Virus genome (UHGV): UHGV-0167633
Source: a virus
Reading direction: 5' to 3' (one strand)
Length of the DNA stretch: 64,000 nt
The translations under genes were made by a program, and so were the position numbers. Every line of letters begins with the position of its first letter. Positions within the stretch are counted from its first letter, which is position 1. Shown in pieces: positions 1 through 64,000 of this stretch. Below the pieces are notes generated by a model that saw only the letters and a program-made list of their open reading frames with translations, did not search any database and was not told where the DNA came from.

Positions 1-2776
1 CGGAACCATCAAAAGCCACGCCACTTATTTTTCTGGCTGTTTTTAACTTTGTTGCCGTTGAGGCATTGCCGGACAGTTCACCAGAAAGGCCACCGCTGAA
101 TGTCTGTTTTGCCGCCCATGTCTGAGCTTCGTCGATAATTGGCACACGTCTTGCTGTGATCGTGCGGCTTCCCGGATTTCCTGAAATGCGCACCATAAAA
201 AAGCGGTAGTTGGCTTTACTTACAGTGCTGCGCCATACATGCATTGAGCGCCCCGTACCGGAATCATCACTCGGACCAACTGCGATGTTTATCAGGTTGC
301 CATCAATGACGCCCCAGTCCATACCGTCGGGAATGTTGGTCATATTATCCAGCCTAACGGTTATCAGACTGCCCGGCACAAAATCGTAGGTCTGCCAGTC
401 CAGACTGGATAGTTTTGCCACTGCGCCACCGATGCCCAGATTCAGAGGCAACGAAAAGGAGTTATATACTTCTCGCCATTCGGTCCATTTGCTCCCGGCA
501 TAGACGCGCTCAAAAGTGCGCCCCTGTGTGGTTTCTGATTTCCCTGTGGTTGTGTAACGCTGCCAGACAGATACACCATCAAAACGCCTGATTACTTCCA
601 GTATTCCAAGCAGTGTCGCTCCAGCGGTATCCTGCATTGGACCGTTTGACGCCTTCCCTGTAACGCTGTAAATGCCTGGCGAAGTCAGATCATTCAAATC
701 ACCTTCGTAATAACGACATTCTGACTGATGGCCTACTCTTGACCACGGCTCCCACTGTGGGTTCTGTGCATTCCATGTAGCAGAAAGGCAGCGAACATAT
801 ACGTTCCCACGGCGGGTCGTATAGCGTTGCGTGCGTGAGTACCCACCACCCTCAAGAACTTCAAGGAATCCCTGACCATAACTTCCTTCTTCCGGATAGT
901 TGCGGTCAAATGAAGCGATAGAGCCACTACTGTTTCGCCATAAACCAAGATGCTCTGCGCCTCCTAGCGTGTTCAGGTCAATAGTTGTGCTCAGGGGGCG
1001 TGTTGCAGACTGAATCTGACGCCAGTAGCTCCACGGACCGTCTGAGCCATTCCAGGTGCCAGAAAGATTACGCATATAAACATTGCCAGTTCTGGTGGTA
1101 TAACGCTGCATTCCGGAAAAATTACCGCCATTGAATACCTCAAGAACACCTACTGCACCGTCTTCAGGGAAATTTTTCTCAAGTGTTGCGTTGGTGGAAG
1201 TGGATTTATACCAGACACCCACATAAGCCTTAACAGGACCAAACGTATTCAGATCAGCATCAACCGGCATTTCTCCGTTGTTTTTCATAAACGTCAGGCT
1301 GGTGACGTCAAGGTTCGCAGGAGTCAGTGTTATGTCCGCAGAACCATCAAACTTAACACCGTTGATTGTACGCGCTGTTTGCAATTTTGTAGCGGTTGCA
1401 GCATTGCCGCTTGTGTTCTGGTTACCAGCAATGTTCACGCCCGGCAGGTTGATATCTGCCGAACCATCAAATGTCACCCCGCCGATCTTGCGGGCCGTCT
1501 TGAGCTTTGTAGCGGTATCGGCGTTCCCCGTCAGCGTACCAGTAATCCCCGCGTTGAAAGTCTGGCGTGCACTCCATGTGTTAGCCGTGCTCAACAGGGG
1601 GATCTTTTCACCGCTGGTACCGAGTTCTCTTAAACCAAGGTATTGGATAACAGCAAGGACGCTTGTTTTGGACAGAATATCGCGACCGACTGACGTTAAG
1701 TCAGTCTGAGAAACAGTGTCTGTACCGGTAAAGTACGGCAGTTTATTTGCGCCTGTAGCAAGACCAGCAAGCGCGGTTAAAGTTGCATCCAGAGGCTGTT
1801 TGCCTGCCAGCGCATTTGTCATTGTTGTCGCAAAGTTCGGGTCATTACCAAGTGCTGCGGCAAGCTCATTCAGGGTATCAAGAGCTTCTGGTGATGAACC
1901 AACCAATGCGGATATGGCAGCTCTTACATAAGCAGTCGTAGCAATCTGCGTATTATTTGTGCCCTGCGCTGCCGTCGGCGCGGTTGGCGTTCCTGTCAGA
2001 CTCGGGCTTTCTATTGGCGCTTTGGTATCAGCAAGATCTTTTACAGACTTAATGGCTTTAGGGGTAGCCGCCATTGTTTCGCTGTCGCTGTTAGTTTCGC
2101 TACTGAGCTGAACTAATCCCTTTTGCGTTGTGCTTGCATCCTGCGCCGTATACTTGCTTTTCGCCAGATCGTAGGCTTTTTTAACTGCCAGCGAACTTGC
2201 AGCAACATCACTTCTGCTACTGGTTACAGAGTCTGAAATATCAATGCCGATCGTGCGGTTAATACGCTCGGATGTATCAATCATCTCCTGGGTAATGGCT
2301 GATACGCCAGCAGGGATATTCACCGTACAAACAAGCAGCTCTCCATCTCCTAACTGATATGAATCGGTATAGGTTCTGGCAACAAATTCAGCCGCATGAA
2401 TATGTGACGCGGTATTAACCTGATAGGTATCCTCTCCAAGGAGGTATCTTCCCTTCAGCACAATTGCATATTTCTTGCCTGCACTAAGTGCAAGAGAAAT
2501 ATCCTTACGGTGCTGAATAGTTACCTGGTAGAATTCACCAATATCCACTGACGCAGCGCCAGCAGTTTTATCACCATCCACTGAGGTGATTAACAGGTTC
2601 ATACCACCGCCAGGCTTCGGCAGGAAACCGGCATAAAACCCAGGATCAACAATTCCCCTGAATTTTCGGTTTAGCGCGGCTGACAGATATGGTTCGTGGT
2701 ATTGCACATCAGCCACCAGAGCCAGTGACTCGGGCGATGGGTAAGTAACTGATGTAACAACTGTAACGTCATTCAT
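1..2776 (-). CDS. side tail fiber protein, N-terminal part (3' end lies beyond window start)
   Basis: Open frame on minus strand from ATG at 2774-2776 (RBS AAGGA upstream) running off the window; translation MNDVTVVTSVTYPS...; repeated ATKLxTARxIxGVxFDGSxDI motifs and three ~70-aa internal repeats typical of P1/Mu-type fibers. Not in ORF track because it is truncated. Confidence 0.8.
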   Translation of the reverse strand, partial: MNDVTVVTSVTYPSPESLALVADVQYHEPYLSAALNRKFRGIVDPGFYAGFLPKPGGGMNLLITSVDGDKTAGAASVDIGEFYQVTIQHRKDISLALSAGKKYAIVLKGRYLLGEDTYQVNTASHIHAAEFVARTYTDSYQLGDGELLVCTVNIPAGVSAITQEMIDTSERINRTIGIDISDSVTSSRSDVAASSLAVKKAYDLAKSKYTAQDASTTQKGLVQLSSETNSDSETMAATPKAIKSVKDLADTKAPIESPSLTGTPTAPTAAQGTNNTQIATTAYVRAAISALVGSSPEALDTLNELAAALGNDPNFATTMTNALAGKQPLDATLTALAGLATGANKLPYFTGTDTVSQTDLTSVGRDILSKTSVLAVIQYLGLRELGTSGEKIPLLSTANTWSARQTFNAGITGTLTGNADTATKLKTARKIGGVTFDGSADINLPGVNIAGNQNTSGNAATATKLQTARTINGVKFDGSADITLTPANLDVTSLTFMKNNGEMPVDADLNTFGPVKAYVGVWYKSTSTNATLEKNFPEDGAVGVLEVFNGGNFSGMQRYTTRTGNVYMRNLSGTWNGSDGPWSYWRQIQSATRPLSTTIDLNTLGGAEHLGLWRNSSGSIASFDRNYPEEGSYGQGFLEVLEGGGYSRTQRYTTRRGNVYVRCLSATWNAQNPQWEPWSRVGHQSECRYYEGDLNDLTSPGIYSVTGKASNGPMQDTAGATLLGILEVIRRFDGVSVWQRYTTTGKSETTQGRTFERVYAGSKWTEWREVYNSFSLPLNLGIGGAVAKLSSLDWQTYDFVPGSLITVRLDNMTNIPDGMDWGVIDGNLINIAVGPSDDSGTGRSMHVWRSTVSKANYRFFMVRISGNPGSRTITARRVPIIDEAQTWAAKQTFSGGLSGELSGNASTATKLKTARKISGVAFDGS

Positions 2777-2787
2777 CAAGCATATCC

Positions 2788-3222
2788 TTATGCTATAGTC
2801 GTGTTGATGGCCATAACTGCGGTATATGTTTTTCCCACATACAGCGAGTCTTCCTGAACACAAATAATTGCGATGGGCTTATTCTCGTTATCCAGAACAA
2901 CCAGAGTGTTGAATGGGTAGTTTTTCCCTTCCTGCAACTGGCTTTGATCAAGGTCCATTCGGACAGTAATTATCCCGCCAGAGTAGGTTGGGACGAGGTT
3001 GATGGTGCAAAATTGACTGGTCAGTTCTGCCAACTCGAAAGTCTTTGGCAGTTCTCCAATGTCATAAGTACCATCTTCATTTTTGGTAACCAGCGAACTG
3101 GTGCCGAAAACGGCCTTGCTGATTAAAAATCGAGAGCCTTTGTTAATGGACGATTCAGCGCGTCGCTGATAGTAATAATCCAACAACTGACTCTTATAGA
3201 GATTTGTTGAGACGTCAGACAT
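2788..3222 (-). CDS. small virion protein immediately upstream of tail fiber (tail fiber/baseplate-associated)
   Basis: 144-aa ORF, 11 nt from fiber gene start, same operon orientation; no motif recognised. Confidence 0.45.
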   Translation of the reverse strand: MSDVSTNLYKSQLLDYYYQRRAESSINKGSRFLISKAVFGTSSLVTKNEDGTYDIGELPKTFELAELTSQFCTINLVPTYSGGIITVRMDLDQSQLQEGKNYPFNTLVVLDNENKPIAIICVQEDSLYVGKTYTAVMAINTTIA

Positions 3223-3300
3223 GATTTTCCCTAATCAATGTTGTGAAGCCTCATTGTAAGAGAAGTAACTTGTCACCCCGCCCTGCGGACGGGGTAATTG

Positions 3301-4140
3301 TCAGGCATCGCTATCCAGCAGCAAATCATCTGCGCGGGAGCGATCAAACGTAGGCGTTGCTTTCACAATAGTGCCGCCCGGCGTTGCAGTGATCGGGGCA
3401 CTAATCGACGTAACTCCGGCAAGCGAAGTTGTATCCGAAGTTTCAAACCAGCAGTACGCTTTTTCGGTATCAGAAATCTCGTTCAAAGTGATCATGTCGG
3501 CCTGTTCATTTACAACAACCGACAAATAGAGCGTAAGCCCATCAAACACTATATGCAGTGGCAGTAGAGGCTTTACGAACTGATTAAACTTTCTGAGAAT
3601 TTCTTCTGTAATTGCGGACTGATCTATCGTGCCAGTAATACCCATTGTCCGGGCCAGGTCGTTTATGGGAATACTGATCATCCCTCTGGAAGTCAGAAAC
3701 ATCTCGCCGAATGTGCCGCCGGTAGTCTCCAGTGTGCTTTCTGGTATTAGAACTGTGCCATAGGGATGACGCTCAAGGTCCACCGGTGCATATATCGGAT
3801 CCCATAAAACAGAAATACCGTTAAATTCGCGGTAAATTGTCTGGTTTATAGGACGTTCAGTTCCCTTAAAGTGGATCTCATCAAGCCGCTGTTGTAACAA
3901 CATCGGAACGGAAGATGAGTTCGAGGTTCTGATAGTAAAGAACTGGCCAAGTTCATTTGTCCTGGTCTCCAGATCCTCCTTGCTCATGGAGAAAATAGAC
4001 TTCCGGTTGGTAATTCGCTCCAACCATGGGTCAACAAAGGTGTCCATCATTGACTGAACCAAATCAGCCAATGATTTATAGAGCAATGACTTTTGCTTAG
4101 CTGATGTAAGCCGGTTATTAAACCAGGAACGCTGCATCAC
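3301..4140 (-). CDS. baseplate/tail structural protein
   Basis: 279-aa ORF overlapping upstream gene stop by 4 nt (translational coupling) in baseplate operon. Confidence 0.45.
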   Translation of the reverse strand: MMQRSWFNNRLTSAKQKSLLYKSLADLVQSMMDTFVDPWLERITNRKSIFSMSKEDLETRTNELGQFFTIRTSNSSSVPMLLQQRLDEIHFKGTERPINQTIYREFNGISVLWDPIYAPVDLERHPYGTVLIPESTLETTGGTFGEMFLTSRGMISIPINDLARTMGITGTIDQSAITEEILRKFNQFVKPLLPLHIVFDGLTLYLSVVVNEQADMITLNEISDTEKAYCWFETSDTTSLAGVTSISAPITATPGGTIVKATPTFDRSRADDLLLDSDA

Positions 4141-5570
4141 TCCTCCTCATACGAAATATTAAAGGTGGAGCTTTCTGTATCCAGATAAACGAAATCGTAA
4201 AAGCCGTTGGACTCATTCCACTCGACAAATTCAAGATAAAAGTCGCGGAAATAACCCAGCGTTTCGATAAACGCCCAAACGTCTTTTTTCTTAATCAGGA
4301 TGTACTTTCCGACGCGGTCCGGATCAAAGAAAGTTGAGTCGCGCCCAAATTTTGTTTCCAGTGCCGACTTCAGCTCATCGGTCACATTCTCAATGGTCAG
4401 GCTTGCCGATATCCGTCCGGTGATGGTTATCTTAAATGGTAGTTTTCTGACCTCTTTATAAGAGAATTTCTTGTTCAGTTCATTCGGTACCTTCTTAAAG
4501 GCAGTCAGGATCATTTCTTCAAGCTCTGACTGGCTTTTATTTGGATGCCATCCTGAAATAAATATCTTATTGATATTCTGAACATTATAAGCACCATCTA
4601 ATTTCTCTTGCTGGCCTTCGCCCCATGCCTTTACCCAGGACAGCCCCGGGATGTTACGAACCAGAAAATACGTATAGTCCCCGCCCCATACGACCTGATC
4701 ATCATAGGCAAGGTAATATTGTGCACGGTTACGTGTGATCTCCGTTGTTTCGGCATCGGTACCTGCGGTTATAGGTGTCGTTGTCTTAACTGAAATCAAA
4801 TTAGCTAAATTAGCCGCAGAATCGACAGGCGTCAGGTTTTGGCCAGCAACCAGGGTTATATCGCCGTTGGTGCACCATACCTTAAGCGTAATTGTCGAGC
4901 CTTCTGGCGGTATTTGCCCAATTAGCCCATCGCCGAATCGAACCCCCAACTGCTCGGATGGTTTATAAAACTCAACGTAGACCTGGCTTTTACTACCGGC
5001 TAACCGGAACATAGTGCTGGAAGACCACTGCGTGGTCTTACCATCGGTCGTCACGAATACTTCCAGCTTATAGCAGACAGCAGTAAGAGCCTTTGATAAC
5101 ACGACTTCCAGAAATTCTTTGGCTGCCGTAACGGTATATGTCACCTCCTGGATTTCCAACTGTGCCACTTCTACCGTACCGGTGCCGTCAACCAACCTGC
5201 ATATATCCATAGTCATGTAAGGGTACTGGTCGTCAGATATTAAAGGCATGTTTTTGGGGATTACCGCTGGGGCATCTTCACTTGTGGCGGTGATCTCAAT
5301 CATCCCCGATGACGGTGTTGGCTTGGTACCAACGTAACTATTCGTTTCTGCCGCTGCCAGGATAGAGGAACGCCGCGTCGCGGTCGATATAAAGCCTTCA
5401 GCCAGCGCCGCATCGGCATACTGAAAGCACCTGTAGACAATCTGGGTAATAAACAATGTCAGCATCGAGACAAATTGAGAGCCGACAAACTTCGACCAGA
5501 ATGAATCTTTCTCGACAAGCTCTTCAAACTCTGCACGAATACTGTCTTTAGTCGGTGTTGTTTTACTCAT
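4137..5570 (-). CDS. baseplate J-like wedge protein
   Basis: 477-aa ORF, size and context of baseplate J family; coupled to neighbours by 4-nt overlaps. Confidence 0.55.
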   Translation of the reverse strand: MSKTTPTKDSIRAEFEELVEKDSFWSKFVGSQFVSMLTLFITQIVYRCFQYADAALAEGFISTATRRSSILAAAETNSYVGTKPTPSSGMIEITATSEDAPAVIPKNMPLISDDQYPYMTMDICRLVDGTGTVEVAQLEIQEVTYTVTAAKEFLEVVLSKALTAVCYKLEVFVTTDGKTTQWSSSTMFRLAGSKSQVYVEFYKPSEQLGVRFGDGLIGQIPPEGSTITLKVWCTNGDITLVAGQNLTPVDSAANLANLISVKTTTPITAGTDAETTEITRNRAQYYLAYDDQVVWGGDYTYFLVRNIPGLSWVKAWGEGQQEKLDGAYNVQNINKIFISGWHPNKSQSELEEMILTAFKKVPNELNKKFSYKEVRKLPFKITITGRISASLTIENVTDELKSALETKFGRDSTFFDPDRVGKYILIKKKDVWAFIETLGYFRDFYLEFVEWNESNGFYDFVYLDTESSTFNISYEEE

Positions 5571-5926
5571 AGCACCACGTCCTGTGTGATAGTTATACCC
5601 CTGATACGAATGGATATTTTCAACTTATCAAAAGCATCTCCCTCGGCTACAGACAAGCCAGAAATCGGTATGTCAGGTAAATCTACCGTCAGTTTTTGCA
5701 ACAGCATTGCCTCAACCGCAATTTGAACATGCGACAAGTTGGTCGGTTCGTGTTTAAACTGCGGTAAAACATTGCCCCATGACGGATCTCCGTATACCTC
5801 ACCCTGATAAGTGTTTAGCCACTCATATAAACGAGCGCCCCAGGCCTCCTCCTGGGACTCATACGTTTTTACGCCGGATAACTCCAGCGTCAGCAAAGGA
5901 TCAATTTCGTTATTGTTGGCCATCAA
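5567..5926 (-). CDS. small baseplate assembly protein
   Basis: 119-aa ORF between Sit and baseplate J-like gene, 4-nt overlaps both sides. Confidence 0.4.
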   Translation of the reverse strand: MMANNNEIDPLLTLELSGVKTYESQEEAWGARLYEWLNTYQGEVYGDPSWGNVLPQFKHEPTNLSHVQIAVEAMLLQKLTVDLPDIPISGLSVAEGDAFDKLKISIRIRGITITQDVVL

Positions 5927-8900
5927 TCAACTCTCGCGTAGTCATTCATCAACGGATCATCAATTGACAGTGGTACCGTGCGCATAACGCCCGGCTGAGG
6001 CGTGCTGACCTTTACGACAGTTCCCTGGCCTTTCGCCGAGTCTTTGGTGTGCTCTTCAATCCTGGCGAGCAATGAGGTCATCTGCGCAAACAGCCGCTTC
6101 GTTTCACCATCAAGTGAAACGGTATTATCAGCCAACTGCATTGTCGGCTTAGCACCGGAACCGCCAAGGTCACTAATAACCTGCCCGTCTATCTGCATAC
6201 GACCGGTTGGTTGCTGCAAATCGTTGGCGACAGTCGTCATCTGGGACGTGGAAGCTGGTTGAGGAGAATTATTTGAGCGCATTCCCCGGGCATTAATGAG
6301 TTTGTCATACAGTCCATCAATCCCCATTTGTGCGCCGAGCTGGTCAAAGTAACTTGAGTTGTTGGCCACCGGACGTGCCTCTTCAACTGGCATAGGTGTA
6401 TCAACATACACATTGCCAGCAGCCGTTGCGGTCCCCTTCCCTCGTGCACGTTCTTCGAGCGTTCCCTGAACGACTTCCCGACGCATACCCCGGCCATTCA
6501 TGAATTTGTTGACCAGATCGTTAACACCAACAGCATTGCCAATTTTGTCTACCAGACCGCCTTTCTCAAACGGGCTATCACCAGGGGTAAACGCCAGGCC
6601 AGTAGACTGATCGATAACAGCGTTATCAGGTATCTTTTCGTGAATTGCTGGTGCGCTATGATCTACCTTAGAGCCATAAACGGCACCATTATTGAGCATC
6701 TGCTGATACCCTCTGACACGAGTAACATATTCGCCGGTACCGGCGACTACTCTCCCCTTATCAACATGCCCCATACCAGCATGATAGGCAGCTATTGCAC
6801 GACCCTGATCACCGTTATAACGGTTCATCAGCATACTTAGGTATCTGGCGGCACCATCAGCTGCTTTTCGTGTATCCATGGCATCAGCATCGCTGAGTCC
6901 AAGATCCTCCCTTGTACCTTTAGTGATCTGAAAAGCCCCAAGGGCAGATGAAAGTTTGTTCCCGTTTTTGTCTACTGGATTTCCAGTTCTCTGGCCTGCA
7001 CTAGACTCTGCGGATGCAACTGCTGACAGAATCCCTTTTTCAAGCCCATACTTACGTTCCAGCTCATCAAAATAATCGGCATTGTCAGAAATCCATTGGT
7101 ATCCGGCAGCATTTAATTTTGGCAAAGAAACATCCTTGCCATTGTTAAATCGACGTTTATCTATCTCATATGCACTTAATGCTTCCTCCTTACCTGTAGC
7201 AGACTGGCCCAAGGCAGCATCAATTGTTTGTGCTGCTTTATTTCCTGTTTCTACGGCATTTGCATTGATAATCTGATTAGCAGTTTCTTTAACTGTTTTA
7301 TTGCTATCTTTCGCCATATCCAGGGCCGCATTTATCACGCGGGCAGCAATATTAGTCTGTTTGGCATCGGATTCAGCTTTAGAATCAGATGTCCCCTGCT
7401 GGCTATTAACCGGAGCTTTTAACTCTGGAGTGATTTCTTTCGCATTAGCCTCGCCGATCGGATTGGGTATTTTTGATACAATCATTGCCGCAGGGGTATT
7501 TTTAACGGCATCAACCGCTGCATCTAATGCTTTACCTGGTAAATTTTTAACCCCATCCCAAATATTACTAGCTGCCTCTTTAATGTGTTTCCCTGGGTTC
7601 TTAATGAAATCAATTGCACTATCAATTGCATCACTGAAAACCTGTTTCAGGTTATCGACAGTAAAGAAGTCTTTGATGGCATCCAGCTTTTCAAGCAGCT
7701 TATTAGATGTATCGCTAAACCATGCTGAAACAGCATCACCAATCTTTGCTGTGTAATCATCGAACTTGGTAGAAATGGTGTCGCCAAGGTTAGAAATATA
7801 TGTTTCTAAGTTGGTAATCCCACTATCAATGGCCTGGGCAATACTTTCCGTCGAAAATGATTGCAACATATTGCCGATATCCTCAAATCCAAGTGATTTG
7901 AGAACATCACCAATAGCACTGCTAATACCAGATACCAGTCCCCCCAAATCAAGAACATTGGCTAACGTATAAGCGGCTTTTTGCTGGAATGATGGATCTT
8001 GTCCTGATTTAAGCCCAAACGCTCGACGTTGCGCTTCTGTATCATTCCAACCGGTTACCGCATCATAAATACCTCCAGCCACTGTGCCGACTAGGGGAAT
8101 TGCGCGTAACGCCCCTTTACCAACTGCCTTTAATCCAAGTTTACCTGCTGCCCGGGCAGCCAAATCTCCGTCTTCATGGGCGAGAGTCTTCTTGCCACCA
8201 CCGCGTAGCATTCCTACAAGTTTCTTTGCCCCCAGAGCGCCAAAAGCGAGTGCTCCAGCTTTTTTCAGCATGCCACGCCCCATTAACAACGACGCGACGC
8301 CACCGGCCCCCTTCCCTAACAGGCTAAATAATTTGGACAGCAAGCCGCCCTTCTTTTTCCCGGTGTTTTTGGCTATCTGATCAAGGGCGCTGAGAATCTT
8401 GTCATTGCCCTCTTTAATTTCGCTGGTCTGATCCTGAAGTTCCTGAACCGTCCGTTTTTGGGTGTTAACCTGAACGACATCGGCACTATTTTGCGATTTA
8501 CGCCTAAAAAAACCTTTTCTACGGCTGTTATCGTCATTGCCACGAATCACATCGGCAATAGACTTTCTGGCACCATTAAGCGATCCACCAACTTCTTTTG
8601 ATATCCCGCCAAGCTCCTTCCCTGCGGCCCACAATGGACCAGCAACGGCATAACCTAACGCATCGACGGCGCGAGTCTCTGAAGGGTTACCTATGCCTTC
8701 AGCTACTTTTGACAGTTTTTTTAATAAACCTGATTCAGCATTTAGACGCTCATCATCCTCTTTGCGCCTGGCCTTTTCAGCACGTTCAGCACGGGCATCT
8801 TCCGCTGCGGCCTTACTCCCTGGCTTTCCAATAAAACGACCACGCGCATCGCGTTGGTTTTGGCTTTTTTGCGCACCGCCTTTTTGACCGAACATTTCGC

Positions 8901-9297
8901 GAGCGTGTTCGGCTGCTTCGGTCCGTTGCGCCTTTACATCTTCTGTTATAGCCTTCTTGCGTCGTTTTTTACCCTTTCGCGTAGTTGATTTGGCCTGCGG
9001 TTCCTGTAGAGCAACATCCTCCTGAACTACACGAGAAACGTCCCCTAAATTAAGCCGTTTCATTGCCTCAACAATAGGGGCCACTGATGGCGCATTGGCC
9101 ACAAAGTCTGGCCTGGAATTTTCGATTGTGCGATTTAATGCCGACACACTGTGAGAGACAGGATCAACAGTTGCAACGCGTCCCCCTTTCAAATCTTCAA
9201 CAGCTTCCCGGATACCTGCAAGCTCTTCCAGCTCTTTTGCGCTGGCGGTTTCAACTGTCCTTATAACATCGTCAATGTTGGCGTTTTTTCTTTCCAT
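5923..9297 (-). CDS. sit: Sit-like structural injection transglycosylase / tape-measure-type protein
   Basis: 1124-aa ORF; central soluble lytic transglycosylase motif (ES..GQ...LGAFQ...AYHAG); Lys/Ala/Gly-rich low-complexity stretches; position matches P1 sit. Confidence 0.8.
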   Translation of the reverse strand: MERKNANIDDVIRTVETASAKELEELAGIREAVEDLKGGRVATVDPVSHSVSALNRTIENSRPDFVANAPSVAPIVEAMKRLNLGDVSRVVQEDVALQEPQAKSTTRKGKKRRKKAITEDVKAQRTEAAEHAREMFGQKGGAQKSQNQRDARGRFIGKPGSKAAAEDARAERAEKARRKEDDERLNAESGLLKKLSKVAEGIGNPSETRAVDALGYAVAGPLWAAGKELGGISKEVGGSLNGARKSIADVIRGNDDNSRRKGFFRRKSQNSADVVQVNTQKRTVQELQDQTSEIKEGNDKILSALDQIAKNTGKKKGGLLSKLFSLLGKGAGGVASLLMGRGMLKKAGALAFGALGAKKLVGMLRGGGKKTLAHEDGDLAARAAGKLGLKAVGKGALRAIPLVGTVAGGIYDAVTGWNDTEAQRRAFGLKSGQDPSFQQKAAYTLANVLDLGGLVSGISSAIGDVLKSLGFEDIGNMLQSFSTESIAQAIDSGITNLETYISNLGDTISTKFDDYTAKIGDAVSAWFSDTSNKLLEKLDAIKDFFTVDNLKQVFSDAIDSAIDFIKNPGKHIKEAASNIWDGVKNLPGKALDAAVDAVKNTPAAMIVSKIPNPIGEANAKEITPELKAPVNSQQGTSDSKAESDAKQTNIAARVINAALDMAKDSNKTVKETANQIINANAVETGNKAAQTIDAALGQSATGKEEALSAYEIDKRRFNNGKDVSLPKLNAAGYQWISDNADYFDELERKYGLEKGILSAVASAESSAGQRTGNPVDKNGNKLSSALGAFQITKGTREDLGLSDADAMDTRKAADGAARYLSMLMNRYNGDQGRAIAAYHAGMGHVDKGRVVAGTGEYVTRVRGYQQMLNNGAVYGSKVDHSAPAIHEKIPDNAVIDQSTGLAFTPGDSPFEKGGLVDKIGNAVGVNDLVNKFMNGRGMRREVVQGTLEERARGKGTATAAGNVYVDTPMPVEEARPVANNSSYFDQLGAQMGIDGLYDKLINARGMRSNNSPQPASTSQMTTVANDLQQPTGRMQIDGQVISDLGGSGAKPTMQLADNTVSLDGETKRLFAQMTSLLARIEEHTKDSAKGQGTVVKVSTPQPGVMRTVPLSIDDPLMNDYARVD

Positions 9298-9378
9298 GAT
9301 CTTATCGCCTACCGTTTCGGTTTAAGTTTTTCTTCCAGTTTCTCCAACAGGAAAAACGCATAGGATTCAGTAAGCCTT

Positions 9379-10260
9379 TCAGCGTCCTGAATCGGTATAC
9401 CCCCATACAAAACCAGGTTGGATACTAAGGTCTGATAGCTTTTCAATCCCCACCTGTGGAATGAAGTCGGTAGCCCGAAAGGGCACCCACAGACGGGTAA
9501 ACGCACCCTCTGTGGACTCCTTTTTATCCTGGTTTGGGCATTTGTGCGGCGGGAGACGAAGACGCATTTCACCTTTATCGATGTAGCACGGTAAACCATG
9601 TTCGAGCTTTTCATGAGCCAGTCGGATGTGTGCCGCCAGCTTCATAAATTCAGTATCAATGGCCATCCGTTTAATCGTTTCATAACGACGCTCAGCCTGA
9701 TCTTCACGAGTACCACTAACATCGTTATAAAGCTCACACTGATAAGCGAATTCCCAAAAACGCAAATCAACGATCGCTTCTTTGAATTCCGCGTCGTCTT
9801 CAGGTGGCAATGCTGCACGGCGCATCTCCAGCATTTCCATTGCCCAACCATCAAGCGGCACGATACGCCATTGATAAGGCACTCCCTCTACAGACACCTC
9901 AATATCGTCAATGAACGGTTCCACTTCCAGGACCTGGATATCTTCAGCCAGAGCATTCATATCGCAATCGTAATAATGCTCTTTACCGCAATGTTTACAG
10001 GTGTAGGTGAATGTCTCGACCGGTGTTTCACGGGAGCCGGTAAATATCCACCATAACGCGGTAATCCGGTCCTGCGCCGTCCATGTCAGGGGATCATGTT
10101 TCGCGGGTTCAGCCAGCAAGGCTTTTAAATACGCCGTTGTCTGTTGTTCTTGTTCCTCCGGTGTTATCGAGTTGAAACGCATCGCATCAGCAATATTTGG
10201 CTGACGGAACTGGATCAATTCAGTTGGCCGCGATGGTAGCGGGAAAAGAGGTAAAAGCAT
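9379..10260 (-). CDS. virion morphogenesis protein (hypothetical)
   Basis: 293-aa ORF in late operon upstream of sit. Confidence 0.4.
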   Translation of the reverse strand: MLLPLFPLPSRPTELIQFRQPNIADAMRFNSITPEEQEQQTTAYLKALLAEPAKHDPLTWTAQDRITALWWIFTGSRETPVETFTYTCKHCGKEHYYDCDMNALAEDIQVLEVEPFIDDIEVSVEGVPYQWRIVPLDGWAMEMLEMRRAALPPEDDAEFKEAIVDLRFWEFAYQCELYNDVSGTREDQAERRYETIKRMAIDTEFMKLAAHIRLAHEKLEHGLPCYIDKGEMRLRLPPHKCPNQDKKESTEGAFTRLWVPFRATDFIPQVGIEKLSDLSIQPGFVWGYTDSGR

Positions 10261-10274
10261 CCTTGCTCCTTAAT

Positions 10275-10886
10275 TCAAAGAGAAAAGCTAAAGCCCAGAA
10301 GGGAAGCCAAAGAACTTGAGGATTGGTTAAACGTGCTGTGCAATGCGAAGGTCATTGGGAATGACTTAAATTCAGTAACCTGATCTCGCGCATAGGTGAC
10401 ATCGCCGGTAGTGACCGGGAATACCGTCATCTCATTTTCCAGTTTGGTTAAACCGGAGGACAGCAACCGATAAATACGCACATTGAGCAAATATTTAGAC
10501 GGTATATTCCCGGTACCGTCCGGATTGATCACCCGACTTTTTGCCGTCTTAAACCAGTCCAAAACGAGGCCATCAACGGTATCCCTGACCATCATCGTTA
10601 TCTGCCCAGGCGAACGCTCCGTTGGCTGAAGGATATTCCCTCCGCCGATTTTAATCGTTTCATATTCAATGCTGTAATCGTGGTAGGTAATATCTTTGGC
10701 AAAGAAATCTGCCCCCTCCAGTCCATCAACTTCGACAGAGAACTGCCATCCTTGCGCGAACAGCATTTTGTTCATGATGATTGACGTCAGCTTACCAACT
10801 TCCCGCTCACCAACGCCGGAGCCAAATAATGTCGTCGTTAATGCCGAAGATACATAAGACTTTACTGAAGCAACATTAAGCCCCAT
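10275..10886 (-). CDS. tail tube-like protein (hypothetical)
   Basis: 203-aa ORF, size and position consistent with P1 tub; no direct motif evidence. Confidence 0.4.
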   Translation of the reverse strand: MGLNVASVKSYVSSALTTTLFGSGVGEREVGKLTSIIMNKMLFAQGWQFSVEVDGLEGADFFAKDITYHDYSIEYETIKIGGGNILQPTERSPGQITMMVRDTVDGLVLDWFKTAKSRVINPDGTGNIPSKYLLNVRIYRLLSSGLTKLENEMTVFPVTTGDVTYARDQVTEFKSFPMTFALHSTFNQSSSSLASLLGFSFSL

Positions 10887-10896
10887 ATCAGCCCCC

Positions 10897-11504
<608 letters not shown>

Positions 11505-11617
11505 TTGTCATTTGTTACCGGTCAGTCTACACATTTCAGATACTACGTTAAAACAACTCAAGTGCTTCAAGTAGCACATCGTCATCAACACCCAACCCGA
11601 AGATGCGGAGATAAAAT

Positions 11618-12691
11618 TCAAGCCTTAAGAGGCTTTGTGTATGTTCGTGTAATCCAACCAGTAATAAACTCATCCCCTGATTTAACCTGCACGTAAAGCC
11701 ATTGACGATCTTTCTTATCTAAAATAGCAACAATTGTGTTTTTGCCAATGCATTCAATCACTTCACTATTTAAAGAAGGGCCGACATGCAACCTTACGTT
11801 ATCACCTGTTATAGCTCTAAAATTATTAAGATCCTCCCACTGAATATCTTTATTTTCTTGTGTTAGCTTTTGCTTAGATATTGGCTTATCCTCATTTAGA
11901 GATAGAAGATATGATTCCATCTTGTAAATTTGCGATAATGTCTTTTCTTTTGCATAATCAGTTATAGCGCCAAGCACCACTTGATAAAAAATCCACAGAA
12001 GGAAGATCTGAATAGGAGAAGGAAGCGCCTTAAATGAATCAAAAAACGTCGAACTAGATTTATTAAATCCTTTGTTTTGATGCTCACTTTCGGTATGCGC
12101 TGATTTTATAGAATCATTAGCATAAGCCTGCGCGATAGTAACAAGCCCAAGCTCTACTACTTGCTCTAATAATACACTTCTTGTTTTATTATACTGCTTT
12201 ATTACTTCTTTAATATCTTTGCTTATCTTAATTTTGTAATTTATATTAGAGTGTAATTCTTTAAATACCTCCTCCATATTATTTAAGCCAGCTATCTTAT
12301 TAATGGCTTCTGAGTGTTTTCGTAACGGCATAGCCATTTCAGCTTGATTTTTAATTATTTGAATATGCTCATTTGCATCACTGGGAAAAGCCGCCTGATA
12401 CTGTTTCTGTAAAAATACCATTTGTTCACGAAACTGGTGTGCAATTCTCGTAACTTTTGGTAAAGACTCAAGTTCTTTTCGAAAACAATCATTAATTAAT
12501 TCTTGTTTTTTAACTGTTCCAAACTGTTTAACTAAACTCTTGTAAATATATTCTGAATTTAATAAACCACTTATCTTTTTATGCCTCACTCCTTTAATTT
12601 CATTTAAATAATCATAAAAGGCAGTGCCTTCAGCTTTATTATTAGAGTTAAGCGAAATGTGTTTAATATCCTTCACTTTATTCACCGTCAT
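11618..12691 (-). CDS. membrane protein with C-terminal SH3b-like domain (AT-rich accessory gene)
   Basis: 357-aa ORF; one predicted TM segment (IQIFLLWIFYQVVLGAI); C-terminal beta-rich segment resembling bacterial SH3; strongly AT-rich relative to flanks. Confidence 0.5.
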   Translation of the reverse strand: MTVNKVKDIKHISLNSNNKAEGTAFYDYLNEIKGVRHKKISGLLNSEYIYKSLVKQFGTVKKQELINDCFRKELESLPKVTRIAHQFREQMVFLQKQYQAAFPSDANEHIQIIKNQAEMAMPLRKHSEAINKIAGLNNMEEVFKELHSNINYKIKISKDIKEVIKQYNKTRSVLLEQVVELGLVTIAQAYANDSIKSAHTESEHQNKGFNKSSSTFFDSFKALPSPIQIFLLWIFYQVVLGAITDYAKEKTLSQIYKMESYLLSLNEDKPISKQKLTQENKDIQWEDLNNFRAITGDNVRLHVGPSLNSEVIECIGKNTIVAILDKKDRQWLYVQVKSGDEFITGWITRTYTKPLKA

Positions 12692-13184
12692 CTTGTTTTA
12701 AACACCCGTCATTTTTAGCTTCTGTATAAATACTGGAAATACCATCCAGAGTGAATGATGTGATTCGACTCGAACCGATATATACATCTATGTTTTTTTC
12801 ATTTGTAGATGACACTGCCTTCCAAAATGAATACCATTCCCTACGATTAGGAGCAGTGTTTTGCGTGCCAATATTAAAACTATCCGGGCCAACAATTAAA
12901 GTAATTACATCTGCTTTACGTGATATTGTGTCGCGTGTAGAAAAATCGGCATTCTCTTTTCCTCCGCTTACATACAAATTTCTTCCAGCGATATGATCTT
13001 CTGAACCTTCCCTTGCTCCAGCATCACAAGAAAAGTTAATTGTGTAACCATCGTCATTGGTTGCAGAGATTTCTCTCCACCCTTGCTCACCTCCTACCGT
13101 CCAAACGGTAGAACCTGCCATTGCTGATAATGGCAGAAAAGAGGACATTAATAAAAAGCTATACAATGACTTATACAATTTCAT
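12678..13184 (-). CDS. secreted protein with signal peptide (AT-rich accessory gene)
   Basis: 168-aa ORF; N-terminal signal peptide (MKLYKSLYSFLLMSSFLPLSAMA); overlaps downstream gene start by 14 nt. Confidence 0.5.
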   Translation of the reverse strand: MKLYKSLYSFLLMSSFLPLSAMAGSTVWTVGGEQGWREISATNDDGYTINFSCDAGAREGSEDHIAGRNLYVSGGKENADFSTRDTISRKADVITLIVGPDSFNIGTQNTAPNRREWYSFWKAVSSTNEKNIDVYIGSSRITSFTLDGISSIYTEAKNDGCLKQDDGE

Positions 13185-13272
13185 ATTTTTATCCTTTTGT
13201 TTTTAGATATTATAGGCATAGTCCATATTGTTAGATCCACTATGCCCAGAGAATTTAATATTATTTATTAAA

Positions 13273-13791
13273 TTATGGGGCTACACCCGGCCCCCTAGCT
13301 CGTTCTTCAAGCGTACCCTGTACGTTTTGATGGCGCATTCCTGGGGCATTTCTTATTGAGTCAATGCCATTTCTTCCAACATCTTCTTTATTAACGGCAT
13401 TGCTCGCCACCAGCACACCCCAGCTAGGGATAGCAAAATCAGGAGCGGTTTCGCATGCCTTTACCATATAATCGAAAGTGCTTCGATTGATCTCGTTTGC
13501 GTCGGGATTTAATAGGCGAGAATATTGATATTTAGCATTTTCGTTGGTTGCGACTTTATATAGTTCTTGCTGCACCATCGCTTCAGAAAGTTTAAGACGT
13601 TTCATATCTGACAGTAACTTCTTGCGCATGGATTCGTCTTGACTGACAGCAAAGCCGTAAACGTGCCCAAGGTATTTCGTATAATCGGTACAAATCTCCT
13701 TCACGCTTGATGCTGCATTAACAGTCCCAGCCATAAATAATAACGGTAGTAATAGTTTTCTCATTATAACCTCACCTGCCTTATAACTCAT
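13273..13791 (-). CDS. periplasmic protein carrying a Sit-like C-terminal motif (possible superinfection-exclusion protein)
   Basis: 172-aa ORF with signal peptide; last ~27 aa (NAPGMRHQNVQGTLEERARGPGVAP) closely match an internal Sit segment (NGRGMRREVVQGTLEERARGKGTA); occupies the position of the P1 sim locus. Confidence 0.5.
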   Translation of the reverse strand: MSYKAGEVIMRKLLLPLLFMAGTVNAASSVKEICTDYTKYLGHVYGFAVSQDESMRKKLLSDMKRLKLSEAMVQQELYKVATNENAKYQYSRLLNPDANEINRSTFDYMVKACETAPDFAIPSWGVLVASNAVNKEDVGRNGIDSIRNAPGMRHQNVQGTLEERARGPGVAP

Positions 13792-13860
13792 TTAGGGTAC
13801 ATATTTTCGCCTTTAAAAAAAAGAGGTTATTAGATCCAGTTGTGTATTTACTAATCAGAT

Positions 13861-13877
13861 AATGCTCTAATAGATTT
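13861..13877 (+). promoter_or_regulatory. C1-repressor-type operator upstream of immI (Op51-like)
   Basis: aATGCTCTAATAgATTT, 15/17 match to the ATTGCTCTAATAAATTT motif recurring in this window. Confidence 0.5.
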
Positions 13878-14044
13878 GTATTTTTAAGTCGCGAATGCTA
13901 TCTTTTCGCATCATATTGACCTTTTAATCGTTCAGGCTTATAGTTCCGCCGTCGTAGCAAATTCTGCGACCGGGTTTAGCAGCCTGAATGATTGTGCGGA
14001 CAGCCGCAGATATCCGATATTGCGGTATTTTTGTGTCCGTAAAA

Positions 14045-14175
14045 CCGCGTTACGCCCAAATTATGGTGGGGCGTGATGGGGAGGCTTCGGCCTGCTGGTT
14101 TCACAATCGCCAGTCTGCTAACCCCGTCACGTCCTGCCACCTGTTTAGCAGCGGGTAGCAGGTTGTTAAACCTGA
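14045..14175 (+). ncRNA. candidate c4-like antisense regulatory RNA
   Basis: ORF-free, densely hairpinned segment between operator and icd (CGCCC/GGGCG, GGCTTCGGCC tetraloop, CTGCTAA/TTAGCAG, CAGGTT/AACCTG adjacent to icd RBS); position as in P1 c4. Confidence 0.3.
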
Positions 14176-14191
14176 TTGTGAGGCCGTAACT

Positions 14192-14413
14192 ATGGTTAAT
14201 GCCAATCCTTGCGCGCGCCCTGAATTTATCTGGCGTTTCTATTCCTGTAAAAAACACCACTATCACTTCGTTATCGCAGCAACAGAAGACGAAGCACGCT
14301 CTCAATTGCCTGATGGCCCCTGCATTTTTACTGCCCGTTTTTCTACTGACTCGCGCAATTCACTTAGTTACTGGAACCTCCCCTTCTCTGCCGACGTTCA
14401 GGGGGGTTTATGA
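14192..14413 (+). CDS. icd: Icd-like small protein upstream of ant
   Basis: 73-aa ORF with RBS GAGG, stop overlapping ant start (ATGA); size and position as P1 icd. Confidence 0.45.
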   Translation: MVNANPCARPEFIWRFYSCKKHHYHFVIAATEDEARSQLPDGPCIFTARFSTDSRNSLSYWNLPFSADVQGGL

Positions 14414-15801
14414 AAACACCTCTCGTCACCCGTAATGAAATAGCCGAAGCGATCGCCTTGCATACAATCTGTATGCCGACACGGGAGATCCCCGGCGCAA
14501 TTGCTAACTATTTCATGATAACCAGGCGTTTTTATACCCGAACAGATAAGGCTGTGATCAACAGGCTACTGATAGCCGAGATCAGGGATTATTTGATTGA
14601 ACAAGGACGTCTACGTTACGCAACAGTGGCAGCAGAAATGAGAAAGGAGGCACATAGAATGACCAGTAATAATTTGAATGTTAAAAAACCAGAATCTGTT
14701 GCTTCAGCTACGCCATCACCAGCTGTGAATGTTATCTCCAACACTGGAGACACAATCGACAGCCAGACGCTGTTAAAGATGGTTAATGAGGCGCGCAAGC
14801 TATGTGGGGAAAATGAGATCCGTAATAACGATTTTCTCAATAGAATTAAGGATGAACTTGATGGGGAATTTTACGAAACTTTCGTAAAATCCCATGGCAC
14901 AAGGGCCGGGCGCTCTTTTGAGGTCATAACCATGACCTACAAACAAGCCCTGCGCGTTGCTGCTCGCGAATCGAAAGCGGTCCGCCGTTCGCTACATACC
15001 ATGATTCAGTCATTGGAACCTATAAATGTAGAAAATCAGCCTGATGAAATTCCCGTTCTGGAATGGCAGGGAGTACGCGTCGTGACAACCGAGACTCTTG
15101 CTAGAGGGTATGGCACTACACCTATTCGTATTCAGCAGAACTACAATCGCAATGAAGAACGATTTGTAGAGGGTAAACACTTCTTTAAAATCAAAGGAGA
15201 TGAGATAAAAAGTTTGCGACTATCTTTTAGCGAGTTGCAAATTTCCCCCAAGACCAGATCCTTAATACTCTGGACCGAACGCGGAGCGGCACGCATGTCT
15301 AAGATCGTAGACACAGAGCAAGCGTGGGCATTCTTTGAAAAACTGGAAGACAGCTACTTCCGGCAAAAAGAACAGCAACCGGTCACAATCCCCCAAACAT
15401 TACCAGAAGCTCTACGCCTGGCTGCCGAGTTGGCAGAGCAGAAAATGCAGTTGGAACAACAGCTGGTGGCCGCAGCCCCTAAAGTAGATTTTGCCGACCG
15501 GGTATCAGTGGCTAATGGAATCCTGATCGGGAACTTTGCAAAGGTCGTTGGACTTAAGCAAAACGCCCTTTTCTCATGGTTGCGCCAGAACGGCATTCTC
15601 ATGGCTTTTGGTGCGCGCAAAAACGTACCGCGCCAGCAGTACATTAACGCCGGGTATTTCACGGTGAAAGAAGTGGTGCTGGATGATGAAAATGGCTACC
15701 AGATACGGCTGACGCCCCAATTAACGGGTAAAGGCCAGCAGTGGTTAACTCGCAAGCTACTTGATGCTGGCTTGTTAAAACCGGTGGCGTCCTTGTCTTA
15801 A
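14410..15801 (+). CDS. ant: antirepressor Ant (Bro-N/KilA-C type)
   Basis: 463-aa ORF; C-terminal KilA-C-like block (DFADRVSVANGILIGNFAKVVGLKQNALFSWLRQNGIL) shared with downstream kilA paralog. Confidence 0.75.
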   Translation: MKTPLVTRNEIAEAIALHTICMPTREIPGAIANYFMITRRFYTRTDKAVINRLLIAEIRDYLIEQGRLRYATVAAEMRKEAHRMTSNNLNVKKPESVASATPSPAVNVISNTGDTIDSQTLLKMVNEARKLCGENEIRNNDFLNRIKDELDGEFYETFVKSHGTRAGRSFEVITMTYKQALRVAARESKAVRRSLHTMIQSLEPINVENQPDEIPVLEWQGVRVVTTETLARGYGTTPIRIQQNYNRNEERFVEGKHFFKIKGDEIKSLRLSFSELQISPKTRSLILWTERGAARMSKIVDTEQAWAFFEKLEDSYFRQKEQQPVTIPQTLPEALRLAAELAEQKMQLEQQLVAAAPKVDFADRVSVANGILIGNFAKVVGLKQNALFSWLRQNGILMAFGARKNVPRQQYINAGYFTVKEVVLDDENGYQIRLTPQLTGKGQQWLTRKLLDAGLLKPVASLS

Positions 15802-16039
15802 CGTATTCAGACCAGGATTTGCCATAAATTACAGGCATGTGTACGATATGCCCAACCCTGTTTTTCAGGGGAGGCGCAACGTTATGCGGGGGTTATGAAC
15901 TCCTGGATGCGTAGCCTCCAGACAGAAAAAACCCTCGCTACAACGTTGCATGGAGGCAACCAGCGAGGGCATTCCTTATGTCTGAACAACAAGAGGATAG
16001 CCGCAAGCAGTTGCTGTTGCAAGTATGCGGAGCTTCGTA

Positions 16040-16156
16040 ATGACTCTTCAAAAAGCTTGCAAGTGGATTGTGACCAACATCATTGTTCCTGTCATCATCG
16101 GAGCTTCAAGTTCTGTGTTGGCATCAGTGATTGCCTCACTTCTCCACATTGCATAA
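16040..16156 (+). CDS. candidate small hydrophobic peptide (38 aa)
   Basis: ATG with GGAG 9 nt upstream; MTLQKACKWIVTNIIVPVIIGASSSVLASVIASLLHIA; followed by intrinsic terminator. Not in ORF track (below length cutoff). Confidence 0.3.
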   Translation: MTLQKACKWIVTNIIVPVIIGASSSVLASVIASLLHIA

Positions 16157-16210
16157 CAACATTGAAGGGCGTTAGTTCGCAGTGTAACAGCAGCGCGTTG
16201 CGCCCGAACA

Positions 16211-16246
16211 GGCCACAGGGTAAAACCTGTGGCCTTTTTCGTTTTA
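16211..16246 (+). terminator. rho-independent terminator
   Basis: GGCCACAGG-GTAAAA-CCTGTGGCC followed by TTTTTCGTTTT. Confidence 0.55.
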
Positions 16247-16271
16247 TCCAGCCACAAATCCACATTGAAAA

Positions 16272-16299
16272 ACGCCTTATACAAAAAAACCTGCCAGCA
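16272..16299 (-). terminator. rho-independent terminator (minus-strand reading)
   Basis: CCTGCCAG-CAAA-CTGGCAGG; on minus strand followed by TTTTTTTGT. Confidence 0.45.
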
Positions 16300-16352
16300 A
16301 ACTGGCAGGTTTCTGAGCAGATCGACCAACCCGATCTGGATCGAGTCAGAAA

Positions 16353-16369
16353 AATTTGCTCTAATAAAT
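16353..16369 (+). promoter_or_regulatory. C1-repressor-type operator upstream of kilA (Op53-like)
   Basis: TTTGCTCTAATAAATTT, 16/17 to consensus, 70 bp upstream of kilA. Confidence 0.55.
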
Positions 16370-16440
16370 TTCGTTTTCTAAGTGCAAAGAATCACCATTC
16401 CGAGCTGGTGATTGAAGGTTGATGCAAATTTGGAGAAAAA

Positions 16441-17241
16441 ATGCAACAAACATTCAATGCAGATATGAATATATCAAACCTTCATCAAAATGTCGATCCT
16501 TCAACCACTCTGCCCGTTATTTGTGGTGTTGAAATTACGACCGACCGCGCTGGCCGTTACAACCTTAATGCTCTACACAGAGCGAGCGGACTCGGTGCCC
16601 ATAAAGCGCCAGCTCAATGGCTAAGAACGCTGTCAGCAAAACAGCTCATCGAAGAGCTTGAAAAAGAAACTATGCAGAATTGCATAGTTTCGTTCGAAGG
16701 TCGTGGCGGCGGCACTTTTGCCCATGAATTGCTCGCTGTGGAGTACGCAGGTTGGATTTCTCCCGCGTTTCGGCTGAAGGTAAACCAGACATTTATCGAC
16801 TATCGAGCCGGAAGATTACAACCAGCTATTCCGCAGAGTCTCCCTGAAGCTCTCCGTTTGGCTGCCGACCTGGCAGAGCAAAAGCAACGCCTGGAGCAAA
16901 AAATGCTTATGGATGCCCCTAAAGTCGAATTCGCCGAACGCGTTGCTACCGCCAGCGGGGTTCTAATCGGCAACTATGCCAAAGTGCTCGGCCTGGGCCA
17001 AAACTATCTCTTCACCTGGTTGCGTGATAACGGAATTCTGATCGCAACCGGTGAACGCAGGAACGTCCCCAAACAAGAATACATATCCCGTGGGTATTTC
17101 ACCCTTAAAGAAACCGTGATCGATACAAGCAACGGAAGCAGGATTTCTTTCACGACTCGTATAACCGGCAAAGGTCAGCAGTGGCTAATGAAGCGATTGC
17201 TTGATGCTGGTGTGCTGGTACCTGTCGCGGCAACGCGCTAA
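16441..17241 (+). CDS. kilA: KilA (KilA-C domain protein)
   Basis: 266-aa ORF (same length as P1 KilA); KilA-C block PKVEFAERVATASGVLIGNYAKVLGLGQNYLFTWLRDNGIL. Confidence 0.7.
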   Translation: MQQTFNADMNISNLHQNVDPSTTLPVICGVEITTDRAGRYNLNALHRASGLGAHKAPAQWLRTLSAKQLIEELEKETMQNCIVSFEGRGGGTFAHELLAVEYAGWISPAFRLKVNQTFIDYRAGRLQPAIPQSLPEALRLAADLAEQKQRLEQKMLMDAPKVEFAERVATASGVLIGNYAKVLGLGQNYLFTWLRDNGILIATGERRNVPKQEYISRGYFTLKETVIDTSNGSRISFTTRITGKGQQWLMKRLLDAGVLVPVAATR

Positions 17242-17270
17242 CAGACGTAGTAAGAACCACCAGCATTGTA

Positions 17271-17780
17271 ATGCTGGCTAAAGTCACTTTCCTGAGCTGT
17301 ATAACGATGAGCGATTTTACTTTTTCTGGCTATGAATTGGCCTGCTTTGTAACACACTCCGGTCTATCCCGCAGCGCCGGGCATATCCTGTCGCAATGTG
17401 CAAATCTCGCGGCAACAACCAGTGAATACTTCATTCACAAGCCTCACCGCATGATCGCGGCAGAAACTGGTTATAGCCAATCAACCGTCGTTCGTGCATT
17501 CCGTGAAGCTGTAAACAAAGGAATCCTGTCGGTAGAGATTGTTATCGGCGATCACCGTGAACGCCGCGCTAACCTGTACCGGTTTACACCATCCTTTTTG
17601 GCCTTCGCACAACAAGCCAAAAATGCGCTGATTGAAAGCAAATTAAAGATCTCTTCAGCGGCAACCAAGGTTAAAGCTGTTCTCGCTAAGACATTGGCTT
17701 TATTTAATTTTTTATCCACACCCCCATGTCAAAATGATACCCCCTCTCCCTGTCAGGATGACGTGGCAATAAAGAATTAG
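17271..17780 (+). CDS. RepL-like lytic replication initiator (winged-helix)
   Basis: 169-aa ORF directly after kilA; HTH-like segment (SQSTVVRAFREAVNKGIL); start uncertain (alternative ATG at 17307). Confidence 0.4.
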   Translation: MLAKVTFLSCITMSDFTFSGYELACFVTHSGLSRSAGHILSQCANLAATTSEYFIHKPHRMIAAETGYSQSTVVRAFREAVNKGILSVEIVIGDHRERRANLYRFTPSFLAFAQQAKNALIESKLKISSAATKVKAVLAKTLALFNFLSTPPCQNDTPSPCQDDVAIKN

Positions 17781-17846
17781 AAGTCTCAATGTCGAAATAG
17801 AAAAAGATCAGTTTCCGGCGCTGCCGGAACGACCAAACTCAAAAAA

Positions 17847-18113
17847 TTGACTTCATGGATCGCTGGTGCAAAAGCAAAGGCCGACAATCTGCGGTTATCC
17901 AAAAAACGCGCTCAAAAACATGAGTTCCAGCAGAAAGTTGAGGCAGCGGCCCGGAAATATGCTTACCTGAAGAGCAAGCGTTCTCCTGATATTGGCGGGA
18001 TATCAAACTTCGATAATCTGCCGCATTGCATGACGGTAAACGAAGCTCTGGATATGGTCCTATCTACAAGAAAAGAAAAGGAATTTTATATTCCAACTGG
18101 TTTTCGCGGATGA
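17847..18113 (+). CDS. hypothetical protein
   Basis: 88-aa ORF; no motif recognised. Confidence 0.3.
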   Translation: MTSWIAGAKAKADNLRLSKKRAQKHEFQQKVEAAARKYAYLKSKRSPDIGGISNFDNLPHCMTVNEALDMVLSTRKEKEFYIPTGFRG

Positions 18114-18208
18114 TCGCGAATGATAGAATCTTTACGTGTATTTAACGCTCAATACACACTATTTTGTCACCAGTATTATTTTTAACGTTTTTATAGGTAA
18201 CTTTTTCC

Positions 18209-18724
18209 ATGAAAAAAGTAGTTTTAACGGCCCTTCTGGCATGTGCCTTGGGGGTTGCTGGGACTGCCTCCGCATATCAGCACACACTCTCCTTAGACTT
18301 TGCCCAAGGAAGCGCAACGGTTAAAGGCGGAGATATAAAAGATCCAAAAGGCGTGAATATTAAATATCGCTACGAAATGGATTCTACGTGGGGTGGATTA
18401 GCTTCGGTCACTTACGAAAAGTCAAACACAAACCTATGGAATGCCGCCAAAGCCAAGGTTGAGTATGCCTCATTTACTTTTGGTCCGTCATACAGATTCA
18501 ATGAATTAATGAGTGCATACGGCTTGGTGGGTTTAAGCCATGCGGATGCAACAGCAAAACTGAATGGACAGTCATATGCTGGCTTTGGAACCGATTTTGC
18601 TTATGGACTTGGGCTTCAATTTAACCCATCTCCGCAGTTTGCAGTTGATCTCTCGTATGAACGTTCTAAACCAGGTGATCTAAGCAATAGCATTTGGATG
18701 CTTGGTGTCGGTTACCGATTTTAA
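18209..18724 (+). CDS. Ail/Lom/PagC-family outer membrane beta-barrel protein
   Basis: 171-aa ORF with signal peptide (MKKVVLTALLACALGVAGTASA), alternating-hydrophobic beta strands, C-terminal GYRF; followed by hairpin CCCTCTGC/GCAGAGGG. Confidence 0.8.
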   Translation: MKKVVLTALLACALGVAGTASAYQHTLSLDFAQGSATVKGGDIKDPKGVNIKYRYEMDSTWGGLASVTYEKSNTNLWNAAKAKVEYASFTFGPSYRFNELMSAYGLVGLSHADATAKLNGQSYAGFGTDFAYGLGLQFNPSPQFAVDLSYERSKPGDLSNSIWMLGVGYRF

Positions 18725-18771
18725 CTATTTAGTCCCTCTGCCCTACGCAGAGGGATTTATACTTTGCTCTG

Positions 18772-19035
18772 GTGATATTCGTTATGTTCATTGAGACTAA
18801 CGCTATGACTATCCTGGTATCTATTCCCATCTATATACTAATTGGTGGACTGATATACGCATTAAGTCGATATATTTTGCGAGCTAATGCAGAAATGGCC
18901 TGGTGGGATCGTTTTTGGATAATGATTTTTTTTGGCATATTCTGGCCATTAGGGCTCATGTTTGTTGCAACATTTCTTCTGATGTGGATATTCACCCTTC
19001 CAGGTGATTTCTATAGAAAAAAAACCAGACATTGA
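18772..19035 (+). CDS. small inner-membrane protein
   Basis: 87-aa ORF with two or three predicted TM helices; AT-rich. Confidence 0.4.
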   Translation: MIFVMFIETNAMTILVSIPIYILIGGLIYALSRYILRANAEMAWWDRFWIMIFFGIFWPLGLMFVATFLLMWIFTLPGDFYRKKTRH

Positions 19036-19217
19036 TACACCCGCTGCGGTGTGCTTGGGGCTATCAGCTTCAGGTATTACCCGAAAAGCAGATAGAAGAA
19101 AGCCCCAGTAAACATTATGCGTCCCGCACAACGCTTAACATTAACCGGGGCCATACCTATGCTTAGCGTACTTAGATTAATCCTCTCCTCTGTCAAGGAG
19201 CAAGGAATTTTTTACTG

Positions 19218-19850
19218 CTATGCCGCCTTTCCAGTTATGGATTCTGCGACAAGAACAACCCCATGCTTACTTCGATCCGGATGTTCACTCCATATCTCGG
19301 ATTCAGGAATACTTTCCCCGTCATAGCAAACACGTTCGCCGTCAAACGGGTAATACTGAGCGGCATCGGTGTCGAGGATAAACACTTTTAGCTCGGATGA
19401 GCGACGGGCGATGTGTTGCCAAAGAGCTTTTCCACCTTCGTATTGCTCATTATCACTGAGCAAAACAACACCAGCTTTTGAGGCTACGGTTTCGTAAACA
19501 AAAGTGGCTAAACCGACATCCCGGACGATTCCATCAACCACGATACCTTCAATCTGGGCAACATCGCTATCCTCCCAGAACTTCCTTACCAGTACGCCTT
19601 CAAGCTGCGGGCGACGTTGAAGTTCAAGAGTAGCGACAACCTTATGCCGCATATCACCATCGATAACAGAAGGCGCAGCCTCTATTACAGCTGCAAATGG
19701 GGTTTTGGAATCCCATATAACCTGGTAAAGCACACCCTGGATGGTAACGCCGTCCAGGATCGAAAATCGACGAGCGACAGTACCCGGGGAGTACGACATT
19801 GGAATCACAGCCATTTTAGAGTCCCCCTTTAACAGTACAGGCACAAACAT
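19218..19850 (-). CDS. hypothetical protein (own promoter region and upstream terminator)
   Basis: 210-aa ORF (likely start at MAVIPMSY); preceded by AT-rich region and bidirectional hairpin. Confidence 0.4.
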   Translation of the reverse strand: MFVPVLLKGDSKMAVIPMSYSPGTVARRFSILDGVTIQGVLYQVIWDSKTPFAAVIEAAPSVIDGDMRHKVVATLELQRRPQLEGVLVRKFWEDSDVAQIEGIVVDGIVRDVGLATFVYETVASKAGVVLLSDNEQYEGGKALWQHIARRSSELKVFILDTDAAQYYPFDGERVCYDGESIPESEIWSEHPDRSKHGVVLVAESITGKAA

Positions 19851-19941
19851 CTACCTCAATAATTGTAGTTTATTAGAACATTAATAATCTAACATAAAAC
19901 TCCAGACAATGTTATCGATGCATTTTTATATAAAAAGGTTA

Positions 19942-19967
19942 TAAAAAAAGCTCCCGAAGGAGCTTTA
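19942..19967 (-). terminator. rho-independent terminator (bidirectional hairpin)
   Basis: AGCTCC-CGAA-GGAGCT flanked by A7 upstream and T3 downstream on plus strand. Confidence 0.5.
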
Positions 19968-19985
19968 AAATACAAGGGATGACTC

Positions 19986-20495
19986 TTAATCCCACTCAAT
20001 CCAGTTGTAGACGATACGAAGTGACGGGCGCACAGCGGCAGTCACATCTTCGGTACTAAAGTCGATTGCATCACTGTAGATTTTGCAGTCCAACATTTCA
20101 ATTGTTGTAGCAGCTTTTGTCACAGCGTTAACCCCGGAAGATTTGGATTCAGGGGTAGCAGCCATCGTGATATCAACATAGTCCTTCGCCGCAATGCGAT
20201 CTTTAATGAACTGAAGAATATCGCCTTCGATAGTCTCCACGCACTGGACCTGGACTTCCCCAGAGTTTCGAATTGGACCGTGCTGGTTGAACTTCACACC
20301 ATTCGGACCATAGTCCTCCACATCCTCGCGGGTCATTTCAGGAATTTGCGACGTGCGAACCAGTACGCTGATATCTTCATGGCCTGCAAAAGTGAGCTGG
20401 AATTCAGAAGATACCAGTCGTTCGCCTTTGGCCGCGTTGGCAGTATAGCGGCCCTTAATAAATTTACGGTTTCCCTTAGTGTTATTGTGCCCCAT
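19986..20495 (-). CDS. virion structural protein (tail tube or baseplate-like)
   Basis: 169-aa ORF in late operon downstream of sheath-like gene. Confidence 0.4.
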   Translation of the reverse strand: MGHNNTKGNRKFIKGRYTANAAKGERLVSSEFQLTFAGHEDISVLVRTSQIPEMTREDVEDYGPNGVKFNQHGPIRNSGEVQVQCVETIEGDILQFIKDRIAAKDYVDITMAATPESKSSGVNAVTKAATTIEMLDCKIYSDAIDFSTEDVTAAVRPSLRIVYNWIEWD

Positions 20496-20506
20496 ATAAA
20501 ATCCTT

Positions 20507-21088
20507 TTACTGGAACGCCCGAACAATATCGGAGCTGTTATATATCGAAGAACCGGTCAACTGGAGGTTGACGGTGTTTTTCAGGAAAAATCCATTACTG
20601 TCCCTTGGCGCATCGAGATCAAAACTTAAGTCCTGGATAGCGACATCGGTGATGTTGATCCGGCGACCAATGTTTAGCGTCACACGCTCCGGGATTCGAC
20701 CACCAACATTGGCCGCTTTTAGTTCCGGGCTAATCATGGCTGTCAACGCGGCGATAGCGCCTGAAACTTCAATGAATGGATTGTTCAAAGCAATGAAAGT
20801 TACGGGCAGCGTGAACGTCGGCGGTGTCCCCCCTTCCCAAACCATTAAGCTATTCCAACGGGCAACCGACGTTGTTTCAGTACCTACTTGCACAAAACCC
20901 CCCAGAGCACCAGAAACAGACCCCATGGACATACCGGTAAACGGCGCTTCCCAATTCTGGGCCATGTTCATTGCTGCCCCCTGGCTGATATATCCGGTAA
21001 CCTGGTACTGAGAGTTCGTTAAAGTAACTTTCAGATATGGCGATACACCGTCAGCCTGGCTGTAAACCCCATAAGCTATAGGAGCCAT
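20507..21088 (-). CDS. virion structural protein
   Basis: 193-aa ORF, 11-nt spacing to next gene. Confidence 0.4.
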   Translation of the reverse strand: MAPIAYGVYSQADGVSPYLKVTLTNSQYQVTGYISQGAAMNMAQNWEAPFTGMSMGSVSGALGGFVQVGTETTSVARWNSLMVWEGGTPPTFTLPVTFIALNNPFIEVSGAIAALTAMISPELKAANVGGRIPERVTLNIGRRINITDVAIQDLSFDLDAPRDSNGFFLKNTVNLQLTGSSIYNSSDIVRAFQ

Positions 21089-21123
21089 TCAAGTTAAAGG
21101 CCGGAGTTCTCCGGCCTCCTCCT

Positions 21124-21939
21124 TTAGCCAAGGCGCTTACGGCGCAGTTTCATTGACTTTTTGCGGGCAAGTTTTGCCGCGCCGGTCTGGGCTTTTCGAC
21201 GCGCTTTTTTCAGCGCCGATTTTTGAGCCGCAGTCAGACGTTTTTTACGCAGGCGTTTACGGATGAGTTTGATCTCACCGTTACGAACAACCTTCTTAAA
21301 TGCTTCAGTCAGCATTTCATCAGAAGTGCCAGCAACAACAAACGCCGCTTCCAGTTCGTCGCGGTCGTCGCTATCTAAACCAGCGATAGAGGCACCAACA
21401 TCAGCAGCTGCGTCGTCGTCTTCATCGTCAGCCAGTGCTTCGATCAGATCATCATCTACACCGCATGCTGCGAGGAAGTCAGCAACATTTGCCCATGCTT
21501 CGTTATAGGCATCGTCCTGTTCTTCTGTAACTTCGGAGTCGTCGTCATCAGAGATACCAGCGATAGCCTGAACGAAACCATCAAGGGAGTCGAAAGTCAG
21601 ATCACCGCTATCAGCCCAGGCGAAAACGGCGTCGGCCGCATCACTCAACGCATTCTGCATAGCACTTCGATTTGCAGCTTCCAGAATCATCTGGTGCGCC
21701 TGTTCGACGGTCCATTCTTTACCTTCTTTCCCTTCCAGGATTTGCTCAGGAGCCGGATCAGATGGAACGTTATCGTTAGTCTGTGCCGCCGGTTCCGGAT
21801 TATTATTAATAACCGGATCTGTTGGCGGTTCGGCGCTTGCTCGGGCAGACTCCATCAGCTGCACAGGATCAGAGTTCAAAGCGAAACGGGACAGTCCATT
21901 CCCCAAAAATGCCCCGGATTGAAAAAAGTTTTTGCTCAT
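21124..21939 (-). CDS. virion-associated protein with acidic N-terminal half and highly basic C-terminal tail
   Basis: 271-aa ORF; D/E-rich N-terminus, C-terminus KLIRKRLRKKR...RKRLG. Confidence 0.4.
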   Translation of the reverse strand: MSKNFFQSGAFLGNGLSRFALNSDPVQLMESARASAEPPTDPVINNNPEPAAQTNDNVPSDPAPEQILEGKEGKEWTVEQAHQMILEAANRSAMQNALSDAADAVFAWADSGDLTFDSLDGFVQAIAGISDDDDSEVTEEQDDAYNEAWANVADFLAACGVDDDLIEALADDEDDDAAADVGASIAGLDSDDRDELEAAFVVAGTSDEMLTEAFKKVVRNGEIKLIRKRLRKKRLTAAQKSALKKARRKAQTGAAKLARKKSMKLRRKRLG

Positions 21940-21948
21940 TGTATTCCC

Positions 21949-23538
21949 TTACTTAATAAGCAGCGGTACGCCCTGGATACGACGGGCTACGCCAGTCGGG
22001 CAGCAGGCCCAGACTACTTCCCATTTATCGAATTCCGCCTGCGTAACTTTCAGCACATACGGTTCTGTACCGTCAGCATCAGGATCACGAGGAGCCACCA
22101 GAGCGCCGGAGGCGACAAAGCGATCCAAAAGTTTGGTCATCCCTTTAGTCAGACCAGCGGCAGTAATACCGTCAGGGCTATGCTTCATCTGGCGGGCTAA
22201 CTGGACAAAGAAACGGCTGATTGCATTCATCAGGGATGGGACGTGCTGGAAGTGCAGATAGTTATCCTGCGTGCAGCAAGTTAAAGCATCGTCGATGATC
22301 ATCTGGCCAGAGGTGCCAACAGATACTTTATTGAGGCGGCCCTTAACCATTGCTTCTTCGTCCGGGGTATCTTCCGGATACAGCGGTTGAATTGACGCAC
22401 GAGCAATGACGGCACGTTCTTCACCAGCCGGTGAGTAATGCCAACCGCCGACATCAGAGTTTTTCTTGACGCCACGAGCTTTCGCCGCATACGCCGCGCC
22501 AGACAGACCGAAGACCACACGGGATTGGGTCCATTTGTCTTTGCAGGAGAACGGGAAGTGATAGACAGCACAGCTTACATAATCGGTACCAAGTAAACCG
22601 GTATCTTCAACAGCAGAGAGCGCTTCCGTATACGTCAATGTCGGTTTGACATCAAAGAAGCCATCAATCAGGCGATCAGAACAGATATTACCTAACGCGG
22701 TGATCGCCGCATTGTCATAGCAACCCAGGCCGAGAACAGCGGTGTACATGTACGGCGCATTGTTCAGCACCTTAACCGCACGCAGGTAGGCTTCGGTGGA
22801 GATTTTCGACTGATCGCCGTTGGTACCGCCAGTGAACGCCAGTGATTTTTTATTTGTTACTTTCGCGGTCGAAATCAGCTCTTCATTAACAACCGCGCGC
22901 AGATATTTAGAACGGGCTTCCAAAGCCGTAGGCAGATAACACAAGCGGCCCATGTCATCTTTCGCTTCTTCCGCCAAAGACACAGTGTGTGTCTCCAGGG
23001 TCGTTACCACACCGAGCGAAGTCGTCTGGGTCAGTTTTAAGAGGAAGCGTTCATTACCTGCGCTGTCCGCTGTTGCCGTTTCGATGGTTAACTCACGGGT
23101 AGGTGAAATACACGGATCACCATCATCAACGTAGATAGCAAAGGCTTCGCCGCTATCAAGTTCAATTTCAGAACCGTATGGCAACGCACTGTAAGCCGGT
23201 TCGCCTGATTCATCGAACATAATAATCGGGAACTTAGCATCATCCGGAACAGCACGAACAACATAACCAGACGTTTGCTGAATAGCTTCGTACACATGAC
23301 GAATTGGTTCGAACTGTGAGCCGGAAGACGGCTTCAGCGGTTCGCCGAGAACATCTTCGTAATTGGACTCAGTAACCGCCAGAACAGTAAACGGCTTGCC
23401 ACGCGCAAATACGCCAATACCAGCCCACAAGCTGCTATTTAATGCAACACCGGTAGATAACGTCGCATCGGCATTGATCGGGCTAACCGCGACGCCGGAT
23501 GCATTACCTAATGACTGTTGAATTGAATATTGAGACAT
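21949..23538 (-). CDS. large virion protein (tail sheath-like, P1 gene 22 position)
   Basis: 529-aa ORF adjacent to capsid-like gene; assignment by size and position only. Confidence 0.4.
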   Translation of the reverse strand: MSQYSIQQSLGNASGVAVSPINADATLSTGVALNSSLWAGIGVFARGKPFTVLAVTESNYEDVLGEPLKPSSGSQFEPIRHVYEAIQQTSGYVVRAVPDDAKFPIIMFDESGEPAYSALPYGSEIELDSGEAFAIYVDDGDPCISPTRELTIETATADSAGNERFLLKLTQTTSLGVVTTLETHTVSLAEEAKDDMGRLCYLPTALEARSKYLRAVVNEELISTAKVTNKKSLAFTGGTNGDQSKISTEAYLRAVKVLNNAPYMYTAVLGLGCYDNAAITALGNICSDRLIDGFFDVKPTLTYTEALSAVEDTGLLGTDYVSCAVYHFPFSCKDKWTQSRVVFGLSGAAYAAKARGVKKNSDVGGWHYSPAGEERAVIARASIQPLYPEDTPDEEAMVKGRLNKVSVGTSGQMIIDDALTCCTQDNYLHFQHVPSLMNAISRFFVQLARQMKHSPDGITAAGLTKGMTKLLDRFVASGALVAPRDPDADGTEPYVLKVTQAEFDKWEVVWACCPTGVARRIQGVPLLIK

Positions 23539-23598
23539 AACTTTCCCTGTTATGCGCCCCGCACGGGGGCGCTATGTTAAACGGAGAACTTCCCCTGA

Positions 23599-25326
23599 TT
23601 ACTCAGAGTCACCGGCATCAATCGTGTCGCCGCTTATGAAGTTAAGCCCGCCTTTTTTGGCCATTGTCAGCGTTACACGAGTGAAGTAATCAGCGCCGTT
23701 GCGTGGGTGCATATCGTTGATAGCCGAACCCCACAGCGTGGTACGGTTGACCAGCGCCGGAGTGGTCGGATGCTGGAACGGGATAGCCGGGACTGCATCA
23801 CCAGTTACGAAGCCCGCTTTGCCCGGATTTTCATCACGGACGTAGCACAGCACATCCATTGGGCTGAACTGGATACCGTCGGCGGTCAGGTTCGTACAAA
23901 TACCTTCTGGTACTTCGAACACTTTGACGTTGCCGAACAGAGTGCCAATGTAGTGGACGTATGGGGTCTGGATGTAATCTTCTGCTGGCTGGAAGAAATC
24001 CTTCGGCAATTGTTTGAAGAAAGATGCCGCATCAGCACCGGCATACATCCCCATCGCACCAGAAGATTTAACACGCTCAATAATACCGCGATATACCGTC
24101 TGGAATTTGCCTCGAACGATAGTTGCCCACACATCAAAGGACTGGTTAGCTGGCAGAGCAATATCAAAGGTGTCGGTCGCAAGAGTGCGCCAGATCATGA
24201 TGCGAAGACGCAGCATATCCTGTTCATGAGACAGGTATTCCTTCAGGGTGCGGAACTGTAGGGAACCCAGGTCCAGACCAAATTCACGCTGTGCTTCATA
24301 CGCCGCCTGTACCGTGTGCTCAGCCGCGATAACGAACTGACTTGGGAACAGGGTGTATTTCTTCATTTCGTGGTTGATCAGCGGGATCAGCTCAGGAGCG
24401 GCTTCAATATTGATTTCCGTCTCAATTGCGATCTCAGTGCCTTTATCCGGCGCTTTGGAGAACGACAGGGCAATCTGACCAATGTTGTAGTTCAGAGAGC
24501 AGGTAACAGTGATTTGCTCACCAGCAGCATTAGTAAACGAGTGAAGTAGGCTGCCGGAACCGTTATCAACAACAGACTTAATACGGTTAACGTAGATGTT
24601 AGTGCGACCTTTTCGGATTGGTACATTCTGGCCTTCGAAGTCTTCCATCTTGAAGGTTGCGGTTTTGCTAGTGCCATCGGAGCTTGCCACCAGCACATAG
24701 CGGCGACGTAACTGGCTGTACACACCGACGGATTGCATGTCCAGAACATCACCAGCAGCATAAGAACCAAAAGAGGAACCTGCCACGTTAAAGACTTCAT
24801 AGATGTCGGACTGGTCACGCGTAACCGGAATGAAGGTACACGCATCAGCGGTAGCTGCCCCCAACTGAACAGGCAGGATCATCGCGAGGAATAAAGGCAG
24901 ACGCATAACACCGTCAGAAACGCTCATCATCTCTGCTGCGACGGATTCCAGCATCGCTTTATTAGTGGCATCCATGCTATTGCGGGTGGACTCAATCAGG
25001 CAGTTTTCCAGCGTCTGGTGGCAGGAGGCCAGAATTTCCGGACGCGGCATAGATTTATGTGCTGCGGCGTAGTCAGCCAGTGCACTTGCCCACGCTGTAG
25101 CGATTTGAGCGGTGGCATTATCAGAGATACCCGCAAAAACCGGGTCTTTACGTGCAGCTTCAAGGATAGATGCGGCACGCGCGGCATCATCTTTAATGAA
25201 TTGGTTATCAGTACCGAACTGCGCAGTGCTTGCCCAGCCAAGCACAGCTTTAGAGCGTTTTGCGATATCTGCAATACGATTCTGGTATTCGCGTAAGTTA
25301 CTCAATTTACTCTTCCTTAAACACAA
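23599..25326 (-). CDS. large virion protein (major head protein-like, P1 gene 23 position)
   Basis: 575-aa ORF next to parS; probable true start is the TTG at 25303-25305, preceded by RBS AAGGAAG. Confidence 0.4.
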   Translation of the reverse strand: MCLRKSKLSNLREYQNRIADIAKRSKAVLGWASTAQFGTDNQFIKDDAARAASILEAARKDPVFAGISDNATAQIATAWASALADYAAAHKSMPRPEILASCHQTLENCLIESTRNSMDATNKAMLESVAAEMMSVSDGVMRLPLFLAMILPVQLGAATADACTFIPVTRDQSDIYEVFNVAGSSFGSYAAGDVLDMQSVGVYSQLRRRYVLVASSDGTSKTATFKMEDFEGQNVPIRKGRTNIYVNRIKSVVDNGSGSLLHSFTNAAGEQITVTCSLNYNIGQIALSFSKAPDKGTEIAIETEINIEAAPELIPLINHEMKKYTLFPSQFVIAAEHTVQAAYEAQREFGLDLGSLQFRTLKEYLSHEQDMLRLRIMIWRTLATDTFDIALPANQSFDVWATIVRGKFQTVYRGIIERVKSSGAMGMYAGADAASFFKQLPKDFFQPAEDYIQTPYVHYIGTLFGNVKVFEVPEGICTNLTADGIQFSPMDVLCYVRDENPGKAGFVTGDAVPAIPFQHPTTPALVNRTTLWGSAINDMHPRNGADYFTRVTLTMAKKGGLNFISGDTIDAGDSE

Positions 25327-25435
25327 GGCACTTGTGTGAATCCCTTTTCGGAAGAGATTTTATTGAAAGTCACTTGTTGACTTTCTCGTGACAAGTAATT
25401 TTTTTATTTTTTTCAGGAGTAGGGGAGGAAGGTAA

Positions 25436-25528
25436 AATTCAAGGTGAAATCGTGGCGATTTCACCTTGAAATTTTTGAGGGATCTACTTTAAAAACAGTA
25501 GGTTAATAGTGAAATTTGAATGGCGAAA
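25436..25528. promoter_or_regulatory. parS centromere (ParB box A/B repeats flanking an AT-rich IHF-type spacer)
   Basis: Palindrome GGTGAAATCGTGGCGATTTCACC (heptamer ATTTCAC plus hexamer TCGCCA motifs) and GTGAAATTTGAATGGCGA separated by AT-rich spacer, immediately downstream of parB. Confidence 0.75.
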
Positions 25529-25530
25529 GT

Positions 25531-26532
25531 TTAAGGCTTCGGCTTTTTATCGAGGCTCTTTCTAAGGATATGCCCAATCATCCTGTCGAGTTCTTCCTGT
25601 AACTCTTTTGAAAGTCGATTAAACTCATAAGAAAATGCACGGCCTTTCACGCGCTTCCTTGCAAAGCGATCCTTGTCCTCAAATTTCCATAATTCAGTAA
25701 CTACGGACTTATCTTTAGAACCTTTATCCGTGAGTAGTGAGGCTTCCTTTGTTATCAAGCGCAGGATTTTATTTTTAACTTCATCTTCGGCCATTTCTTC
25801 AATGGATAAGATGTCGTTTATTTCCGGGGATATGTTTTGAATAAGCTGATCAAACTCTAAATTCTTGTTCCCCATTTCGTCGCCAACAGCACAAAGCGTT
25901 TTGTAGTCCGAAAAGGTTAATTCCGACTGCACAGGGAAAAGGGCGACTAATTCTTCCGGAGCACTCGCTGCCTGGAGAGCACGCGTGACCTTCGCCTGAG
26001 ATAGCCCTTCTTTGGCTGCAATATCCTTCTGACTCATCCCATCATTTTTCATTCGCATCAAACGCAGACCTATTTCTCGAATGCTGTGCTGCAATGCTGT
26101 CTGAACGTCTTTCGCTAAATTTTGCGCTTCCTGGACGCTGATCTCCTGGTCCGTGACTAAAACCCGCAACCCTACGTTCTCTAAGATGGCAGAAGCTCGA
26201 CGCCGGGAACCATCCAAAATTTCAATTTTCCCTGTAGCACGTCTAACACCTATTGCAGGGTAAAATTGCTGATGCTTAATAGTGCTTCGGATACTTTTTA
26301 ATGATTTTGGCGTAAGAGATGCCTGGTCACGCCCGTTGTTATGCTGATCAACAAAGGTATCGCTTTCTACCTGGTTCGGAGGTATTACCTCTTCAATAAA
26401 TGTGGCCTGGCGACCAGTTGATAACTTGAATACCTGCTCGACTCGATCGCCAGAGGCTGAAGAACTATCAAATCCGCTTAATATTGAAGGATTAAGGGTT
26501 CGCCCAATTGTTGGTCTGTTTTTCTTTGACAT
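25531..26532 (-). CDS. parB: partition protein ParB
   Basis: 333-aa ORF downstream of parA and adjacent to parS; ParB-like HTH region; same length as P1 ParB. Confidence 0.9.
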   Translation of the reverse strand: MSKKNRPTIGRTLNPSILSGFDSSSASGDRVEQVFKLSTGRQATFIEEVIPPNQVESDTFVDQHNNGRDQASLTPKSLKSIRSTIKHQQFYPAIGVRRATGKIEILDGSRRRASAILENVGLRVLVTDQEISVQEAQNLAKDVQTALQHSIREIGLRLMRMKNDGMSQKDIAAKEGLSQAKVTRALQAASAPEELVALFPVQSELTFSDYKTLCAVGDEMGNKNLEFDQLIQNISPEINDILSIEEMAEDEVKNKILRLITKEASLLTDKGSKDKSVVTELWKFEDKDRFARKRVKGRAFSYEFNRLSKELQEELDRMIGHILRKSLDKKPKP

Positions 26533-26548
26533 GGGGGTTTCTTACTCC

Positions 26549-27745
26549 TCAGTTAGATCTGATAAATTCAATACGGTCAAAAACTGCTTTAGCAAAATCT
26601 TCCGCGGCAATTCGCGCGTTCTTCAATGCATCAGCACTACCAACATACGTTGCCGGGTTAGCTGAAATAACAGTGTCAAAAGACTCGCCGCAACGTTCAA
26701 AACCGTCAAGGCGAGGGAGGACGACATCGAGCATATCCCCACCGAACACTTCTTTAGCCAGGCTATGGCAATACTTATGATCTGCCTTGTTACTCAACTT
26801 GGACATAAAACCAATGTTAGTCGCAAGCTGGCACTCGCAGCCTTCATCCGAAATGAGTTTCACCAACTCAGGAAGGCGGGCAACGTATTTAAGCGATGAG
26901 TGGAAATCGACAGTTGCTGGCGGCAGAGGTGTAAACAGTATATTGGCCGAGGCCAAAGCATTTTTCAGGAAGGCGTCAAGGTGAGGACCACTATCAACGA
27001 GGATAAAGTCATAATCGCTCTTCAGCTTATCAATCACATTTTCTTTCAGGACAGCATGGATGTTCTGACCCGGTAGATGCTCATTGCACAGCTCTCTCCA
27101 ATCGGATGCAATAAAGGCATCGTCAATCGACGCAGGCATAACGTCAACCCCAGGTACAACAGAAGGAACAATAAACTCCTCTAACAGCTCTTCACGGCTT
27201 ACATTCTGCAACATAGCCTGTGCAGATGTTGCGTTTACGATACCAATAGAGTGTTTATGGCTTAAAAACATCGTTGCTGAAGATTGCGGATCAAGGTCAA
27301 TAACCAGAATCCTTAAATCCTCCATAAGAAGATGAGGGTGAGCACGCATTGCATGCGCCAGAGAAACCGTCGATACAGTTTTTGACACACCGCCTTTAAG
27401 ATTGGAGATGAAAATCACATAAGCTTCGCTGTAGCGATCCCGGTATTTTGGCACTCCGCGATGTTCATATATGTCAATGATGTTCTGAATTGACATCGCA
27501 TATTTCATTGAAGAGCCAGCAGGGCGTTTATCGAAAACATAACCCTTTTCTTCCATTTCACTTACGGCATAGTCAACGTTCGCTCGAGTCAGTAGAGGCA
27601 ATTTTGCCAGTGCCGCTTTCGCATAGACCTGGTAAAACTCGTTCGCGTGTAGCTCATCCTTTTGCAACTGTACTTGTTCAGTCAGAACATTGAGCATTCT
27701 GTTTGCTCTTTGAGCAACCTTGTGAAGCTGGCTGGAATCACTCAT
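26549..27745 (-). CDS. parA: partition ATPase ParA (type Ia)
   Basis: 398-aa ORF; deviant Walker A KGGVSKT; N-terminal DNA-binding extension typical of P1-type ParA. Confidence 0.9.
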   Translation of the reverse strand: MSDSSQLHKVAQRANRMLNVLTEQVQLQKDELHANEFYQVYAKAALAKLPLLTRANVDYAVSEMEEKGYVFDKRPAGSSMKYAMSIQNIIDIYEHRGVPKYRDRYSEAYVIFISNLKGGVSKTVSTVSLAHAMRAHPHLLMEDLRILVIDLDPQSSATMFLSHKHSIGIVNATSAQAMLQNVSREELLEEFIVPSVVPGVDVMPASIDDAFIASDWRELCNEHLPGQNIHAVLKENVIDKLKSDYDFILVDSGPHLDAFLKNALASANILFTPLPPATVDFHSSLKYVARLPELVKLISDEGCECQLATNIGFMSKLSNKADHKYCHSLAKEVFGGDMLDVVLPRLDGFERCGESFDTVISANPATYVGSADALKNARIAAEDFAKAVFDRIEFIRSN

Positions 27746-27880
27746 CGAAAGTCATCCTTTATGCTGTATTTTTGAATTTAATTAAAAATGCTGCATAAAA
27801 TAATAATGTATGCGTAGATGCTTGTACATAGCATTCTCTGCATGTTTGGTTCATTTTGCACGATAGAGAGTTGCAAGGAG

Positions 27881-27906
27881 GGCACAAAAAAGCCCCGTTC
27901 AGGGGC
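27881..27906 (-). terminator. rho-independent terminator after the inserted T5orf172-like gene
   Basis: On minus strand GCCCC-TGAAC-GGGGC followed by TTTTTTGTGCC, 8 nt after the stop at 27914. Confidence 0.6.
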
Positions 27907-27913
27907 ATCAGCG

Positions 27914-28723
27914 TTATTTGTTAAGAGCTGCGAATAATCGTTCGAAATCGATAGTATCTATAGCACGCGTTAGCGCCGGAAGTTCAGCCTCAAAGCACCC
28001 GTTTCGATCGTAAAAGAAGGGACCGAAGAGCGAGGCATGTTGGATTCTACTTCGCCCCAGTCCGGACACACAGTTAAGCCCATTACCAGCTAAAAGGCTA
28101 AAAAACTTCTCTGGATTATCGTGGTAAAGCTGGGAATCAATGATGGCGGTTAACTCTTCCATAGGGAAGCACACCCGCCCTGTCTCCCAGGGATATTTAG
28201 TCCGAAGCGTAAACATCGCTTTCAGCAATTCACATTGAGCGCGGATCGCGTCAGGTTCATAGCCAGATATGGAGACATAAGCCACATCCCTCATTCCTGC
28301 GTCATCTTTGAAAGTCACGATAGAAGTAACATCCAGTTCTTTTTCGAAAGAGCGAGCAGCATCTACTGGACGCTGAAGTAAATCATTCGACTTAATTCGC
28401 TCGAGAATCCCTCCCCACATATCATTTAGATATTCGATATGAGCCAAAACCTTATCAAGACACTCTCGTGTAAACCATTCAGTATGCCCGCCACCGGCGC
28501 TTTTCTCCCACGGCGCATTCCAGGGGAAAAAGGTTGCGTGTAAAGCCCGCTCAAGATTAACCATTGCCAAACGCGTACCACGATAGACCCGTGAAAGCGC
28601 AAAATCGGGACTCACTTGTAGCCCTTTAAACCGTGCCAATGGACCACATGAAATGCCGATTTTAAAAGTATCTCCGTTCTCCGGCACCAGAACGTAGAGG
28701 TAGTGTTGTTTCTCTTCTTGCAT
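27914..28723 (-). CDS. T5orf172 / GIY-YIG-like domain protein with unassigned C-terminal domain
   Basis: 269-aa ORF; N-terminus HYLYVLVPENGDTFKIGIS...R...L...GHTEWF fits the T5orf172 pattern; wedged between RepA iterons and parA with own terminator. Confidence 0.5.
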   Translation of the reverse strand: MQEEKQHYLYVLVPENGDTFKIGISCGPLARFKGLQVSPDFALSRVYRGTRLAMVNLERALHATFFPWNAPWEKSAGGGHTEWFTRECLDKVLAHIEYLNDMWGGILERIKSNDLLQRPVDAARSFEKELDVTSIVTFKDDAGMRDVAYVSISGYEPDAIRAQCELLKAMFTLRTKYPWETGRVCFPMEELTAIIDSQLYHDNPEKFFSLLAGNGLNCVSGLGRSRIQHASLFGPFFYDRNGCFEAELPALTRAIDTIDFERLFAALNK

Positions 28724-28755
28724 ATCAATACCACTGCTTGATGAGAACCGCGCAA

Positions 28756-29012
28756 ATGTTGACTATGCGCGAAAGTTAATGTGAATAGTTGACTATGCGC
28801 GATGTGACTACAGTCAAAAGTTGACTGTAGTCGATTTAACTCCACCAAAAATCGACTATGTAAGATATTGTCGGGAGAAACGTTGACTATACGCGATGAA
28901 ATGACCCTAAAAGCCATCTCAATAGCGACTTGCAGAATATTGACGCCAGCAAAAATCCACCAGCGTCAACGAATGTCGCCTATAGTCAACTTCTCGCTAT
29001 CGCATATAGTCA
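28756..29012. repeat. iteron array downstream of repA (incA-like copy-control repeats)
   Basis: About nine copies in both orientations of core TTGACTATRCGCGA / TCGCRYATAGTCAA (e.g. 28756-28770, 28786-28800, 28880-28894, 28972-28989, 28998-29012). Confidence 0.7.
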
Positions 29013-29015
29013 ATA

Positions 29016-29957
29016 TTATGGATTGCGCTTATGGATCTGGAAGCCGATTTTCCTGCCGTTTTTTATCTCTGAAAATTTAAGATATTCAATAGCTTCCAAA
29101 TCTTTCATAGCTTTTCTGATAACGCTATTTTGCACGCTAACGGATGATTTGAGATTAAGCCTTGCTCTAAGGCGCTCAATGCTGACAGGTGCCGGGTTGG
29201 CGGGTAGAGCCTCAAAGAATGTATACAGCACCTTGGCCGTCTCTTTGCGCCCGAGCTTATCCAGCATCTTCAGCTTCAGGATTCGCTTATAGTCAACATA
29301 GTAAAGTTCAGATAGCTGTTTCTGCGGCTGGATCTCGATAACATCAAGCTCGGTATTCAGGCTGCTATATGCCAACAAGTTGACGTTAATGTTATTGAGA
29401 TGACCTTTTGCCGCCGGGAAGCGGAATTTGACAACTGTCTGCTGAATGCGTGTCAGAGAGTCATCAATACTTTTACGGAACGCCTTTGAAAGGCGCTTAC
29501 GTGGATAGCCGCATCGATCGGCAAACTCGGAGAATGGCAGGGTGATTATGCCGTCATCATCAGGTGCGTAGTCAAACAACGCGGAGGTTATGCCCACCCA
29601 CACCTTAAAATCAGTATCCATATCCAGGCGTGGACCATGTATTTCAATTCCCTCATAGCCTTCCTGCTCAACAATTTTGAGGCTTGATAGTTCTTCGGTT
29701 GCGTTCGTTGTGTTTGTAGTAACTGACGATCCGCGACGTAGTGCCACATTGGTAGATTTTAAGGTTGGCACAAACACACCTAAGCGCAACAAAGCGATGG
29801 GTTGTATAGTGCTATTGTTATTGGGTTTCAGGCTGTGGATTTCTCCTGTATTTCCTGCAACTTCTTCAACGCTAAGGAAGCCTTTATTTTCTTCCGGCAT
29901 CGTGGTTTCTCCATATGTGGCGCGGCCTGGCGTCATCTGGATTGCAGTTATCAACAA
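29016..29957 (-). CDS. repA: plasmid replication initiator RepA (iteron-binding)
   Basis: 313-aa ORF flanked by iteron arrays on both sides; winged-helix Rep-type architecture. Confidence 0.85.
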   Translation of the reverse strand: MLITAIQMTPGRATYGETTMPEENKGFLSVEEVAGNTGEIHSLKPNNNSTIQPIALLRLGVFVPTLKSTNVALRRGSSVTTNTTNATEELSSLKIVEQEGYEGIEIHGPRLDMDTDFKVWVGITSALFDYAPDDDGIITLPFSEFADRCGYPRKRLSKAFRKSIDDSLTRIQQTVVKFRFPAAKGHLNNINVNLLAYSSLNTELDVIEIQPQKQLSELYYVDYKRILKLKMLDKLGRKETAKVLYTFFEALPANPAPVSIERLRARLNLKSSVSVQNSVIRKAMKDLEAIEYLKFSEIKNGRKIGFQIHKRNP

Positions 29958-29977
29958 CTGTGAATAGTCAGGCTCTA

Positions 29978-30081
29978 AAATCGCGTACAGTCAATGTTTC
30001 TGTCGCGTATAGTCAACAATAAATCGCGTGCAGTCAACAATAAATCGTGCACAGTCAACATAAAATCGCGTATAGTCAATG
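29978..30081. repeat. iteron array upstream of repA (incC-like origin repeats)
   Basis: Five direct repeats AAATCGCGTRYAGTCAAY at ~21-bp spacing (29978, 30001, 30021, 30042, 30063). Confidence 0.75.
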
Positions 30082-30083
30082 TT

Positions 30084-30191
30084 GATCCCATTTCAGGCCA
30101 GAAATGGCGCGGCTTACAGCGATCCGGGATCTTCTTTGGATCTTCCTAGGTTCTCTTTAGGATCTGTTTATTGGATCTATGCTGTGGATAA
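30084..30191. promoter_or_regulatory. plasmid origin segment: GATC cluster plus DnaA box
   Basis: Six GATC sites within ~95 bp (30084, 30121, 30128, 30139, 30161, 30174) and TGTGGATAA (DnaA box, 30183-30191) directly adjacent to the iterons. Confidence 0.55.
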
Positions 30192-30234
30192 GTTGAATAA
30201 ACCGGCCAATAAAGCCGGTTGGAAGGAAGCCGTA

Positions 30235-30627
30235 TTATTCTACGCTCTCGATAAGAAGACCATGTTCATAACATTTAAGCTCATCGCCTTCGTACAGGAA
30301 TTGGTATCCAACACCACCATCTTCATGGACATTAGGGAATAACTCATAACTCACTGAAGAGCAAATCACACCAATGCAACGATCAACGCCTTCTCGTTCT
30401 TCAGTGCTGAAAAAATCCTCTTCGGTAAGAACATGAGTACATTGCTCATCAGCATAGGTCGGAAATACATGCTCGATGCAATCCGGGTGTTTTAAACCAA
30501 GCTGATCGGCAAGCTCGAAAGCATGACGGTATTGTTCAGATCCTGGCTTGCCAACAGTGATGTGCTCAATTTTGTAGATTGAAGTCGCTTTGTTGATAGT
30601 TTGCTTTACTGTTACTTTATCAGACAT
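30235..30627 (-). CDS. hypothetical protein
   Basis: 130-aa ORF; no motif recognised. Confidence 0.4.
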   Translation of the reverse strand: MSDKVTVKQTINKATSIYKIEHITVGKPGSEQYRHAFELADQLGLKHPDCIEHVFPTYADEQCTHVLTEEDFFSTEEREGVDRCIGVICSSVSYELFPNVHEDGGVGYQFLYEGDELKCYEHGLLIESVE

Positions 30628-30638
30628 AAAAATCCCTT

Positions 30639-30971
30639 TTAGTTACCGCTGATAGCGCGGTTGTAATCATTAACGTTGCGATTCTTCCTGTTAATCCCCA
30701 TCAGCATCGTTTCTGTATCGAGGATATACGCTGGCAGATCATCAAAATATTCACTGCTAAACTCTGGCATCCTGCACATAAATGCACTTTTTGGGGCAGG
30801 GTGGTTAACCTTTGTCGGCGTCGGCGTTAAATTCGCTGATCGACTCCCGGAGCAACCGCTGAGTGTCAGCAGGAATACGCTGACGAACATTACCCGCCGC
30901 AACAAGTTGTTTCTGAACTTCAGCTTTTCGTTCCATTTGCCTGTCAGCATACTTGGCTTGTTCTGATTCAT
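30639..30971 (-). CDS. lipoprotein
   Basis: 110-aa ORF with lipobox LTLSGC after a hydrophobic signal segment. Confidence 0.55.
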   Translation of the reverse strand: MNQNKPSMLTGKWNEKLKFRNNLLRRVMFVSVFLLTLSGCSGSRSANLTPTPTKVNHPAPKSAFMCRMPEFSSEYFDDLPAYILDTETMLMGINRKNRNVNDYNRAISGN

Positions 30972-31254
30972 TTTTCACTTCCTGGCTGTGAAAATGTTGC
31001 TCTGCTTTGTTCATCGTCTCAATGGTCTGGTTAAGATCCATTATTGACTTATCACGTTCCTTAACAGCCTGATCAAGACTGCCAATTTTCTCCATGGCTT
31101 GCTTTAGCTGATGACGTTCCCACGCAAACCCAGCACCAACAAGTGCGCAAATCAGAACAAGAACACCAGTAGCAGCAAGTTTCTCCTTCAAAGACAAAGC
31201 TGTTTTTAACGTAGAAAAGAATGACATGTCTTCCTCCTGAAGAAAAATTATCAA
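30805..31254 (-). CDS. membrane-anchored coiled-coil protein
   Basis: 149-aa ORF (likely start MSFFSTLK); one TM helix then coiled coil; 3' end overlaps lipoprotein gene out of frame. Confidence 0.45.
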   Translation of the reverse strand: MIIFLQEEDMSFFSTLKTALSLKEKLAATGVLVLICALVGAGFAWERHQLKQAMEKIGSLDQAVKERDKSIMDLNQTIETMNKAEQHFHSQEVKNESEQAKYADRQMERKAEVQKQLVAAGNVRQRIPADTQRLLRESISEFNADADKG

Positions 31255-31266
31255 TGAAGTCCTTTG

Positions 31267-32055
31267 TTACCGTGCCGCTTTGTTTAATTCATCAAGAACA
31301 GAATCAGGAACCAAAGCGGCGACTGCGCTGGCTGTGCTGGCCTTATTTGCTGATGCTTCCGCAAGCGCGGTACCGATAGCATGGTTATAAGCAGTTATGG
31401 CTACGTTGGCGCTTTCATTCGCTCGCTCATGCTGCTGTTGTAACGCAGTTGTGGGCGCTGTTGTCTGGTTGAAAACAACCCCAAACTGTTCAGTTGCTAC
31501 TTTCAGAGATTCAATTTGCTCTTCTGTTAGTGTTGGTGGGGGAGTGGCAGTGCCGCCGCCTGAACCAGAGCCTGACGAGCTTCCTGAGCCAGTGTTAAGG
31601 GTCTGGTTAATCTCCCCCATAGCAGCGACTAAACTTGATGTATTAAGCGCGTTAACAGCGTCCTCAAGCGATTTAGTAATATTCACATCGCCAATGGCAA
31701 TAGAGATCGGCAGTTCTGAAACTTCTCGCTCATTAGCACGGCAGTAAACATCCCAACCAATATCGAGTTGAAGCAGCATTGACAGATCTGCATAACCAGC
31801 CAACAGGTCCGCGTGCTTAGTTGCCAGTTCTCCAATGTTCGTTAAGCCGGTTGTGGTTGTTCTGATCGTTGAAACATAGCTGGTAATAGTGTCGGGATAG
31901 ACAATTGTATCCAGAATTAATCCGGTCAATTCTTCTGCAAGCAGTTTTGCTGTGTTAGCACTGTTTCGTGCCGATGTTATGGCACCAGGTGTTTTCATCC
32001 CACCGGCGGCGGCCAATTTTTTATATGCGGATAACTGGTAGTCTTTTTCCAGCAT
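31267..32055 (-). CDS. hypothetical protein with Ser/Gly-rich linker
   Basis: Start set to ATG at 32053-32055 (strong RBS AGGAG) rather than the ORF-track start at 32112; GSGSSSGSGSGGG linker. Confidence 0.45.
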   Translation of the reverse strand: MLEKDYQLSAYKKLAAAGGMKTPGAITSARNSANTAKLLAEELTGLILDTIVYPDTITSYVSTIRTTTTGLTNIGELATKHADLLAGYADLSMLLQLDIGWDVYCRANEREVSELPISIAIGDVNITKSLEDAVNALNTSSLVAAMGEINQTLNTGSGSSSGSGSGGGTATPPPTLTEEQIESLKVATEQFGVVFNQTTAPTTALQQQHERANESANVAITAYNHAIGTALAEASANKASTASAVAALVPDSVLDELNKAAR

Positions 32056-32063
32056 GATATCTC

Positions 32064-32348
32064 CTAACTTACCTGAACCAGGCCGTCTCCGGACGCTACG
32101 GTAGATCCGCATGAAACAGGGTCACCAACGCATACGATCCCTTTACCATTGACGGTAAACCATGCCCTGGTTGATATAGCTTGCCCACCGTGCGTACTGT
32201 TTCCATCGGTATGCTGTGCATATTGCTTGCCATCAACTAACACTTCGACTCCGTTGACTTTAAGTAGTGGTTCACTCTCTACAGGAGGCCTGGATGGGAA
32301 TCCTCCGTGCCCCGAACAAATGCTGTCTTTTGTTGCAATACTTGCCAC
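32064..32348 (-). CDS. small Gly/Cys-containing protein (PAAR-like?)
   Basis: 94-aa ORF; repeated NG.V / GDPVSCG-type motifs; weak resemblance only. Confidence 0.3.
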   Translation of the reverse strand: MASIATKDSICSGHGGFPSRPPVESEPLLKVNGVEVLVDGKQYAQHTDGNSTHGGQAISTRAWFTVNGKGIVCVGDPVSCGSTVASGDGLVQVS

Positions 32349-32427
32349 GTCATCACCAATTATTTGCTCTGATTTTCGTTATTTTAACTCAGGTTATTTG
32401 TGGTCTACATGGCTGTTACCTATTGCA

Positions 32428-32444
32428 AAATTGCTCTAATAAAT
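32428..32444 (+). promoter_or_regulatory. C1-repressor-type operator
   Basis: ATTGCTCTAATAAATAT (16/17) upstream of the rdgC-like/dmt operon. Confidence 0.55.
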
Positions 32445-32445
32445 A

Positions 32446-32802
32446 TTGTTTTTTATGTCGTATTTTCGGTACCATTCAGCCATCGCCCTTCAATGGGCAT
32501 TTGTTTGGAGTCGTCAGATGCAGATGGAGCTAATAAGCCGCAAAGAGTTCGATAGCCGTGTAACCTGCGGTGAACTCGACAACTTGCAGGCTATCAAGGT
32601 GAAAGAAGGCTTTTGCCTCATTGGGAATCAGAGCGGAACAAATCGCGTTTTTATGCTTCGCCGTACGGATTTGAAGCCATTTGTCTGGAAGAACGAAATT
32701 GGTCCCAGCTCATACGCTCAAACGAGGGGGTGCCACAACCTGGCCTTTTTCTACAAAGACGAGCTTTCTGTGGTTGATATTCAAGGGTTACAACATGTTT
32801 AA
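32446..32802 (+). CDS. hypothetical protein
   Basis: 118-aa ORF upstream of rdgC homolog; start uncertain. Confidence 0.3.
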
Positions 32803-33700
32803 GCACTGGAAAAACATTACTATTTATAAACTTTCTCGTGAGGCGGATCTGACCGACTTAGAAGATAAGAAGAAAATGATCCTTTTCACGCCATGCGGTA
32901 GTCAGGATATGGCCAAGTTCGGTTTTGTATCTCCATTTGGTGATAATTCCGAAGTTATCGCTATGCATGGAAATGGTTTTATCCTTGTTGAAGCAAAGCG
33001 CGAAACAAAAATTCTTCCCCCGCCGGTTATCCAGCGAGCTATTCAAGAAAAAATTGAAAAACTTGAGCAAGAACAAGCGCGTAAACTGAAGAAAACAGAG
33101 AAGGACTCCCTGAAAGACGAAGTTCTGCATTCTCTTCTGCCACGGGCTTTTTCAAAGTTTTCTGTTATCCAGGCGATCTACGACGGTTCAACTAAACGTA
33201 TCTATATCAATGCCAGCGCGCGGCAGGCAGAGGATATGCTCGCGCTTATGCGTAAATCTCTGGGTTCTCTTCCTGTTGTTCCCCTAAGTGTTGAAAATCC
33301 CATTGAATTAACGCTGACCGACTGGGTACGTGATGGTAGTGCTCCACAGGGATTTCAAATGGGGGATGCGGCAGAACTTAAGGCAGTGCTTGAGGATGGC
33401 GGTATTGCCCGAGTGAAAAAGCAGGATTTGGGAAGCGATGAAATTTCCACACACCTGGAAGCTGGCAAGCTCGTCACTAAGTTGGCACTCGACTGGCAGA
33501 ACCGCATTAAATTTACACTGGACCATAACTTCAGCCTTACCAGCGTCAAATTTGCGGATGAATTGCTTGAGCAGAACTCTGATATTGATAGTGAAGATGT
33601 TGCGCAGCGACTGGACGCAGATTTCTTCCTGTTGACCAGTGAAATTTCGTGCCTGGTTGATGCTCTGGTAAATGCCCTTGGTGGAGAGGCTAAGCAGTGA
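32795..33700 (+). CDS. hrdC: RdgC-like recombination-associated protein
   Basis: Start at ATG 32795 ([16 protein letters not shown], cf. E. coli RdgC MLWFKNLMVYRLSR); stop overlaps dmt start. Confidence 0.7.
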
Positions 33701-35961
33701 AAGAGCTGTGCTATGGATCTGTTTGCAGTGGAATTGAAGCCGCGAGTGTTGCCTGGGAACCGTTGGGTATGCGTCCGGCGTGGTTTGCTGAAATCGAGCC
33801 TTTTCCATCTGCCGTTCTTGCGCACCGCTGGCCCCATGTCGCCAACCTTGGCGATATGACAAAACTTGCCAAAAAAGTCCTGGCTGGGGAAATCGAATCC
33901 CCTGATGTGCTCGTCGGGGGAACACCTTGTCAGGCATTCAGTATCGCTGGATTACGTGGTGGGCTTGATGATGAGCGTGGCGCGCTAACTTTAAAGTATG
34001 TGGAGCTTGCAAATGCAATTGACGACAAACGGGCTGAGTCATTTCTCAAACCGACAGTTATCGTCTGGGAAAATGTCCCAGGAGTCCTGTCATCGGCAGA
34101 TAACGCCTTCGGATGTTTCCTTGCCGGATTGGCTGGAGAAGATGCGCCATTTGAACCAGGTGATCGACCTGAATCAGGAAAAAGTAACGCGTTCTGGCGG
34201 TGGGATGGCAAAACCGGTTGCCATGCTCCAAAGTGGCCGCAGTGTGGTTGTATTTATGGACCGCAGCGAAAGGTGGCCTGGAGAATCCTTGATGCCCAAT
34301 ACTTCGGAGTGGCACAACGACGCCGACGCGTGTTTGTTGTCGCAAGTGCTCGAACAGACCTCGATCCCGCAACGGTACTTTTTGAGTTCGAAGGCGTGCG
34401 CCGGAATATTGCGCCGAGCCGAAAAAAGAAGGAAATCGCTTCCGCCATTATTGCAAATGGCGCTGCAATCAGTGGCGAAAGCCTAAATCCATGCCTACAC
34501 GCTGACATGCCACCCGGTATGAAATCGACGAAAGCCGTAAACGCTTTCAGGATGGCAGCATTTGGGGAATATATTGACGATGAAACCGCATCGACAGTAA
34601 AGGCAAGAGATTTTAAAGATGCCACTGACCTTGCCGTTTTTAGCAGCACAGGAGCAGGTTTTTGGTCAGAAGGGCATGGTACATTGCGGGCACGTGAGCA
34701 AGAAAGCCATGAGCATCTTGTTACATTGGCTTTTCCTGAGCGTATGAGCGGTACACAACATGCTGCAACTAAGAATACTTCACCATCTCTAATGGCTAAA
34801 AATCCAACAGCTGTTTGCTATGAAGTAAGAAACGCAGAAGTAGCTGTCCGCCGTCTTACCCCTATCGAATGTGAAAGGCTGCAAGGTTTTCCTGATGGGC
34901 ATACGTTGATCCCGACGGAAAAGCGTAAAAAAGTTAATTCAGATGAACTGGCATATCTTCGCAATCACTATCCAGATTTAAGCGAAGAAGAGGCCGCGAT
35001 GTTTGCAGCTGACGGACCGCGTTACAAAGCGATCGGCAATAGTATGGCGATACCAGTAATGCGCTGGATTGGCGAGCGGATTACCAAGGCTGCATGTCGG
35101 CAGAATGAAGGGCGTGAAACAAAAGAGCGAAAAGTTAAACCTGCGGCAGAATTCGAACGGTCCATATTCAAATGGGCTGGTGGAAAATTTGGTGTTCTGG
35201 AACAAATCTTTCGCTATTTGCCAGAAGGGAAGCGCCTAATTGAACCTTTTGTCGGTGGCGGATCTGTCTTCACGAATGCCGGATACCAGGAAAATCTGCT
35301 AAATGATGTGAATGCTGACCTGATTAACTTTTACAAGACTCTGCAACGCGAGGCGCATTCACTTATCACTCTGGCACATCGTTTCTTCCAGGACTACAAC
35401 ACACAGGAAGGATACCTGGCAGTACGGAATGCGTTTAACAAACAAGTCTATGATGATTTACATCGCGCAGCGGCGTTTTTGTTCCTGAACCGACATTGTT
35501 TTAACGGATTGACGCGTTACAACCAGGCCGGTGAGTTCAATGTCGGTTATGGGAAGTATAAAACTCCGTATTTCCCATTACAGGAGATGGAAGCCTTCCT
35601 CGGTGCGGAAGGGCGGTCTGAGTTTGTATGCGGTGATTTTGCAGCGGTGATTGAAGCTGCCGGAGAAGGAGATGTCATCTTTTGCGATCCGCCGTATGAA
35701 CCGCTTCCAAATACAGAGGGATTCACGAACTATTCCGGTCATGACTTTAAGTTTGAAGAGCAAAAACGCCTGGTGTCTCTGTTGACGGATGCTCATCGTC
35801 GAGGTGCAAAGGTTCTCATTACTAACAGTGGCGCGCCAAACATCAGAGAGCTTTATCATGACAGTGGCTTCAGAGTGGAACCTCTTTTTGCCAGACGTTC
35901 TGTGTCTTGTAAGGGGGACACTCGAGGTGTAGCTCATGACGTTCTGGGCATATTGCTCTAA
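33697..35961 (+). CDS. dmt: bifunctional DNA methyltransferase (N-terminal C5-cytosine MTase fused to C-terminal Dam-type N6-adenine MTase)
   Basis: 754-aa ORF; C5-MTase motif [12 protein letters not shown] near N-terminus, ENV motif, and DPPY (CDPPYEPL) in C-terminal half. Confidence 0.85.
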
Positions 35962-35968
35962 TAAATTT
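35952..35968 (+). promoter_or_regulatory. C1-repressor-type operator (perfect 17-mer)
   Basis: ATTGCTCTAATAAATTT overlapping the dmt stop codon, upstream of the tRNA/tciA/ban region; embedded in 16-bp palindrome CTAATAAATTTATTAG. Confidence 0.6.
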
Positions 35969-36143
35969 ATTAGTGTAATATCGCCTCAATGAATCGTGAT
36001 TTATAGAGCGATTTAGCTGTTAGCCGCGACAGGCGCGGCGGCAAGTATGGCGGGGTAGTGACTCCTTCCCCATCATGACGCCGAGTTGCCAGGTTGACCA
36101 TACGCCTAAGTGGTAACACCGAAGTGCGTTACGAGCTTCCAGT

Positions 36144-36171
36144 TTGCCCATCTTCGGGTGGGCGTTTTTTT
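36144..36171 (+). terminator. rho-independent terminator
   Basis: GCCCATC-TTCG-GGTGGGC followed by GTTTTTTTT. Confidence 0.55.
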
Positions 36172-36637
36172 TCAGGGTTTTCGTCATGGTTAGCGACTTT
36201 GCGGCGGTTTAGAAACTGACCATTAAAGTAAATGCAAACGATGATCTGATGATGGTAGCGGCCTAAGAAGCCAGACGCCACGGGGTATGAGTCGTCCCCC
36301 GTCAAAAAATCGACCGCAGAGTGTCCCCGTCTGTGTATTAGGGAACGGGGAGGCTTAACAGGCAAGGGCGCTGGTGTGATTAACCAGATGAACGAGAAGG
36401 GGCTATCTGTTGGTCAGCGTCCTTACCTGTTACGTCCTTTTTCATTCAGCGTAACAGCCATTGCTTAATGGCATCCTGGGAGAATTTCTTGTAACGGGTA
36501 TATCCCGTCATGCTGAAGGCGCTAATCACGCTGGAAGCCAGGGTTGTGCATCCCCTGTTACCGAATTGCAGCCAGGGCGCGGTGCGCCGAAAAGCATACG
36601 GAGGTGGAAGCCCTCGCCGGAGACGTACCCGGCAAGT

Positions 36638-36713
36638 GATGGTGTAGCTCAGCGGTTAGAGCGGTTGACTGTTAATCAACGGGTCGATGGTTCAAATCCA
36701 TCCACCATCGCCA
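36638..36713 (+). tRNA. tRNA-Asn (anticodon GTT)
   Basis: 76 nt; 7-bp acceptor GATGGTG/CACCATC, D-arm TAGCTCAGCGGTTAGAGC, anticodon loop CTGTTAA, T-arm GATGGTTCAAATCCATC, encoded CCA. Confidence 0.85.
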
Positions 36714-36715
36714 AT

Positions 36716-36791
36716 GCCGGTTTAGCTCAGTTGGTAGAGCGCCTGCCTTGTAAGCAGGATGTCAGCGGTTCGAGTCCGTTAATCGGCACCA
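36716..36791 (+). tRNA. tRNA-Thr (anticodon TGT)
   Basis: 76 nt; acceptor GCCGGTT/AATCGGC, anticodon loop CTTGTAA, T-loop GGTTCGAGTCC, encoded CCA. Confidence 0.85.
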
Positions 36792-36792
36792 G

Positions 36793-36879
36793 CACAACAG
36801 GTAAGGGTATTTTGCGACGTCGGAGATCGCCGAGCTTGGCAGAGGGTTCGAATCCCTACGAAGTACCCTTACCGTTGTG
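36793..36879 (+). repeat. long-hairpin element, copy 1 (16-bp stem enclosing T-loop-like GGTTCGAATCC)
   Basis: CACAACAGGTAAGGGTA ... TACCCTTACCGTTGTG, immediately after tRNA-Thr CCA end. Confidence 0.5.
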
Positions 36880-37017
36880 AGGAAGCGCAGCTCTTTGAAG
36901 CAACCAGAAGATAAGCATCTGGCTTCACAACATAAACCGCAGGAACGACCAATAAACGGTAGTCCGTATGGAGAACACCCCGTTGAGGAAGAGGCCTGGC
37001 CGGAACCGTAACCGGCA

Positions 37018-37113
37018 CTACAACGTTGAGAACACTGGCGTAACGGGGTCATATCCCAATCTACGAATAAATGTTGCGTTGCCGCGTGACAACCAGTGTT
37101 CTCAACATTGTGG
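37018..37113 (+). repeat. long-hairpin element, copy 2
   Basis: CTACAACGTTGAGAACACTGG ... CCAGTGTTCTCAACATTGTGG (19/21 bp paired), followed by TGAATGC. Confidence 0.5.
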
Positions 37114-37294
37114 TGAATGCACAGGCTGATGTGCCGCAACTACAGTAGTGCGCGCTTTGCGGGGCTTGCTACAACCCTGTGTCGGAATTCAGCACCGACC
37201 ATCACAGTTTGATTCTCTGGCATGAGCATAACGCTGAAATAAGTCCAGTCTGGTGCGGTCTGATCACCCGCCGTTAGCTCCACGATACGGAGCG

Positions 37295-37382
37295 CACAAC
37301 AGGTAAGAGTATTTGTAGAGTTCGACTCTCTACCGTGGGCTTTTTCCCGCGATGCGAGCCATAAATGCTCTTTCCGTTGTGG
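37295..37382 (+). repeat. long-hairpin element, copy 3 (contains T-arm-like GTAGAG-TTCGACT-CTCTAC)
   Basis: CACAACAGGTAAGAGTA ... TGCTCTTTCCGTTGTGG, followed by TGAATGC. Confidence 0.5.
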
Positions 37383-37534
37383 TGAATGCGCGTTGCTAGC
37401 GCGCAAGTCCGCCCTATGGCAACGAGGCGGCGTAGTAAATATCGATGCCTCAGTCATCAAGCGCACTGACCGGCCTTATGGGCTATGAAAAAAAGAGGCG
37501 CAGTCGGAGATCAGCACCGACCACCACAATCACT

Positions 37535-37621
37535 GGAGAGTAGGGAGCATGGTGCTCAAGCGGTCTTGAAAGCCGTCCCGTTGCGCAAGCGATGATGGTT
37601 CGATTCCATTACTCTCCGCCA
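37535..37621 (+). tRNA. tRNA-Ser(TGA)-like sequence (possibly a pseudo-tRNA)
   Basis: Perfect 7-bp acceptor GGAGAGT/ACTCTCC + G + CCA; T-arm GATGG-TTCGATT-CCATT; anticodon arm GCGGT-CTTGAAA-GCCGT (anticodon TGA); long variable region; D-arm non-canonical. Confidence 0.35.
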
Positions 37622-37622
37622 T

Positions 37623-37735
37623 CGCAACGTTAAGAGTATTTGGCTAATTAAGCGAATGCCGGAAGCAGAACCGGATCACCAAATGCGTACAGGCGTCATC
37701 GCCGCTCAGTCAGCCAAATGCTCTTACCATTGCGG
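37623..37735 (+). repeat. long-hairpin element, copy 4
   Basis: CGCAACGTTAAGAGTAT ... ATGCTCTTACCATTGCGG, immediately after the tRNA-Ser-like CCA end, followed by TGAATGC. Confidence 0.45.
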
Positions 37736-37884
37736 TGAATGCGGCTAAGCGCACGCGGGGAAATGGTTATATCAGTCCATTCATTTCTCCTTGTTTCCCC
37801 GTCCACGGTGGATAACCAGCCAAAGGACACCGGGAGGCACCCGGCACCGCAACCTTATTTCCCAACCAGTAATGAGGTTAATAA

Positions 37885-38310
37885 ATGCTCGGCATTCTCA
37901 AAAAGAAATTCCGCAAAGCGGCTGGCGGAGTCAAGAAGATGGAAAACCGTGATGCGGTGGAAGCGACCGTCTGGGGCGCATATTCCATTGCATACTCTGA
38001 CGGCACCTGCGATGCGAAAGAAATTGCAGTATTGGAAAAAACCATTGCAGCACTTCCTGCCTTTGCGCCCTTCTCCGGTGAAATTGCCCAGATGAGCGCC
38101 AATATTCGCGCTCAATATGAAGCCTCGCCGCGCCGAGCTAATGCCCAGGCTTTACGTGAGCTGGCTGATGTGTCCGGGACTAATGATGCGGTAGATGTTC
38201 TGTGCCTATGCATTGATATTGCTGACCAGGATGGCATTGGGGCTGAAGAGCAGGAGCAATTGAAGAAAATTGCCCAAGCTCTTCAATTGCCACTGGAACA
38301 GTATGTCTGA
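37885..38310 (+). CDS. tciA: TerB-like protein
   Basis: 141-aa ORF with TerB-type helical pattern; position as P1 tciA after the tRNA cluster. Confidence 0.55.
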   Translation: MLGILKKKFRKAAGGVKKMENRDAVEATVWGAYSIAYSDGTCDAKEIAVLEKTIAALPAFAPFSGEIAQMSANIRAQYEASPRRANAQALRELADVSGTNDAVDVLCLCIDIADQDGIGAEEQEQLKKIAQALQLPLEQYV

Positions 38311-38474
38311 TGGTTATAAAAGCACGTTTAATTCTAGCTTTGGTCTTTCTCGTGCTATCTGTGCTGGTGGATTTCACCAGCACAATCCTGTCAGTTTTAT
38401 CGGACGGGGCGTTGGTGGCAGTAGCTGTAACATTGGTATGGCCGATATTTAAAACAGCTTCGAAGGATCAGTGA
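38310..38474 (+). CDS. small membrane protein (54 aa)
   Basis: ATG overlaps tciA stop (TGATG); MVIKARLILALVFLVLSVLVDFTSTILSVLSDGALVAVAVTLVWPIFKTASKDQ. Track lists a different frame here. Confidence 0.35.
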   Translation: MVIKARLILALVFLVLSVLVDFTSTILSVLSDGALVAVAVTLVWPIFKTASKDQ

Positions 38475-38581
38475 TGGGCTTCTGGGATTTTGCTGACAAG
38501 CATCCAATTGTTCTCGTTGTCATTGCTGGCATAGTTGTAGGCGGTATTGCTGGCGTCATAGAAGCACTCAGGAAACAGTAA
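38474..38581 (+). CDS. small membrane protein (35 aa)
   Basis: ATG overlaps previous stop; MGFWDFADKHPIVLVVIAGIVVGGIAGVIEALRKQ; ends 3 nt before tRNA. Confidence 0.3.
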   Translation: MGFWDFADKHPIVLVVIAGIVVGGIAGVIEALRKQ

Positions 38582-38584
38582 TCC

Positions 38585-38660
38585 GGCCCTTTAGCTCAGT
38601 GGTTAGAGCTGGCGACTCATAATCGCACGGTCACCGGTTCAAGTCCGGTAGGGGCCACCA
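38585..38660 (+). tRNA. tRNA with CAT anticodon (Ile-lysidine or Met type)
   Basis: 76 nt; acceptor GGCCCTT/AGGGGCC, anticodon loop CTCATAA, T-loop GGTTCAAGTCC, encoded CCA. Confidence 0.8.
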
Positions 38661-38938
38661 TATTTGGTTGTAACACGGCGTCTGGCACATGCGTCGTTAG
38701 CGGTCTGGTGACGTTAAAGGGGTAACCTTTCCCCTAGCTCAGGCAACAAACCAGGTAGCCGGAATGTGCAAGTCACCGTTGGTAGGATAGCGGATTCAGG
38801 GACTCACCATCCTGGCGATTCGGTGTGACAGCCGGGAAGAGTCCGGCGCATTAATCCTGATTTTCTGGTGATGACTCATATCGTTAGGAGTGATTTGAGT
38901 ATGCCGATTATATCTGACATTCAGCACGCCTGGGTGGA

Positions 38939-52138: not shown

Positions 52139-52864
52139 ATGAAAGGCGAAGTGAAAGAGCGCGGCATGATTTTCAACGATGAGATGGTCCGGGCCATCCT
52201 CGAAGGAAGGAAAACGCAGACGCGGCGGATAATGAAAAATCAGCCTGCGGAAGTTGGTCCAGAAGCACCGGTGATGGTTAGAAAAATTGGTGCAGGTTTT
52301 CAGTGGTACGGGGCTGATGGTGTAAGCAGTGTTTTCAATTGCCCCTTTGGTATCGTCGGCGATCGAATTTGGGTTCGTGAAACATGGGCGATATTAGGCA
52401 ATGAAGATGGTTGCAGTGTGGACTGGAACGACAACCTTTGTCGTGGTGATGAGAAGAACGCAGCAAGGATTTATCGGGCCAGTTGTGAGCAAAAGCCTGG
52501 TGATTACGGTTTATGGTCGATACCCGATGATGCCGACTGGAAACCTCACACTGTGAATGAAAAGTTTGATGGTGGGTGGCGTCCATCAATTCACATGCCG
52601 CGATGGGCATCACGCATCCTGGTGGAAATTACCAACGTGCGCGTTGAGCGGTTGAACGATATCAGCGAATGCGATGCAAGGGATGAGGGCGTTCCGCCTG
52701 CTGGAAGTTTGCTTCCTGATCACCCGGGAACATTCCTTACTCCCAAGGGGGATTTCGCAATGGCCAAGGTTGCGTTCCAGCGCCTGTGGGAATCCATCTA
52801 CGGCGAAGAAAGCTGGAGTGCTAATCCCTGGGTTTGGGTAATCGAGTTTGAGCGTATTCAGTAG
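52139..52864 (+). CDS. conserved phage protein (ASCH-like?)
   Basis: Start chosen at ATG 52139 (RBS AGGGGGA); RKTQTRR...WVRETW...NPWVWVIEFERI pattern. Confidence 0.4.
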   Translation: MKGEVKERGMIFNDEMVRAILEGRKTQTRRIMKNQPAEVGPEAPVMVRKIGAGFQWYGADGVSSVFNCPFGIVGDRIWVRETWAILGNEDGCSVDWNDNLCRGDEKNAARIYRASCEQKPGDYGLWSIPDDADWKPHTVNEKFDGGWRPSIHMPRWASRILVEITNVRVERLNDISECDARDEGVPPAGSLLPDHPGTFLTPKGDFAMAKVAFQRLWESIYGEESWSANPWVWVIEFERIQ

Positions 52865-52873
52865 GGCGAGCGT

Positions 52874-53095
52874 ATGCAATCAGTTATTTGTGAGGAAGTC
52901 GGCCTGAATAAAGCATCCCCAGCAGAGTTAAGAGCAAGTCTCGAAATGGCGCATAGCCTTGCTCAAATTGGTGTCAGGTTTGTACCAATTCCAGTTGAAA
53001 CAGATGAAGAATTTCACAGGTTAGCGGCATCGGCAGCACAAAAGCTGGAAATCATGGCAGCGAAAGTAGAGAAAGCTGAAGGAGCGACAAAATGA
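52874..53095 (+). CDS. hypothetical protein
   Basis: 73-aa ORF. Confidence 0.3.
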   Translation: MQSVICEEVGLNKASPAELRASLEMAHSLAQIGVRFVPIPVETDEEFHRLAASAAQKLEIMAAKVEKAEGATK

Positions 53096-53307
53096 GCAAG
53101 CCAACCGACGAAGAAATAGTTCGGGTGTTGGAAGAACACGGGCGCTGTATGACTTACGTCGTGACCAACTGGCTTAGGGATAAATATCGCACACTCAAAA
53201 CGGCATACGTTTTGCGTCGTCTAAAGAAACTGGAGTTCGACGGGAAAGTAAAGCGCGTTAACAGTTCTTATATAAGACAAATTTGCTGGGAGGCATCCAG
53301 TGAATAA
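53092..53307 (+). CDS. hypothetical small protein
   Basis: 71-aa ORF; 4-nt overlaps both sides. Confidence 0.3.
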   Translation: MSKPTDEEIVRVLEEHGRCMTYVVTNWLRDKYRTLKTAYVLRRLKKLEFDGKVKRVNSSYIRQICWEASSE

Positions 53308-53944
53308 CCGCTTTTACATGATGTGCTTGCGTGAAACTGTGGGTAATAACGCCTCATTCCATTGCCATAACGGCAATGGTTACAGTTCTGATATCGATCG
53401 CGCTCATGTTTACACGCTGGAAGCAGCCCAAAAAGCCTGGAATTGTGGACGAGATATCGATCAGCCTGTTTGCGCTGATAGCGTGGATGCAATGGCTGTG
53501 TGGCACGTTGATTGCCAGTACATCCCTACAGAAAGCCTGATTGAGTCAGATTGCACTGCGTATGTGGCCTACAAAAAAGGTAGCTGGAACGGCAACGATG
53601 TTTACTGGCTTCAACACGGTGGATTGCCAACAGATGACTTCAGTAAAGCGACCATCTTTAGCGTCGCCAACAAAAACGAACCAGGAATAGTTTGGTTGCC
53701 ATTTTCCATTGCTAATGCAGCAAAGCGCCGGACGTTCAATATCAATAACTTTAACCGCAGAACAATGGTTCAGGGCGCAGGTTTGGTCATGCCTGACTGG
53801 TTGAAAAAGCAAAACAGAAGAAAGAAGTCGCGAAGCGGGAAGGTGCGTTGGAATTGTCCGCATTGCGGAAAAATAACCTGGCAGTACAGCCCATATGATT
53901 TTGAAGGCTGTAGTGATTACAACTGTGAAGGATGGCGAGAATGA
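53300..53944 (+). CDS. Cys-rich hypothetical protein
   Basis: 214-aa ORF; C-terminal CPHCG...C..YNCEGW. Confidence 0.4.
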   Translation: MNNRFYMMCLRETVGNNASFHCHNGNGYSSDIDRAHVYTLEAAQKAWNCGRDIDQPVCADSVDAMAVWHVDCQYIPTESLIESDCTAYVAYKKGSWNGNDVYWLQHGGLPTDDFSKATIFSVANKNEPGIVWLPFSIANAAKRRTFNINNFNRRTMVQGAGLVMPDWLKKQNRRKKSRSGKVRWNCPHCGKITWQYSPYDFEGCSDYNCEGWRE

Positions 53945-54594
53945 CAATTGACTATCAGGTACTGCGTGAGGCGGCAGAAAAGGCAACACCAGACGAATGG
54001 GTCGCATTTATTTCGACGGATACTGGTACTTATGCGGTGCACACGCCCGGTGATGAACGATGTGAAGACGTTATCAAATGGACCGGCTTTGATGGACAGA
54101 AAAATGCAGAGAACAACGCTCGTTATGTTGCCGCGTTCAACCCAAAGGTTGCACTGGAGCTGCTTGGTGAAATTAAGCGCCTGGAGGACACAAATATTGA
54201 TGCTATATGTCGAATTGCAGAGCTTGAGACTAATCTCGCGGCGCTGGTGGCGGAGAACGCTGGGCTGAAACACGCAATGGCCGTAACTCTTGAGCATGTG
54301 TCGGTCACGGATGCAGGGCAGGCCGGAGTTGCTGCAATGATTATCAACGATGCCCTGCACCACAGCGAAACTCCAGCTACCGATGCTTTCCTGTCTGAAG
54401 TGCGGGCGCAGGGGGTGGATGCTGCTATAGAAGCTGCAAAAAATCTGGTGGCCCAAGAATATGAGTATAAGGATTTCAAAGCGGCGCAGAGTGATTGCTG
54501 TATGCACCCTGGTTCAGACCTGGTAGGGAAGGTTGAAATGACTGAGTGGTTAGTTGACTTTGCTGCCCAGCTTCGCAAAGGAGGCAACCAGTGA
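53932..54594 (+). CDS. Ead/Ea22-like protein
   Basis: 220-aa ORF; N-terminus IDYQVLREAAEKATPDEWVAF; coiled coil. Confidence 0.5.
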   Translation: MARMTIDYQVLREAAEKATPDEWVAFISTDTGTYAVHTPGDERCEDVIKWTGFDGQKNAENNARYVAAFNPKVALELLGEIKRLEDTNIDAICRIAELETNLAALVAENAGLKHAMAVTLEHVSVTDAGQAGVAAMIINDALHHSETPATDAFLSEVRAQGVDAAIEAAKNLVAQEYEYKDFKAAQSDCCMHPGSDLVGKVEMTEWLVDFAAQLRKGGNQ

Positions 54595-55109
54595 GCGAAA
54601 TTAATTACCAGGCACTGCGTGAGGCGGCGGAACGTGCAATTCCAGCAATGGAACGCCTGTTAATGTTGCCAGCTGATGATGATTTGTTAAGTGAACAGGA
54701 ACTTAAAGATTACGGTGTGGATATTGATGCGCTCAACGCCTTCAAATTTCTGGCCGGACCAGAAACCGTGCTGGCACTACTGGATGAACGGGAAAGGAAC
54801 CAGCAATACATCAAACGCCGCGACCAGGAGAACGAGGATATTGCGCTAACGGTAGGGAAGCTGCGCGTTGAGCTTGAAGCAGCAAAATCAAAACTCAACG
54901 AGCAGCGTGAATATTACGAGGGAGTAATCGCGGATGGAAGTAAGCGCATAGCAGAACTGGAGGAGCGGGAAATACTGCTCCCGGAACGTAGCAGCATGCT
55001 TCATCGAACAGATTTTCACGATGATTACCAAACGGTAATGGCATACAAAGTTTCTGAAGTCATCGCTGCAATCCGCACCGCAGGCATTCGCATCAAAGGA
55101 GGTGAGTAA
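54591..55109 (+). CDS. Ead/Ea22-like coiled-coil protein
   Basis: 172-aa ORF; N-terminus EINYQALREAAERA. Confidence 0.45.
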   Translation: MSEINYQALREAAERAIPAMERLLMLPADDDLLSEQELKDYGVDIDALNAFKFLAGPETVLALLDERERNQQYIKRRDQENEDIALTVGKLRVELEAAKSKLNEQREYYEGVIADGSKRIAELEEREILLPERSSMLHRTDFHDDYQTVMAYKVSEVIAAIRTAGIRIKGGE

Positions 55110-55285
55110 TGCGTGTGGCATGTATCGGCTTGTTACCGTACCCGACTCGTTTTTGGGCTTCTGCGCTAATTGCAAAGCCGTATGTCCTGATGGCTGACAA
55201 CATCATCCCGGCACCAAAGCGCCGCCATACCGGTATTGCAGCGGCACGACGAGCAGCAAAGAGACGCAGGAGAGCAAAGCGATGA
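55109..55285 (+). CDS. small basic protein (58 aa)
   Basis: ATG overlaps previous stop; Arg-rich C-terminus; below track length cutoff. Confidence 0.3.
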   Translation: MRVACIGLLPYPTRFWASALIAKPYVLMADNIIPAPKRRHTGIAAARRAAKRRRRAKR

Positions 55286-55458
55286 AAAACCGTAAGGCAA
55301 AACGACTTTTTTTACAGCGACCTGTGCGTGTGGTGGAGCTGGTTATTAGCAACCATAAGATAGCGGTACTCCATCCATTTGGTCAGGTGGCTTTTGCCGC
55401 AAAGCGTAAGCCTACTGCGTCACAGAACAGGCGGAAGAAAGGGTACGCTGTAAGATGA
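55282..55458 (+). CDS. small basic protein, MKNRKAK paralog A (58 aa)
   Basis: ATGA overlap; paralogous to next ORF (MKNRKAK N-terminus, KP.A.QNR C-terminus). Confidence 0.35.
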   Translation: MKNRKAKRLFLQRPVRVVELVISNHKIAVLHPFGQVAFAAKRKPTASQNRRKKGYAVR

Positions 55459-55643
55459 AAAACCGTAAAGCAAAGATTCTGTTAGTTCGTAGAAACGCTC
55501 CTGGCGTCTGGCAGTGGGTGAGACTCAGCAACCGACGGATGGGGTTGATGAAATATTACGGGATGATGGATTGTGGTTTTTGCAAAAAGCCCAGCGCGGC
55601 GCAAAACCGCTGGAAAAACCACTTGCGCACTAAAGGAGAGTGA
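55455..55643 (+). CDS. small basic protein, MKNRKAK paralog B (62 aa)
   Basis: ORF-track ORF; ATGA overlap with paralog A. Confidence 0.35.
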   Translation: MKNRKAKILLVRRNAPGVWQWVRLSNRRMGLMKYYGMMDCGFCKKPSAAQNRWKNHLRTKGE

Positions 55644-55644
55644 T

Positions 55645-56160
55645 ATGGCGTTAACACACCGCGAACTCTGTCAGATTGCGTATAAGTTCCTTAAGCGCAA
55701 CGGGTTCAAGGTTTGTTTTCATGACCGCTTTATAGCTGTAACCAGTACCGGAGAACAGCCAGATGCTATGGGATTCAGAAATTCAGCATCATGCCTGATA
55801 GAGGCGAAGTGTTCTCGTGCTGACTTGTTGGCAGATAGAAAAAAGCGTTTTCGTAAAAATCCATCTCTTGGAATGGGCGACTGGCGATTCTTTATTAGTG
55901 AGCCGGGAATTATTTCAGTTGAGGATTTACCTCCCGGCTGGGGATTACTTCACGTTGTTAACGGAAGAGTACGGAAAGTACATGGATGGCCCAAGGGGAA
56001 TTGCTGTTGGGGTAACCCTGAAGATAAACCTTTTATTGGGAATAAGCAGGTTGAATGCGATTACATGTTATCTGCATTAAGGCGCATGGAGTTGAGAGGG
56101 CACCTTAATGAAATATATGACGGTGTAATTGTTAATAAGAAAGAAGGAAACGCGGCATGA
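55645..56160 (+). CDS. PD-(D/E)xK nuclease-like protein (hypothetical)
   Basis: Start ATG 55645 with RBS AAGGAGAG; D...EAK motif (PDAMGF...CLIEAKCSRADL). Confidence 0.4.
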   Translation: MALTHRELCQIAYKFLKRNGFKVCFHDRFIAVTSTGEQPDAMGFRNSASCLIEAKCSRADLLADRKKRFRKNPSLGMGDWRFFISEPGIISVEDLPPGWGLLHVVNGRVRKVHGWPKGNCCWGNPEDKPFIGNKQVECDYMLSALRRMELRGHLNEIYDGVIVNKKEGNAA

Positions 56161-56873
56161 TCACTATTACCAAAGAGCGACTACTGACAATCAAGCAGTG
56201 GCGCGAAACATACGGACCTGGTAGCAACGTTGTACTGCCAGCAGAAGAAGCGGAAGAACTGGCACGAATTGCGCTGGCATCGCTGGAAGCAGATCCAGTT
56301 GCTTATATTTTCAAACATCCGGCCGGGAAATTATTCTGGGCTTTAACGGATGAAAGCAATAAAGAGCAAGCGGACGTTATTCCTGTTTATGCTGCCGCGC
56401 CTGCGTCGGTTGTGCCGGATAATGCATCAGAGCCTCTTGCTTATGCTTACAAAGAGCTTACGCCTGAGATTATGCGCAACCATTTAGCTGTATTCGAGCG
56501 ATATGGAATAGCCCCAAACGATAGCTCTACCACAATTCAGGCACTGCGAATCGCGCTGGATGGCATAGAGCGGAGCGACGCCATGCTTCATGGTGCCGAA
56601 CCTGTAAGCCAAACTTACAAGTTGAACCAGCTATCGGGCAACTCTCCGGCAACTCCGGATGGTTGGATAAGCTGTAGTGAGCGAATGCCGAATACCAAAA
56701 CAGCCGTTCTTGTTGCCGTGGAGTTTGACAGGAAAGGTGACTGGCGAATGAAATGGGCTACTTACATCCCCGGGCATCCTGACGCTAATGATGGGTGGAT
56801 AATTCCTGGTGCGTCGTGGAAACCGTCACACTGGATGCCGCTACCAGAACCGCCGCAGGAGGTGAATCAATGA
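56157..56873 (+). CDS. DUF551-like phage protein
   Basis: 238-aa ORF; C-terminal W-rich segment (CSERMP...WIIPGASWKPSHWMPLPEPP). Confidence 0.45.
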   Translation: MITITKERLLTIKQWRETYGPGSNVVLPAEEAEELARIALASLEADPVAYIFKHPAGKLFWALTDESNKEQADVIPVYAAAPASVVPDNASEPLAYAYKELTPEIMRNHLAVFERYGIAPNDSSTTIQALRIALDGIERSDAMLHGAEPVSQTYKLNQLSGNSPATPDGWISCSERMPNTKTAVLVAVEFDRKGDWRMKWATYIPGHPDANDGWIIPGASWKPSHWMPLPEPPQEVNQ

Positions 56874-56937
56874 GCTGGCCTGAAGCATTCACCACGGTAG
56901 GAATTGTGATGGCGGCAGCACTGGGTTTGTATTCAAT

Positions 56938-57189
56938 TTGTCGCTGGTGGTAACGATGGGAAAAATAACTTTTGTAGTCGAATTTGAGGATGGCAAAGAG
57001 CCACCTGTTAGCGCCAATCTTGATGTTGCTGGTGGCAGGCTGGTTTCGGTTCTATTTGGTGATTACCGCGACGACTTCTTTCAGCCTGAAGAAGTTGATG
57101 TAGTGCGAGAAGCATTAAACGAGCTAAGTGTTGATAACGATGATGCTCATGCGGAAATCATCAAAAAAATGGAACTGCTAACTCACTAA
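56938..57189 (+). CDS. hypothetical acidic protein
   Basis: 83-aa ORF. Confidence 0.3.
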   Translation: MSLVVTMGKITFVVEFEDGKEPPVSANLDVAGGRLVSVLFGDYRDDFFQPEEVDVVREALNELSVDNDDAHAEIIKKMELLTH

Positions 57190-57237
57190 ATTATCAATTA
57201 TGGTGCTATCACCTACGACACCGAGAGAAAATTTATA

Positions 57238-57360
57238 ATGTCAAAAGTAAATGTTTTGATTTTTTCAGCAATTGTTGGCTTTGGTTTTACTGCCGGAGTG
57301 CAGATTTATATTGCGTGGGAAAAAATCATCAACTACGCATGGAGTTGTTTTATTAAGTGA
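57238..57360 (+). CDS. small membrane peptide (40 aa)
   Basis: MSKVNVLIFSAIVGFGFTAGVQIYIAWEKIINYAWSCFIK; AT-rich; below track cutoff. Confidence 0.3.
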   Translation: MSKVNVLIFSAIVGFGFTAGVQIYIAWEKIINYAWSCFIK

Positions 57361-57367
57361 GGTAAGT

Positions 57368-57661
57368 ATGTGGAGAGGTAATAGTCATGGCAAAAGCCAG
57401 ATGATACTTACCGAATATAAGCTAGACCACAAAACCAATAAATCACGCTCAGTATATTTGCTCCGGCACAATAGCCGCGTAAGAAATACCGTGCTGGAAC
57501 AAAATCTGACAGTTGAAATGGATAATTACGGTGGATTCAAGCCAACAATTTCGCTTGATGATTTTCCTCGTGGTTTAAGCGAAAGAGAAGCAATGCTGAA
57601 ATTAGCAGAATGGCTACAAAGATTAAGCATTGCTATTGAAGATAACTGGTCTGAACCTTAA
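57368..57661 (+). CDS. hypothetical protein (97 aa)
   Basis: ATG 57368 with RBS GAGGT 6 nt upstream; in frame within track ORF 57272..57661. Confidence 0.35.
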   Translation: MWRGNSHGKSQMILTEYKLDHKTNKSRSVYLLRHNSRVRNTVLEQNLTVEMDNYGGFKPTISLDDFPRGLSEREAMLKLAEWLQRLSIAIEDNWSEP

Positions 57662-57667
57662 ATTTAT

Positions 57668-58042
57668 ATGATGACACTAAAACATTTTCTTGACCGCCCA
57701 TTATGGGCGGCAGCCGCAGGCTATGACTTTAATTATATGGATTGCATGTCTTATACTGCCAATGCATACGACCATTCGTTCAGCCTGCTGTTTAATTCTT
57801 TAAGAATATTGCCGGAAACAGAAGTTGGAGAGCTTCATTTATGGATATTGGGCTTTATCGCGGCTGTCGTTGGTATTGCTGTATGGCCTTTTATTTTCTG
57901 GCTGGTGGCTGTTGTAGTGTGGTTTAAGTGCAAGACATACCGGAGAAAGTATTTCTTAGGTGATGGAATGACCGATATTGCCAAAATGAACATTGAAAAA
58001 TGGACTAAGGAATGTGAAAAGAAATGGCGCAAAAAGAAATGA
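57668..58042 (+). CDS. membrane protein with basic C-terminus
   Basis: 124-aa ORF; TM helix LWILGFIAAVVGIAVWPFIFWLVAVVVWF. Confidence 0.4.
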   Translation: MMTLKHFLDRPLWAAAAGYDFNYMDCMSYTANAYDHSFSLLFNSLRILPETEVGELHLWILGFIAAVVGIAVWPFIFWLVAVVVWFKCKTYRRKYFLGDGMTDIAKMNIEKWTKECEKKWRKKK

Positions 58043-58683
58043 CTACTCTAACGACAGCATACTTACAGCAATTGGTATTTTTTGCAGGCGAGGCTACTTG
58101 TCATCCTGACGCAAACTATTTATTGGAATTTGAGAGGTTAGCGTCACCCGGTATCGTTCTGGAACTGGCCCAACAGGTGCTGGCCTTGAGACAAAAAGAG
58201 CAACATGAAAGTAATACGTGTAGATTGAATTTTGAGCAGTGGCTGGAACAGCAACGCGGAAAAATCGATGTGGACTGTGGTTGTGTGTCCACTGAAACAT
58301 TCATGCACTGGCTGCGGGTAGCTTACGAGGCTGGCAACTATCCGGATATTCCGGATAGTTCGGTGCCAGCGCCCGGAAAGGGCGTCACCGGTGAACGTAT
58401 CCGCATTAAGCCGCATGTTTATCGCGAACTGGTTAACCGTCTCCACGATACAGCGATCAAGTGTGCTGGCACTCAGCAATTACGAGAAAGAATTAGCCGT
58501 GTTTTGGGCGACGTTATTACGCCATATCATCATAAACAAGCCGAGAAAAGCGGTCTGGAAAGGTGTCATCTTGAGGCAGCATTAAACATTAAGCCGGGGC
58601 ATACGCTTGGCATTATTGATGCACTGTTGGTTCATAAGATGGCCAGGGCTTTATTGTCGTTGGTAGGGGGCAATGACAACTAG
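58024..58683 (+). CDS. hypothetical protein
   Basis: 219-aa ORF overlapping previous gene by 19 nt. Confidence 0.4.
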   Translation: MAQKEMTTLTTAYLQQLVFFAGEATCHPDANYLLEFERLASPGIVLELAQQVLALRQKEQHESNTCRLNFEQWLEQQRGKIDVDCGCVSTETFMHWLRVAYEAGNYPDIPDSSVPAPGKGVTGERIRIKPHVYRELVNRLHDTAIKCAGTQQLRERISRVLGDVITPYHHKQAEKSGLERCHLEAALNIKPGHTLGIIDALLVHKMARALLSLVGGNDN

Positions 58684-58767
58684 GAAAAAATCGCATTACT
58701 GGTGGCAAAGCCATAACTACTGATACAATATTTCTAGGTTAAAGATCTGGCATTAGGTAGAGATAGC

Positions 58768-59232
58768 ATGTTTCTTCATATCAATCCCGATTGGGCATCA
58801 GCTATTGCGGCATTTGGGTCAGCAATAGCTGCTTTTATTAGTTTGCGCACAAGTAAAAAGCTTGGATTATTCGATAAGGAAAAATTTTATAGTGAAGCAT
58901 TGATAAACTTTGCTGATAGGGCAAATAAAATAGCAACAGGAAAAGCTGGATCAGACTGGGATGTTAATGACGCAAGTAATATAATTCTTTCACTAAATGC
59001 CGCAAAAGAAACTATTGAAAGTGCGCCAAAACCTATTCGAGAGCAACTAAAACAATATTACAAACATAATCTTTGCCATGAGATCATAACCGAATTAGAG
59101 GCTCACTCTCCCCCAGATTCAGTAATTGTAAGAGAACCATCAGAGTATGAAGGCAAGATCATGGGATTGTGGGATGAGATTAAAATATTTCTGGGTTATA
59201 CAGTGGTATCAGAAGCAGACCTTGAAGATTAA
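58768..59232 (+). CDS. AT-rich membrane-anchored protein (accessory gene upstream of phd)
   Basis: 154-aa ORF; N-terminal TM (WASAIAAFGSAIAAFISL); markedly AT-rich relative to flanks. Confidence 0.45.
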   Translation: MFLHINPDWASAIAAFGSAIAAFISLRTSKKLGLFDKEKFYSEALINFADRANKIATGKAGSDWDVNDASNIILSLNAAKETIESAPKPIREQLKQYYKHNLCHEIITELEAHSPPDSVIVREPSEYEGKIMGLWDEIKIFLGYTVVSEADLED

Positions 59233-59343
59233 AGTTTGGTGTGACCACATCATTTCATCAATGATGCCCGAAGTGGGGAGTTTGACGATTGTCCGGTGAT
59301 TTAAGCTGCAAAGTGCTGGTGCTTTATGCTTGTGAAGTTTATA

Positions 59344-59370
59344 ATTGTGTACACATAACGAGTACACGAG
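59344..59370 (+). promoter_or_regulatory. phd-doc operator/promoter palindromes
   Basis: Perfect palindrome TGTGTACACA plus second GTACAC half-site immediately upstream of phd RBS. Confidence 0.5.
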
Positions 59371-59598
59371 GTGTTTATGCAATCCATTAACTTCCGTACC
59401 GCACGCGGCAACCTTAGCGAAGTGCTCAATAATGTTGAAGCAGGGGAAGAGGTTGAAATCACCCGCAGAGGCCGTGAATCAGCCGTAATTGTCAGCAAGG
59501 CCACTTTCGAAGCCTATAAAAAAGCGGCGCTGGATGCCGAATTTGCATCCCTGTTTGACACTCTGGACTCCACTAACAAGGAACTGGTTAACCGATAA
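59371..59598 (+). CDS. phd: Phd antitoxin
   Basis: 75-aa ORF; sequence [34 protein letters not shown]... recognised as P1 Phd; stop overlaps doc start. Confidence 0.9.
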
Positions 59599-59978
59599 TG
59601 AGGCATATATCACCGGAAGAACTTATTGCGCTTCATGATGCGAATATAAGCCGCTACGGCGGCCTGCCGGGCATGTCAGATCCGGGCAGGGCAGAAGCCA
59701 TTATCGGGAGAGTTCAGGCCAGAGTTGCCTACGAAGAGATCACCGACCTTTTCGAAGTCTCCGCCACCTACCTGGTGGCTACAGCGAGAGGGCATATATT
59801 CAATGATGCCAATAAGCGTACCGCGCTAAACAGTGCGCTGTTATTTCTACGCCGTAACGGGGTGCAGGTATTTGACTCCCCTGAACTGGTAGACCTTACC
59901 GTAGGGGCTGCAACTGGTGAAATCGCCGTATCTTCAGTCGCAGAAAAGCTACGTGAACTATATGGTTCCAAGACTTGA
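59598..59978 (+). CDS. doc: Doc toxin (Fic-fold kinase)
   Basis: 126-aa ORF; [22 protein letters not shown]...[19 protein letters not shown] (Fic-like HxFx(D/N)(A/G)NKR motif). Confidence 0.9.
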
Positions 59979-59997
59979 GTAGTGGAGTTACGAAACA

Positions 59998-60273
59998 ATG
60001 TCGAAAATTAACTTAAGAACCGAATCTGCGGTGTTCAAGAATCCTACGTTTAACGTACCCAAACAAACGCTTGATGAACTTGTGCCGATTGATAGCAGGT
60101 TTGTTATTCCTGCGGAACTGGTCGAGAACTGCAAAGAGAAGCAAAAATCGTTAAAGGAAATATCGCCTTCTGAAATCCTCTCCCGCAGTGATGTAAGTAA
60201 GGAGGAGGTTTTAAGGGCGATATCTGCATCTACTGCTACCACGCTACGTAGATTGTATGGTTCTGCGGAGTAG
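59998..60273 (+). CDS. hypothetical protein downstream of doc
   Basis: 91-aa ORF. Confidence 0.35.
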   Translation: MSKINLRTESAVFKNPTFNVPKQTLDELVPIDSRFVIPAELVENCKEKQKSLKEISPSEILSRSDVSKEEVLRAISASTATTLRRLYGSAE

Positions 60274-60457
60274 ATTAATGGCACGTAAATACAACAAGTT
60301 GTCCCGTGAAGCGTTAAAGATGCTTCTTGATGGCGTGAGTCGCAGCGAGGTAAAGCAATACTTGGTTGGTAAGCAAATTGGAGCCAGGACTGCTATTTCT
60401 GTGTTATGCCGTCAGGAAATGGTTGTGCTTAAACAGAGAATGCCGGGCAGCAGATAA
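60257..60457 (+). CDS. hypothetical small protein
   Basis: 66-aa ORF; HTH-like. Confidence 0.3.
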   Translation: MVLRSRLMARKYNKLSREALKMLLDGVSRSEVKQYLVGKQIGARTAISVLCRQEMVVLKQRMPGSR

Positions 60458-60484
60458 AGCCCAATCAGTGATGAAAGGTGTGAT

Positions 60485-61528
60485 GTGAAAGCCGTAATTA
60501 CTCCCTTTGTACAAAAAGAGCTTGGCGTCGCCACATTCAAAGTGGATCAGGAAGTCAGAAAGCTGGTGGAGGCTGGCCGTAAATTTATTATGGAGCCGGT
60601 GCCGCGTGAGTTAATCGAGCACATGGACGACGGCCTCGTTGTTTCCGAGCAAACTATGGCAACAAATGAGGCGTTGCAGCCGTTTTTTAACAGCGATGAA
60701 CTGTTTCGCCGTATTGGTGGAATTGACGCGCTGGTGGCGTGGTTGCGCAGGAAAGAGGGGAAATGCCAGGCCGCAGATCGTAGCTGGTGTGACAACCATA
60801 TTGTCCACGCAGAACGAGACAATAGCGCGGTGTTGTTGTGCTGGCATCACGATAACCATTACCGGATGCGTAGTTTTAATGAGCTGAAAGAAACGCTGCA
60901 TAATAATCGCGTTAACTGGATACTGGATGTCGCCCGTCAGGAAATGGGGCTTTCAGATGGCCATGATTTAAGTATTCAGGAACTGTGCTGGTGGGCTTTC
61001 ATGCGCGACATGATGCACCTGATGCCGGAAGAAGTCTGCCGTATATCAATAAATAAGATTAAGGCTGCAACGCAGGATAGCGGACCTATGAAAGAGGCGG
61101 ATATTCGCCCGTATGACGATCGCGCTACAGCATATGTTCAGATGATGGAAGAACGCGCCGCGCCGATGCGTGCAAAAGTATGCCCTGTGGATGTTGACTC
61201 CGACCCTGGCATGGCGCATTTCAAAATACCAAAACTGCAATCGCTAAAATTACCTGAGTACATGGACTTTGTTGCTTCCCGTCCATGCTGTGGGTGTGGA
61301 GCTGCGGGAGCTGGCGCTCACATTACGCCTTATATCGTTCGTCATAGTCGATTATGCGCGCATGACATTTACGCAATTCCTCTGTGCCAGTCATGCCAGC
61401 GTGATATTGAGCGTGACCGCGATAATTGGGAGAAGACGCACGGTAGGCTGGCGATGCATCAACGATTGTTCTTTGATTACGCGCTTGGAGTCGGCGCTAT
61501 CACAAGTCACTCGTCGAACGTTAGATAA
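60485..61528 (+). CDS. Cys-rich hypothetical protein
   Basis: 347-aa ORF; C-terminal CCGCG...C..C clusters. Confidence 0.4.
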
Positions 61529-61544
61529 AATTGCTCTAATGTAT
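61528..61544 (+). promoter_or_regulatory. C1-operator-like site
   Basis: ATTGCTCTAATGTATTG (13/17) at stop of preceding gene. Confidence 0.35.
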
Positions 61545-61616
61545 TGCTATTTCTTTAATCGATGGTATTATATTCCGCGTTGATTAGTTGACATGGGCTA
61601 ATCAGTAGGTGACAGG

Positions 61617-62069
61617 ATGTTACTTAACTGGCAGGGACGCCACTTCATGGAAATAAATCACTCACGAATAACATCGTACGAGATTGCGGATTACATGATC
61701 CGCACTAAATCTCTTCTATCCGCGAAAGAACTCGCAGCAATTCTTGAAAAGGAATACCCGCATCTGGATGTCGATAAGCGCGATGTTTATCTGCGCTTAA
61801 AGGCTATTGCTGTGTCTAAGTATTCGTCTGTTTTGATTGATGACAGTACACGCCCACGTAGATTTCAGATCCACTCTCTGAATCCTGAATTCTTTCGCCG
61901 TAGCCGCGCTCCGCGCCGGTTTGATGAAAAACTCCAGAACGAACTCTATATGACGCAGGACGAAAAGGAACGCCGGGAGCACCAGCCTTGGGTAATGGCG
62001 CGTCAACTTTTCAATAAGGTGGCCCGTCAGCACCGTCATTACGGTAATGCCACATCCGCACGTATGTGA
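61617..62069 (+). CDS. small regulatory protein at the position of the P1 late-promoter activator
   Basis: 150-aa basic ORF between doc-downstream genes and pacA; positional inference only. Confidence 0.35.
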   Translation: MLLNWQGRHFMEINHSRITSYEIADYMIRTKSLLSAKELAAILEKEYPHLDVDKRDVYLRLKAIAVSKYSSVLIDDSTRPRRFQIHSLNPEFFRRSRAPRRFDEKLQNELYMTQDEKERREHQPWVMARQLFNKVARQHRHYGNATSARM

Positions 62070-63410
62070 CTGCTCCCCGCCCGGTTGGGCGAGGCTTCCC
62101 ACATCTCAGGCCGCAACCGTCTGTACGACGGATTTACGCTGGCCTCCATGGGCAGAGACGACGAGTCCCGCCGCCTTTAGTTCCAGTATCCCTTTTTGCC
62201 GGATGTTGAGAGCCGCATTGATATCGCGGTCATGCTCTGCTTCACATTCAGGGCATCGCCAGATGCGTTTATGAAGCGGCATTTCCGGCATTTTGTAACC
62301 ACAACAATGGCACGTTTTCGAACTGGCAAACCACTGGTCGAGTTTTACCAGGTGAACGCCTTTTTCCGCTGCCTTGTACTCCAGCTTTGTGATGAAGCTA
62401 TGCCAGCCTGCATCACCTATTGCTCTTGCCAGATTGTGGTTTTTCATCATGTTGGCTGTTTTCAGCGTCTCGACAATTACCGCTTGGTTTTCGTCAACAA
62501 TTGTACGAGAAAGTTTATGTTGAAAATCAGCACGGGCATTCGCTACCCGTTCGTGTATGGCCGCAAGACGGATTCTGGCCTTTTTACGATTCGCGCTTCC
62601 CTTTTGCTTGCGGGATAGCGCTTTTTGTTTGCGTCGCAGATTACGGCTGGCATTGATGAGATGGCGGGGATTCGCAATTTTTGCCCGGTCAGACCTGATG
62701 GCATAGTGCTCAAGTCCCATATCCACACCAGTAATCTTTTCTTCCTCCAGATACGCAGGTTTCGCTGGTGTGGGAATACCGTCTTCACAAAGGATGGATG
62801 CGTAGTATTTCCCGGTGGCACTGCGAGTGATTGTTATGCTCGTCACTTTTCCCGTCATTACACGGTGTATACGCGCTTCTATCGGTGCCAGCTTAGGAAT
62901 TTTGATGGCATTCTCCAGTACTTTAATCCCGACACAATGGTAGCTCGATTGCTTCCCATGTTTACGTTTAAACGTCGGGAACCGGGCTTTCAGCTTCGGA
63001 TTAAAAAAGTTGGAAAACGCCACATCAAGATTAATCACCGCCTGTTGCAATGCCATTGAATCAAATTCTTTAAGCCAGGCATACTTACGGGACTTCTTCG
63101 CCACAGACAACAACGGTTTTAAATCTTTACGCGGACTTAAATTCACTCCGTGTCGCTGGTAAGCGTGTTTTTTGATGTGAAGAGCTTTGTTGTACGCAAA
63201 ACGCACGGCGCCGAACTGGGCGTTGAGATACTCAGCCTGTTTAGTGGTTGGATAGATGCGTACTTTTGTCGCTCTTAACATAGTCACCGCTCATTGATAC
63301 AGGTTTTTATGCTAACACCGTAATGATTTTTTTTTAAAGCCCTGTGGGCTTTCCCGCCTTTCCTCCCCGCCCGCATTGGGCGAGGGTTCTCGGCGGTTGT
63401 TTGCTGATTG
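62065..63410 (-). mobile_element. IS200/IS605-family element carrying tnpB only
   Basis: tnpB flanked by related imperfect-palindrome ends CTCCCCGCCCGGTTGGGCGAGGCTTCCC (62073-62100) and CTCCCCGCCCGCATTGGGCGAGGGTTCT (63363-63390); boundaries approximate; no tnpA in window. Confidence 0.65.
62106..63287 (-). CDS. tnpB: TnpB (RuvC-like RNA-guided nuclease, OMEGA type)
   Basis: 393-aa ORF; N-terminal MLRATKVRIYPT, RuvC-like GVDMGL, C-terminal zinc finger CHCCG...RCPECEAEHDRDINAALNI. Confidence 0.85.
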   Translation of the reverse strand: MTMLRATKVRIYPTTKQAEYLNAQFGAVRFAYNKALHIKKHAYQRHGVNLSPRKDLKPLLSVAKKSRKYAWLKEFDSMALQQAVINLDVAFSNFFNPKLKARFPTFKRKHGKQSSYHCVGIKVLENAIKIPKLAPIEARIHRVMTGKVTSITITRSATGKYYASILCEDGIPTPAKPAYLEEEKITGVDMGLEHYAIRSDRAKIANPRHLINASRNLRRKQKALSRKQKGSANRKKARIRLAAIHERVANARADFQHKLSRTIVDENQAVIVETLKTANMMKNHNLARAIGDAGWHSFITKLEYKAAEKGVHLVKLDQWFASSKTCHCCGYKMPEMPLHKRIWRCPECEAEHDRDINAALNIRQKGILELKAAGLVVSAHGGQRKSVVQTVAA

Positions 63411-63488
63411 CTTGCCCGTTCCGGGCCTTTTGACATGTGACTTTCGTTACCCTCGCGTCAAAAAGAGTTTTTACGAAAGGAAGCATAA

Positions 63489-64000
63489 GTGACCTGGGAC
63501 GATCACAAGAAGAATTTTGCTCGCCTGGCGCGAGATGGTGGTTACACCATCGCACAGTATGCCGCCGAGTTTAATCTTAACCCTAATACCGCACGTCGTT
63601 ATCTCCGTGCCTTCAAAGAAGACACCAGGACTGCGGACAGCCGCAAGCCAAATAAGCCAGTCAGGAAGCCACTAAAAAGCATGATCATTGATCACTCTAA
63701 TGATCAACATGCAGGTGATCATATTGCGGCTGAAATAGCGGAAAAACAGAGAGTTAATGCCGTTGTCAGTGCCGCAGTCGAGAATGCGAAGCGCCAAAAT
63801 AAGCGCATAAATGATCGTTCGGATGATCATGACGTGATCAACCGCGCCCACCGGACCTTACGTGATCGCCTGGAACGCGACACCCTGGATGATGATGGTG
63901 AACGCTTTGAATTCGAAGCTGGCGATTACCTGATAGATAACGTTGAAGCGCGGAAGGCCGCGCGCGCTATGTTGCGTCGGTCCGGGGCCGATGTTCTGGA
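63489..64000 (+). CDS. pacA: terminase small subunit PacA (5' part; continues beyond window)
   Basis: GTG start at 63489; translation [28 protein letters not shown]... recognised as P1 PacA; contains the pac site. Confidence 0.8.
63682..63840 (+). promoter_or_regulatory. pac packaging site (4 + 3 GATC-containing hexamers)
   Basis: TGATCA at 63682, 63689, 63701, 63716; then TGATCG 63812, TGATCA 63824, 63835; arrangement as described for P1 pac inside pacA. Confidence 0.75.

Follow-up and report, generated by a model that had tools for sequence, protein, structure and literature searches.

ISEc46, an IS200/IS605 element of E. coli, is 1763 bp long and carries divergent tnpA and tnpB genes. The element described here, located in the window (the whole 64,000-nucleotide stretch of the virus genome UHGV-0167633 that was analysed), has lost tnpA by deletion and shares with ISEc46 homologous tnpB and omega-RNA regions, the sequence of the left-end hairpin and the right end, both elements terminating in GGGGAGCAGTCAC. 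However, its DNA is 78.8-79.0% identical to that of chromosomal ISEc46 copies, its TnpB shows about 84% amino-acid identity (64-65 of 389 residues differ), and the left-end guide and motif, which are AAAC and TTAG in ISEc46, are GAAC and TCAG in the present element. Two elements are usually considered as the same IS when they share at least 95% protein or at least 90% DNA identity. As the DNA and TnpB identities are below these values, ISEc46 itself was rejected as the identity of the element.

The ISDra2 TnpB of Deinococcus radiodurans (PDB 8H1J/8EXA) is homologous over the full length of the protein and presents the same catalytic and zinc residues. The omega-RNA scaffolds are of similar length, 116 nt in ISDra2 and 111 nt here, and in both a terminal hairpin precedes a 16-nt guide and positions -5 to -3 may form a pseudoknot with the loop of the first stem (PMC10097598). 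In contrast, the motif of ISDra2 is TTGAT, while it is TCAG or TTAG in the present element and its relatives, and the motif-reading residues K76, F77, Y52, T123 and N124 of ISDra2 are replaced by S, M/I, P, H and C, respectively, Q80 alone being kept.

IS608 of Helicobacter pylori is the point of comparison for the transposon ends. In both elements four-base DNA guides are found 5' of each hairpin foot, and the IS608 pairing rule (TT:AA, A:A and a complementary last base) also applies here (PMC3201880). The cleavage site is 19 nt 5' of the left hairpin in IS608 and 18 nt here, and the terminal tetranucleotide ends 10 nt 3' of the right hairpin in IS608 and 9 nt here. The motifs of IS608 are, however, TTAC and TCAA, and the present element, whose cis-acting parts of this type are complete, is without TnpA.

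A tnpA-less insertion of the ISEc46 type has a place downstream of repL in the P1-like phage RCS47 (FO818745.1) and in the plasmid p88_1577-1. It presents the TCAG motif, the GAAC left-end guide and the same termini, but it occupies another site, has another guide and its tnpB is only about 79% identical. The same predicted logic, in which the guide corresponds to the flank past the right end, is that of Geobacillus ISGst and of TnpB homing on multicopy and conjugative plasmids (PMC10055086; 10.1101/2025.02.20.638934), whereas the replicon is here a unit-copy phage-plasmid, for which homing is predicted, with population-genetic support that is ambiguous.

Limits and content of the tnpB-only element

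The whole tnpB-only IS200/IS605 element extends over 62066..63403 on the minus strand (1338 bp) and is a relative of ISEc46. Its right end was set by 73 relatives, which all finish in ...GGGGAGCAGTCAC and diverge beyond, and its left end by the empty site of P1 and P7 together with the relatives; the element junctions are the same in 5 other plasmids. The first-pass annotation had given 62065-63410, limits that were roughly right and are now replaced by these exact ends. Its core reading is borne out: an IS200/IS605 element that carries tnpB alone and has kept both ends, whose TnpB is intact and whose omega-RNA belongs to the 3' end of tnpB and to the right end.

As that annotation had also claimed, there is no tnpA: a tblastn search with the ISEc46 TnpA as query retrieved none in the element or in the whole 64-kb window (best E = 1.9), and the element is therefore non-autonomous. 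The homology to ISEc46 is interrupted at 63318 and is found again at the ISEc46 left end, so that the segment 63319..63403 (minus strand) is the left end left over from tnpA loss, in which a hairpin resembling the tnpA terminator survives at 63336-63352 (minus strand). In the comparison with ISEc46, the tnpA deletion is flanked by AACAC(C) microhomologies. The tnpA-less state is common among the relatives (about 20 of 33), and transposase-less elements are the home of most tnpB genes (PMC10055086). The family is well known and the element an ordinary member of it, and the same gene is already labelled TnpB by RefSeq in identical plasmids.

The tnpB coding sequence (62106..63281, minus strand) encodes 391 aa from the ATG at 63281, which is the RefSeq start; with the upstream in-frame GTG at 63287 the ORF becomes 62106..63287(-), with 393 aa. 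The complete TnpB ORF noticed at first is a real one, matching the Pfam families HTH_OrfB_IS605 (PF12323), OrfB_IS605 (PF01385) and Cas12f1-like_TNB (PF07282), all far above threshold, and the NCBIfam family guided_TnpB (NF040570) with 347 bits for a cut-off of 100. The ISDra2 TnpB structures match the protein at E = 8e-79, and both the RuvC triad D187/E271/D353 and the zinc cysteines C324/C327/C343/C346 are kept. Six copies were examined, and in each of them the ORF is intact, with 0-2 amino-acid differences. The dN/dS ratio is 0.07-0.16 in comparison with relatives and 0.13-0.16 with the tnpB-only relatives of 88-90% identity, the latter value indicating that tnpB was kept by selection while tnpA-less. 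In its sequence, TnpB is intact, and it is under purifying selection.

TldR proteins, which are nuclease-dead TnpB-like repressors, have lost the RuvC catalytic residues as well as the transposon ends. Since the catalytic residues and both transposon ends are present here, this identity was rejected.

Comparison of TCAG-type with TTAG-type elements revealed no TnpB residue specific to the TCAG group, and no difference between the two types at the motif-reading positions known from ISDra2. A co-adaptation of the protein to TCAG is therefore not supported, and acceptance of TCAG by TnpB is assumed.

A scan of positions 61000-64000 against Rfam 15 (E <= 1) gave no family, and the omega-RNA is for this reason argued from covariation among the 73 relatives. 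The scaffold of 111 nt corresponds to 62066..62176 (minus strand), inside the range of about 62060-62250 initially proposed for it; it covers the last ~70 nt of tnpB and extends to the right end. Five helices, all intact in the element, are formed on the minus strand by 62176-62170 with 62162-62156 (helix 1), 62152-62148 with 62102-62098 (helix 2), 62144-62138 with 62114-62109 (helix 3), 62131-62127 with 62121-62117 (helix 4) and 62094-62087 with 62082-62075 (helix 5). RNAalifold on the 73 sequences yielded 32 pairs, 18 of which show compensatory changes; 98% of the cells are paired, compared to 33-52% when the partners are slid, and the observed values were reached in 0 of 500 shuffles. In the same way, dS in the last 26 tnpB codons, which overlap the omega-RNA, is 0.2-0.34, in comparison with 1.8-2.3 elsewhere.

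A possible pseudoknot between GAC at 62167-62165 and GUC at 62070-62068 (minus strand) is invariant and, by analogy, would be compatible with the ISDra2 architecture (PMC10097598). It was preferred, as an ISDra2-like pairing of the stem-1 loop, to a long-range RNAalifold helix (columns 29-31/201-203), which was dropped; both are invariant and neither is proven.

The guides of the IS605 family sit directly 3' of the right end (PMC8612924, PMC10055086), and the 16 nt at this place, ATACGTGCGGATGTGG (62050..62065, minus strand), are accordingly the predicted guide. They are the reverse complement of the last lpa codons, occur once in the window and equal the P1/P7 empty-site sequence adjoining TCAG. 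Between 61900 and 63600, a sigma-70 promoter scan found no promoter-like site, and the terminator-like hits were not usefully above those of shuffles.

Subterminal imperfect palindromes are present at both ends, without terminal inverted repeats, as in the IS200/IS605 family. The right-end hairpin, CCCCGCCC-GGTT-GGGCGAGG (62075..62094, minus strand), is at the same time the last omega-RNA stem and shows covariation at 3 of 6 pairs, while the left-end hairpin, CCCCGCCC-GCATT-GGGCGAGG (63365..63385, minus strand), is the one shared with ISEc46; these are the related palindromes that had been reported at the two ends. Within the 64-kb window, GGGCGAGG is present at these two hairpins only. The right-end DNA guide tetranucleotide, GAAG in tnpB sense (62095..62098, minus strand), lies 5' of the hairpin foot and is invariant in the alignment of the relatives. 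Under the IS608 rule it pairs with the transposon-encoded terminal motif TCAC (62066..62069, minus strand), which ends 9 nt past the right hairpin (PMC3201880).

The left-end DNA guide tetranucleotide, GAAC in tnpB sense (63386..63389, minus strand), co-varies with the target motif. In 33 relatives the insertion motif is TTAG or TCAG; the AAAC guide accompanies TTAG in 29 of them and GAAC accompanies TCAG in 3 elements, or 4 with phage RCS47. These pairs, TTAG/AAAC and TCAG/GAAC, match the IS608 rule (PMC3201880). The transposon-adjacent motif TCAG (63404..63407, minus strand) lies outside the element as target DNA, at a distance of 18 nt from the hairpin foot, and is found in the P1/P7 empty site. 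Comparison of the empty P1/P7 sites with the occupied one shows that the element went in 3' of a fixed motif and duplicated no target sequence, with the caveat that one TGAT unit is missing, and the ISEc46 copy in yfaX is inserted exactly 3' of TTAG, also without duplication. The terminal TCAC, predicted to protect the occupied site, differs from the target TCAG by one base only.

The lpa-pacA site and its occupation in P1-like plasmids

The late promoter activator gene lpa (61617..62069, plus strand; Pfam BPP1_LPA, E = 3e-57) takes its last 4 bases from the element. Located after TCAG, the insertion splits codon 150, the last before the lpa stop (ATC TGA -> AT|G TGA), and the last base of Met150 and the stop codon (G+TGA, plus strand) come from the right-end TCAC; Lpa is otherwise the same as the Lpa of P1 and P7, I150M being the only change. 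In comparison with P7 and P1, two genomes lacking the insertion, the flanks are 98.5-99% identical and the insertion between lpa and pacA is clean. The first-pass annotation, which had placed the element between an lpa-like gene and pacA, was right about this junction but not about the exact position, which is inside the last lpa codon. The tnpB gene and lpa face each other in convergent orientation, and the guide runs antisense to the final 16 nt of lpa.

From 63405 to the pacA start, the sequence is identical to P1/P7. The late promoter LPpac, mapped from the P7/P1 annotations, is at 63435..63453 (plus strand), with a -22 box at 63435-63443 and a -10 box at 63448-63453. The 5' part of pacA with the pac site region (63489..64000, plus strand), next to the element as had been described, has its GTG start at 63489 and continues past the window end. 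As LPpac is unchanged on the pacA side, the only transcription cut off from pacA would be the read-through from the C1-controlled Plpa/Op(lpa). The initial proposal that the terminase gene is separated from upstream transcription signals applies to this read-through but not to LPpac, which stays with pacA. By its sequence, lpa is predicted to be functional, with I150M only, and pacA to retain its own late promoter, which suggests that the insertion is tolerated and inherited in a lineage of P1/P7-like plasmids, the carriers being E. albertii, for example strain BIA_50, and E. coli, for example strain LH10-b-1.

PLSDB contains 7 plasmids with the same insertion, and IMG/VR one contig. An exact copy of the 88-nt empty site was found in 467 PLSDB plasmids, and the site is present with at least 80% coverage in 590. 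The element is carried by 7 of about 600 P1-like plasmids, a rarity which implies that any drive would be weak or recent. Between plasmids the element shows 0 differences in 1337-1338 bp while the adjacent 1.6 kb differs by 1-2.5%, the closest flank differences being at -156 to -345 and +126 to +636 from the element. An identical element on such flanks indicates that it moved between backbones by recombination. The ~150-600 bp adjoining the site are conserved across all P1-like plasmids, where the ends of recombination tracts are not placeable.

Next to the motif, every element-bearing copy has a single TGAT unit, whereas at least two are present at the empty sites; besides the insertion, the two kinds of site thus differ by 4 bp. 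Repeated insertion by TnpA at this site, independently on different backbones, was rejected, because all copies share the junctions and the single TGAT unit. The spread between backbones fits TnpB homing, without proving it, and ordinary homologous recombination, a frequent event among P1-like plasmids (PMC10879196), accounts equally well for the mosaic around the element.

Proposed mechanism, alternatives and significance

In all, we consider it probable that this tnpB-only IS200/IS605 element derives from an ISEc46-like parent via tnpA deletion, was inserted by TnpA in trans, and has an lpa-antisense guide for the cutting of empty sites and homing. In the proposed mechanism, the element would have entered the lpa site 3' of TCAG by single-strand 'peel and paste' insertion, with catalysis in trans by a TnpA that an ISEc46-type element supplied in some host. 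The 16 nt that follow the right end, antisense to the end of lpa, would then serve as omega-RNA guide, and TnpB with its omega-RNA would cut element-free sites (TCAG then ATACGTGCGGATGTGG), repair from an element-bearing copy restoring or spreading the element (homing, or gene drive). The occupied site would be spared, since TCAC stands there in place of TCAG beside the target. Such a homing or gene-drive role has been experimentally shown for other TnpBs (PMC8612924, PMC10055086, bioRxiv 10.1101/2025.02.20.638934). Points against this mechanism are that the searches described above detected neither a promoter-like site, nor a matching Rfam family, nor a TnpA source in the window, that the TnpB residues do not distinguish the TCAG and TTAG types, that a single base separates TCAG from TCAC, that the element is rare, that occupied and empty sites also differ in the number of TGAT units, and that ordinary recombination accounts for the mosaic as well.

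Alternatively, the element could be a stranded, non-mobile relic, an inert passenger whose TnpB and omega-RNA are unexpressed or unable to use TCAG, resulting from one old insertion followed by flank recombination. The absence of tnpA from the window, the lack of a promoter-like site in 61900-63600, the switch from TTAG to TCAG without TnpB residue change and the presence of the element in only 7 of about 600 plasmids are consistent with this, as are the strong recombination in P1-like plasmids (PMC10879196) and the junctions, which are the same everywhere, single TGAT unit included, as one ancestral event predicts. However, the TnpB ORF intact in 6 of 6 copies examined, with its 0-2 amino-acid differences, the dN/dS of 0.13-0.16 against the 88-90%-identical tnpB-only relatives, which points to selection while tnpA-less, and the five of five intact omega-RNA helices make a relic unlikely.

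The immunity of P1 already includes systems of the C1/Sim/Sup type, and this speaks against a second alternative, in which the prophage TnpB and omega-RNA would have been co-opted to cut element-free P1-family genomes, with a gain in superinfection exclusion or incompatibility beyond element retention. The guide and motif are exact in 467 plasmids and also in P1 and P7, the target is within the essential lpa-pacA region, and an analogous 'anti-self' advantage exists in conjugative plasmids (10.1101/2025.02.20.638934). Nevertheless, such cutting is a by-product expected from any plasmid-borne TnpB element, the sequence presents no adaptation to this role and the element is rare, and we regard a co-opted weapon as improbable. 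Finally, regulatory exaptation, either as a TldR-like nuclease-dead TnpB repressor or through an omega-RNA/tnpB transcript acting as lpa antisense regulator, could be suggested by the convergent orientation of tnpB and lpa and by the antisense match of the guide to the lpa end (last 16 nt), but is most improbable in view of the intact RuvC triad and zinc finger, the full transposon ends and the relatives at unrelated sites with unrelated guides.

As an extension of the homing mechanism, we tentatively put forward, as a doubtful though conceivable role, that the element works in P1-family phage-plasmids as a natural gene drive and as an exclusion device, both RNA-guided, superinfecting or co-resident P1/P7-like genomes being cut at the empty lpa-pacA site and destroyed or converted. 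If true, a gene drive would explain the identical element on backbones differing by 1-2.5% nearby.

The element is mostly a tidy, dissected example of something already understood. P1 is among the most tractable phages, and the practical value of the element may be that of a natural test bed for a TnpB drive or for protection of the carrier from related phages; it is suited to this by a predicted target that P1, P7 and hundreds of plasmids from the field carry unchanged, and by intact lpa, LPpac and pacA. The paired change from TTAG/AAAC to TCAG/GAAC, with TnpB unchanged, raises the question of how the motif requirements of the transposase side and of the nuclease side stay matched. If the proposed reading is true, the change of the left-end guide from AAAC to GAAC, by which insertion was retargeted to TCAG in place of TTAG, would offer a natural case of 'resetting the site'.

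Ends of the element and its relation to ISEc46

A block of about 1.34 kb, absent from P7 and P1, is flanked on both sides by sequence 98.5-99.1% identical to these two phages. The lpa-pacA junction without the element reads GCACGTAT|CTGATTGATTGCTTGCC in P1, P7 and four element-free plasmids, while the window presents GCACGTAT, then the element, GTGACTGC...GTTGTTTG, and then CTGATTGCTTGCC. Therefore, in the tnpB orientation, the element lies 3′ of TCAG, starts with CAAACAACC... and ends with ...GTCAC. Additionally, 80 related loci from Gammaproteobacteria (59-81% amino-acid identity) were fetched, giving 73 usable sequences. Downstream of tnpB their DNA can be aligned as far as an invariant ...GGGGAGCAGTCAC and is unrelated directly beyond, which places the right terminus at base 62066. 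The empty sites and the relatives together set the whole element at 62066-63403 on the minus strand (1338 bp), instead of the 62065-63410 of the first-pass annotation. The related subterminal palindromes that this annotation had described at both ends were located at 62075-62094 and 63365-63385, and share the 8-mer GGGCGAGG, present nowhere else in the 64 kb. As it had also held, tnpA is missing: a tblastn search of the whole 64 kb with the TnpA of ISEc46, a named E. coli IS200/IS605 element, revealed none in the element or the window (best E = 1.9). The observation of a tnpB-only element with both ends is confirmed.

Beside the motif, a TGAT unit occurs once in all element-bearing plasmids, twice in P1, in P7 and in four further plasmids that lack the element, and six times in one plasmid. 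As this unit is a microsatellite, (TGAT)n, directly after the lpa stop codon (63405-63408 in the window; 301-404 in locus L097, CP057803.1), the difference was taken as copy-number variation; since it abuts TCAG, the bases immediately 5′ of the TnpB motif vary with the copy number.

The E. coli chromosomal relatives (~79% identity) are annotated as ISEc46, of 1763 bp, with tnpA divergent from tnpB. Starting at the right end, the element is homologous to ISEc46 up to a point shortly before the tnpB start; tnpA is passed over, and homology returns in the ISEc46 left end, tnpA terminator hairpin included, with an AACAC(C) repeat on either side of the break. Having lost tnpA, the element is thus a non-autonomous relative of ISEc46. 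It appears that tnpA was removed from an ISEc46-like parent by deletion between its two AACAC(C) microhomologies (63310-63352); the terminator hairpin, AAAGCCC-TGT-GGGCTTT (63336-63352), survives, and the T9 run in front of it differs in length between haplotypes. A left end could be recognised in 33 relatives, and about 20 of these lack tnpA, in agreement with the literature, where the tnpA-less state is common too (PMC10055086). The rule for the boundaries was checked independently with yfaX, which is interrupted by a full ISEc46 copy: when joined, the two flanks restore the intact gene, as present in 3915 genomes with 100% identity along 174 nt. Therefore, this copy inserted exactly after TTAG, without duplication.

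A different tnpB-only element of the ISEc46 type lies downstream of repL in other P1-like genomes: phage RCS47 (FO818745.1, 56145-57472), where it has been annotated since deposition, and p88_1577-1. These two copies have common junctions, TCAG and GAAC, but their tnpB is only ~79% identical to that of the window. In the leading region of IncI1 plasmids, ~90%-identical copies without tnpA have ardA on one side and psiA on the other (pMTY17668_IncI1-I, 1501-2842), and truncated remnants adjoin shufflon recombinase genes in other plasmids.

The layout of the ends is that of IS608 (PMC3201880): each hairpin has a 4-nt DNA guide before it, 18 nt separate the cleavage motif from the left hairpin on its 3′ side, and the terminal tetranucleotide ends 9 nt past the 3′ foot of the right hairpin. 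The left guide AAAC is paired with the motif TTAG in 29 relatives, and GAAC with TCAG in the window element, the IncI1 copy, the p88_1577-1 copy and phage RCS47 (at the p88_1577-1 site), while every right end has GAAG with TCAC; thus, the TC:GA and TT:AA correspondence is internally consistent. Such pairings identify TCAG as the transposase-side target of the GAAC-guide subgroup. As a tnpB-only member of the IS200/IS605 family, the element is well formed but ordinary; it is a real finding, and had been read correctly.

TnpB and its omega-RNA

The ORF (62106-63287, minus strand) encodes a TnpB. Its start in RefSeq is the ATG at 63281, which gives 391 aa, and the gene is already labelled 'RNA-guided endonuclease TnpB family protein' there. 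The protein exhibits Pfam matches to HTH_OrfB_IS605, OrfB_IS605 and the Cas12f1-like TNB zinc ribbon, scores 347 bits with NCBIfam guided_TnpB (cut-off 100), and aligns across its full length with ISDra2 TnpB, the solved-structure reference (E = 8e-79). In this alignment TnpB retains the RuvC triad D187/E271/D353 together with all four zinc cysteines (ISDra2 numbering from PMC10097598), which bears out the complete ORF of the first-pass annotation. The dN/dS of tnpB is 0.07-0.16, comparisons with other tnpA-less copies included. At the sequence level, tnpB is shown to be under purifying selection, and protein, RNA and ends are intact. Residues separating TCAG-type from TTAG-type elements were sought in the aligned TnpBs and none was found, so the acceptance of TCAG by TnpB is only assumed. 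In ISDra2 a lysine reads motif position −3, whereas a serine is found throughout the present group; given this replacement, we conjecture that position −3 may be read loosely.

The omega-RNA had been expected around the tnpB 3′ end and the right end. An Rfam 15 scan of 61000-64000 gave no matching family (E ≤ 1), and structure conservation was therefore tested instead. With the 73-sequence alignment, RNAalifold yielded five helices from 62176 to 62075, with compensatory double changes in 18 of the 32 pairs. Standard pairing was observed in 98% of cells, compared to 33-52% with the partners slid by 1-3 columns, and both-side changes in 300 cells, compared to a shuffle mean of 80; none of 500 shuffles reached the observed values. 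The structure is mostly within the tnpB frame (stop codon 62106-62108), and in the last 26 tnpB codons (62106-62183) dS is 0.2-0.34, against 1.8-2.3 elsewhere in tnpB, a drop of about 6-9-fold. This low dS is consistent with a second constraint, and is a clear case of RNA structure restraining a coding sequence. Covariation and the dS drop support an omega-RNA scaffold at 62176-62066 on the minus strand (111 nt), within the region where it had been expected. The loop of the first stem presents an invariant GAC, able to pair with GUC at −5 to −3, and the ISDra2 pseudoknot sits at the corresponding position (PMC10097598); as both sides are invariant, this pseudoknot can only be called compatible with the ISDra2 architecture. 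By the family rule, the predicted guide is the next 16 nt after the scaffold, ATACGTGCGGATGTGG (62065-62050, minus strand), which has a single occurrence in the window.

Effect on lpa and pacA

In the annotations of P7 and P1, the order is pdcB, Op(lpa) (C1 operator) with Plpa, lpa (late promoter activator), LPpac (late promoter of pacA) and pacA (terminase) with the pac site. Lpa is encoded at 61617-62069 (Pfam BPP1_LPA, E = 3e-57). Its last codon is split by the element, ATC TGA becoming ATG TGA, and because the G and the stop codon are supplied by the element right end, the protein is that of P1/P7 save I150M. In comparison with P7 and P1, LPpac (63435-63453) is unaltered, as is all sequence up to pacA. 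Plpa, which is C1-controlled, also serves pacA and pacB according to the P7 record. The first-pass proposal that the terminase is cut off from upstream transcription signals is therefore restricted to read-through from Plpa, and fails for LPpac, unchanged beside pacA.

In an element-free P1-like plasmid (locus L093, CP057799.1, 10238-11466), pacB is split by an IS2 copy and annotated as two 'terminase' pieces; therefore, packaging-operon insertions do occur in P1-like plasmids. Plasmid pEA50_2 is nearly identical to the window otherwise, but shows no relation to it upstream of pdcB (59666-60466), where the window is similar to E. albertii p2RM9976 and has a 91-aa ORF at 59998-60273 in place of the pdcA of P1-type plasmids. 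Judged by such comparisons, the window backbone is itself mosaic.

Distribution and movement between backbones

Seven PLSDB plasmids (four from E. albertii, three from E. coli; Poland, Switzerland and Korea; birds, poultry and humans) share the insertion, and their junctions are identical; it also occurs in one IMG/VR contig. None of the phage records searched contained the element at the search sensitivity used. An empty site was detected in 590 plasmids, and in 467 of them it is identical across 88 nt.

The element exists as two haplotypes differing at 6 positions. Copies of one haplotype are identical throughout their 1337-1338 bp, but the neighbouring sequences (1.6 kb on either side) diverge by 1-2.5%; the immediate flanks are conserved, the closest differences lying at 156-345 bp on the left and 126-636 bp on the right, and the carriers differ in wider gene content too. 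An identical element with divergent flanks therefore shows that element-bearing and element-free P1-like genomes have repeatedly recombined near it.

From the established behaviour of the family (PMC8612924, PMC10055086), TnpB loaded with the omega-RNA would cut TCAG+ATACGTGCGGATGTGG, i.e. the empty lpa site, and the occupied site, with TCAC instead of TCAG, would escape cutting. Plasmid gene drive by TnpB has been reported (10.1101/2025.02.20.638934), and the flank pattern is what TnpB-stimulated homing would predict. Ordinary recombination, which is frequent among phage-plasmids (PMC10879196), gives the same pattern and explains it equally well.

The element is of modest interest in that its guide exactly matches hundreds of natural P1-like targets, that target motif and left-end guide have changed together with TnpB unchanged, and that homing or exclusion would be easily testable in the P1 system.
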